Shown in pieces: positions 1 through 64,000 of a stretch of 64,000 nucleotides of DNA. Source of the DNA: Octopus sinensis (Eukaryota). The translations under genes and the position numbers were made by a program. A model generated the notes under the pieces. It searched no databases. It was not told the origin of the DNA and saw only the letters and a program-made list of their open reading frames with translations. How positions within the stretch are numbered: position 1 is the first letter of the stretch; every line of letters starts with the position of its first letter. The DNA is taken from positions 16,058,001 through 16,122,000 of the forward strand of contig NC_043012.1 in the NCBI RefSeq assembly GCF_006345805.1, written 5' to 3'.

Positions 1-496
1 TTATTGAGATCGCCTTAAAGCCTTGAAACTCTACTCTCTCCAGCGTCGCCGTGAGCGGTACATCATTTGTACGATGTGGAGAATATACTGCCAACTTTGC
101 CCAAACGACCTGAACATTAGCCTCAAGGTTCATCCAAGACTGGGACCACGGGCTATACGTCCCCTGCCCAATTCAAGATCACAGCATACATGTACACTAC
201 AACATAATTTCTTTTCCTCAACAGGCCCTGCCCTATTTAACATTGTCCCGAAAGAGATCAAAGAGGAACAGGATCCCATCAACTTTAAACGGAGTCTGGA
301 TAGATTCCTTCAAGGAATACCAGATAAGCCACCCATAATTAGATACAACTCACCCAACAAAAACTCACTACTTGAATGGACCATAAACAAAACTTGACTT
401 AAACAGGATTCAAATAATCCTATCAGGTGGTGCTATTAAGTTAGACATGGCCTGGACCAATCATTGGTCGAAACATATCTAAGTTTATCTAAGTTT

Positions 497-497
<1 letters not shown>
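1..497 (+). mobile_element. 3' end of a CR1-like LINE (ORF2 C-terminus plus 3' UTR and tail)
   Basis: ORF 23-397 has LKLYSLQRRRERY and LDRFLQGIPDKP, homologous to the C-terminus of the LINE at 23072-23509. It ends in a double hairpin plus GAAACA and an (atctaagttt)x2 tail before (TA)n. Confidence 0.85.
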
Positions 498-533
<36 letters not shown>

Positions 534-582
534 ATGTATGTATATATGTAAATATAATATGTGACAATTATTCAGTAGACAT

Positions 583-643
583 GATAAAATTCCGAGTTTC
601 GGATGCCAGGGTGGAAATCCACGCCGGCATCTCTTCAGTTATT
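583..643 (-). ncRNA. Type I hammerhead ribozyme motif, family F (PLE pseudo-LTR fragment)
   Basis: Minus strand reads aataa CTGAAGA gatgcc..gtgg attt ccac..ggcatc c GAAA ctcggaat t ttatc. Helix II GATGCC/GGCATC; one mismatch in helix III. Confidence 0.7.
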
Positions 644-2599
644 CGCCCATCGGAAAAAATGCTATGTATTGATTGGCGTTAAGAATAGAATCAAATTCCA
701 TGGCCGAAGTGCAGTTTGAACTACATCATTCAGAACTAGTTTATCGGTTCTAGTCAGCTCTTCTGTTTTAAATTTCTAAGTGACTCACTTGAGGTAAATC
801 CACTTCAATACGGACATGCTGCTTCCACACATTCCTAAAAGAAGTTTTGTAGATCAAATTTATTGATGAAAATGATGGATTAAAGAAGGTGGCTTTAGAG
901 ATGTAATAACGTTATTTCGATCGTTTTGTTGTAATTGACACAAGAAGTATACTTCGTTTACATTTCCTACTTACAGAGGTACTATTGATATAGGCACATC
1001 AAACTGGAAGGAAAGCAGATATATATCACCATTAAAAAAAATATTTGTAGAAAAAGAATATTGTCTTATTAGCTTTCCATCTAGATAAATATTTATGTAT
1101 CGCTGTTACACAGATTTTGCTTATATCATGCCTAATTTAAGGATAAAAACAAGTTTACGAAATAACTGCAATTTCGAAAATTTTTATTATAAAAGCTTAA
1201 AGAAAAATTTGATTGTGTGCAACCTAAAATACTTTCTCCCCCTCTTTCTTTCTCTACAGCGAGAAAAATAAATATTGTAATATTTTTGATAGCCTTAAAT
1301 GGAAACAGAAATTTTGTCGAAAGCACAAGTGGACAGTAATGATAAACTGATCGGCTTTCGATGTTATAAACATCAAATTCTTCAAATTTAATAAATGAAA
1401 ATCGTTTTCCTTCAGCAGTTCACACTCTCTAGTTCTATGGATCGTGAGTCGATTTTTACAATAATGAAAGAAGATAAACATGGGAAAACGTCAATTGAAT
1501 AACCAAATGGAATTCGAAACACAAAATGAATAATTGAGGTAGATACAAGTTAATTTAACGGGCAAAGTTTTCGATTGGTAATTCGTGACTAAAATGAGAA
1601 AGGTGAATGATATGAATAAAGTTACGAAGGCTCAATAATACTAGCACTGGGAATATTAATACAATTGCTTAAATATCTCTGAACATCGTATTGTTGATGA
1701 ATTGATAATACAAGAAAACACAGAATAAATATCCGACGCCATGATGAAAGGAAAATGCGGGTTATTAATAAAAAAAATGAAAGAACTCTCTAAATTATGA
1801 TTAAATATATAAAGCGGAAATAAATATCGGATTGGAAACGCTGTTGCTTTAGGAGTGACACAGAAGATTTAATTAGGGATAAATTATCACTAACTGACGT
1901 CTGCATATGATGGAACGACAGTGACAAATATTACACTCTGAACAAAAGTACTTCCAAGAACTAATCTGATTGATGCAAAAGCACCTGACACAACTTATCA
2001 TCAGGATTGGAACAGTGAAATTTGTAGTCAATATAAGAAAAGAAAAATGTTTTCAGCATATACTGCAAAAGTTATACCAAAATGGTTTTAAAATGTTGTT
2101 TAAAATTCATTTGCTAAAATATCAAATTTCGGAACGATGAAATGAAATAGATAATGTACTTTCACCAATTTCTACCAACATTAAATTAATAAAAAAAAAT
2201 TATATAGAAAATAGAAGTCAACTTGAAATATATAATGTTAAACAATAAAGGTAAATGCAACGACAGAACACTAACATGAGACAAATCAAAATGAATGTGA
2301 TCGAACTCGAACGAGACATGTCATATCAACACAGCACAATATATAGCGAAATGTTTATATTCTTTTGTTGCTTAATAAACGCTTCAAGATTGTGGGAATA
2401 ATGGTACTATCACACCAGAAACCTAATTCTATTGCTCCGCTAGAGATAAGTTGTAATGTTAAACCGGGAAAAGGGACTTATACACAGTCAAGAGATGAAC
2501 AAATATATTCTGCAAAAGCACGCCTTAACGATTCCACCATTCCAGTGTAGTAGACCTATTTGATTTATCATTCCAGGTGAATAATATATATATATATTA

Positions 2600-2716
2600 T
2601 GTTGTGTCTGGGGAGAGTAATTTTTTTTGTGCCTTATAATTTAACAAACTCACCGGTAAACTTTCCACCTCTTATTTTTATTTTCCTAAAATTTTCGTTG
2701 CGTGTTGCAACCTTTT
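2600..2716 (-). mobile_element. Truncated copy of the HHR-bearing repeat at 28550-28710
   Basis: Reverse complement matches 28591-28690 (aaaaggttgcaa..gcaacgaaaa..ttagga...ttaaattataaggcac). It breaks inside the hammerhead core. Confidence 0.65.
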
Positions 2717-3219
2717 GTATTAAACACTTGTATTTCTTCTGTTCGTCCGGGCTGACCTGTCCCATTTCGCTGGTGACACCAGTCACAGACGCAAAGTTAA
2801 CTCTGTTATTACTATTTTGCGGGTTCGTTTCCTTTTGCCTTTCTTCTAAGGATATATCATCCCTTTACCTCGTTTCGCCACTTGGGAGGGCGGGAAACAT
2901 TTTCTAATATAGTCCGTCTAAAAGGATTGCCTGCATCTCGTTTTCCAGTTTGGTATCCATGTGTAAAAATTTTACACAAAAAGAGAAAAAATAAAATAAT
3001 TCGCCCCTTAACGGGGAATTAAAAAGACGCAGAAAACAGTAAAAGGTTGTAACAAATCAACAATTGGTAACAATTAAAATAACAAAGTAGTTCAATGAGG
3101 CAAAATTACACCCACTTTAAAAGCAGTAAAAAGAAGAAAAAGCGTATCATCCCTTCCATTTTACACTTCATAGTCAGTTATGACACTTTTGCATAATATC
3201 AGTGGTATATATATTATAC

Positions 3220-3271
<52 letters not shown>

Positions 3272-4573
3272 ATACATGTATAATGTATGTAGATGGGCGT
3301 GTATATGTATTTCTGTCTGTATGTGTGTGCATGTACTTCTGTGTGTCTGTGTGTACTGTCCAGGACTATTCTGCTGGTTCGCATCCACACTAATAAATGC
3401 CACCAGTGTAACCTCTGTGATAGTCTATTCTTGACTAGGTCAACCGTAATTTTCAATAAAATATGAACAAACCAGTGACTAAAATGGTGGACACTTCTGG
3501 CTAAACGTCATTAGAGACACATGCTTAGGAAAAATGCAACTAAACATACTAGAATAGAAATAATGAATTATATTTATTCTTTCTCTTCGAAGGTGTATAT
3601 CATGTAAGTTTCATTTAAAGGAAAGCACTTTCTTTCATTTCACAATATGCGTTTGCAATTTTATGCCTTATAAGAAAGATGTTGGAGTAAAACAAATATT
3701 TTTAGTATCGTACAAAATGATTCAAAAACACGAAAAATGCACGATTTTGGTTTTCTTTAAGTATCATTCTGCACTTCAAATTATTTTCAGCTGTAAATTG
3801 ATTATTTTCTCTTTTCTTTTCCTAGTTTAATTAGATAATAGAAAACCGAGTAAATAAATATTTAAATGTCAGAATTTTAAAATTTATGCAATATGAAGTA
3901 CTGTCTCGGCATTTCTCAAAAACTTCACGGTTACCACCATGGGGTTCATCTAATTCCTCAGTGTACTAATCAACGTCAGTCTGGAATGTAGTTCCAAAAT
4001 TATAACCAGTAAATCGAAACATCTATATCCACTTTAATGTTGACTGTTATGCCGTTTCTAATCTAATTCATTGGTTTGATAACCAGAGTTTTCAATGGTA
4101 GAACAGAAATAATAATTGCTATTCTCCAGTAACCTCGTTGAGATTTCTCTCTGTTTTGTTCTTCTGTGATATTTTCCAATTTTCCTTCGTAGTTATACTT
4201 CACTTTTTAATCAATCAATCAATGGAAAGTTTTCCATATTATTTTTTCTCTATGATTTACAGTCGTTCAGTCAATAACTTTTTATTGCCAATTCTCATAC
4301 TTATGTAACTTTTCAGTTTTGTGATAATACCGTTGGCACCTTGAACCCATGCTGATAATAGTGAACATTTTAATGGAAACATATCCAGCTGCTTATTCAT
4401 GCATATTCAAAGAATTTGTCTATGAGTATCGCGGAGAAGCGCTGTGAATAGGGTTTCTTCAATTCTTTGTATTTAATATGTGACTATGATATTTCTCGTT
4501 GTTGAAATTCTTTCTCGTTGTGATACAGACAGCGTGTGAGTATAAGATAATCTGCTATATAGATTAAATTAAC

Positions 4574-4897
4574 TTTCTTTTATTGTTTTATTTGTTTCAG
4601 TCATTTGACTGCGGCCATGCTGGAGCAGCGCCTTTAGTCAAACAAATCGACCATAGGACTTATTCTTTGTAAGCCTAGTACTTATTCTATCGGTTCTTTT
4701 ACCGAATCGTTAAGTTACGGGGACTTAAACACACCGACATCTGTTGTCAAGCGCTGGTGGGAGGACAAACACAGACATACAAACATGCATATATATATAT
4801 AGATATAAATACGACAGGTTTCTTTCAGTTTTCGTCTACCAAATCCACTCACAAGGATTTGGTCGACCCCAGGCTATAGTAAGACGCATTCTCAAGG
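4574..4897 (-). mobile_element. tRNA-derived SINE type A (CORE-like body, internal microsatellite, CR1-like tail), 5'-truncated
   Basis: Matches 39325-39685 and 24090-24317. Tail ccagcatggccgcagtcaaatgactgaaaca on the minus strand. Confidence 0.85.
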
Positions 4898-5423
4898 AGT
4901 TAAAAGAATTTAAGTTGTAGAATGTCATTATAGGCACAGTTTTTGCATTCGCATTCAGACTTTTTTCGTGAAAACTTAGGTCAAGTGAGTGAGGAACATG
5001 GTGAGAGAGTCCATCAGGATATTACTACAATGAAGAAAAGATATCAAGGAAGATAGGGCACTGCAATGATGGGGGATTATATATGGTCATTGGTGCGTAC
5101 AGATATAGGATCACAGTAGGAGAGCACGATATTCGATGCATTTCTAGTAAAATCTTATAATTTCATCATAGTTTTGCTTACATTTCTCAGTTTAAAAATT
5201 AATATGGGGATAAAATATTTTTAGTTTGTATTAATGTACACAGTGAATAAGTTGAATAAAGTACTATCGCAGATAAATTTTGTTCCTATTCTCTAGAAAA
5301 CCGCAATTATCTCCAAAAATATCGATACTATGCAATTTTCAAGGGTAGTTTTGAAATCAGGAGAAAACATTACTTTAGTTATATTAAAAAACATTTGAGA
5401 TGCAAAACTTGTGTTACCCTGTG
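4897..5423 (+). mobile_element. Chapaev3-like (CMC) DNA transposon 3' remnant
   Basis: Degenerate reading LHSHSDFFRENLGQVSEEHGERVHQDITTMKKRYQGR*GTAMMGDYIWSL. The end reads CACAGGGTAACA on the minus strand (CAC-type terminus). Family assignment is from motif recall. Confidence 0.65.
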
Positions 5424-5775
5424 CTCTAAGAAAGCCAATGACATGATTTCACACTCATGGATAAGTGAATGCTTGAGAATATTCATTATTACAGTCAATT
5501 AACACACTAACACAGTCAGTTAGCTATAACATGAAGGAATGGACATTAGATCTTTACTCAAACGATAGAGAATTACGGGAAGTTAATATCAAGAGAGGTA
5601 TTTTGCAGGGCAACTCGTTATCTCCTATAATATTTATCTTATACTTAAACCCACCTCAGTTTAGTATTAAGAAAAGCAAAGCAGGATATCAGTTGAGAGA
5701 TAATAGAGGAAAAAATAACTATTTGCTCTACATGGATGATATCAGGCTTTTTAGTAAGAATAAAAGTGATAGATT
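5424..5775 (+). pseudogene. Non-LTR RT fragment (R4/Dong-like)
   Basis: ORF 5531-5824 contains NIKRGILQGNSLSP and LLYMDDIRLF. Confidence 0.7.
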
Positions 5776-6109
5776 ACTTTATACAAAATCTTTGTCACTT
5801 CATAGTTTAGTATTTAATGTATAGCTTTGTTCTTTTGTATGGATTTCAGTTTATTGTGTTTAGTTTCGTAGTTCTATTTTGCTATCAGGCTGGTTATTTC
5901 CGTTGCAATCAAATTGATTATTTCCTTGTGGGATCTGTTTCCAGGATGTGACAAAAATTATCAACAGGCAGGCCAAAGTGTTATAACGTTTTGCGATATT
6001 ATGCTTTCAATTCAAATTCTACCAAGGTCAACTTACCACTTAATTTCTTCTTCTTCCAATCAGGACTCACGCCATTAGCCACAAAGAATAATCTCTAATT
6101 CGAGCCTAC

Positions 6110-6536
6110 TCTAAGCTACTAAGAATGCGTGCGGCAACTTGAAGATCTACCCACCACACGCGATAGACTGGCGGTTGTACGGGCGCGAAAGCTACGTTGT
6201 TATCCTCATTCCGTAAACGGTGGCTTTTAACAGGTGGAGAGCTGAACCATCTTGGGGTACAGAGGATTCGCAATCTAGACTGGGGTCTGAAGATTTTACC
6301 ACACCATAGTGGGTTACACCATAGTTCCTCTGTTTTGTGGCAGAAGTAGGAAGAAAGAGTGAGAGAAAGCTGTGATGAAAGAGTACAGCGGGGTTCAACA
6401 CCTCTCCCCACCGGAGCCTCGTGGAGCTTAGGTGTTTTTGCTCAATAAACACTCACAATACCCGGTCTGGGAATCAAAACCGCGTTCTTACGACCGCTAG
6501 TCCGCTACCCTAAACACTGGGCAGTTGCGCCTCCAC
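6110..6536 (-). mobile_element. tRNA-derived SINE type B, tail variant 1
   Basis: Head and body 6351-6536 match 7948-8132 and 46560-46745; tRNA-like head with A/B-box-like motifs. Sequence below 6351 differs from the other copies. Confidence 0.75.
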
Positions 6537-7574
6537 TGCAGCTGTAGTTGTAGTATTTGTCTGCGAGCTGGCAGATTTTACGGCATTTGTTCTAATTCAG
6601 AGGCCTTTAATTTGGTCGGATAACACACCTCACTATTTTCTCTGGCTCTTTACTTCCTGACTTCAAATATTATCGAGATCAAGTTAGCATTTCATCTCAC
6701 CGGGATCGATACAATAAAACCAAGTATTGGAATTGATGGTATCGACTATTTCTTCTCTTCAGAATTACCGGCCTTCTGCCAAAATCAGAGATCATTATTA
6801 AGGGGATTGATATATTGTGCAACTTTTGGATACAACATCTGGATACAACTAAAGGGTACATGTTTTGTATAATCACTCACGTCTGTTGTCTTTCTCTCTG
6901 TTGGAATTTTGGAGTCAAGAACGCTCACTATCATATTCGGTTACGAGGTTGCAAGACGAATGAATAATACCACTATCAACTTCATTAGAGTAAATTACTC
7001 CCAATTCCCTTTGTTCTAATAAGACGGCTACTCAGAGTGGCTGTAAAAAGCATTGTCTGCACGAAAACGACAACAGCAGCAATATAAAAACAATAATAGC
7101 ATTGATAACATGAACGGAAGTAATAGTAAGGGCAATGTTTAACAACAAGGATGCCACCACAAGCATCAGTGGTACTAGCAGTAATAACAACAACAACAAC
7201 AAAAACTGCGAAAGAAACTAGAATGACAGCAGCATCAGTGACAGCAGTAATACCAACAACAACAACACCAATAGTAACAATAACAATTTTTTTAAATCAC
7301 AGAAATTAACCATCTCCTCAATGATATAGAAGTGGGTGTTACGGTTGAGGGCAAAAAGCTGAGATACCTCCTGTGTGGTGTTGAAAACCACATAGAGTCT
7401 CTCTATCCTTTAGCAGAAAACGGGGAGACCGAAACGGCGGCCAACACTATAGTCACAATAGCAAGAGCAGCATACAGCAGTAATAACAACAACAACAGCA
7501 GGGAAGAAACCGAGAACATCGGCAAAAACATCTGAGCTATGATACAAACAGTTGCAGTTGCAGTAATTTTTACG

Positions 7575-8284
7575 TGTTTCAGTTATTAGACTGGCCAAGC
7601 TAGAGCGCCACCTTCAAGAGATTTTAGTCGGATGAATCGATTGCAGAACATTATTTTTAAAGCCAGGGACTTATTCTATCGATATCTTTTGCTGAAATGC
7701 TAGGTTACGAGAATGTAAAAACAACTACACCGGTTATCAAACGGTGGTGGAGGACAAACACACACACACATATACATACATATATATACATATATATGTA
7801 TGTGTATATATACATATATATATATATATATCACCGTGACCGACCAGGCTATCTGATGTTGCTACATATCGCTGGTCACAATGCGCTTCGCATTGTTTTA
7901 GCCTTCAAATGACTCCACCCCGCTGATTAAGCGAGCAGGACAACAGAAGAAAGAGTGAGAGAAAGTTCGAGCGAAAGAGTACAGCAGGGTTCACCACCAC
8001 CCCCTGCAGGAGTCTCGTGGTGCTTTAGGTGTTTTCGCTCAATAAACACTCACAACACCCGGTCTGGGAATCGAAACCGCGATCGTACGACCGCGAGTCC
8101 GCTGCCCTAACCGCTGGGCCATTGCGCCTCCACACACACACATATATATATATAGATATATGTAGAGAGAGAGAGAGAGAGAGTGTGTGTGAGAGAGAGA
8201 GAGAGTGATAGAGAGAGTAAGTGAGAGAGAGAGAGAGAGTGAGAGAGAGTGTGTGAGAGAGAGAGAGAGTGTGTGAGAGAGTAA

Positions 8285-8326
<42 letters not shown>

Positions 8327-8430
8327 CACGTCGATCTTCTTTCAGGTTTCGCCTACGAAATCCACTCACAAAACTATGGTTGGACTGAATCTGGAAACAT
8401 GTGTTTGGAAAGCAAGTTTCTTACAGCCAT
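7575..8430 (-). mobile_element. SINE type A split by a nested SINE type B
   Basis: 3' half at 7575-7765 and 5' part (aaatccactcacaa) at 8325-8430, separated by microsatellite and the type B SINE. Confidence 0.65.
7832..8132 (-). mobile_element. tRNA-derived SINE type B, tail variant 2
   Basis: Minus strand begins gtggaggcgcaatggcccagcggttagggcagcggactcgcggtcg..ggtttcgattccc. The tail ends ..gcctggtcggtcacggtga. Confidence 0.85.
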
Positions 8431-8470
8431 TTCTGTATCTATGCTTAACTTATCTTTACACTTTATCTTG

Positions 8471-8770
8471 TGAAGGCGCGCGGCTTAGTGGTTAGGGCAT
8501 TCGGCTCCCGATTGTAAGGTCGTGAGTTCGATTCCTTGCGACGCGTTGTGTCCTTGAGCAAGACAGTTTATTTCACGTTGCTCCAGTCCACTCAGCTGGC
8601 AAAAATGAGTTGTACTTGTATTTCAAAGGGGCCAGCCTTGTCACACTCTGTGTCACGCTGAATTTCCCTGAGAACTACGTTAGGGGTACATGTATCTGTG
8701 AATTGCTCAGTCACTTGCACCTTAATTTCACGAGCAGGCTGTTCCGTTGAACGTATGAGCTGGGACGCTC
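8471..8770 (+). mobile_element. tRNA-derived SINE type C with CORE-like domain
   Basis: A box ggcttagtggttagg and B box gagttcgattcc, then tgtgtccttgagcaagaca..ctccagtccactcagctg..aaaatgagt, which resembles the CORE domain. Confidence 0.75.
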
Positions 8771-9185
8771 TGCACCATTACTTAACGTAACTTTACACCC
8801 TTACTTCATCTGCCGAATTGGGCCTTTCGGTACGTCCATTTATATTTACTAAAATAAGGTTTAGTCATGTAAATTCAATTACTGATATGTTCGCACATAA
8901 AAATTACTTGCTGTGACTAATAATTAAAGTACATAAGTAATCTTTGTTTTTCAGTTTGCGTAAGGGCACTTTTAATATTTTCCACCCCTATTTCTAACCC
9001 CCTATAATTACTACAGTGCATTTGTAAGTTTGTGTATATGCATGTGTGGGCGTTTTTGTGTTGTTACTATTTTATTATGGTTTGTAATTTATTGTATATT
9101 TTTAGATACTGTATTCTACTTATTTTTATTAGTTTACAAATTTTTGGCTTTTACTAAAATATATTTAAATATATTATTACTATTA

Positions 9186-9226
<41 letters not shown>

Positions 9227-9805
9227 GTCGAAGTTATTGACATACGGATCCTATCATCCTGAGATGAACGATAGTATTAAGTATTGCATTTTATTTTAAG
9301 TCCAAGATATACACAAAGACTCGATTCTTTGCAAACTGTAAGAATCTATTCTTATTCAGTTATTGATTCCATTTAGAATGCACTCTAGGCGAAATCTCGA
9401 TATACCATTTTCCATTTTCCCCAATTTACATAAGGATATTGACAATATGATTCAAAAGCTAGTAAAAAAAAATCCCACATGTAGTCAGTTGTACACGAAG
9501 AAAAATAATCCCAATCATAAGAAACACGACTTTGTAATCTAAAAAAGCATATAACCACTATAGCTTGCAATAAAAACAACCTGTCATAAATCAAAAACTG
9601 TCAATCATAAAAAGTCTATGCGTACATTTACAACCAATGTAATGGCATAGTGATATTTGAACTCAGCATTTACCCTTCACAATGTTCTCATTTCCTTTTT
9701 AATTATTTAAATTGTGACGACATCGTGAGAGTGGTGGGAGGGGGGAAGCATATACCTCCGTCTAATCTGTTTTACGTGATTTAATCAAGTTTGTGTATAT
9801 TAATT

Positions 9806-10166
9806 TCTTTACTACCCAATTATATTGACCCCAGTGCGTAACTGGTACTTTATTTATCGACCTCCGAAAGGATGAAAGGCAAAGTCGACCTCGGCGGAAT
9901 TTGAACTCAGAACGTAACGACAGACGAAATACCTATTTCTTTACTACCCACAAGGGGCTAAACACAGAGGGAACAAACAATGATAGACGAAGGGATTAAG
10001 CCGATTACATCTACCCCCAGTGCATAACTGGTACTTAATTTATCGACCCCGAAAGGATGAAAGGCAAACTCGACCTGGGCGGAATTTGAACTCGGAACGT
10101 AACGACATACGAAATACGGCTACGCATTTCGCCCGGCGCGCTAACGTTTCTGCCAGCTCGCCGCCG
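9806..10166 (-). mobile_element. tRNA-derived SINE type D (Meta-domain-like), full copy plus tandem partial duplication
   Basis: Minus strand reads ggcggcgagctggcagaaacgttagc..gagttcaaattcc..gcctttcatcctttcggggtcgataaa..gtaccag. Near-identical to 15095-15319 and 19587-19817. Confidence 0.85.
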
Positions 10167-12306
10167 CATTTGTGAATATTCTGAGTTTGAATCTCTCACC
10201 AATTAGTTCGCTTTTCAGCTAGAATAAGATATAGATCATTGATGTACCAGGTTCCATTCAAAATTTATTTATTTTAGCTGGTAAGATATTATTTTGATGC
10301 CAATAAAATAAGTACTGTTATACTGCCCTACACATCCTTTACACCTCCAAATCCTTTATCTTCTATCTTTTTGCTTCTCAATCTTTTGGGATTAAAGTGT
10401 AGTTTTCTGTTTGACAAATGTTTCTGATTTAGGAACAAGACCAGCACATTTTATAGGTTCGAGCTTTGTCGATATCATTGTCCTCAGTACTTGACAGTTT
10501 ATTTTGTCGACCTTAGAGAGATGAAAATCAAATTTAACCTCAGTGCGATGTGAACTCAGATCGTAGCAGTTAGTGCAAAGCATTGTTCCCGACACTAACG
10601 AATCTATCAGCTCGTTCTTTTCCTTTGCCTAATAATGTTTCCTAATTTAGGCATAAGTCTAGCAAATTTGAGACGAGGTGGTAAGTTGGTACCATCGAGT
10701 CCGCTATTTGGCTGATACTATATTTTATTGATTGCGGGAGCGTTAAAGACGAAGCTTGATTAGCCAGGATTAGAACTCAGAACATAGAGTCAGAAGAAAT
10801 ACAACGCTTCTCTTCAAACGACGTAAAGATTCGACCGGTTTGCTGTCTTCTGCTTAAAAATACTCCCCGATTTAGGATCAAGGCCAGGTTGGTATATAGA
10901 TTTATAAATAATGATCTTTCATATTTACGTATTTATAATAGAGTCTTTTTAATATCAAATATGACAATTGTTCAACACCTCACCAAATTCCTATACTGAG
11001 TGATGGCAGGAAATTTAATATACGAAATTAGCAGCTGATTCTACTACGATGTATATATATATATAAAATTTTAGCGAAGCAATTCTCGACTACCACAACT
11101 TTTGTATGGTCATCTTTTACAGCTGCATTTCTGGTTTTTATTGTTGTTGTTGCTGTTGTTCTGGTTGCCCATAATTTCCTATCACGGCTGTCATATCAGT
11201 TGTATTACTATTTTGAGATAGGAAGAAGGAGCACCGATTCAAGAACAAAATAAATTGAAAGAACAAAATTGAAGATATCACTTTCAACACCTAATGATGG
11301 TGAAATTTCTTGCATGCATAACATCTAAATCTGTTATGTATGGAGAGGTGGTATACAGGGGTTGTGTCAAGTATAAACACAGCGGTTAGATGTTTAGTGT
11401 GATTATAACAACACTCGAACTTATATATGCCGTTTTGTCGCATATGTCATAGTGATGGATGAAAGGCAGGAAATTCTTATTTCGGTGCTAACCTCATTCA
11501 AACTTTCAATATAGCTTATTTAGTGTTAAAAGTGGGAATGAAATAAGGAAAAAATATAACTGTAGCGTGTTAGACTTCTGAGAACTATTTACATACCTTG
11601 TGTGAACTTTATATAACAGAAAACAAATGTAGACTCTTCAGAAATGAAAGCTGACGGCTACGAGTCAGGAAATACAATTTTTATCTAAATTACCTAAAAT
11701 TCTGAAAATGTGTCTCGGTCAGATGGACTTGCGAGAAATGTTTTAAATATATGGTAATATCCAACAGAACTGGAATTTATTGTAACAAGTTTTTGTTTTA
11801 TATACTGAACCTCAGCAGCAGACATATGTAATTCAGGTATTCACAATCTCTAAGTAGACAGGTTAACTTTCAGAGAATGACATACTACTAAAATATTGTT
11901 TGAGACATCTTCCAAATTAAGTTAAGTGGGGTATAAATATCATGAGAAAATAAGAAGAAAGCCTTATAATTTCTTGTGAGTTGTCTGGTGGACACGGCTC
12001 AATGATCTAACGACATTCTCATAATAAATCTTCAACAAATACTTCACTCGATACTTGGTGTAGAAGCTGATGCAAAGTCACCACCACTACCTGGGCACTC
12101 GACCAAGTGAAATACTGACCATACTTCCGGTAGTTGATATCACTTTATTTTGAACTTGCACTGTACCGTAAATCCTCGAGTATGAATCTAACATTCTCAT
12201 CACCCACTGATTGAACGATTTTCATATGCCTCCGATGAATACTTCAGTAAATTTGAGTTTTGCAATGTATTTACATTAAGTATGATATACAGCAGATATG
12301 TGTGTT

Positions 12307-12377
<71 letters not shown>

Positions 12378-12404
12378 TATATATAGATATATATATATTT
12401 CATC

Positions 12405-12961
12405 ATATCAAAGGAAATGGAAATTAATTAAAATGTTCACTTCCGGTGACCTAACGTGTAAGAATTTAGTCCAAAAGACTATGTATTAGTCATAAAATAC
12501 AGTGTACATTTAAACACATGGGGTATCCACTCGTGAGATTCAGCACGCTAGAAAGAACAGCTAGGTTCTATAACCACAAAATTAGGGATAAAATTCGACA
12601 GGAACGAAATGAAAAAATAAATACCTTTTACCATCTAGTTTCCTGTACCAATTGGTTTCTGGTTTTAGTTTAGCAAGTAATTCAATAGCATATACTCGCT
12701 AGGTGAAATCGTCTTCAGCAGGAACACCTAGGGTTAAATATATAAACACGAAGCGATCAAACTATGTGCCTCTTATTTATACATCCTATTTTTTTCAAAA
12801 TCTACTGCGCAGACGCAGCCCTTCGCCAGTAATAAAAAAATGCCAACTTTTAAAAACCGAAAATTATCCAAAAACTTACAATACTTAATTATATCAAAGG
12901 GAAATGGAAATTAATTAAAATTTTCACTTCTAGTGGCCTAACGTGTACGAATTTAGTCCAA
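12405..12961 (-). mobile_element. Non-coding HHR unit with ~70 bp terminal direct repeat (retrozyme-like or PLE pseudo-LTR)
   Basis: Direct repeats at 12405-12474 and 12891-12961 with an internal HHR. A partial second copy lies at 32272-32447. Confidence 0.7.
12640..12724 (-). ncRNA. Type I hammerhead ribozyme motif
   Basis: ttcctg CTGAAGA [long imperfect helix II incl. tagcgagta/tacttgcta] a GAAA ccaattggt A caggaa. Helix I 6 bp perfect, palindromic helix III, GUA site. Confidence 0.75.
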
Positions 12962-13026
12962 TTTACCCTGTTCTCGTTCTGTTAACGGATAGGCGTTCAG
13001 GCGAGTATACTGGCATTGTGTAGGGA

Positions 13027-13099
13027 AATGCAGCTGATGAAGACTGATCAAATTTACGTAGTCAAACGTATTTAAAGAGTCAGAAACCGGTCCTGCATT
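13027..13099 (+). ncRNA. Type I hammerhead ribozyme motif
   Basis: aatgcag CTGATGA a gact..agtc a GAAA ccggt C ctgcatt. Helix I 7 bp, palindromic ACCGGT helix III, GUC site. Confidence 0.8.
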
Positions 13100-13371
13100 A
13101 TCCGATTTTAGGTTGTCCATTTATCGAATGTTCTTCCTAGAGTTAAGACAAATTTTTCATGTTTGTTGCACACACATGTCTTTGCTAGTAAATACGCTGT
13201 GAAGCAATACAATAGCGTCGTATTTGTATCCATTACTATTTTCCAGTAAATATTGGTGCCTTGTTGTACCACTTATCTATTTTTATATGTATACATACAT
13301 ACATACATACATACATACATACATACATACATACACATATATATATGTATATATATATGTATATAAGTATA

Positions 13372-13900
13372 TATCTGTCCCTTTCTCTTCTCTTTTGTCC
13401 TCACGTGACCAGCCACCGACTACTGCCTTTTCGCATCCAGCAGTCATTGTGGCAAGACACATTTGTTTGTTTCTCTGTGGCCTTAAGGCACTCTTCTATA
13501 GCCGCCAGCTCAAAACTTAACTCGTCCTGTCGAAAAGACGCTTGTCCTGACGTCCTGGTTTTGTTGTTATCCTTACCATTATTGTTTTTACGTATTTTGT
13601 ATTCTTATTCGTGCTATCATTATTGCTTTTACGTACTTTTGTATTTTTATTCGTGTAACTTCGTCCGTTTTCCGTCCCTGTGTTGTATACATTCGAGGCT
13701 TTCTTCCAAGGAATCTAATGCGCCTGGCTCAGATTTCCCTTGGGAGCTGCCCAGATCGGAGCAATCTCAAGATTAATCAGCCGAAATTGCGAAGATGATC
13801 CGGTTCTTGACTGAAGATTGAGGGCTTCGAATGTCCCGTCCGTGTTTTTTGTGTCGTCTTCTAAATGTTTCACGTTCTTGTCCCAGTTTTTTTTTGCTTT
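13372..13900. repeat. Unclassified interspersed repeat (second copy at 31700-32185)
   Basis: About 500 bp of high similarity to 31700-32185; both copies lie between microsatellites. Confidence 0.8.
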
Positions 13901-13947
<47 letters not shown>

Positions 13948-14879
13948 CACAGATTGCACTTGCAACAGGATAACCAATTACTAACAAAAGGGTATCGTCA
14001 AATGATTCCTTTTGTTACCAACAGATGCTAAGACCAGAACAAGCAAATCAATTACACATGTTAAATAATCTTTATTTCCGTTTACATAGTTTCTACGTTA
14101 TCTCAATAACCAGCTATAGCTATTTCACATATACTTCTCTACAACAACCAAGTTTCATTAGAAAATAAAAATAGTTTCACACTTTCAATTTGAACCAAAA
14201 TTACCAAGTGTTGCATTACAAGATATTCTATCTACCAAATAAACAATGTTTTTAACACAACACCTCATTTTACAACTAAAATAATCTCAGCAACTAGGTT
14301 GGTTCGCACAATTTTGAGGTCATTTTCGGACAATATTTCGATTTGCTTCTAGTGCTTCACTTTCGTCCGTAGAATTCTATTCAGACAAACATTTATACAT
14401 ATTATTTCCCGCTCTTATTTGGAACAATGTAGGTGTTCTAATACCCAAGTCATAATTAGTGACATTTATAGATTTCCTTGTAAAACATAGCATGCGGTCA
14501 TGCTCGAGCATTGCCTTTAGTCGAAGAAATCGACCCGAGGGCTTATTTTTGGAATTCTAGTACTTGTTCTCTCGGTATATATATGTACACACACACGCGC
14601 GCGCGCGTACGCACGCACACACACACGCGTACAAACACACACACAGAAGAAAAAACTCGCCCACACACATATATATACTGTTCATTTCATAAGAATTTAC
14701 AAACTTCGAGACATGAGAGGAATCATTTAAAAATGATGGAACTCGGGAATTCGAAAAAGATAAAGCTTTAAATAATAGCATGCAAATAACAACATGCTCT
14801 ACCATGATGCTAAATAAATGGCAAAAATTCTGAAGATTGTCGTATCACTGATGTTAATGTTAAGATGTTTGAAGGAACT

Positions 14880-16330
14880 CGACTCACAACATATTTTCTC
14901 TGACATAACATACACTACCACACATTTCTTCGCTGTGATAAACGAAGCCAAACTTTACACTGCAGCATTCCCTGACAAATTCTGTGCTAGAGTCTTGAAC
15001 CAATGTAAGCACGAACTTGCACCGCCTCTAACCAACCTCTAATGAAAATCTGTAGATCCACGCTATGCGCCCAAATATATTTTATACGTATTTTTTTACT
15101 GCACACAAGGGGCTACACACAGATGGGACAAACAAGGATAGACAAACGGATTAAGTAGATTACATCGACCCCAGTGCATAGCAGGTACTTTATTTATCGA
15201 CCCCGAAAGGATGAAAGGCAAACTCGACCTCGGCGGAATGTGAACTCAGAACGTAACGGCAGACGATATACGGCTACGCATTTCGCCCGGCGTGCTAACG
15301 CTTCTGCTAGTTCGCCGCCCTAAATATATTTTATACCAATCTGTCATCAAAGTCTTGAAAAATGGAAAGCGGTCACTCGCAGTTAATTTCGCTCGATCTC
15401 ACTGATCTCACATACCATCAACATTCTTGAAGAGTGGTGCGATAAAAAATAATTGTTTCCTGTAGAGTAAGAATCTCCTAAATTCTAACAAGGATGGTTT
15501 TCGTAACGGCAGACACTTCCTAACAAAGTGTCTATATCACTGAGTATATTCTTAAAATTTTGCGAACAGGCTCGAGATTTGTGTTATATATCTTGACTTC
15601 AGCAAAGATTCCGTAAAGTTATCCTGCTGTGAAAATCGTCCAAAATCTGGATCCATAGTGAACTGTTGTACTGGATCAAGTATTTCTTGGTGAACAAAAT
15701 CTTGCACGCTGTGATCGATGGAATCCACTCAAGCACAACAAATGCCACCTGGGGTGTTACAGGAAACTGCTGTGGGACCAGTTCGCTTCATTGTCTATAT
15801 AATCGGCATCTTAAATGTCAAGCATAGGAAAATAAATGAATCCAAGATTCAAAAAATCTGACAAATACCCAGTCTGATTGGCATTCAATAGGTCAATGAC
15901 AGGACAAAAGCAACATGCTGTTAAATGAAGGGAAGTTAGAACTCATGCATTTCAGAGAATGTACAAGCAAATGACATTTCAGATTATGATTATTGAGATC
16001 TCCTTAAGCATTTTCTTCAACGCTGCGTGAACGTTTCATGATTTTCAGAATTTGGAAATGTTTACCACCAGCAACGACGTAAGCGCCAAGTTCTCAATTA
16101 ATCCAAGGCTAGAGCTCCTACACAATTCAAGCTCACAAAACAAAACCTCATTGCAACTCAATTTGTTTTATTCATCAAACATTGCTCTGTTTCATAACAT
16201 CTCAAAACAAAACGAAGAAAAAGATTCCATTGCCATCAAATCATATCTGGACAGATTTCTTCAAGGTATATTAGACAAGCAACCTATACTTGAATGCATC
16301 TCAGTCAACAATAACTACCTCCTTCGATAG
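14880..16330 (+). pseudogene. Old degenerate CR1-like LINE fragment interrupted by a SINE
   Basis: Remnants ELAPPLTNL, LDFSK and YLDRFLQGILDKQP. 15990-16330 is homologous to 1-370. Confidence 0.7.
15095..15319 (-). mobile_element. SINE type D with 15 bp target-site duplication
   Basis: aaatatattttatac occurs at 15073-15087 and 15322-15336, flanking the copy. Confidence 0.9.
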
Positions 16331-16425
16331 GCTAAGATATCACAAAACTGTTTAAAAGTCACTAAACAGATTCTATCAGGTATATATGACATGGCATGAA
16401 GTATTTTTGGGTGAATCATATATAT

Positions 16426-16496
<71 letters not shown>

Positions 16497-16542
16497 TGTA
16501 TGTATGTATGTATGTACGTATGTATGTATGTATAAATACATA

Positions 16543-17740
16543 CAGGGTGTGATATGTAAATCGTCGCCATTTTAGAGTTTTAATTTCGCACATGCATATT
16601 GGTTGTTTTTGATTTTGTCGACTACACAGAAAAGTAGGATCAGATGAGCAGGGTCCTTTGGTGACAATCTGAGGACAGTGCAGAAGATTCGAAAAGAGTT
16701 GCATGAGTTAAATGGTGATTACGATGGTACAGCAGCTGGGAAAACTCACTCTGGTCGCTCTGATAAGTAAAGAAATCCTGAATTTTTAGGTGACATCCAG
16801 GTCACGATTGACAACGATTCCTCCAAGTCAATTATGTCCATCGGCAGGGGCATGTGAGGGTCTGAGTTTCTTATCAAGGAGGTAATGACTAAAGGCATTC
16901 GGTATACCTCATACAAGATGAGATAGGGCCAATTGTTATTCCTAGTCATCAACGACAAGAGAAAAGACCGTGCTCCGGAGCTTTTGAACAGACTCAAGCA
17001 TCCCCTCCAGCCGAACGTGCTTTAGTTTTTCTCAGACAAGAAAACTTTCTGCCAGGATCAGATGGTGAACTCACAGAACAACCGTTGGCTTGCTATGTCC
17101 CTAGAACTTGAACCGAGAGTGATAAAAATCAAACAGCCAATGATAAACATGGTGTTTGGAGTGATCACTAGTGGTGCGACGTTATGCCTCCATTCATTTT
17201 CCTACACGTCCTCACACTCAACACGGTGGTCTACATCAAATGATTGGAGGAGGGAGGGAGGCCTTGGGTTAAGAGTTTGGCTGCTGGAAGACACTCTATC
17301 TCGCAACAGGACTCTACATAAATGCTACACAAGCAGGAGAACTCAGCTATCGCTTTCAGACAATTTCTGCTACGACATCAACCCTAACATCTGGCCACAT
17401 AGCTCCCCAGGATGCAACTCCTTTGTTTATTATGTGTGGGGTGCAGTCGAGTAAGAGACCAGCAAAACGACTTCCTGTAACACCAAAGATGCACTGAAGA
17501 CAAGGCTTATTGGCAGTATTCATCAACTTAAACAAAGAGACCGTTCAGAAGAGCTGCAGGAGATGCCGAAGTTGCTTGGAGGCCGTGGTTGAACCCAATG
17601 GCAATTTTATTGAATAAATTTACTCTTTAGTATTTCAAGATATTTTTATGTAATTTTGGCAAATATATCTGTTAATATTGAGATGCAGTGTTATTTTCAT
17701 TTTTGCGTAATTTAGATGGCAATTTATTCGCCACACGCTG
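16543..17740 (+). mobile_element. Tc1/mariner superfamily (maT/DD37D-like) transposon remnant
   Basis: FSDKKxF..NSQNNRW and WPHSSPGCNSFVYYVWGAVE motifs. Imperfect TIRs (CAGGGTGTG / cacacgctg) embedded in TA repeats. Confidence 0.75.
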
Positions 17741-17759
17741 CATATATATATATATATAC

Positions 17760-17981
17760 TTCCGGTCTTTTAAAATGAGACCTCGTGTGTACCGTTGGCG
17801 ATTTTTTTTCCTCTGTCTTCCCTTCTCGGGATCTTTCCTTCTCCTATGATTCCGACGAAGAGTTCCGCTCGAAATGTTAAACCCTCCTTCTTTCCTGAGC
17901 ATCCAATAATACTATATTTGTTCCACGTCCTCGCGTTGTTGTGTTTTTGTGTGTTTTTTTTGTGTTTTCTTGTTTGAATTA

Positions 17982-17985
<4 letters not shown>
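17760..17985 (+). mobile_element. PLE pseudo-LTR-like repeat (family G) with minimal HHR-like motif
   Basis: CCGACGA a gagt tcc gctc GAAA tgtt at 17852-17878. Further copies at 28975-29180 and 57283-57502, all bounded by (TA)n on at least one side. Confidence 0.65.
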
Positions 17986-18019
<34 letters not shown>

Positions 18020-18429
18020 GGAGTAAGCACATAAATGTGAAACAAGGTGGAATAAAGAGTACTCAAATACCAAAGGTAGAGTCTATATATGTGTGTGTGT
18101 GTGTAAATGTATATATGTATACGCTCACGCACACACACACACACACACACACTCTCTCTCTCTTACATACGCATTTATAGGGTATGATATAAGATGGGAG
18201 TTATATACTATATTGAAGACAGGCAGTGTTTGTCTAAGAGCTGCAAATCGTGTTGACTTTTTAAACCAGTTGATAATCTCCAGTTATATCACTGCCATCG
18301 CATTATATGTCCGTTCTTACATAAAAGCAGAGTAAAGGTATGGCTTTTGATTTTGTTTACAGATACGTATCTTTACAACCTACCAGCAGGCTAAGATTCT
18401 GAAAACATTTATTGCATGGTTCATACCCC

Positions 18430-18472
<43 letters not shown>

Positions 18473-18719
18473 ATCTCCCTCCTTTTCCTATCTCTCTTTT
18501 ACAAATATACACACATACTTATGTGGGCAGGTAAGTAGGCATCCATAAGCACACATATATGTTTTATATATATACACATATATATATATATGTATATATG
18601 TATATGTATATAATATATGTATATATGTACATATATGTATATATATATGTACATATATGTATATATGTATATATGACTGCATATTGCAGTCATATATGTA
18701 TATGCATATATATATATAT

Positions 18720-18782
<63 letters not shown>

Positions 18783-18871
18783 TATCTACAATACAAACAC
18801 ACAAATATACTTTAGGCAACAGTATTATGAATATAATATATATGTATATATATATTATATATATATATATA

Positions 18872-18958
<87 letters not shown>

Positions 18959-19534
18959 GCATATCTACAATACAAAACACAAATATACTTTAGGCAACAG
19001 TATTATGAATCACTGACGAAAGCAAGCGATATAGCTTTTCAATTAACATAATAATGGAAAGTTATTGAACGAAAATAAACCAGATTTATGCATGAATGCA
19101 ACTCAGACTATCTACGATATTGAAACTGAGATAAACTTACATTAAGACCGGCCACATACACATATGTACTTCAACATAATCCCCAATAAAGATAGAGAAA
19201 ACATGCTTGTATATAATTTAATATACATATGGAAATTGAATATTAAAAGAAATACAAGATGATAAGGCAGGCCATAGATAAACTCGTATCACTGACTGCT
19301 ACGTTCATGATCAGGCGTCATCTAACGGAGGTCACTAGGCGTGACTCTTATAGTATGTGTTCAGCTTCAAATCCCCTGATGCATGCATTTCATAAGCTAA
19401 GACTATACCATTTAGTTATATGGCGAAGTTCAAAGATATTAGATATATAAAGAATATTTAATTAATCGCTTCCAAGCGGTTAAATTATCCTAATAATATC
19501 ATCATATACATATGTGTGTGTCTGTGTATGTGTG

Positions 19535-19574
<40 letters not shown>

Positions 19575-19586
19575 CCCATATATATA

Positions 19587-19817
19587 TTTCATTACTGCCC
19601 ACAACGGGCTAAACATAGAGGGAACAAACAAGGACAGACAAAATGATTAAGTCGATCACATCAACCCCAGTGCGAAACTGGTACTGTATTTATCGACCCC
19701 GAAAGGATGAAAGGCAAAGTCGACTTCAGCGGAATTTGAACTCAGAACGTAACGACAGACGAAATACTGCTAAGCATTTCGCCCGGCGTGCTAACGTTTC
19801 TGCCAGCTCGCTGCCTT
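19587..19817 (-). mobile_element. SINE type D
   Basis: Full-length match to 9936-10166. Confidence 0.9.
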
Positions 19818-19820
19818 CAA

Positions 19821-19988
<168 letters not shown>

Positions 19989-20042
19989 AAAGCAAGAAAA
20001 GAAAAGCACCCTAAAATTGATAGGAAATAGGAGGTAAAAGGC

Positions 20043-20537
20043 AAGAAAATCAAAGCTAAAACAAACCCTGTCCAGAGGAAACAAAAGGACCCCAGCAAGA
20101 ATTATAAGGGCAAAGAAAGAAAAATCTGCAAATTCTACCTGAAGGGGGACTGCTGGTACGGCGTCTAAGGTGCGAACTGTCGCTTTGCACATCAGAGGCC
20201 CCACCAAAACCGCACGGACGCGAGACAGGGGTCCGTCCCTTGGGGAGAACAAAAAGAAAAAGAAAAAGAAAAATATAAAAGAAGGAAAGAAAGCGCACTG
20301 ACCACTCCTGAAAGACGATATGCGGATGTGGTGCGCGGTAACCCAACAAATGGCCAGCTTCACCCAGATGTGAGAAGGGCAGCAGCTGAACAGCAATCTT
20401 TTTTGTGCATGGCACAAAAAATTGTTCAGCAGCTGACCTGGCTACAAGCACAAAGCTGGAACTACCACCACATAAGGCCACCACCAACAGATGCAGGATG
20501 GCCACCACAGACACCAACACCAACACACACACCATAA
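20043..20537 (+). pseudogene. LINE ORF1 C-terminal remnant with CCCH zinc finger
   Basis: Reads KICKFYLKGDCWYGV*GANCRFAH...RRYADVVRGNP...QQSFL, in frame with ORF 20328-20537. One TAA at 20166. Confidence 0.7.
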
Positions 20538-23509
20538 AAATATTTCTACTGAACGTAGGAGGGCTGCTGCGCGGAAACTGTAAAAGGAAAATCTCATTCC
20601 TGAAAGACCTTGTGACATGCAATCAAGCTATATGCATGGCACTCACAGAAATGCATCTTGAACCCGATATAGGTGATGCAGAAATACACATGCCGCAATA
20701 TGCAGTCATACGCACAGATAGAAAAGGGAGGAGCCATGGTGGAATTGCAATGTACATCCGAGATGACCTCACGCCCCAGATCCTGTTGTCATATTCAAAC
20801 TCAGTGTGTGAAACTCAAATTGTACACATAAGACAACTGAATATCGTCATATGCACTACATATCGCCCACCAGATGCCCCAAATCACTCAGGCATGTTTG
20901 AAGACTGCCTAACAAAAATAGGAGAAGTCCTCACCAACCTTGAACAACACAACAGTGTATTCTTTTTGGGTGACTTTAACTTCCCCAATGTGGAATGGCC
21001 TGGGGGGAAGATGCTCTCAGGGATGACACACCATCAACAGGCACAGGCAGAGTCCCTGCTCCATCTCACAAATGCCTCTTTCATGGAGCAAATAGTTCTG
21101 CAACCAACAAGGGCAGATAATATACTGGATCTCTGCTTCACAAACAATATGGATATTATCCATAATGTTAATGTGATGCCGACAATGATCTCGGATCACA
21201 ACATAATAGAGCTGTCTATGTATGGAACAAAAGCCCCCGTAGACACACAGCCTATACGAAGCATCCACCATTTCTCCAACTTAAACTTTCATAAAGCAAA
21301 CTGGAAGTTGATTGAGAAAGAGATCCTCAAACAGGATTGGCCTAAATGTCTCTCCACACCGGACATTAACATGAAACACAAACACTTCATGTCCATAATA
21401 CAAGCCATATGTGACAAATATGTCCCAGTGTGCAGGGCCAACACACACAAAAACAAAAACAGGATCCCTAGAGAAAGGAAGATTCTTATGAGACGACGGA
21501 CAAGGATTGCAAACCGCCTGAGCAAGCACACCAAAAGTGGTGAGAAGTCTCGGCTCGAGAGAATGCTAATGGAAATTGAGAAAAGTCTGCATCAGTCCCA
21601 TGAAAAGGAGAGAGCAGATAAAGAAGCTTGGGTAATAGAAAATATAAAATCAAACCCTAAAGCTTTCTTTAAGTTTGCCAAAGAGACAGCTACAGTGCAC
21701 TAGAGAATAGGACCTCTCTTCCAAAAAGATGGCTCTCTCACAGGAAATCCCACGAGGATAAGTGAAATACTGAACGAAAAATTCCAAAGTGTGTTCACTA
21801 CACCTCTAGGACACAGGCAAGTAAACAACCCAGAAGAATTCTTTGCCACTTTACCTGCGGCCAAAGAGGCAAAAATTGAGTACATCAACATCGAAGATGA
21901 TGATATCACACTAGCCATAGATGAGATTGATGCAAACTCAGCTGCTGGACCTGATGGATTCCCAGCGATCCTTCTCAAATCGTGCAAACGAGCCCTTGCA
22001 AAACCGCTACAGCTTCTTTTTCAAAGCTTTCTTGCAAGTGGTAAGCTCCCAGTCAAATTGAAAGAGGGGGTAATATGCCCTATCCATAAGGGAGGTAGCA
22101 GAGCAGACGCTAAAAATTATAGGCCTATCTCTCTGACCTCACACATCAGCAAAGTCATGGAACGAATAGTCCGTAAGAAACTAATCATGTTCCTTGAAGA
22201 AAATGACTTGCTGTCTGACACCCAGCATGGATTTCGACCAGGAAGAAGCTGCCTAACACAGCTCCTGCAACACTATGACTGGGTGTTGAAACAGCTACTA
22301 AATGGCTCAAATGTGGATGTAATATATCTCAACTTTGCAAAAGCCTTTGATAAAGTCGACCATGGTATGATCTGTCACAAACTGCGTGGTCTCGGCATAG
22401 GCGGAAAACTTGGAGAGTGGCTGCACAACTTCCTAAAAGACAGAAAACAGGCAGTTGTGAGCAATGGAGCCACCTCCAAGGAAACACAAATAACAAGCGG
22501 TGTCCCACTGGGCACTGTCTTGGGGCCACTGATGTTCATAGTGGCGCTTTCAGACATGCCTTCAGTTGCTACGATGACCACCCTTGCTAGCTATGCAGAT
22601 GACACAAAAGTCTACCACACAATACAAAACCCTGAAAATATTGCGCATCTCCAACAGGAGTTGGACACAATATACAGGTGGGCTGAGGACAACAACATGC
22701 AGTTTAATGCAGGTAAGTTCCAGGCCCTGCGCTACCGGCACACAAAGGTAAACGACGTGCAGACTGGATACACTGGCCCAGGAAGAATTGCAATCCCTGA
22801 GTCAAAATCAGTGCGTAACCTGGGCGTTGACATGAGCAATGATGCATCTTTCCAAGTGCATATTGCTAATCTGGTGATAAAATGCAGACGGCTAGCTGGA
22901 TGGATTCTCCGAACTTTCAGAACAAGAGAGAAGGAGACACTGATGGTCCTATGGAAAACATTCGTCCTCAGCCGCTTGGACTACTGCTCCCAACTATAGT
23001 CACCACACAATATAAAACCAACAGCAGAACTCGAAGCAATTCAGAGAAGCTACACAAAGAAAATCGTCTCAATGCAAAATATCAGCTATTGGGAAAGACT
23101 GAAAGTATTAAACCTCTTCTCCCTAGAGCGGAGGCGGGAGAGATATGCGGTGATATACATCTGGAAAATCCTGGAGGGTCTTGTCCCAAACTTTGGCATT
23201 CAAAGTTACCCCAACCGCAGAGTGGAGCGCCACTGCATGATGCCAAAGATTCCAACATCACCATCAAAATACAGATCCAGATACTGCAACAGCTTGGGTT
23301 TCAGAGGACCACAGCTCTTTAACATCCTCCCTAAATGCCTGAGAGACTTACATGGTGTGGATGTGGGTTTCTTTAAAACCAAACTGGATCTCTTCTTGTC
23401 GGGTATCCCAGATGAACCTACCTCACGACGGGAGACGCAGATGCGGGCAGCAGCATCGAACTCCCTTGTCGATCAAGTGCCACGTATCAGAGGTATATTC
23501 ACATATTAG
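20405..23509 (+). pseudogene. LINE ORF2 (APE endonuclease plus reverse transcriptase) with two nonsense codons
   Basis: ORFs 20405-21703, 21791-22999 and 23072-23509 share one frame, broken only by TAG at 21701 and 22997. Motifs ALTE, YRPP, GDFN, SDH, YRPISL, QHGF, KAFD, YADD. Confidence 0.92.
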
Positions 23510-23587
23510 TGTAGGTCGTTCAGCGGTGGTGCCCCAGCATGGCCGCGGCCTTCGGGCTGAAACATTTTAAAGGATTTAAGGAAGGAT

Positions 23588-23711
<124 letters not shown>

Positions 23712-23799
23712 CTGTGTTATTTGTTTTACAAGATTCCCCTTCCATAACTAAACAGCAGAGGAGGAGAACGTGGAATGAAGAGTCGCTAAAAGTTCACAA

Positions 23800-23884
23800 G
23801 ATGTGTGAAAACTATGTGAGCGGATTTGGCAGGCGGAAAAGGAAAGAAGCTCGTCGTATGTATGTATGTATGTATATATATATA

Positions 23885-23930
<46 letters not shown>

Positions 23931-24056
23931 AGATATATATATAATAAAGATAAGATCGTTATGTTGCTATATGAAAACTTAGGGTGGTTATATATGTATG
24001 TATGTGCACACACACACATACACACACACACACATATATATATATATATTATATAT

Positions 24057-24087
<31 letters not shown>

Positions 24088-24317
24088 GTGTGTGTGTCTT
24101 TGTGTTTGTATTTCTGCGCCCCCATCACCGCTTGGCAACCGATGTTTGTGTGTTTATGTTCCCCTAACGTAGCGGTTCAGCCAAAGAAACGATTGAATAA
24201 GTACTAGGTTTAAAAAAACTAGTACTTGAAGGATTCTATCCTGGGATCGAATCCTTCAACGCAGTGCTCCAGCATGGCCGCAGTCAGAAGGCTGAAACAA
24301 GTAAAAGAATAAAAGAA
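23800..24317 (+). mobile_element. SINE type A with expanded internal microsatellite
   Basis: 5' part tgtgagcggatttggcaggcggaaa..gaagctcgtcg, then a TA/CA tract, then a 3' half ending ccagcatggccgcagtcagaaggctgaaacaagtaaaagaataaaagaa. Confidence 0.75.
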
Positions 24318-24619
24318 GTTTTATAACTCAAATAAGAAGAGAACGAAGACTTTACATCTTTAATGTTCAGTTACAATCGTTTCTATACCAACTGTGCTTC
24401 CAACGCCAGTCCACACAAAAGTACTACGTGAAAAATTACGCAATATTTGTGATTTTAAACATTAGAGTGGCACTTCTTCATACCCATATGAAAGGTGCAC
24501 TCTTACATTGTTCGTCCGTCAGGCTATGTGTTTTCCATATGTCGGGCGGTGACAGAGAGTTTATAAAGATAAATATGAAAGTACTGTAGATTGTGAAAAT
24601 ATGGAGAGGGAAATCACAT

Positions 24620-25300
24620 TTCAATAGCAAAGTAGATAAAAGTGTGGTTAGAAAATGAAGGGGAAATAGAAGAAGGGGAAGAGGAAGAAGACGAAGTAGG
24701 GGAGGAAGAAGAGACGAAGAAGAAAGTGAAAAAGAAGAAGAAGCAGAAGAACAAGAAGAACAAGAAGATGTAGAAGAGGAATAAGAACACGTGAAGAAGA
24801 AGACGAAGAAGAAGAGGAATGAGAAGAAGGGGAAGAAATAGAAGGGGAGGAAGAGGAAGGAGAAGAAGAGGAAAAAAAGAAGAAAGCGAAAAATAAGAAG
24901 AATACGAATAAGAAGTTGAAGGAGAAGAAGAGAAAGAAAACGAAGAAGTAGAGGAGGAAGAAGAAAAGGAAGAAGAAAGTGAAGAAAAAGAATTAGAAGA
25001 GGAAGAAGTAGAAGAAAGTGAAAAAGAAGAACGAGAATAAGAATAAAAATGCGAAGGAGAAGAAGAGGAAGTAGAAGAAGGTGAAAAAGAGGAAGAAGAA
25101 CAACAACAAGATGTTCGAGAAGAAGAAGAAAAAGAAGAAGAAGGAGAAGAAGAGAAGAAGAAGAAGAAGAAGAAGAAGAAGAAGAAGAAGAAGAACGAGA
25201 AAAGGAAAACAGAAGTAGAAGAGCGAGAAGGAAAAATTGGTGAAGATGAAGAAAGAGAAAGCGAAAACGATTAGTTGGAAGGAACAAATTACAATGGACA
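24620..25300 (+). repeat. Purine-rich (GAA/GGA) low-complexity tract
   Basis: Degenerate (GAA)n with a pure run near 25153-25195. Confidence 0.9.
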
Positions 25301-25803
25301 AGAGAATGGTAATTTTGGTGTGGAACCATAGATATCTAGTGATAAAATAAAGTAACGAAGAGAAGAAGAAGAGTTATATAATAAAAATAATTACGACAGC
25401 AACAATAATAACGAGAGGAATAATACTAGTAGTCGTAGTAGTAGCAGCAGCAGTAGTAGTATGATTAGTATTAGTAGTAGTATTAGTAGTAGTAGTAATA
25501 ATGAAAATAATAGAAATATCAAATGCTAATAATAATCGTAACTATACTAGAAATGATAATGATAATAATAATGGTTGTAGTGATAACCACGACAGCAGAA
25601 GCAGTTGGAACGCGAAACACCAATATTGGTGATGATGACAAAAGCAAAGCGTAGATAGCCTAAAGCTCAGGTTGCGTGCTGCATTGGAAATATGATTTCT
25701 TTTTACTCCGAAACAAAATATTACTAAAAAAAAAATTTATGACTGAACACTTTCACCAATACAATTAAAATAAAACTGTATTCTTGACACAATGGAAACC
25801 AAC

Positions 25804-25848
<45 letters not shown>

Positions 25849-26369
25849 GAAAAAATTCCCCTCAGTAGAACATTCAACCTATTCGTAAATCCATTGTTAC
25901 TGATATGGACATTTAACACAATATATTCATACCCTATATGCAGCTGAGCACATTCTAAATAGAAAAGAAATCTGCTATTCAATTCAGTAGCATTTTTGAC
26001 ACTTAAGCTCTTGAATGTTTTTCCAAGCCCCAGCATAAGCAACACTATATGAGAAAAAAAAAACACTTTGAGTAAAAATATCGAATATATTCTTTACACA
26101 CAAAGTATGAGACAATAAGGTGTTTTAATTTCTAATTTCTGTTTCATAATTCGCGACTTTGAATTTTTTATATTTGCTAAGATGGACATACACATCGAAA
26201 GCAGAAATAATTTATAAAAGTCACAATGTAGCAAATGCACAAATACGTATTATGTCTGATTAAAGAAAAACAGTAAAAAGAATCTTTAAATATACAGGTG
26301 TCCCGCATTGTTGAAATATAGTTTTTGACGAATTTCAGGTTTCAGAACGTTGCTTACTCTTTACTCAGC

Positions 26370-26447
<78 letters not shown>

Positions 26448-26552
26448 TAAAAACGGTAAGATACCAAAAGAAAGAAAGAGATCTAGATATTATGTAAATT
26501 ATGTAAATTGAGGAATTTATCTGTAAATGTAATATGTGACAATTATTCGGTA

Positions 26553-26622
26553 GCCAAGATAAAACTCCGAGTTTCGGATGCCGAGTTGGAAATCAACGCC
26601 ACCATCTCTTCAGTTATCCGGC
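26553..26622 (-). ncRNA. Type I hammerhead motif, family F
   Basis: gccggataa CTGAAGA gatg..gttg attt ccaac..catc c GAAA ctc g gag T T ttatcttggc. Helix III ACTC/GAGT with a 1 nt loop; GUU site. Confidence 0.75.
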
Positions 26623-26643
26623 CATCATAGCGTTTTTCTGATG

Positions 26644-26711
26644 GCTGGATAACTGAAGAAGGTGGTATGGATTTCCACCTTGGCATCCGAAACTCGGAGT
26701 TTTATCTTGGC
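26644..26711 (+). ncRNA. Hammerhead motif, family F, inverted partner copy (helix II disrupted)
   Basis: gctggataa CTGAAGA aggtgg..ccacct tggcatc c GAAA ctcggagt t ttatcttggc. Inverted repeat of 26523-26626. Confidence 0.6.
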
Positions 26712-26774
26712 TACCGAATAATTGTCACATATTACATTTACATATATACATATATAAAATGCGGATGTCAAGTG

Positions 26775-28480
26775 AAACCAGGTTGCCTCCATATTGGTCC
26801 TTGGAAGTTTGGTAGGGTATGGAGGACTGTTTTTTGTCATTATATTGGCTCAAATGTTCATTTGTCTTTCCGGAATGCTCCTGGATGTCTCCTCTATCTA
26901 TGTCATCTTCATGTCTTTACAAGTACCTTCTATGCATCTTATGCTGTACACTACATTTCTAGTTCTACAGTTAATGCCAGAGTTAACCTTACATGCCATG
27001 CAATTATCATTGGTGCATACGGTATTCCCAAAGGGATACGTCCTACATAGTTGTGATCTGAGGGAGTTCCCTGGCCTTTCAACAATATTAATGTTGTGTT
27101 TGGTCTCCTAAATCTACGGGCTAGGTCTCCAAGGGCTGTGGCCTCTGCAAATATAACTCCTCGATATTTGTCGGATTTATACCATATATTCACCCCGTTT
27201 TCGCTGTCACAGGCTCTTTGTATCTTATTCCGGTCTTTGCTGCTATATCTAGGGGAGGTACCACTGGTTCCGTTACATATAATGTTATCTAACTTCTTTC
27301 TAGCACCCCTGTATACTCGACACATTATCTTTCTGATCATATCCAGAGAATTGCATGCGGTGCATGAAGTTCTGTTCACGCTTCTTCGTTTCATCGGGTT
27401 TGCATAGTGAGGACATTTTGTTCATTATCCTAACTAATTCTGCTATCAGTATGTTGATATTCAAGTTGTGTGACAAAGCCGAGTTCTTGTGAACAACGTA
27501 TTTCGAAGCTATGGGTTTCATGTAATAGGAGTGGAGGAACTGCACTCTGTTATTGACAGTCTCGAACCAAAGTTCAGTATCAAGGACGGGGAGTCTATTG
27601 TTGGGGTGCCTAGTTGGGTAATCTATATTTACCTTGATACTTTGGTGGATGGAGTTAGCTACCTGCTGGATGCTCTTCATTGTGTTCCTCTCCGTTTCTA
27701 CATTATCGTTACTAGAGTTGGTCTTAACTATGATATTAATGTCATCTACATCCTTACTGTAAATAGAAGAGTTTTGAACTGTTCTGCTAAGGATTGCATA
27801 CATTTTCTGTCCCACCAGGGCATGTAGAGGACGGCCACATCTCCAGCTACACCGACACCAATGGTTTCACCTTGAACCTGCATGTATAGTTTCTTGTTAA
27901 ACTTTACTACGTGGTTCTTGAAGGTAGTTCTTACGCTAGCTCCTATTGCATGTGTAATCATTCCTTTCTCTACTTCACTCTCACCAGTTATCTCAATGCA
28001 TTTCTTCACAATAAAATCTATGTCTATAGATGACTAGGGTGAAATCACATCCATACTACCCACTACACAACATGTGAGGTCGCTGGAATGGTTGTACCTA
28101 CTGATTTTACTGAGGAGGTCTTCTGTGCGCACAGACATCTGGGGACATTTCTATGAGAGGTCGTACTACATGAGAGATGAAGTAGGACAGTCTATAATTG
28201 TTGGAGATATTCGCTCCGCAAACTGGTCGGGTTGGGAGCCCCATGTTTATGTAGGGTTTGTGGTCTTTGCGTAACCCGTATAGTGTAGGAACATCATTGT
28301 TGTGTGCAGTCCATTTCTTAGGTTGGAGTATGTTGCACCACATTCCCATGTGTGCATTGAGGACTTTTCCCATTCCTTTATGTTCCTGTGGTGCAACTTC
28401 TCTCATGCTACTGATGTGTTGTTGCATAGTCTGGACAGAGTTCTGTGGGCTGTCTATTGACACTCTGCCAGATGTGTCCG
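26775..28480 (-). mobile_element. Penelope-like element, Naiad-like (RT plus GIY-YIG), fragmented
   Basis: PTLYGLRKDHK, PTRPVCGA, QVQGETIGVGVAG, DVDD, DYPTRHPNNRLPVLD, YMKPIAS, then CxxxxCxxC..NVVYSIRC..C. Multiple frameshifts and stops. Confidence 0.85.
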
Positions 28481-28584
28481 TAATACATACATACATACAT
28501 GTGTATTCGCACACACACATGCGCACAAACAAACAAACAAACAAACAAAAAGAACGCAGCTTGAATAACGGACAGAGTCAGCGA

Positions 28585-28621
28585 CTATTGAAAAGGTTGC
28601 AAGACGCAACGAAAAGTTTAG
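28585..28621 (+). ncRNA. Minimal hammerhead motif with U3-A8 core
   Basis: cta TTGAAAA g gttgc aagac gcaac GAAA ag T T tag. Helix II GTTGC/GCAAC; helix I only 3 bp. Confidence 0.5.
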
Positions 28622-28974
28622 GACAATAAATAAGTAAATGAGTGGAAATTTAACGGTGCGTGTGTTAAATTATAAGGCACTAAAAGAAAATGTGCTCAGC
28701 CATGAGTGCATTGTATTTTATGACAGGAACAGTTGTTAGCTAATTAATTGATTGCAATTTCTTACTTCCTTGTCATTTTAATATCTTATTACTGCTATAA
28801 ACCTGATTGGCGCTTTGTTCTTAAGCATGTATATTGTGTTCTTAGACGAGGTTACTAGTATCGCTATTTCTAGGCGAAATAAAATCTAAACATAAACATA
28901 TTATTGCTATTACTTCTGTTATACGTTTCAGTCATTTGACTGCTGCAATACTGGAGCCCGGCCTTAAAGGGTTT

Positions 28975-29176
28975 TTCAAAATGAGACCTCGTGTGTACCG
29001 TTGGCGATTTTTTTCCCTCTGTCTTCACTTCTCGGGATCTTTCCTTCTCCTATGATTCCGACGAAGAGCTCCGCTTGAAATGTTAAACCCTCCTTCTTTC
29101 CTGAGCGTCCAATAATACTATATTTGTTCCACGTCCTCGCGTTGTTGTGTTTTTGTGTGTTTTTTTGTGTTTTCTT

Positions 29177-29180
<4 letters not shown>
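28975..29180 (+). mobile_element. Family G repeat with HHR-like motif
   Basis: Near-identical to 17765-17975; CCGACGA..GAAA at 29058-29080. Confidence 0.65.
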
Positions 29181-29217
<37 letters not shown>

Positions 29218-29302
29218 TTAGAGACAAAACCACTATTTTGCAAAACAAACAAGGAAAGACTTAATCAATACATAAAATTTTAATAAATAGTCAAAAAAAC
29301 CG

Positions 29303-29345
29303 CCACTACAATTGTTTCTTGTCTTGATCGACAATCTTCAGGTGG
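29303..29345 (-). ncRNA. Canonical minimal type I hammerhead ribozyme
   Basis: ccac CTGAAGA ttgtc gatcaa gacaa GAAA caattgt A gtgg. All three helices perfect, palindromic helix III, GUA site. Confidence 0.85.
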
Positions 29346-29515
29346 ACTTCCAATAAGTCAGTTTCAAATTATTATATATATATTATTATATATATATATA
29401 TGACTGGTTTCTTTCAGTGTCCATCGTCCAATTCTACTTTCAAAGCTTTGGTCGGACTGAGGCTATAGCAGAGGACACTTGGCCAAAGTGCCACATGTAA
29501 TGTTTCTATTTATTA

Positions 29516-29557
<42 letters not shown>

Positions 29558-29854
29558 ACATAAATCCATGTAGAGCTTACAGACACACACATACATAAAT
29601 ACATACACTCGCCCGCACATAGGCACGCACACGCTCACACACACACACACAGACGTATATATGTAGTGACAAGGATACGTCGTTAAGGAAGTTAATTTGT
29701 ATGCGGCTCCGAGCTGAAAGAAACCTTTGCACAGCAATTTCAGAGTGGTGTTTAGAAGTCGGAAATTGTAAAAGTATACTGTGCTATACCACCCGCCCAC
29801 ATACAAATACAAGCATGCATGCACGCACGCATACACTCACATGTATGAGCAATA

Positions 29855-30020
29855 TTCTTTTGTACTCTAGGCACAAGGCCCGAAATTTTGGGGGAGGGGC
29901 CAGCCGATTAGATCGATCTTAGTATGGAACTGGTGCTTACTTTATCGACCCCCGAAAGGATGAAAGGCAAAGTCGACCTCGGCGGATTTGAACTCAGAAC
30001 GTAAAGACAGACGAAATACA
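29855..30020 (-). mobile_element. SINE type D variant, partial
   Basis: tttatcgaccccgaaaggatgaaaggcaaagtcgacctcggcgg core with a different tail (ggcacaaggcccgaaattttggggg). Confidence 0.75.
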
Positions 30021-30320
30021 CATATATAAACAATGTTGATTTCACTTTCTTATATCGCACTTCCGGATGACCTCTACTCAACTCTGACATCTAGACTTCT
30101 CTCCCTATATATCTACCTATTGGGCTAGCCTACTTCATCGTCTGAGGGTGTCCACACAACACACTTAGACTTCAAATTTCTTTTACAACGGTTTATTACA
30201 CAAGTTGTGTGAATCATTAAACTCGAAACTCGAATTCCCAGTGAAATCAATATTATTAATAGATTTCACTCTACTAATTATCCCCACTAATCCACTTGAG
30301 CACACATACATATATATTTA

Positions 30321-30808
30321 TAAAGTGCCGGACCTGCCCGTTATCTGGCTTCCAGAAATCCGGCAATACTGTGCAATACTTTTCAATATAATGTACCCTG
30401 TATTGAATAAATAGACTCTGTTTTTGAAGGTGATTAATTTGCGCAGTGTGTTGAAAATAGTTTTGTTCCTTACATTCTAAAGTGGAGTGATAAAGGTTAA
30501 TTACACTCTGCTTTATCATTGTATCAAATTTGAAATATATCATTTAAATAACGTCATGTTCTATACATTTATTCAATTTCTTCCTATAAATTTCATACTG
30601 TATACATGATACAACATAGTATATCATCAGAATTTAAAGTGGATTAAGAATATCAAAACAGAATCTGCTTTACAATTGTTAAATATGATTTGGTTCTTTA
30701 CTTTATAGCACTTTTAACTATATATTCATAACTATATATTCATAATGTCTCCAGAAATCTGGGACTCTTTCCGTCCCAAGGTTTCCGGATAACTGGTCCA
30801 GCATTGTA
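30321..30808. mobile_element. pogo/Tigger-like MITE
   Basis: Imperfect TIRs taaagtgccggacc..ttatctgg / ccggataactggtccagcattgta, plus an internal repeated tccagaaatc. Confidence 0.5.
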
Positions 30809-31117
30809 TATTTGTGCGTATTAAACATATAATCATACGTAGATGCATACGTTCTTACAAGGCACTGGTGTTGCATGAAGCTTAGTTTTCTTCGATTTTT
30901 TGTGTTTTATGTTACGCATGGCTGTGTATTTAGGAAGTGCTTCTTTCATCCACATGGTTTCGGGTTCAGTCCCACTGCACAGCACCTTGGATACTTGGGC
31001 AAGTGTCCTTCTTCCACGATATCCCGTGTCAACCAGCATCTAGTGAGTGCATTTGATAGACAGAAAGAATACTTTGTGGAAGTCCATCGTACACTCACAC
31101 AAGCACATATATACATT

Positions 31118-31375
31118 ACCGCGTGACAGACCATTCTACTGGATGTTGATATACATCGCGTGTCACAATACGCTTTGCACCGTTTTAGCTTTCGGTTAAT
31201 GACATGCCGATGGCTAGGCGAGCGGGTCAACATTCCCTCTGATCGGAAGCCTACTCCTTGACAGAGTTACCAATTCTACAGCCGAATAGACAGTAGCAAC
31301 CTGAAACAAAGTGTTTTACGTAATAGTACAACATAACACTCAATCCGAAAACCGGATTCTATCGCCGAACCGCTA
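31118..31375 (-). mobile_element. Old SINE with type C (CORE-like) body and type B variant-2 tail
   Basis: 31118-31232 is homologous to 7833-7945. Minus strand of 31270-31335 resembles 8545-8610. Confidence 0.6.
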
Positions 31376-31466
31376 ATTGAAGGGGACACTCACAAACCAA
31401 CATCGATTTTCAAGGTGAGAGGAATACAAATGCAAAGAACAAAATTACACAAGCACACATACGTGT

Positions 31467-31510
<44 letters not shown>

Positions 31511-31623
31511 ATCTTATACGTAAGTATATATTCTTTAACACATGGTACGACTCTACAACACTGTCTCTCTCCCCCTCTCCTACATTTCTCTGCCTTTCAC
31601 ACTTTGCACTCCACTTTGATCAG

Positions 31624-31661
<38 letters not shown>

Positions 31662-31699
31662 TCGTTTGTTCCTTGTTCCCCTTCTTTCTCTCTTCATCT

Positions 31700-32185
31700 G
31701 TCCCTCTTTTCTTCTCTCTTTCCCTCACACGTGACTAGCCAACTGATTGCTGGCCTTTCGTGTCCAGCAGCCGTTGCGGCAAGACACAATTTTGTTTTCT
31801 CTCTGTAGCCCTAAGGCATTTTTCTAACGCCAGCTCAAAAAATTTACTCGTCCTGTCGAAAAGACGCTTGTCTGTGACGTCCTGTTTTTGTTGTTATTAT
31901 TATTCATTATTGTTTTTACGTATTTTTGTATTCTTATTCGTGTAACATCGTCCGGTTTTCCGTCCTTGTTTTGTATACATTCGAGGCTTTCTTCCAAGGA
32001 ATCTAATGCGCTTGGCTTAGATTTTCCTTTGGGGCTGGCCAGATCGGAGCAATCACAAGATTAATCAGCCGAAATTGCGAAGATGATCCGGTTCTTGACT
32101 GAAGATTGAAGGCTTCGAATGTCCGTCCGTGTTTTTTGTATCGTCTTCTAAATGTTTCACGTTCTTGTCCCAGTTTGTATTTTTT
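31700..32185. repeat. Unclassified interspersed repeat (copy of 13372-13900)
   Basis: Direct sequence similarity. Confidence 0.8.
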
Positions 32186-32204
32186 TACACACACACACAC
32201 ACAC

Positions 32205-32271
<67 letters not shown>

Positions 32272-32272
<1 letters not shown>

Positions 32273-32490
32273 ATAGTGTATATTTAAACACACGGGGAAT
32301 CCACTCATAGGAATTCAAGACGCTAGAAAGAACAGCTAGGTTCTATAACCACAAAAATTAGGGATAAAATTCGACAGGAACCAAATGAAAAATAAAAACA
32401 TTTTACCATCTAGTTTCCTGCACCAATTGGTTTCTGGTTTTAGTTTACTCCCTAAACTAAAATCAGAAACCAATTGGTGCACGTGATGTT
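32272..32490 (-). mobile_element. Partial copy of the 12405-12961 HHR unit ending in a fold-back
   Basis: Matches 12498-12672, then tgcaccaattggtttctggttttagttta is immediately repeated in inverted orientation. Confidence 0.75.
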
Positions 32491-33340
32491 TCATCCTTGA
32501 GTTCTCTATGGAACACTTCCCTTTCCTGTGACTTTGCTGACAAATAGCGTGACAAAGTACGTCTTTTATCAGCTAATAAATCATCTATATGTCCATCATT
32601 TTCTTTAAACCAATCTTGATGCTCTCCCAGAACTTTCTTGCCTATAATCATAAACTGACTTTTTAAGGGTCGGCCAACCCTCTCCAATATCTGCAACATT
32701 CATTTCCTCTCGCAAAGTTCTCTACACGCTATTACACCTCAGACGATCAACATTCAGTCTTTTAAGCAGGATAATCCCTGCAGCCCGGATTTTACGTTTT
32801 GTGACTAATTTCAATTTTGCACGTACCAGGCGGTGGTCAGTCCAACATTCAGCCCCACATAGAACACGAACACACGCACCCTAACAAGGATGTAATCCAG
32901 AATATGCCATTCTTTAGATGCAGGGTGCATGCTTGTGGTCTTAAACTTATTCTTTTGTTGAAACATGGTATTAGTAACACACAGACGCAGCTCCTCACAC
33001 ATCTGCAGCAGAAGCATGGCATTACTATTACACTATCCCGCCCCATGCTTTCCAATTACAGTCCATCTATTAAAATCCATACCCACTCTAGTATTAAAGT
33101 CACTCAGTATGATGACTTTGTCTGGCCAAAAGATATTTCTTATAATATCCTTCAAAGCTTGGTAGAAAGAAACTTCATCAATAGAGCACATAGTTGGAAC
33201 ATACACACTCAACAAGGTCACGTAATTTCCTTTAACCAAAGGAATTCTCATGGACATAAGATGCTCGTTAATCCCGACTGGGAATTCTTCCAAGTTGTCC
33301 ACAAGAGTAGTCTTAACAGCAAATGCCACTCCATCCTCTC
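32491..33340 (-). pseudogene. RTE (BovB-like) LINE endonuclease/linker fragment
   Basis: SVYVPTM, ILSDFNTRVG, IGKHGAG, TNTMFQQKNKFKTTSMHPASKEWHILDY, HQDWFKEND. Confidence 0.85.
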
Positions 33341-34316
33341 CTCTCTCTTTCCCTCTCTCTCTCTCTCCCTCTCTCTGTATATATATATATATAGTTTTGA
33401 ATGGAAATAAATTGCTCTTTCTCGGGGATGTATTTCATCCAAGCGTACCCCGGTTTACCGACATATCGATTAATTTTCCTGGAGTTTGTTAATTTGTGTT
33501 ATTATTAGTGCTTCTTCGACATCAGTACTTTACACTTATGAAGTTCCAGTTATCATTATAGATGTTTTCTTCTATCCGATATAGGAGAAGAGAATTTTAT
33601 AATATAATATATGGAAAATGGAGAGTCTGAACACAGAAATGAATTTATTTATGCTGACAGTTAAATAAATAAAATGATTTCTGTGTTCGAACTCTTTCAT
33701 TTTCATTTCGTTTCACTTCTACAATAGTGAATTAGACAAACTAACGTTTAAGTTAGAATTACTTTATATTTTATGAAATATTTTCAAGATTTAATAATTG
33801 AATTTTGAAAGTCAAGAAAGACAATATGTCTGGAAATGAAAATTATATAGTAATCAACTCCAGAGGGGAAAAAGTTCAACGAAAACTACGAATCGTAGCA
33901 AATTTTTGAACAATTAAAAGAAATCAGTAATAAACAGAACCAGTATACAATAGGTATATCTACAATAACTTCAAAACATACATTACACATTATGGTGTAT
34001 TAACATTATAGGAACAATGGGGGGGGATGTGCTATTTTGAAATGTTGATTTTAGTTTCTCTTCAAAATTTTACATCTTTCCTTCAACCATATAATATTAC
34101 GTCAGTAGCCATTATATTTGGGCGTGCGTATCTGTACGTGTGTTTGTGTGTGTGTGTGTGTGTGCATATGTGTGTTTGCAAGTGTGTGCATGTGTGTGCT
34201 TGGTTATAAAGGCTGTCATTTATAGATTTATCTACTTTGAGTTGCATCGTTCAAAAGGATTATATCATTTCTGAAAGTTCCTCAATACTTGTGATATGTC
34301 TTTATATATATTTATG

Positions 34317-34381
<65 letters not shown>

Positions 34382-34429
34382 CAATTAAGATTCAGTTGAA
34401 TTAAATACTTAATTTGAGGCCCGTGTATG

Positions 34430-35025
34430 TGTAAGTGAGTGTAATTGTTTCTGAGTTTGGCCCACACCACCGCTTGACAACCGGTGTTGGTGTGTTTACC
34501 TCTCCGTAACATTGCAATTCGGCCACAGGAAACAATAGAATAAGCACCAGAGTTAACGTTAATTAGTACTAATGTCGATTCATCTGACTTCGAATTCTTC
34601 AAGGCTTTGCCCCATTATAGCTGAGGTCTAATGATTCAAGCAAGTATGAGTTAAAACACACACACAGACACACGCACGCAAACACACACTCATACACACA
34701 CACACACCAGGATATAATATTGTCTTCAAATAATGGCACATCGCCAGCAATTTCAGGTGGCGAGAAGGGATGTGTGGATTATATGGACCCCAGTTTTCAA
34801 CTGGTACTTTTTTTATTGACTCCGAAATGATGAAAAGCGAAGTCGATCTCGACCGGATTTTAACCTAAACCGTAATGATGGACGAAATGCCGTTAAGCAT
34901 CGACTCCTGTACTCAACTCTTATTTTTTCGATCCCGAAAGAATGAAAGGTAAAGTCGACCTCGACGGAATTTGAACTTAGATCGTAAAGATGGACGAAAT
35001 GCCATTAAGCATTTTCTCGTCGTGT
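34430..35025. mobile_element. Cluster of degenerate SINE A (+) and SINE D (-, tandem partial) copies
   Basis: caccgcttgacaaccggtgttggtgtgttt and two gaaaggtaaagtcgacctc-like blocks. Confidence 0.65.
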
Positions 35026-35229
35026 ATAAAGGTAGGAGAAAAACACCCCTATCCAATGGACGGTGCTGAGTTGTCGAACATTTAAACAAAATTTTCTCAA
35101 AACAACTTGTCCGACCGTCCCATAGGCCTTCCCTTTGAGAAACACTGATTTAACCTAAATTTGAGACACCAGCAAAAGAAGAAATAAAGATAGACGTTTT
35201 TTGTATTCCAAAGAAGGCTTTATCGATCG

Positions 35230-35390
35230 CATTCTCACCTGGAATCGATTTTTGTAATTTTTTCAAGACTTATACACGCCATGATACCGTCGATATATGC
35301 ATATCAAATTTGAGCGCAATCGGATGGAGGATGCCCGAGATCCTAGAAGACACACACTCAGACAGACAGAACGGATTTTATATAATAGAT
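35230..35390 (-). mobile_element. Possible non-autonomous Helitron 5' end
   Basis: Minus strand starts atctattatataaaa followed by (ctgt)n and ccgattgcgctcaaattt, resembling small Helitron-derived elements. Confidence 0.4.
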
Positions 35391-36721
35391 AACAGTAAAC
35401 ACACTTCCGTTTTACCTTGTCCATATTAATTCTTTTCTGTTTTAAACTCTTGTATCATTATTAGTGATTTTAACTCTCAGATACTGTACTGAAACGTGCT
35501 AAGCAAAAGTATGGTCAAGGTTATAAGAACTCAAGAGACACCCACTCTCTCTCTGTCTGACTGTCTGTCTGTCTGTATCACTCGCTGTCTTTATGCACAA
35601 ACACATACAATGTTGGTACCAAGTGACGAATAGGCGCAATCGCTTGAGGGCTGGATGTACTGACTTGTGATATTTGGCTTCGAATGCCTATGCAGTAAAT
35701 TCAAATACCGTCAAGGTAAGCTTTGCCTTCCATGCTTTTCATTTTTTTTTTCCATGAGTGAGGTAAATTGTCGGGACAGTTAAAGTATCAAGCAAGATGG
35801 CCTGCATTATCTCTTTGCTTTCTGACAACCTCTACAACAACAATGCTGCTAAGATTTACAGACACAAGGCAGCGGCCTTTAACTTGGTTAACGTTAGTGG
35901 CGTTGAGAAGAAATACTTAGACCAATGGGCAGCTGCCAGGTTGTATCGAAACAATCCTACCTTAGCCTACACGTACATATGCAGATACATGTGTAATATA
36001 TATACATACACACACTACGCACACGCGCGCACACACACACATATACATACGTACTATATATATATATGTACACACACACACAAACACACACACAGTAACT
36101 CATTTAACGCTACTTCTGAGAGCGAAATCTCGTCATAATGAAGTTCAATAGAGCGATTAGCATCCCAATTTACAAAGAAAATAAACAGGTTCGTTTCAGC
36201 CGTCAATGCAATTTCCCGATTAAACCTGAAAATCGCTGCAATTAACCATCTCGTTTCTCTATTAGAGAACACCGAAGGAAACAATCAGTCAAATTTCGTT
36301 TGATTTTTTTTTGTGTGTGTGTGTGTGTGTATGTTCTGGAACATTCGTTGGTGCTACATTTTGACATTTGCATAATAATTTCTTATATTATTAAAGTAAA
36401 GTAATTAAAAAGTAATTCAGCACTCTTATTATCCCATCACGAAACATATGCACGAAACGATATCATTAAAGAATGTCAAATTAACCTTTATAAATTGAGG
36501 AGAATGGAAATATGTCTTGGGATTATAAGAGCTTTAGACAGAATCAATCTGACAAAAGCTACGTTGAAAAGCGCTAGTGAGTGTATCACCTTATAACTGA
36601 CATAACACGCTGCAAAATCAAGGAAATTGTGGAGAAATGTTATTTGTGTGGCTAAATATTGCAGCATAATTCGCCATACTTTCAAATTATTATGCAGTAA
36701 AAGGCGGTTCTTCATTTACAT

Positions 36722-36962
36722 CAATGGTTCTCAACAAAGGTCCATATAATCTCTGGGGGTTCATATAAGATTTTGTCATCAAAATTTAAGTGCAGGAAGT
36801 TGTTTATACTTCTACAATACACAAAAGATTTTAACAATTTTGTTTATAGAATTTCTAATAATTTTTCATTAAAATATACAATAGATTCTTTTTTAAGATT
36901 GAATGGCTATGTCAAAATAGGAATAAAAAGAATCCCTGGGCAGAAATGGTTCCGAACCACTG
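36722..36962. mobile_element. hAT-Charlie-like MITE
   Basis: Termini caatggttctcaac / gttccgaaccactg with imperfect 8 bp flanks atttacat / atttaaac. Confidence 0.6.
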
Positions 36963-37699
36963 ATTTAAACGATTGGAACAAGAAGACAGTGTAAATAACA
37001 GAAACTGTTGAAGTAAAAAGAAACTGACAATGCCGGTCAAGCGTTTCTGGCTTTCTATGGAGGGCTTGAGAAGTTGAGAATTGGTCTATATTCATAGTTA
37101 TATTTTTGGAAGAAAGATTTTTGTCAACATAACATGGCAGTACTGGTTTAGGACGAATGTTGTTGTAGTTTAGCCCCAGGAGTCATCGTATACAGCTGGC
37201 TATACGACACGATCTAGCACCCCCACATGTTGGCAAAAATTTTTACTCCAAAGCACTGTTGCTGAATATCTCTCGTTGTGAGATTTAAAAACAGTTATTT
37301 TCTAAGATATATTTTTGTTAGATATTTTTTGTTAGATAATTTTGTTATTCTATATTGATCTTCCTAATTTAACTTTTTCGTAGGATGTAGCAGGTCCCCC
37401 ATATTTTAAACAATAAGTGTACCACGCTGTCCGGCTTAATCCCGCCATCTGGCATTTGGGTGTCTTTTGCAGAGTTCTCTCTTTTGCACTCATTCGGACA
37501 ATGCATCCAATTTAGGGATTTCTGTGACTTTTCCATGGATCATCATCTTGTATAAGTTCCTACTATGTGAAACATAGATCCATTCCTCTGGCCAATTCTC
37601 TCCAACGACTTACTACAAATCACTAGAAGCTATTTATACTATCTAACTCTGAGACGCTCTTACATTCACCAAACTTTAATTTTCCCTTTTTTTCGGAGA

Positions 37700-38650
37700 C
37701 AAACTCAAACATTTGGAAGTATTTTCAGAGTGACCCATTCCAATCAACTATCGTTCTACTGTTCTCACTTCTGACATCTCTACGGTAATGGAATAACGTT
37801 CACTATCATTTTCTATCCCTCTCTTTCTCCCCTCAATAACAACTCATACAGCGTCGGAGAACCAAAACTAGTAAGGACCTACGCCCTTATATCTTTCACA
37901 GTGGGCTTTCACTTTACTGAAGTTTAGTAAAAGAAATGCTGCTGCTCTGGCATCAGAAAAGTCTTTAACGTGTTTGGTATGAAAATCAAAATTTACCATC
38001 CACAGGCTCTACTCATCTCTCACCTCTCCGATCTGTGACTTCCTATAAGATGGAACCATTGCATTTACGGATTTCTTTCTTCCTCACTCTCCATAATCTC
38101 TTTTATGCTACAGACTTCCCTTCTCTTACATCAATACCTACCTGCTGCCACATCACTAACACCTACGCTTATGCAAATAATACAACCCTTTATTTCTTCT
38201 CCCCTTTCCCCAACTAAGCATCATCCACACGCTTTCTAGAGACTTCACATCGAACCTGCATTGTTTCCATAAATGGAGAGCTAGAGAGAGAATTATCCAA
38301 GCGAAGCAGGTCAACCTTGTCCCTTTTGGTTACCAAAATCCACAATAAAAAACACGCCAATTTTGCCCTACAACCTCCTTAAATTAAGTAATATTCAACA
38401 AGAACACTCATAACCTCAAATGCTGGTTTTACAACCAGCGCGTATCTCACCTGCTGAAAATGCTTCTTTAGCATAGTTAAAAGCGCATCCTATATATTGG
38501 CGCTTCTCTTGAAGTTCAAAAATCATTTCAGGTCCTAAGAGCTGCTGACAGGATAGATAGCTCACATCTGGGATGGTACTATAGCTCTGTACACAAACAC
38601 TTTGGACAGCATACATTTACACATGAATACATTTCAATCACTGGTTGATG
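37700..38650 (+). pseudogene. Highly degenerate non-LTR RT remnant
   Basis: AYANNTTL (YADD-like) and an aactatcgt..ctcacttct remnant of NYRPISLTS. Confidence 0.4.
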
Positions 38651-39324
38651 TACGCATTGTCTCGTCTTTTTTAGCACTACCGTCCAGGTGAGGAACCTAT
38701 ACGCCTAGGAAACCGGGAAACCGACCCTTATGAGCCAGGCGTGGCTCGAGAAGGAACAAAACAAAAAAAACAAGTTTTGCATGTATGTATGTGTACCATT
38801 ACATGAATTTATACATAAAAGCAGACATATATACATGCATACATACGTACAAACATACATACATACATACATGTATACATACATATATACATAACGCATA
38901 CATGTGTGTGTATGTGTGTGTGTATGTGTGTGTGTTTGTGTCTGTGTGTGTGTAAAACAGTAATCTCTCAATCTTTATTTCTCTTTTGCGATTAGAAAAG
39001 TTGAGAAAGTGTGTGAGAGTAATCGATGCAAAAAGTAAAAGGGAAAGAGAGAAAGGGAGGGGGGGAGATAGTATGAGAGTCAGGCAGAAAGCAACAGCGA
39101 GAGTGACACAATTCAGTTTGGTTTAGCAGTTCAATGATAACTAGTCGTTAGTGCTAATTTGTGCGTTAATTAATATTTATATGCAAAGAGGCCACAGGTT
39201 ATTGCAACTCCATATTTCTACCTCATACTTAGCGCTTGTGCTTGAATAGTTCGTGTGAAAGCGAACTGTAAGGAACAGAAGAGAAAGAACGTATGAGAGA
39301 TATGGATATATATATATATATATA

Positions 39325-39685
39325 CTTTTACTTGTTTCAGTCATTTAACTGTGGCCATGGTGGAACACCGCCTTTAGTCGAGCAAATGGGCCCCAGGACT
39401 TATTCTTTGTAAGCCTAGTACTTATTCTATCGGTCTCTTTTGCCGAACCGCTAAGTTACAGGGACGTAAACACACCAGCATCGGTTGTCAAGCGATGATA
39501 GGGTGACAAACACGCACACACAAACATATACACACATATACATATATATACATATATACGACGGGCTTCTTTCAGTTTCCGTCTACCAAATCCACTCACA
39601 AGTCTTTCGTCGGCCCGAGACTATAGTAGAAGACACTTGCCCAAGGTGACATGCAGTGGGACTGAACCCGTAACCATGTGGTTGA
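39325..39685 (-). mobile_element. SINE type A, near complete
   Basis: B-box-like gggttcagtccc, then caccttgggcaagtgtcttctactatag (CORE-like), an internal TA/TG tract and the CR1-like tail. Confidence 0.85.
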
Positions 39686-39807
39686 TATATATGTATATAT
39701 ATATATTGAGGAAAAGAAGGTTAAATGTGACAGAATATTTTTATAGTATAAGAGGGATTGAGAGAGAGATAAAAGAAAAAACTATCTGTGAAGAATGTGA
39801 CATCAGT

Positions 39808-39841
<34 letters not shown>

Positions 39842-40620
39842 AGAGAGAGAGAGTAAGAGAGATGAAGAGACAGACAGACAGTGAGACAGACAGGCAGACA
39901 TACAAAAAGAAAGTGTAGAGCGAGTGAAATACAGAGAAAGAGAGAGAGAGAGTCAGGAAAACAAAGAGAGAAATTGTAAAAGACAAACACCTGTGCAGTA
40001 GAATTAGTTTTCATAATATATTTTTCAATCTTAGGCAAGAAAACTGGTCAAATGTTTGCAACACACTGATAAATATTTTCTAGACTGTATAACAATAAGA
40101 ATTGTATCTTGAATTTGCCAACAAGCTCAGCGATCAAAAAACTTTAGAACGTATTGAACGCGAGATCAATGAAAAGCGTGTAGATTCAAAAGAAATGTAC
40201 GAATTATATATCATTTAATGGTGGGAACGACGCAAAAGAGCGTAAAGAATGTATAGTGAAGATAATCTGCATGTAAAGAAAGAATTTCTGCAGTTATTAC
40301 AAAATAGAAACAATATATTTTCTTTTGTAGCATGTATCTGTTTCCTTGGCATTATAGAAAAATATTAGCAAGCATCGCAGAGGATTAAGTACACAAAAAC
40401 ACAGATAATACGCACGTGCGCGCGCACACGCGCACACACGAACACACACACACACACACACGCACACATACATTATATACATTTAAGATCATTGGTACCA
40501 TACAGAAATCTTTCTACTCTACCAGTTATTTTTACATCATCCTCAAAAATCTCCATACACAGATGTGTATCTATCTATCCATCCATCTATCTATCTATCT
40601 ATCTATATATATATATATAT

Positions 40621-40683
<63 letters not shown>

Positions 40684-40886
40684 CTCATCTACTTATTTAG
40701 TATCTATCTATTTCTCAGTCTATTCCCAGTTTCTTCTGTAATGTTATCAAGTAGCTGAAGAACTTTATCCGAAAAGTAATATTTTTCTCATTCAATTTTG
40801 ACCGCCGTTACTCTAATAACAGAATACAAAATTCTCTAGTAGATGCGCTCTTGCATTGTATTTACTGATCAGGTTATATATACATA

Positions 40887-40917
<31 letters not shown>

Positions 40918-40928
40918 ATAATATATAT

Positions 40929-40988
<60 letters not shown>

Positions 40989-41165
40989 TAGACACGCACA
41001 AACATACATAAGTGTGGGTGGATAGATCGTAACGATCTCGGACGTGCATAGGTCAAGCGAGTGTATATTCTATTTTGATAGTAAGACACCTGAACGCACA
41101 AATGCATATATACATAATACATAATACATACACAAACGCATACACATATATACATATATACATGC

Positions 41166-41205
<40 letters not shown>

Positions 41206-42330
41206 AAAAGGAAAAGAACGATTTCCCTGGTAGTTCTAATCAAATTAAATTTTTACTAATATAAACTTAATATGATTGAAATGTTCATAAGATTCAATAA
41301 TATAAAAAAAATTGTGCATCATCTTGTTTAAATGCACAAAATCCAATATTGTTAGTAGGGATCGAGAAGAAATGTGGATCATCTAATTTTCGATCATACT
41401 GAGTTAAGAGGTGGAAAAAATAAGGGAGAAAAGAAGATAGTAATAAAAGGGTTTTCTTTACAGTTTCTGTGATTGTCTTTGCGTCGTGTGCGGGGACTTT
41501 CGCTTTTTGGAATCGTGAGCGGAGACTTTTTTGGAATCCGATGTATTTTAATTTTTTTCCGTGAAGGGATCTGATTTTTGAATGATATTTCATATTATTG
41601 AAACTTGTAAAAGTTGAAACTTTTAAACACGTTTCTCTAATTCATCATTAAAAATTTTTACCATCGATAAGCAAAAGATATTGTTGAAACTAGTTTGGTA
41701 TATATGTAAATGAAATTTAATTAAAAGCATTTACAAAAGTTAGGTGCATTTTCAACAACAAATTTTCATATTGGTTTTCCTGCATGGAAATACACCTCCC
41801 CTTTTGATATATATATATATATCTTCTGGTGTTCGTCTGGGGTGATTCATGTCGGATGGGTATGTTCATTATTTTTAGTGCTTTCAAATCCAAATTAAGA
41901 AATGTTGAGCTGACGAAAGAAATGTCGAGTTTTAATTCGGCTAATCTAGGAACGTGAGCGTTCTCAAATAATCTTTGTACATGTGATATTTTGTTGTTTT
42001 CCCTCCAGATCTACGTGAATTATTTTTGAGTAAGCACTATCAGGGAGATTCTTCTTAAAGTAGTAGAAATGTCTAAAGAAACTTTTTGGCTGCTATTTCT
42101 AAAAATTTCGGTATGTGGCAAAGTAAATTATTTTACTGAGCCCTTAATTATATAAAGTAATATTTTGAATACGCCTTGAATGGTCCTTTTACATACTGAA
42201 CACTACTTGGTGAAATCAATTAATAACTAATTGATTTTACCCTTAATTATTGATATATATATATATTATATATATATATTATATATATATATATATACAC
42301 GTGCACACACACACATATATAAACCCACAC

Positions 42331-42376
<46 letters not shown>

Positions 42377-42546
42377 TGAGATTGATCGCTAGATAAATAG
42401 ATAGATGGATAGTGAGAAATAGATAAATTGTGAAATAGATAAATTGTGAGAGAAAGAGAGAGTGAGAGACAGATAAATAGAGAGTGAGAGAGAGAAAGAG
42501 AGAGTGAGAGAGAGAGAGAGAAAGAGAGATACAGGTGTAGATATAT

Positions 42547-42785
42547 GTGAAGGGGTACTGCAAAGTTCTTGACTTTAAGGATATCACGAAAGACCTGATT
42601 GGAGGCCTAAACCAGAGTTATTTACAGGGCTTAGATAACCTGAAGGACCGCTGAGGGGGAAATATGTTGCATAAAATCATAATTCGCTGATCCTGCTGTA
42701 TTTTTCTTTGACCCAGAGCCAGAAACTCTTCAGTCACCGCTCGTATAATCGGGTACGCGGCCGCACGTACCCGATTATATACGCA
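42547..42785 (+). mobile_element. mariner-like terminal fragment
   Basis: tgaaggggtactgcaaagttcttgacttt resembles mariner TIRs; it follows TA repeats. Confidence 0.45.
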
Positions 42786-43101
42786 TACACAACACTGAAC
42801 CATACAGAAAATTGACACACACTCATACAGAAAAGTGCATGAAAATGATAAAATGCATAAAAATGAGAATAAGTTGGAATAAGTTCATCAATATAATTTG
42901 GTTGGCGTCGAAACACGCACACAAACAAATGCACAAACATATATGTGAAGAGACAGAGAGAGGGGGAGAGAGAGGGAGAGCAAGGGAGAGAGAGCGAGGG
43001 GGTATAAACTGAAACAGGAATATATCTATTAGTCTGTCTAACCACATTTATATCTTTATTTGTATGTGTATACGAATGTATGAATTTATATATATATATA
43101 C

Positions 43102-43158
<57 letters not shown>

Positions 43159-43300
43159 TATATTTACATGTATGTATATATACATACATATATACATACA
43201 TATGTATATATATATATATAGATATATATATTTACATGTATATATATACATATATATATTTACATGTATGTATATATATATACATATATATATTATATAC

Positions 43301-43337
<37 letters not shown>

Positions 43338-44420
43338 CATATATCTATATATATATACATATATCTATATCTATCTATCTATCTATCTATACATATATAC
43401 ATATATAAATATATAAATATATAAATATATAAATATATATATATATATATGTATGTATGAATATATATATACTTATATAGAAAAATATAAATGTGTGTGT
43501 GCAAATGGATTTATTAGTATGCATATATGTGTGCGTGTTTGTATGCACAGATGTGCGTCACGCGTGTTTGCGTGTGCATGCATGTATATTTGTGTCCGTG
43601 TGCAATGCATCCGTATATGAATGGATACACTTTGATAACCACATTAACTTCCTACTTCCATACAACTCATTATTTAACAATGAAGAAAAAAACTATTTCC
43701 TTTGAAAATAAATAATACAGGAATACCATGTATATTCCGAATAAGATTATTATAGAAAAAAATGATTCTTTCCGAAATATATTTGTGTGTGTACAAAGTG
43801 CTTAAACATCGCTTTTGTTTTCTCTTTTTTTTTCTTCTTTTTTTTTTTTTTGCATTACGCACTTTCTCTTAAGTAAAATAAAGCATAAAGTCTTACCTGA
43901 TGCGTTGATTAATATCACTTCTAGTGTTTATCTTCCTCGCATTTATACAAACTCGCTCATTGACGAGTTTGAGTGTGCATGCATGGATACAACTGTCTGT
44001 GTATAACCTGATAGTTTGCTTATGGTTGTCGTTACATATTGGTGCGTGTTGTTTTGCCCGTTAACTGCTGACAATAATATTGCGCTGATCAACTTATATT
44101 CGCGTCTTCTAACCGCGCAATGTATGAGCACGACGGAGAGGTAGAGGAAGAGACGGATAGCAGCAGAAGAGTTTGTGTTACGTAAATAGCATATGAAAAT
44201 GATGATGATGATGATGATGTTGATGATGAGGATGATTACGACAACGACCACGACTAATTCGATACTGATGATAATAATGATGATGTTACGCAGAGGTCGG
44301 TAATAATTGCTAATATCGGCCGTGTTGTGGACAACAGTGCAACTAGAGTAAAAGTTTAGCATAAATAAATACTTAAATGCATGCATACATACATGCATAC
44401 ATTCATACATACATACATAC

Positions 44421-44497
<77 letters not shown>

Positions 44498-44509
44498 TCC
44501 GTTCTGTTT

Positions 44510-44543
44510 GTCTATCTATCTTTCCATCTATCCATCTACCTAC

Positions 44544-44616
<73 letters not shown>

Positions 44617-44627
44617 CATCTACCTAC

Positions 44628-44664
<37 letters not shown>

Positions 44665-44724
44665 CATCTACCTACCTATCTATCTATCTATCTATCTATC
44701 CTATCTATCTATCCATCTACCTAC

Positions 44725-44761
<37 letters not shown>

Positions 44762-44812
44762 CATCTACCTACCTATCTATCTATCTATCTATCTATCTAT
44801 CCATCTACCTAC

Positions 44813-44843
<31 letters not shown>

Positions 44844-44883
44844 CCTATCTATCTATCTACTATCTATCTATCCATCTACCTAC

Positions 44884-44920
<37 letters not shown>

Positions 44921-44930
44921 CATCTACCTA

Positions 44931-44967
<37 letters not shown>

Positions 44968-44978
44968 CATCTACCTAC

Positions 44979-45015
<37 letters not shown>

Positions 45016-45066
45016 CATCTACCTACCTATCTATCTATCTATCTATCTATCTATCCATCTACCTAC

Positions 45067-45097
<31 letters not shown>

Positions 45098-45122
45098 CCT
45101 ATCTATCTATCTATCTATCTAC

Positions 45123-45197
<75 letters not shown>
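44510..45197 (+). repeat. Long (TATC)n microsatellite with recurring CATC-TACC-TACC variant blocks
   Basis: Directly visible. Confidence 0.95.
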
Positions 45198-45198
<1 letters not shown>

Positions 45199-46035
45199 GC
45201 ATTACTATAAGTGAATAAAGGGGCATATTATTCAATCAGTTCCATTTTTTAAACACGACAACGTATGTTGTCACTCCACATAATTAATTTGTGTGAGCGT
45301 TTGTGTATTTGTACATATTTATGTTTATATTGGCATCTATAACGACTCACATGTGTGTTTTGCATGTGTTAGTGTGTGTACAAGGGCGTGTAATTCGCGA
45401 ATATCCGTCGTGCGTGAACTGTATTTACATCGGCAACTAATGACTGTATATCATGTGTATGAACACACGTGCATCGTGAATGTGCGCGTAGTTTGCAATG
45501 TCTACGGAGTTAGTGTTGGGTGAATATGTCTGACGCTCTTTAACGAGATTAAGTGTTTTGCCTCTGTGTGTGTGTGTATGTTTTTGTGTATATCTATTTG
45601 CATGTGTTTATATGCAAGTGCGAGCGTATCTATATATGTGTATGTGTTTGCGTGTGTGTGTGTATTTGTTTGTGAATCGGTGCATGTGTCGTGTGTGTCT
45701 GCAAGATTTTTTTATTTATATATTTTTGTGTGTATGTATGTATCTGTGTACGTGTGTGTGTGTGTGTGGGTGTGTGTGTGCCTGTGTGCCTGTGTGCGTG
45801 TTTGTATGAGGAAGAGGCTTTCTGAATGTGTGTGTGTGTTTGCGTGTGTATGTGTTTGTATGAGGGATAGGTTTTCTGAATATTTTGGGGAAATTGTTCA
45901 TGTGTGTGAGTCTGTGCGTGTGTATGTGTGTGCGTGTGTGTGTTGGTATAAAAGTGTGTATCTTTATGCGCTCGTGTGTATGTTTCTGCATGTCCGTGTA
46001 TGGGTGTGCATCTATACCGCTGTTTGTATGCGTGT

Positions 46036-46081
<46 letters not shown>

Positions 46082-46559
46082 CGTATGTGTGACTGTGTGT
46101 ATGTATGTGCAATGCATAGTAATACTTCAATGGTGCTGTAATTTAGCAATAGTAAACAAGACAATACTAATATTTACTTCATTTGATTCGCAGTAAAGAG
46201 GGCGGTGATGATGTTCATGCCTTTCCCATAGGGATTAATAACATTAATAAATTGAAATACTTCCATCAATAAACTGCTTGCCTGTGAAACTTCATTAACT
46301 ATTGTGTTATCACTAATTCACAGTCGATACAATAATCACTAATAAATAATAATGATTCAATTAAGCTATACATACCAACAGCTGTAGATATCCTCCTGGG
46401 TGGCAGGGCACTTCAAAGGCAGTCGAGGTGTTTGCAGTTCATATCCTGTCAGTGGCTGTGCATTGTATTCATTGACAAGGTGGCTTTGATATACGAAGTC
46501 TACTTGTCTACAAGCAGGTATAGAAGCATAAACAATTCATTGTTGTGAGCAGCAGCATC

Positions 46560-46948
46560 GTGGAGGCGCAATAGCCCAATGGTTAGGGCAACGGACTCGC
46601 GATCGGAGGATCGCGGTTTCGATTCCCAGACTGGGCGTTGTGTGTGTTTATTTTAGCGAAAACGCCTAAAGCTCCACGAGGCTCCGGCAGCGGGTGGTGG
46701 CGACCCCTGTTGTACTCTTTCGCTCCAACTTTCTCTCACTCTTTTTTTCTGTTTCTTGTCCCCGACTTCCTACGCAACCGCTGAGCCTGGATGCGCATTC
46801 ATCGATCCGTCGATGCTCTCTGTGTCCGGGCTTGATCTGCTTTCTCTTCTGCGGGTCTTACGAATAGCAAAGGACCACGTTTCGCACTTCTCCCATCTTG
46901 CGAGCTCTGGGACGAGGAAAGTTCGCTCAACAGCAACAGCAGCAGCAA
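46560..46948 (+). mobile_element. tRNA-derived SINE type B, tail variant 3
   Basis: Head and body match 7948-8132 (reverse complement). Unique tail ending in (CAG/CAA)n; agcagcagca on both flanks. Confidence 0.8.
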
Positions 46949-47496
46949 AATCGTTTCTAAATGCGTCTGTGAATCGTTGGTTCCATAGTTCGATTTGCCT
47001 TTTAAGAAGTTTATTTATCGCTCGCCAATTATAAGTATTACATTTTTAGATTCGGTTAATGATTACAGGTCGGGGATCCGTATGAAGAAATGTATTAAAA
47101 ATAAACTCTTTATACAGGCTTACATGGCTGACGTATCATGTGTTAATTGAAAGGCTTTCATGACTAATCAAGATGTATTGCATGCAGGAGTGTGTTGTAC
47201 TATTTTAGGGATCATAAGAGAGTGTTTACGAATGTTATTCGTTCGATTTCCCATAGAGTGCATCTAATGATAATTAAATCCTTTCTGTGGCGTCTACTGA
47301 ATTTTGAAAATAGAATGTATCTTAATGCAAAACTGACTATAATAATTCAATGCGTATATACATTATTTCAGGACCACTTTATGTATGTATACAAACACAG
47401 GAATGTACACACATACATACTCACATGTGTAATCCATTCAGTTGTTCCGGGTCCGCTACTAAGTAAAACCCTCAACACACCTCATACATACACACA

Positions 47497-47542
<46 letters not shown>

Positions 47543-47571
47543 ACACACACACACACATATATATATATATA

Positions 47572-47768
47572 AAATCGTTATTTTATTTTTAGATTAACGA
47601 TCGTATCCTTATTTATATAAATTTAGATTTATTTCGTCACTGTATTTACTTCGGCGATATTTTGACCATATCTCACATGGAATTAAACGGCGGACATTTT
47701 GAACTGGCCATGATGCATACGTGCATATATATGTGGGTATACGTTCAAATATGTAAGTATTAGTATGT

Positions 47769-47832
<64 letters not shown>

Positions 47833-48135
47833 CATTTATATTTCTCGCTTGTGTGTATTCTACTGACGAGGCAAAGCATTCCTAAATGCAACGTCAGAAA
47901 TCCGGGATCTAGAATTAACCAGTAAATTTTTACTAGTTTCATCTTGTCTCTCCGTGTTGATATATAGACAATTATGGTGGTTTTAGAGTCAGATCATGGC
48001 TTCTGTTTTCAGCATGGTGGTATATCGTAGATACCCTAATTTATAATTTTAATAATTATTACCTTTGAAGGTTACTTTTTCCATGCTGACCACTTGATCA
48101 AATCGTTATTTTATTTTTAGATTAACGATTTTATC

Positions 48136-48136
<1 letters not shown>
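47572..48136 (+). mobile_element. Non-coding HHR unit with ~35 bp terminal direct repeat
   Basis: aaatcgttattttatttttagattaacgat at 47572 and 48100; bounded by (TA)n on both sides. Confidence 0.7.
47857..47915 (+). ncRNA. Type I hammerhead ribozyme motif
   Basis: attcta CTGACGA ggc..gcatt ccta aatgc..gtc a GAAA tcc g gga T C tagaat. Helix I 6 bp, helix III with a 1 nt loop, AUC site. Confidence 0.82.
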
Positions 48137-48166
<30 letters not shown>

Positions 48167-48306
48167 TGATAAAACGGTAAGATAACAAAAGAAAGAAAGA
48201 GACCTCAATATTATGTAAATAGAGAAAATTTATCTATACAATAATATGTTACATTACTCGGTAGTCAAGATAAAACTCTGAGTTTACGCCCCCTTACTCA
48301 CCCGAG

Positions 48307-48939
48307 GTGGCCTTCAATATAGGTAAATATTTCCTAGCACTGATAGATGGACATTTTCCAGTTAACCATACTTATAGGAAACTCTTCAATAGACACAATT
48401 TAAAAATTAGTTTTAGTTCAACTACCAATTTTAAAAACATAATCAAACATAACATACAAAAAACACAAGAAGAAAACAGCTGTTCATGCAGGAATAAAGA
48501 ATTGTGCCCGCTAAATGGAGCTTGCATGTCCAAGACCATCATATATGAAGCTACCGTAAACCCTATGACCACTAAAGACACCGTTTCGACGAAGAAATAC
48601 GTGGGCCTTACAGAGGGTAATTTCAAGGCCAGGTTCAATAACCACACTTTGAGCTTTAGGCACTGGAACAAAAGAAAAGCGACACAATTATCTGATCATA
48701 TTTGGTCTTTAAGAGATAAAGGTGTCGATTATAACATACAATGGAAGATTTTGGCCAGATGTAAGCCCTATACCAACGGCAGCGGAAGGTGCGGTCTATG
48801 CGACATGGAGAGATGGCTTATCTGGAAAAGCAGCTTAGACCCTACTACATGTCTAAATACAAGGACAGAGCTTTTCGGATCATGCCCACATGTGACTAAA
48901 TTTCTGTTACATTTTTGGTCCCCTAAAGAAAACAGATAG
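48307..48939 (+). CDS. PLE C-terminal linker plus GIY-YIG endonuclease (5'-truncated, open frame)
   Basis: NIGKYFL..HFP..FNR, CSCRNKELC (CxCx5C), IIYEATV..YVGLTE..FKARFNNH, CGLC..E, LNTRTEL..CPH. Confidence 0.8.
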   Translation: MAFNIGKYFLALIDGHFPVNHTYRKLFNRHNLKISFSSTTNFKNIIKHNIQKTQEENSCSCRNKELCPLNGACMSKTIIYEATVNPMTTKDTVSTKKYVGLTEGNFKARFNNHTLSFRHWNKRKATQLSDHIWSLRDKGVDYNIQWKILARCKPYTNGSGRCGLCDMERWLIWKSSLDPTTCLNTRTELFGSCPHVTKFLLHFWSPKENR

Positions 48940-49131
48940 AACATGCTTTCTATGTTATGTCCGAAGAAGAATTTATATATTTTTATATATTTTTATATAT
49001 TTTTTATGTATTTTTATATAATTTTTATGACGAAAAATGCGAGCGATGTATTAGTACGCAGGCAAGCAGAGTTATAACACAGTAATTTCCCTTTATTTAA
49101 CGGTATTTTTTCATAGCGTTTTCAAATAGCC

Positions 49132-49194
49132 AGATAACCGAAGATATGGTGTTGTGGATTTCCACTTCGGCATCTGAAACTCAGAGTTTTATCT
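49132..49194 (+). ncRNA. Family F hammerhead motif with mutated core (CCGAAGA)
   Basis: agataa CCGAAGA tatg..gtgg attt ccac..catc t GAAA ctc a gag T T ttatct. Confidence 0.55.
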
Positions 49195-49219
49195 TGACTA
49201 CCGAGTAATGTAACATATT

Positions 49220-49279
<60 letters not shown>

Positions 49280-49301
49280 CATACATACATACATACATAC
49301 A

Positions 49302-49398
<97 letters not shown>

Positions 49399-50207
49399 TA
49401 GTTGTCTACTCCTAGTGCAGAGTTTGACCACCTCCTGGACCTACACCTTAGAACCGTCATGGCATCAGATGTCGATTTTTAAATCAGACAATGTTCTGAA
49501 AAAACAGCCACATATATTGCACATCCGATTTAACCACCAAGAGCTGAAGATAAGTTCTGATCTTTGTGGATTTTAAAATGTCTTTTGAGGCCTCCATTAA
49601 ATTTGCAAACCTTCTGGTGTACACTGCATTCAAAGTCGTGCACAGACATATAGGCAGAATGTATGTATGTTTATATATACGCTATTTAATGTATGTATGC
49701 ATGTATGTATTTACGTATGTAAATATGCACTTATGTATGCTTACATGTATGTGTGGGTATGTTGATATGTCTTATCACTTTTGTTAGCATTTAGCAATCT
49801 GCCGATATATATATATACCAGTTATCAACAGCAATTTTCTGCACATGCATGCATATCCTTTATTGCACACCAGCATGCTGCTTCCTCTCTTTCTTTTAGA
49901 CACTCATATCTCATTGTGCGTCAGTACAATTGCATTCACACACGTGCATACAACGGCAACCTTTATATCCAATCCAAAGTCAATGCCTTATTAGAACGCG
50001 TTCTATTGCGTTATTCGTCTAGAGTGATTGTCTCATACAGATACAAGCTGATAAGAGCACAAACATATATCGTTAGCAGACGAGAACCGTCTGGAATGAG
50101 CACCAGAACTGCCAGGTCAGCGTATTGTGATTTCTCAATGATAAGTGTACGCTGAAATCACGTTGTTTCGCAATTCCGGAGCCGACGCCAGACGGTTCCG
50201 TAACTAA

Positions 50208-50287
<80 letters not shown>

Positions 50288-50348
50288 CCCTTCTCCCTCA
50301 CCTTACCCTCTCTCTGTATATATATATATATACACATATAAAGAAAGG

Positions 50349-50386
<38 letters not shown>

Positions 50387-51379
50387 GTTGTGCAATATGG
50401 CCAACATTTGTGGCAAAGCAAACAATTTTGACAGGAAATAAAGAATTTAGTAGTCTCTCGTTTGTTTGAGCTGTTTGCGCTTCTCTTATAATACTTCTAT
50501 AAAAGTATATATTTTAAAAAAATTATGCAAATAGTTGCCTCATTAATTCCTCCATTTATTGATGGGATTTCTCTCATTAACTTAAGCACACACATTGCCT
50601 TGTCTACTAATATTTACTGTACAATATATGACAGTTATTAATAAAATGTAAACAATGAACATTTTCAATATAAGCAATTGATTTATAGCAATAATTAGCG
50701 ATGTATGGTTTGCTTGTCAAATGTTACTTTAAAACTAATAAGAATGTTTAAAATTTGAAGTATTGTTATGGACGAGGAGCTGTTTTACATCTGATTGATG
50801 AGTTTATTATTCTCTTACTGGATGGCAAAGTGACCTATGCCAGTAATGGAATAGGTTATTTTTCTATGACGTACACTTAGACCTCTTCCACATTTTATGT
50901 GTGAACCTGCCAACGATTTAAATGCTAGTGTGGTATTTTATTTTATCGACTCGGGAAGGATGAAATGCAAAGATAATCTCAGCGAAATTTGAACACAGAA
51001 CTGAATGAGCCGAAAGAAATACTGTAAGGTATTTTAATCGACTCTCTAATAATTCTGTCAATATACCTTCCAAATCATTACAATTCGAATTTAGAAATTT
51101 ATCCCTTACACAATCAGGACCTTGCCGGATATAATCCACCGTAGTGCTTATATCCTTTTCAGTTCTGAGTTTTAACCCACTGTCTTTCACATTTCTGAGA
51201 TCAGTAAAATAAATGACAGCTTAAGTACTGAAGGCGATTAAATGAACTATATCTCATTCATTTTATTGTCTTGTATAAAAGCTGAAGGTTAGTATGGTTA
51301 GTGTCAGTGATTTCTGGTAAAGTTATTAACCCTATTGAGAAAAGCTCTTCTAATCTTTGGAAACATGTAAAACATTATA

Positions 51380-52316
51380 TACGAGGTATGTTCAAAAGAT
51401 ATCCAACTTCTTTTCCCTTCAAAACTGATGCTGCGTAGGCAATATCCTTTAAGTGGGAGGAAACATCACCTTTCTTGTGCATGTTTGAAAATTTTCGCGC
51501 CAGTAGGCCAAATCAATTTCCGGCTGTTACACATAGAGTTCATATGTGTGGTGCGCGGTCGTCGGAATTTCTTTTTACTCACAAGATGACCTGAACACTT
51601 TGAGTTGAGATGTTGCATCACGCTTTGCCAAAAGCATGGTGATACGCAAGCTCAAATAATCTAGGTTCAGCAGTCCTTTGGCGATGATGCCAAGGGGAAA
51701 AACTCGGATCAGAGCGGTACAACCGCTTCAAACATGGTTGAACCTTAGTGGAAATCGAGACACGCTCATTCGGAGCATCCACAAGCCGAAACTAGGAACC
51801 AATTGAGAAGGTTCTGCGAATAGTCATGAAAGACCTTTGTGTAATCGAGCAGGAAATTATTCTCAAACTGAAAATAAGCAAACGATTACTGCACTCCATT
51901 TTAACGGAGGATTTGTGCATGAGGAATGTCGGCCAAAAAATAAAGTTGGATACTTTTGAACGCAACTCGTAATCTAAACTTCCCTGGTCAAGAACAACAC
52001 ACCACTTGTTCAACAGGCTCCCTACTCTCCCGACATGGTACCATGTTATTTTTGTATTTTTCTCAAACTGAAGCTATCCTGAAGGGGAAGCGATTTGCGC
52101 CGCGAGAGGAAATTATGAGAAAAGCAACAACGGACGCCATTGCATTCCAGAGAAGGCGTTTCAGACGTGTTACTAGCAGTGGCAGACCCGATGGGAGAAG
52201 TGTGGAAACTTGCAACGGGAGTATTTTGAAGGTGATTAAATAACATTTGTGAACCCTACAAAATTGTTTTGTTTTGTTATGTCCAAACTTCGGGTACTTT
52301 TTGAACGCAACTTGTA
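51380..52316 (+). mobile_element. mariner transposon remnant with three TIR copies
   Basis: TIR at 51382-51409 and inverted copies at 51943-51969 and 52286-52314. Transposase remnants include PYSPDMVPC and LKGKRF. Confidence 0.8.
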
Positions 52317-53365
52317 TATTCAAAATGGTGGTAACTAGTAACGCAAACAAAATGGGTGAAGACAACGAAAGTTTGAGTGGCAATCATCCAAAACCATGAA
52401 AAAATACATTAGAAATAATGACAGTTATATATCAACTAATAATGTTAATGGAAAGGATAAAAACGGCAAGAATCTTTGGCAGCAACACAACGGTAACAGC
52501 GACACCTTTACAAACCATCGAAGCAACGCCTGCATTGTCGCTTGTCGTCCTAGAGCTTAGAAGGCAAATGTCATTGAAATCATATACAACCGTTATATGA
52601 AACGGTAATGGTCACAATTAAATTTTCTTGAAGTGGAATGCTTGCAACTCGAATACATAGATTTGATTGATTAGAACTAACCAGGGACTAAAACACAACA
52701 GCAACAACAACAACAACAACAACAGCAAGGAAGCCTATTACAGCAACCACAGAGCCAAAATAAATCGTTTCAATCAAGAAGAGTGTCAATAGCTCAAATA
52801 AATTAAACGCTTCATATAAAACCAACAAAAGAAGCAAACACAAAATGAAGCAGTGTAAGAGTAACTACACACAGCAGGAAGTACAGGGCAAGATCATCGA
52901 GAAATTAAAAGCAAAATAGTGTAACCTATCATTTCTTAACAATGATGATTGTTTTACATGAATAAAAGTTAGCCCGTGTATAAAACTAGCAGGTTACGAA
53001 GAAAATATGTAAGTAACAAGAGATAGAAAATCTATTTCGTTTAAACGCCTGAAAAGTATGAAAGTGGTCTAAGCAACTAAGCGGGATAGAAGGGGGAGAT
53101 ATTAGCCACTATTTCGTTGAGCCGTCTGAGTTGATCAAAGTTTTTCAACGAAATATGTAACATATTGCATATTCGACAGCCTGTTGTATTTAGTGTGCAG
53201 AATATTATCCGAAACTATTTTCCATTTGTCATTTATTTAATATTCTTAATCAGCGTCATAACATTCCCTATATTTCAATCTTTCTTTTCTGTCTTTTGAT
53301 ACACAAACAGAGACAGAGAGAACGACACACAAATACAAACGCACACACACACATATATCTATCTA

Positions 53366-53404
<39 letters not shown>

Positions 53405-53562
53405 GTAAAGTTTACGAAAATAAACAAAAGACGAAGGCGGGTGGAGTACAAACAAACAAATGTATTAGTATAACGCTCAGGAATAGAATATATATATATG
53501 TACGATGTATGTATATATGTATATATGTATATATGTATATATATATATACATATATATATTA

Positions 53563-53596
<34 letters not shown>

Positions 53597-53601
53597 GTAT
53601 G

Positions 53602-53671
<70 letters not shown>

Positions 53672-53687
53672 ATATATATATATGTAT

Positions 53688-54148
53688 TAAGAAATGCAAT
53701 TTCAAAAACGAAAACTCCTGTGCGTTAGAAGGGAAATGTCTAGTGAAAGGAGTAGTTTATAGAGCCAAGGTGCAAATAGAAGGCTCATCGGAATACAAGA
53801 CATATACAGGTGCCTCAGAAAATTCATTTAAAACATGATTTTATTCACATAAAAATTCATTTAGATACCCAGAGAATAGGAAGAGGACCAGCCTAGCAAA
53901 ATATGTCTGAGAACTAAAAGAAAAGGAAACCCCCACCTTTCAACGTGACATGGAGTATTCCGGACAGAGCGGCACCATACAGGCATGGAGCACACAGGAA
54001 TAATTTTAAATGCAAGCTTTGCCTATTAGAGAAACTGTATATTTTATTCAAAGAAAATAATTCTTTGAATCAAAGAAGTGAGCTAATGAACTTATGTAGA
54101 CACGCAACCAAATTTAAAATGTCAAATATAAATATACCATATGGATAG
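53688..54148 (+). pseudogene. Hydra-like PLE GIY-YIG fragment
   Basis: [56 protein letters not shown], with stops and a frameshift. Confidence 0.8.
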
Positions 54149-55296
54149 AGTATATATTTTGTATTTTTGATTTTTGAAATTTTAATTTTGACTCTTGGAC
54201 TAGTATGGATTTGTTTCGCGCTATGCAGATTTCATTCCGTATAGCAAAGTCTCATGCATATATTTTGTTTATTTTGTTTATATTTCTACATATACATTAG
54301 GAGAAACCTTCGGCTTTGTTTATTTCATGTTATTGTATTGTATAGGATTACCTTGATTTTTAATTTGTAGATGATCCAAAATAGGGTGTTATATTTTATA
54401 TGTCTTTCGTATATTTTTCATTATTGCACTCACCTTTTTTAAAAAGCAATGTTGTCAAAATTTAGAATTTTGATGTAAATATGTTTATAGCCATGGATAT
54501 GTATTTGTAAACATGCGTCTCTGTGTATGTGTAAGTGAGTGTATGTTTGTGCTCAAGCACACACATACACGACTGTATGTGTATGTATCCATTCGAACTT
54601 GTGTATTTGTATACTTGTCTCCATATATGTCAATAACGGTGTTACACAGCTTGTATACATAATTTTTCTTATTTCGTTTTTTCCCCACCCCTCCTTTTTC
54701 TTGTTTCCTTCCCCCTTCTTCGTTCCTTTTTCTCTCTCTTCCTTTCTTTCGTTTTTTTCTCTAACTGATACTGGTGCATACAACTTTACGTCCCCCTTAC
54801 TTAAGCTTTACTCCGTAAATAAGAAACGCTACATTAGCATCGATGATTTTAATTTGCGTGCGAGATAGATTGCGTACATATATGTATGCATGCATTTGTG
54901 TGTATATTTTAGATTTATATTTATACGTCTGTATATGTATGGCGTTTGCACGCATCCTTCTGTGTATGTTAATATATATATGTACACTTTAATATGAATA
55001 TGTATTGCAGCGTAATATTTATAATGCGTTTTAATTTCCATGCATTAATTATATTTCCTTCATTAACGTCAATATGTATTTTATTCAATGTAAGGTTTTT
55101 TCCTCGAATTTTATAATTTTTATAATTTTTATAATTTTTATATATATATATACATATATTTTTGAGCTCATTTTTTTGTTTATCGCTCGAAGATTGACCG
55201 TTATTTCTAAAGGGCCAATCAAACAAGTCCGTTTTTTTAAAGGTGTAGCGTTTGTAAGAGTCTGGATTGAATTGATATATCGGTTCCATTCTAGCA

Positions 55297-55344
55297 AAAA
55301 CTTGTTTGATGAACGGCAACGAGAAACTCAGAGTAAGAGATTTT
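55297..55344 (+). ncRNA. Degenerate hammerhead motif
   Basis: TTGATGA a cg gcaa cg a GAAA ctc a gag T A. Helix I poor. Confidence 0.45.
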
Positions 55345-55371
55345 GTTGAATTTTCTGCTGCTTTAAATAAA

Positions 55372-55418
<47 letters not shown>

Positions 55419-55444
55419 ATATATGTGCGATGTATGGATATAGT

Positions 55445-56520
55445 AATAGAAAATAATACTATGGAGAGCATCCAGCAAATATCTAACTTTATCCACCAGA
55501 GTATTAAGGTCACAATAGACTAGCCCACTAAACACCCCAACCATAGACTACCAGTACTAGACACAGAACTCTGGCTAGAATTGTGAATAATAAAACCCAA
55601 ATCCTTCATTCGTACTATGCAAAACCTATGGCCTCAAAATACTTGATCTACCGAAACACACCCATTGCGGACAATGCCAAATTCAATATTTTGATGGCAG
55701 ACCTCGTCAGAATAATGAGAAATGTGTTACGCATGTGCGAGCCTACAGAGTTAAAAAGACACATACAATATTTCATTCACCGCGTGCAGTTCTCAGGTTA
55801 CAGCCATAAAGAAAGGATCAGAGTATACAAAGGGGCCATGAAGAAATTTGATAATATATTATGTAATGATAGGAATGGGATTTGCCCGCTCTATAGGAAC
55901 AAGTCATGGAACACTATAGAAAGGACAAAAAAGAAAATAGGGAAGGCCAACTCTTGGTATGATAGCCATAAATACCAGAGTGTCGTGTTCGTTGACACCA
56001 CCCCTGGAGGTGAACTGGCGTACCGCTTTAGAAGGACCCTAGACAAACTTAAGCTAAGGATTAAGGTTGTTCAAAGGCCAGGCAACCCTAACAAATCTAT
56101 AATCGGTAGAACCTATCCTTTTAGTAGAACCCCTGTACGGATGAGCACTGTACTGTATGTAGATTTAGCCCACAAACAAACTGTAAAGCCAGAAATGTAG
56201 TCTATAGTATAAGATGTATAGAGGGACGATGCAGTAACAAGACAACGACATACGTAGGGGAAACGGCAAGAAGCATAGGAGAGCGGGTAAATGAACATTG
56301 GAGACAACTCAAGGAAGGTAAAAGCTCATCGATTCTGTACCAACACGTCGAACAGGAAGACGGGGGATCAATCAACAACATAGAAATTAAAATATTGTCC
56401 AGACATAGAACAGATGCAACAATCGGATAAATTACAGAAGCTACACACATAATAGAAAATAAACCTAGCCTGAATAGGAAACTAGAATGGGACACTAGCA
56501 CACACCACAACATATGACGG
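55445..56520 (+). mobile_element. Naiad-like PLE 3' half (RT thumb plus GIY-YIG)
   Basis: HPNHRLPVLDTELW, YAKPMASKY, VFVDTTPGG, CTDEHCTVC..NVVYSIRC..YVGETAR..EH..LNRKLEW. Same family as 26775-28480. Confidence 0.85.
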
Positions 56521-56945
56521 TAGAGGATCCCAATAAACTGGTTACAAAAAAAACCGAAAACATAATAAATAAAATACACAGATAAATAAACAAATAGAAA
56601 TATATAACTATATAAGTTTTTTTTAATGTAAAAGATTTTTTAATTTATTATTATTATTACTAGTATTGTTGTTATACATACATACATACATACAAGCATA
56701 TGTAATGATAATAATAAGTGGATGTAAACATGAACAAAATAAGAATACACAAAAACAACAACAAAAACAAATTACATGAACGTATATAAACAGAAGATAC
56801 AAATATTACAGGCATCCCCCCTACACACACACTAAGTAAACATAGACGCACATAAAGATATAAGCATGCGCAAATGAAAACATACAATAGAAATACAAAA
56901 TGGCTGACGGTTAGTAAGGAGAGACACAAATAAGAAGGAAACAAA

Positions 56946-56990
56946 GGACCACTGATGCGGTCACAGGAGTGTGACGAAAGAACTCTGGCC
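56946..56990 (+). ncRNA. Hammerhead motif in the 3' region of the Naiad-like PLE (A9 mutated)
   Basis: ggacca CTGATGC g gtcac aggagt gtgac GAAA g aa c T C tggcc. Confidence 0.6.
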
Positions 56991-57112
56991 GAAATAAGAT
57001 TAAGATTAATGTAAAAAAGAAATAACACTGAAGCAAAGTAACATCAAATATATAGTCCGTGTGTTTTTATTGGCTAAACTGGCAAAATGACCATTCCGAA
57101 ATATAACAATAT

Positions 57113-57171
<59 letters not shown>

Positions 57172-57282
57172 ATGAAACCAAAGGGTAGCCTTAATGCACA
57201 AATAAAGACATTTTTATTCACCAATGCGATGTTGACCACTCATTCTCGTTATTCGACATTTATGTGTGTATGTATATATATA

Positions 57283-57497
57283 TCCGGTCTTTCAAAATGT
57301 GACCTCGTGTGTACTGTTGGCGATTTTTTCTTCTGTCTTCCTTTCTCTGGATCTTTCCTTCTCCTATATTTCCGACGAAGAGCTCCGCTCGAAACGTTAA
57401 ACCCTCCTTCTTTCCTTCTTTCCTGAGCGTCCAATAATACTATATTTGTTCCACGTCCTCGCGTTGTTGTGTTTTTTGTGCTTTCTTGTTTGGATTA

Positions 57498-57502
<5 letters not shown>
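57283..57502 (+). mobile_element. Family G repeat with HHR-like motif
   Basis: ttt CCGACGA a gagc tcc gctc GAAA cg T T aaa at 57369-57401; between (TA)n tracts. Confidence 0.65.
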
Positions 57503-57585
<83 letters not shown>

Positions 57586-60500
57586 CACAGTTATTAGTGA
57601 GTATTATCAATCTGTGCAAAGCTTTCTGTTAGTACACCAGGCTAACAATATTGTTTAGATTAGTTAAGAACCGAATTTCAAGTTCACCACCAATCTATGC
57701 TGTGAATCTGTAGTTTTGTTCCAGTTATACTGGTTTTTACACAGAGTAATATATAAGTCAAGACAAATAATTGTCATTATCTATTTTTCGTTTTGTAGTA
57801 AATTTGACTGACAGCTTCCCAGTAATCGTATAAGGTTTGTTATTGATTGATCGGTTGAGGAAAATTGAACGACCTAGAAAATTAATGCAACTTTCATCAG
57901 TCATATCTGGTTATAATCAGAAGCAAAAGTGTAGGCGGGTTCAGAGGCTCACGCTGCAAACTCACTAAAAACAACTACAAACACAAAAACGTCATCTTCA
58001 ACGCAATTCACAGCCACACTGACAGCAACGAGAGCAACATCATCAACAACAACATAAATTCATCAACAACAGCAGCGACAACTATTGCAAACGACAACAG
58101 AAGCAACAGGAAGGCAATACCCAAACTCTTCAAGAACGAAAACTAAAACTATTAAAAGAAAATTTAAACCCTAAACAAAACGTATCCATCAATTTTACTG
58201 TCGTGAAGAAACTCAACTGTCACTTGATGGATTATCTAATGGAAAGTAAAAATGAAATCGAAACAGTGGAGGAAGAAATTAAGAATTTAATATTTAAAAT
58301 CCCGAAAGCGAGACTTTTAAATAAAACATCTTCGAACGTTTGCAGAACTATTAGAGAAAAATAACCAGCTAGTGTGGGAGTAAAAAAAACATACTATTGA
58401 TAAAAGAATTTTAGAAAGATCGTTTAAGAAACATTCGCCTGGAATGAGGTCTGGAATACCGGAGCTTCACGAAACTTAAGGTGAGTGATGTTCCCTGTTT
58501 TCTTTCTCTCACTGAGCTACGGAAAAACTAGCTCAGTTCCTGTAACGAGAGAACTGCTGGATACAGCAGCCAAATCTCTTCCCAAAGGAACCCTAAAGTT
58601 AAAAATGAGGAAGGACATGGGGAATTATATTTGTCCTAGATAACGAAAATTCTGGGACTTTCAACATTAGAATGCTCCTTTTGATCATAGGTCTGCTCGA
58701 TCGACCGCGTCCTCCCGGTTTCCAATTTATACGAAAGTTTATACGAGTTGGCAATCGATGGGCAAGCAGATTACACAACAGATTGGCTTGTTACTATGGG
58801 AACTTGTCGCAATATGTCTGTACCTTTAAATTGGCTAAAATTACCCAAAATTTATTAATTTAAGGCAAATATGAATTTCATTTCTACAATTAGCATACAA
58901 AACTACACCAGTGCACCAAATTTGAAATCAATTGGAACAAAATTAAAGGGAGTGATAAGCGAAAGCCAAACAGAAAAAATCCTGTTATAACTGAAGAAAT
59001 GATTCTGTTATAAATATTTTTTAAATAAACATTTCGTACAAACTTAGAAATTTTGTCTGCACATGAAAGTAACGAAAGATTAATAGTTACAAAAAATATA
59101 TTTGTAAACAATTTTTATTATAAAATGGTATTATATTATTCTAATTAAATAACTAATAATTAGTTCTTCACGATTGAAGATTCTGTCTGAATATGTTTTT
59201 ATATGTATATATGTTAATAGATTAATATGATATCACAAAAAATAATATATTTTTAATGCTTAATATCTTTAGATGTAGTTTACGCAAAATATGTGTCTCG
59301 ATGAAGTATTTCATTTGAGTTCAAATAATATTTTTTCTCTTAAAAAGACAAACATATTTTCGTTTCTTAAGACTGTGAACTTCCTTCACAATGTTTTGTG
59401 TAGCGAATATTTTTTGACGACGTTTGCACCATCTGATAATTCTCACAGAACTTTTTCATCTAAACGAACCTCGAACACAGCTTAGAAGATCGGTTGAGTA
59501 CCCTTAGAAAATGTAATAAAAGAGAATAGCTAAGGAAGACGCTCCAGGGAATCGAGTCCTAAACCACTCAAACTCACGTTAAGCGCACTGTACCGTTAAG
59601 TTAAACAGTCTATCACATCCAAGCCGTCTTTTACCACGCTAAATACCTTAAGATTACAAAAATATTTGGATTGTCAAAATAATCATCTTTTTTCATCATT
59701 TAAAGCGACAACACGAATATTTTTTGAGGAGGTTTTCACCATAAGATTCATCTCGTAGAACTCTTTTACTTGAACTCAACTATTGTAGAGTTCTCATTTA
59801 TAATAGCTTAGCTACTTTGATTCAAAATCAATTCTGAGGTTACTTACCAATGTTTTCATCACTTAAGTCCACACGAGTTTTCCTGTAACAAATACATTTT
59901 AACGAAGTTTTCACCAAAAGATTTTTCGCGATGAGCACATACTTTTAAACTCAGTTAATCTTCACTTTTCTTTGAAAATAACCGAGATGTTTCGATTCAA
60001 GGGTAATTTTTGGCCTTAAAATAACAGTTATTGATGAGTTGCACATTACCTTGCCATAAATATTATGATGATGCTAAATAAGGTATCAAATGCAAATTTA
60101 AATATATGTACACAGTAATTTCTTAGTCATAAACTAAACACAAATATGTGTTGGGCATTTTGCTCCATCTCATTTGTAACCTAATTGTTTTGTGCAAATT
60201 TTCACTTATCCTCCTTCATGAGAAACATGTAGATCAAATATGACTTTCGTGTTTATAGGGAAATTCAAATTTATTACTACGTAACAACGGAATATTCAGA
60301 AATTATTCTTTTATAGTTAGGGAAGCAGTAAATATTTGTTTTACAATTCAAAAAAGGTTCACATATATTTCTCACCAAAAATTAAGATGAAATATAATTT
60401 TTTTGAGGAATCTTCCGCAATAGAACCTACTAAATCTCCTTGTTATATGTACCGATATACCATTCGTATTCTACCAATACTCACTTCCATAGTCAGTCCG

Positions 60501-60785
60501 AGTGGAATAATCGATTAGAAGTGCTAAACAATCTAATGTGGTTTCGGTCGTTTTGACTACTTCTTCTAGCGTGTAAAAACTGCCTGTTGAAGGCAGTTTT
60601 CTCTTGTGTTTAAATGCACACTTTATATATATATATATTAGGGTGTTAAAAATCGACTACATTGCTAGAAGTAAGAACTTAAATGTTCTGATGAGGTAAT
60701 TAACGCACATGAATGAAAAACTTATACACTAACAGGGATCATAATTGGCGGGAAAATGCCGACCGTTAATTCTTGAGACTGATAC

Positions 60786-61170
60786 CCTAGTCACATTTAA
60801 TGACAGTTAAGATTCTCCATTTTGGTGAAACATTGCAGCCTGCTGTTTACATTCATTTTGAGTGAACATATTAGCGAATCTCTAAATCATCCATTTATTT
60901 GGATGACGTGAGCATGAATGCTAATAGAGAAACAGGTCCGGAAATAGCCAAACACCTAACTGGCTTTACTGATGATGGCAACGGAAATTGCCAAAACTGA
61001 TGTCAGTCTTAAGGGCTCTCGTTCGACATTTTTCGGACAATTATGGTCTCTGTTAGTGTATGTTTTCATTCATGTGCTTTAACTACAGCATTAGAGTATT
61101 TTAGGTCTTATGTCTAGCAATGAAGGTGTCTTTTAACATCCTAGTCACATTTAGTGACAATTATAATTCT
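60786..61170 (+). mobile_element. Old non-coding HHR unit with ~30 bp terminal direct repeat
   Basis: cctagtcacattta.tgaca.tta..attct at 60786 and 61140; degenerate HHR inside. Confidence 0.55.
60964..61013 (+). ncRNA. Degenerate hammerhead motif (G12 lost)
   Basis: cttta CTGATGA t ggcaa cggaaa ttgcc AAAA ctga tg tcag T C ttaag. Confidence 0.55.
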
Positions 61171-63560
61171 TCTAGTTTATTTACCGAACCAGTATTCGTA
61201 TCGTACGATGCAATACCTCGTCATACACAGACGTTATCGTGTTTCTGGATATATGTTTTGCGCAGGTTAATTTAAACTCAGTTTTATATACAATAGAAAA
61301 GTAAGCTACAAATTTACTAGGTAACAACTTTAGAGGATTTTTAGTTTAAATGTATACCACCAAATTTTATACGTGTCAAAATATACTATATTCATATATT
61401 CCATTTGCATGTACAATATATATTTAATCTTTTCTCAATGAGATTCAAGAATTCATTAGGTGAATTCATTGGTTGTTGTCTACAAATTTAGGCGATTTCA
61501 ACATCTAAAAACTTAATATATCTTGTTCATATACAACTGTAATAACACACGATCGATGTAGTCATCATGATTGACACAAATTTTCATCAAATCAAATACT
61601 GACAAAGACTAGTGCTAGCAATGTGAATTTCAAATCTAATCTGCATCATGTAATAACCAGACAATGAATATCATTGTGGAGCAGTTTCCTTCAAAGAATT
61701 CTATGATCAACAATGCCAAAGACGTTCAAGAATTCAATAAAAACGACAGTCGAACACCGACCAGCAATTCTTGGATATTAACAGTAATTTTGAATGAGAT
61801 ATTGGTAGATGAGTGTTATCTACAGAGATCAAGCTGAGAAGAATAAAAAGATTGAAATTCTCGAGAGAATGGATTTAGAGAAAATATACAGTTTTCTCCG
61901 CGTGGTTTCAATTTCACAGAGAAGAGAAATAAAACAATACTGAGTGTAATTAAAGCAGGAACATTTTCACTTGGAGGGAAATGTTCCTACAAGGAATTAT
62001 AGAATTATAGGTTTATAATTTGAGAGAGTGTACATACTTCATGTACAATTAATACAAATGGCATTTACGTAAATGCTACAACGGCCACTAGATAGACCAG
62101 TTTTTAAAATAGATTCCATGAAACTTTATGACCACGTTGCGATATGAACATTAGGAGCTTATATCCAGGGAAACATGGAAACCGGGGCAGTGTTTGCTTT
62201 AGGCAAAATTTAGGTGTTATTATTTAATATTAAAGGATATACTGAAGTACAATTAGGGCATTTGTTGTTGACAGTAGCAGAAGGAGTCTTCCCCTCTCTT
62301 ATTTTTCATCAGAAAGCTCTTAAATAATTTTCAGGAGTCTTTTGTACTCCTTTGTCAAAAATGCAGTGAGTCAGCGAATTAATATTGGGGGCCTGTAATT
62401 AAGCAAACTGTTATTCGCGAGTAATAATAACTGAGTAAATATATAAATAAGAGTTTAGGAGTTATAGCTGAGGGCGCGCGTTTATGCAGTGTCATTTATG
62501 AAATTTATATTTCTTGTCTGGCGGTCATGTTTCAAGAGATAGTGGTGGTGTGTTTATTCATCCCAGTTGGTAGTGAAAGATTTCCTCTGGAAAATAGCTG
62601 TTATTACATCAGAGAAGGCACTAGGCTGATCTATTTCGTTGTAACGTAGCCTGGTGAATATACATAATGATTAATGTATACCTGTTGTGACCAACCAGTA
62701 TTTTACTGTCAGAGTCTATAAAGAACCGCCGTATGCAATATAACCTTAATAGTTAAGAAATTCAAGAAGATTCGGTTGCGAATTCTAGCAATTCCATCGA
62801 TTATATGGATTTTCTTTCATTGGTTCACACCGTTTCCTTGGCTTGTTACAGATTTTGGTTTGGTGAAAGATGGGTATTATCATATGCTTATTTCTTCTAG
62901 ATCCGTCAAATAGGATGCATATTTACTGCCAAAAGTAACTAATTGTAACTGATGTAGTTCCTACAAGATTTATCCTTTGGTCCGAAACAATAGGTATTTT
63001 GCATGGAGACGAAAAACGTATTGTATTGATTTTGTCATGGCGTAATCCCAAAATAAACGGTCACAGTCGTCTAAGATTTTAACAGTAGAATCTCTTAAGG
63101 ATCAAGGAAAATTAGAATAAGGGAATATTCGAATCTTCTTTGGTGAAAACGTCTTAGAATTATAAAATATTTTATGTCTGTGCCAGCAACATTGATACGA
63201 AAAGAGTCTTAGAACAGGACGTTACCTAGATTGAAGTTGGCGTCAATGACTCTAAAGGTATATATAGAGTAATGTATGTCTTAAATAAAGTTGAAATTCT
63301 GATGATAAAACTTATAAAGAAAAATGTAGTGACAACGGACGAAATTTTGGCCCAGAGTAATTTGAGATGTTTTCATATCCGGGTAAGTGGTGAATGGTGA
63401 TAGAATGGTGATAGAATGGTGATAGAATGGTATTTTTATGTGTTAGATTCAGAGGAATTTAGCTGATGTTTCTCTTATTTCATTTGCTATTTCTACACTC
63501 GCAGTCTCTCCACTATTAGATCGATGGATGTGTATTCTTAAATCTTTTCTCCCTTTACAG

Positions 63561-63690
63561 GCTAACAAGGACACCGATATGGTGTCGGTCCTTCTGGTGA
63601 CGTCGATGATCGCCTGGGGCTAAATGCATCAGTAACACCACCACCACCCCGCCCTGTCCCTAGCCACATTCAGATGGCTGAACTCCCTTA
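63561..63690 (+). other. Possible host-gene exon (unidentified)
   Basis: Strong acceptor-like tcttttctccctttacag at 63543-63560, followed by GC-rich sequence not seen elsewhere in the window. No clear donor and no recognised protein. Confidence 0.3.
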
Positions 63691-64000
63691 CGTTAAAGTT
63701 GTCATACTTTTATGTGAATTGGTTAATTAAAATGTGGCTGATTTTAGGCAGTGTATTCGTTATGTTGTCTTCCATACCACTTATTAAATATTTATAAATA
63801 TTTATGTAAATAATGCATAACGAAGGTGATATTTTTATAGACTAAATATATGTAGACAATACCGTTGGTATTAAGATGAAAATTTAACATGAAATGGAGG
63901 AATGATAATTACTTTCAGACATATACATTCTTATAAAGATTTAGTTTTATTTTTGTTTTATCATATAGATATCACTTATATTGCATTTAAAGTATATTAA

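What the first reader, a model, noticed from the sequence alone, without database searches (positions are those of the whole stretch)
12405..12961. HHR unit with terminal redundancy (486 bp period): retrozyme or circular-RNA signature
Seen: a non-coding unit starts and ends with the same ~70 bp (12405-12474, 12891-12961), has a hammerhead in the middle and starts at a (TA)n tract. Inference: a slightly-more-than-unit-length insert is expected from reverse transcription around a circular RNA monomer released by HHR cleavage. Partial tandem PLE pseudo-LTRs are the alternative explanation.
Basis: partly seen in the sequence, partly recalled or inferred. Interest (0 to 1): 0.75.

Follow-up and report, generated by a model that had tools for sequence, protein, structure and literature searches.

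The report
Two ribozyme mini-elements joined head-to-head
This is one of hundreds of genomic copies of a small protein-free repeat carrying a predicted self-cutting RNA, likely pasted into TA microsatellites by a borrowed Penelope-type enzyme; here it is fused back-to-back with an unrelated repeat of the same kind, which would mean that one insertion can be copied from two different RNAs.

Summary
The repeat is 81 bp (89% identical, period 486). The hammerhead lies on the minus strand, so the TA tract marks the 3' end. The family cut triplet is GUC; this copy's GUA is a substitution. The unit belongs to a non-coding 482-bp family (A; 366 exact motif hits). Copies are not randomly permuted: 3' ends sit at two fixed sites next to TA tracts and 5' ends are ragged. 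Of 86 insertions, 51 are head-to-head pairs; all 35 classifiable pairs have one long and one short end, Penelope's 'tail' pattern. No copy examined joins a Penelope ORF. The 'terminal redundancy' is a cDNA that ran 1.17 units, as in 13 of 137 arms. A circular template is plausible but unproven (about 0.45). It is the only such join among the loci fetched. If it was one event (about 0.55), fold-back self-priming cannot explain it. The scan noted the long/short rule before on other DNA. Verdict: new non-LTR-retrozyme-type family with a mechanistically useful chimeric copy.

The parts
12307..12398 (.). (TA)n target tract at the 3' end of the family A arm
   Evidence: 104 of 118 A arms with a long or short end have a microsatellite within 30 nt
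12395..12961 (-). Family A arm, 1.17 units, from -311 to +251 relative to the predicted cut; 94% identical to the family majority; 3' end is the 'long' end
12395..12474 (-). 3' copy of the 81-bp redundancy (lies within the ~97-nt 'tail' between the short end near 12492 and the long end)
12881..12961 (-). 5' copy of the redundancy: the cDNA continuing into the next unit before truncation
   Evidence: other copies continue further
12640..12724 (-). Predicted type I hammerhead A: core 12718-12646, predicted cut between 12646 and 12645, palindromic helix III (dimer type); damaged in this copy (GUC to GUA, helix II mismatch)
12625..12727 (-). Likely cryptic 103-nt exon holding the whole hammerhead (AG before, GT after)
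   Evidence: two contigs from runs guessed to be RNA match 12625-12729 with 0 differences and run on into other sequence; splice dinucleotides; no other scored locus above 92%
12961..12962 (.). Direct 5'-to-5' junction of family A and family B, no TA spacer
12962..13293 (+). Family B arm (427-bp unit), from -153 to +199; 3' end is the 'short' end; 23-nt deletion upstream of the core
13027..13099 (+). Predicted type I hammerhead B: core 13034-13092, GUC, palindromic helix III
13284..13374 (.). (TACA)n/(TA)n target tract at the 3' end of the family B arm

Best explanation
The unit is a 1.17-unit copy of a dispersed, non-coding 482-bp repeat with a predicted dimer-type hammerhead ribozyme, likely inserted into a TA microsatellite by a borrowed Penelope-like RT/GIY-YIG enzyme, and here joined head-to-head to an unrelated hammerhead repeat, likely in the same event. 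Shown: the family, unit-to-unit continuity, two fixed 3' ends, ragged 5' ends, long+short pairing, TA targets, no ORF, the clean A|B junction. Inferred: the enzyme nicks both strands of the TA tract; each 3'-OH primes cDNA on element RNA, one at the long site and one at the short site; the cDNAs run 5'-ward through the hammerhead and past the unit boundary, stop at variable points and are joined, often with microhomology. The template must be longer than one unit or closed: I put a ligated circle at about 0.45 and an uncleaved tandem transcript at about 0.4, the rest on template jumps. The A|B join as a single two-template event is about 0.55.
For: Copy number: 366 exact hits of a 24-mer, control 0; 466 hits of the hammerhead 14-mer, control 17; family B 160 hits, control 0. 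Length-unbiased A sample (first 100 of 366 hits, 86 insertions): 51 head-to-head pairs and 35 solos; pairs are 35 long+short, 0 long+long, 0 short+short, 16 with one unclassifiable end; 13 of 137 arms exceed one unit. B sample (first 100 of 160 hits, 92 insertions): 20 long+short, 3 unclassifiable, plus the window's A|B pair, also long+short; 16 of 115 arms exceed one unit. 26 of 51 A junctions overlap and 1 of 51 holds a TA run. Inverted 5'-truncated copy, one-sided tail and (TA)n targeting are described for Penelope-like elements (PMC8557442; PMC3846280). No PLE ORF is joined to any A or B arm: 3 of 233 loci had a PLE protein hit, all away from the arm; in 40 more loci with 3-kb flanks, 3 weak hits lay 1 kb or more from the arm. 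The ribozyme looks selected: core C3-G8/U3-A8 covariation 42:3 vs 31:13, Fisher p=0.006; 88% of cells paired, 20 two-sided changes, 0 of 500 shuffles. Majority monomers fold better than shuffles, z -4.3 (A) and -5.1 (B). No indel scar at the cut site in about 119 A arms (2 indels). A GIY-YIG PLE family of this genome shows the same two-end, TA-target anatomy.
Against: The mobilising PLE was not identified: A and B share no DNA similarity with the one autonomous family examined or with each other. Nothing here shows cleavage or circles. The shuffle test ignores relatedness, and helix III is invariant by my selection. Both hammerheads carry an extra A before the GAAA box (101 of 105 in A), untested for activity. 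5' ends near the cut were enriched in A (rate ratio 1.8, p=0.01, window chosen after looking) but not in B (ratio 0.43), so cleavage leaves no consistent footprint. Arms of same-family pairs share diagnostic variants more than chance (461 of 541 sites, 85%, vs 54% expected; 43 pairs), which fits one RNA copied twice as well as two RNAs of one active subfamily. The A|B join is a single case. Independent insertions into one TA tract are common here (L385, L356, L317), and about half of solo arms lack TA at their 5' side (20 of 35 A, 32 of 68 B), so a second insertion with target deletion could mimic it. One long+long pair occurred among 15 B pairs in a similarity-biased sample.
Confidence: 0.8

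Rival explanations
1. Same element and enzyme, but the template is a linear, uncleaved read-through transcript of a few genomic tandem source copies; no circle is involved.
For: 52 of 98 motif-bearing A arms run more than 10 nt past the predicted cut, as expected if the minimal hammerhead cuts poorly (low in vitro activity in PMC4209133). Source-like tandems exist: 5 loci with two exact hammerhead motifs at unit spacing, one about 2.4 units long (L235), and at least one more missed by the gap limit (L240).
Against: Such arrays are rare (5 double hits against 466 single hits), and linear copying alone would shorten templates over generations (inference). The ribozyme core covaries, implying that cutting matters. 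Related animal retrozymes accumulate as circles (PMC7229834).
Confidence: 0.4
2. The A and B arms are two separate insertions into one microsatellite; the later one deleted the TA spacer and part of its neighbour.
For: Different hammerhead elements often share a TA tract. Many solo 5' ends lack TA. B solos are nearly all short-ended (59 of 68) and A solos are long-ended in 15 of 35, so long+short arises by chance about half the time. No second A|B case among 229 A and 144 B distinct alignment pieces.
Against: The junction is flush, like same-family pair junctions (50 of 51 without TA), whereas the three co-located cases inspected keep a TA spacer. Orientation and end types both match the pair rule.
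Confidence: 0.45
3. The unit is the pLTR of an autonomous Penelope-like element and this is an ordinary 5'-truncated remnant.
For: Hammerhead type, tail, inversion and TA targeting are all PLE traits; the window holds several PLE remnants.
Against: The period is 482-486 bp: copies pass from unit to unit for up to about 2.4 units without an ORF; no ORF is attached in the loci tested. The tblastn queries were only the window's PLE fragments, so a very distant ORF could be missed.
Confidence: 0.08
4. One reading: reverse transcription starts at arbitrary points on a circle, giving circularly permuted, slightly-more-than-unit inserts.
For: Inserts longer than one unit exist (13 of 137 A arms).
Against: 3' ends fall at two fixed sites, most arms are shorter than one unit, and 5' lengths are broadly spread rather than peaked just above one unit.
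Confidence: 0.03

Closest known systems
Animal non-LTR retrozymes (Cervera and de la Pena 2020, PMC7229834: passages and Discussion read; Li, Clavereau and Pollet, bioRxiv 10.64898/2026.07.22.740005: parts 1-3 of 5 read)
   Same: Non-coding, low-GC (34%) unit of a few hundred bp with a type I hammerhead; partial head-to-tail tandems; PLEs proposed as the mobilising enzyme.
   Different: Mostly dispersed sub-unit to 1.4-unit arms rather than arrays; two fixed 3' ends and head-to-head long+short pairs, which the parts I read do not describe; circles and cleavage not shown; no sequence link to a PLE pLTR found; this copy has a single, damaged hammerhead.
Endonuclease-positive Penelope-like elements (PMC8557442 and PMC3846280, passages; PMC4209133, parts 1-2 of 4)
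   Same: Partial tandem, adjacent inverted 5'-truncated copy, tail at one end only, (TA)n targets, hammerhead with palindromic helix III, unpaired base before G10.1-C11.1, U3-A8 core variant.
   Different: No RT/GIY-YIG ORF; tail about 97 nt (A) and 57 nt (B) against 30-40 bp published; the inverted partner here is from another family, whereas PMC3846280 explains head-to-head inversions by self-priming and reports no cross-mobilisation between families in its species.
Non-autonomous Chlamys elements such as MRC1 (PMC8557442, passage)
   Same: Non-coding elements that form pLTRs and head-to-tail insertions using a PLE enzyme in trans.
   Different: Those generally resemble their autonomous partner at the 3' end, and most Chlamys lack canonical hammerheads; here there is a hammerhead and no partner was found.

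Membership tests
Animal non-LTR retrozyme | Type I hammerhead motif in the unit | tested here: met
   Motif, fold and covariation; predicted only; extra A before the GAAA box
Animal non-LTR retrozyme | Short, low-GC, non-coding monomer | tested here: met
   482 bp, 33.6% GC, longest stop-free frame 101 aa
Animal non-LTR retrozyme | Tandem copies with two or more hammerheads | tested here: met
   Met for the family at few loci (5 hits; up to about 2.4 units); this copy has one hammerhead and would count as a monomer derivative under the definition
Animal non-LTR retrozyme | Self-cleavage of the transcript | not testable with these tools
   Indirect 5'-end footprint inconsistent between A and B
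Animal non-LTR retrozyme | Accumulation as circular RNA | not testable with these tools
   Only assembled contigs were available
Animal non-LTR retrozyme | No PBS or PPT | not tested
   No tRNA-primer search was run
Autonomous EN+ Penelope-like element | ORF with RT and GIY-YIG endonuclease between pLTRs | tested here: not met
Autonomous EN+ Penelope-like element | Partial tandem plus adjacent inverted 5'-truncated copy | tested here: met
   51 of 86 A insertions are inverted pairs; 13 of 137 arms exceed a unit
Autonomous EN+ Penelope-like element | [quoted passage not shown] | tested here: met
   35 of 35 classifiable A pairs and 20 of 20 classifiable B pairs; tail longer than published
Autonomous EN+ Penelope-like element | (TA)n target bias (Neptune, Naiad, Hydra) | tested here: met
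   104 of 118 arms
Autonomous EN+ Penelope-like element | Retained intron ending at hammerhead helix I (Penelope of D. virilis) | tested here: inconclusive
   Donor-like site at 12879 and acceptor at 12728 are present; no such joint among those listed (the list in 49 was cut)

The most novel reading that the evidence does not exclude
The flush A(long)|B(short) junction is a single integration in which one Penelope-type enzyme complex primed two unrelated RNAs, one at each cut strand. Head-to-head Penelope insertions would then be two-template products rather than fold-back self-priming, one enzyme would serve several unrelated retrozyme families, and pairing of the two RNAs through their palindromic helix III would not be needed (the A and B palindromes differ).
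Probability: 0.5. Interest if true: 0.62.

Novelty: new member of a known kind. Interest (0 to 1): 0.42.

Why it matters
How Penelope-like elements make their tandem and inverted insertions is called undefined in PMC8557442, and their role in moving animal retrozymes is proposed but not shown. Two more families obeying a near-strict long+short rule put Penelope's insertion signature on retrozyme-type units. A cross-family pair is the kind of natural recombinant that separates two-template priming from self-priming, and it can be tested from population genomes alone. The flagged redundancy by itself is ordinary and does not show a circular RNA.

Tried and rejected
Rfam: no hit in the window. 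Local DNA duplication as the source of the 81-bp repeat: rejected, because many dispersed copies continue further into the next unit. LINE-1-style twin priming on one linear molecule: rejected, because paired arms cover overlapping template. Cut-site pile-up of 5' ends: seen in A, failed to replicate in B; some A ends near -32 are alignment breaks in an older subfamily. A weaker pile-up one unit upstream of the long end (A: 9 ends at -250..-226; B: ratio 2.4, p=0.03, sample includes similarity-picked loci) is unexplained. Template-jump scars at the cut, short or long site: none in A; in B the long site had 5 indels in about 34 arms, in a low-complexity stretch. Expression: no RNA holder listed. 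The drop in contig depth 5' of the cut in RNA-guess runs also appears in the large genomic-looking runs X19 and X20, so it says nothing. Autonomous partner: the window's 55.5-57.1 kb PLE family has no DNA similarity to A or B; L385 (B next to a PLE) has a TA spacer; two hammerheads 2.2 kb apart (L239) are a local duplication without ORF. Further cross-family pairs: none in 110 unpaired 5' flanks by hammerhead scan or among the A and B samples; partners lacking a hammerhead or from unknown families would be missed, and no genome-wide paired-motif scan was completed, so their genome-wide number is open. Lunse et al. 2017 (PMC5785218) was not held; I saw only its title in a reference list. No supplementary files were read; those of the Li et al. 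preprint and of PMC8557442 could list these families.

Full report
Observation. The sequence shows an 81-column direct repeat, 12395-12474 and 12881-12961, 88.9% identical and 486 bp apart, far above shuffles (110 against at most 33 in 300), beside a (TA)n tract at 12307-12398. A type I hammerhead lies on the minus strand, core 12718-12646. In RNA sense the element therefore reads right to left and ends at the TA tract. A second hammerhead on the plus strand, 13034-13092, lies just outside the flagged unit.

Family A. The genome is 2.7 Gb. A DNA search gave 1873 candidates, of which 40 were scored. An exact 24-mer has 366 hits, control 0; the hammerhead 14-mer has 466, control 17. The majority monomer is 482 bp, 33.6% GC, with no stop-free frame above 101 aa. 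Copies run from one unit into the next with no intervening ORF; the longest seen is about 2.4 units (L235). Only 5 loci carry two exact hammerhead motifs at unit spacing, plus one just outside the gap allowed (L240), so long arrays are rare. PLE protein fragments from the window hit 3 of 233 loci, never at an arm, and gave only weak, distant hits in 3 of 40 loci with 3-kb flanks.

Insertion anatomy. I took the first 100 of the 366 motif hits (contigs C1-C4), which are unbiased for length, and resolved them into 86 insertions. The 3' ends fall at two sites, about +154 (short) and +251 (long) from the predicted cut, with a microsatellite within 30 nt in 104 of 118 arms. The 5' ends are ragged. 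51 insertions are head-to-head pairs: 35 long+short, none long+long or short+short, 16 with one end unclassifiable; 35 are solos (17 short, 15 long, 3 other). 13 of 137 arms exceed one unit, the longest 653 nt. The flagged 'terminal redundancy' is one such arm, truncated at -311. This matches what PMC8557442 (passages) and PMC3846280 (passages) describe for Penelope-like elements: partial tandems, an adjacent inverted 5'-truncated copy, a tail at one end only and (TA)n targets. An abundant C-terminal GIY-YIG PLE of the same genome (6636 candidates; Pfam GIY-YIG just under cutoff) also has two 3' ends and TA targets but no DNA similarity to A or B. The enzyme is therefore inferred, not identified.

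The ribozyme. The family majority folds as a hammerhead with a 6-bp helix I, a long helix II and a palindromic helix III that pairs far better between two molecules (-14.4 kcal/mol) than within one (-1.6). This resembles the dimer-type PLE hammerheads of PMC4209133 (parts 1-2 read), including the unpaired base before G10.1-C11.1 and the U3-A8 core variant. Positions 3 and 8 covary (C-G 42, C-A 3, U-G 31, U-A 13; p=0.006, copies not independent). On 35 diverse copies 88% of cells pair and 20 change on both sides, above all 500 shuffles, though that control ignores relatedness. Both A and B have an extra A before GAAA, of unknown effect. The window copy carries GUC to GUA and a helix II mismatch, and its best fold is off-pathway; it is probably a weak or dead ribozyme.

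Circle or not. For: more-than-unit arms arise although source arrays are rare; majority monomers are well structured (z -4.3 and -5.1, though the antisense strands score similarly); arms cross the cut site without scars; related retrozymes are circular in vivo (PMC7229834). Against or neutral: uncleaved transcripts of the few tandems would give the same products; 52 of 98 motif-bearing arms run past the cut; enrichment of 5' ends at the cut in A (ratio 1.8, post hoc) did not replicate in B (0.43). I leave circle 0.45, linear tandem 0.4.

The second element and the junction. 12962-13293 belongs to family B: 1793 candidates, 160 exact motif hits, 427-bp unit, no similarity to A (best E 1.2). In the first 100 of 160 hits (92 insertions) B shows the same rule: 20 long+short pairs, 3 unclassifiable, 68 solos. 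In the window, A supplies a long end and B a short end, each against its own TA tract, and their 5' ends meet flush. This is the only A|B locus among all loci fetched (229 A and 144 B distinct pieces). PMC3846280 explains head-to-head inversions by self-priming and saw no cross-mobilisation in its species; a cross-family pair cannot arise by fold-back. The alternative, two insertions with loss of the spacer, is real: co-location in a TA tract is common, though the three cases inspected keep TA between elements, and about half of solo 5' ends lack TA. Same-family pairs share subfamily variants (85% against 54%), so most pairs come from one RNA or one active source. I put the single-event reading at about 0.55.

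Novelty. The class is published. Paper searches listed nothing on these families or on cross-family inverted pairs, but the library is partial and I read no supplements. I noted the long/short pattern before consulting the scan's notes; these report the same rule in this and other genomes and hints of two templates, and hold no note on these sequences. They are unchecked leads, not support. Verdict: new member of a known kind, interest 0.42; the redundancy is ordinary and the chimeric junction is the part worth following.

Noticed in passing
window 12625-12727 (-): Contigs from two studies (X1 record 2, X3 record 19; runs guessed to be RNA, depth 4-6) match exactly this stretch with no differences and continue into other sequence on both sides; the borders fall on AG and GT, and two substitutions relative to the family majority strengthen the donor. 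Likely a cryptic exon carrying the whole hammerhead into a host transcript; neighbouring exons not found.
   Followed up: partly
window 12728-12879 (-): A consensus-like splice donor just past the long-end site and an acceptor at the start of helix I could define a 152-nt retained intron like that of D. virilis Penelope; no joint seen in the contigs listed.
   Followed up: partly
window 32271-32481: A second family A insertion: short-ended arm against a TA tract with a 38-nt inverted piece at its 5' end.
   Followed up: partly
window 26445-26745: Head-to-head pair of another hammerhead family between TA tracts, arms of unequal length; it resembles by eye the 3' end of the PLE remnant at 48274-49222.
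   Followed up: no
window 55547-57110 (+): Remnant of an abundant C-terminal GIY-YIG PLE family (6636 candidates; listed copies with open frames up to about 1100 aa) with two 3' ends about 50 nt apart and a hammerhead-like motif with a variant core.
   Followed up: partly
window 47835-48140 (+) and 29216-29370 (-): Further hammerhead-like elements with palindromic helix III next to TA tracts; the first shares the extra A before GAAA with A and B.
   Followed up: no
window 20390-23509: LINE-type remnant: endonuclease domain ORF at 20390-21703 (Pfam Exo_endo_phos_2) followed by RT-like frames.
   Followed up: no
L246, L263, L249, L273: An older A subfamily (75-80% identity) keeps the same long and short ends and helix III but has a rewritten helix II, showing that the end sites are old and conserved.
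   Followed up: partly
families A and B, genome-wide samples: B solos are almost all short-ended (59 of 68) while A solos are evenly split (17 short, 15 long); unexplained.
   Followed up: no
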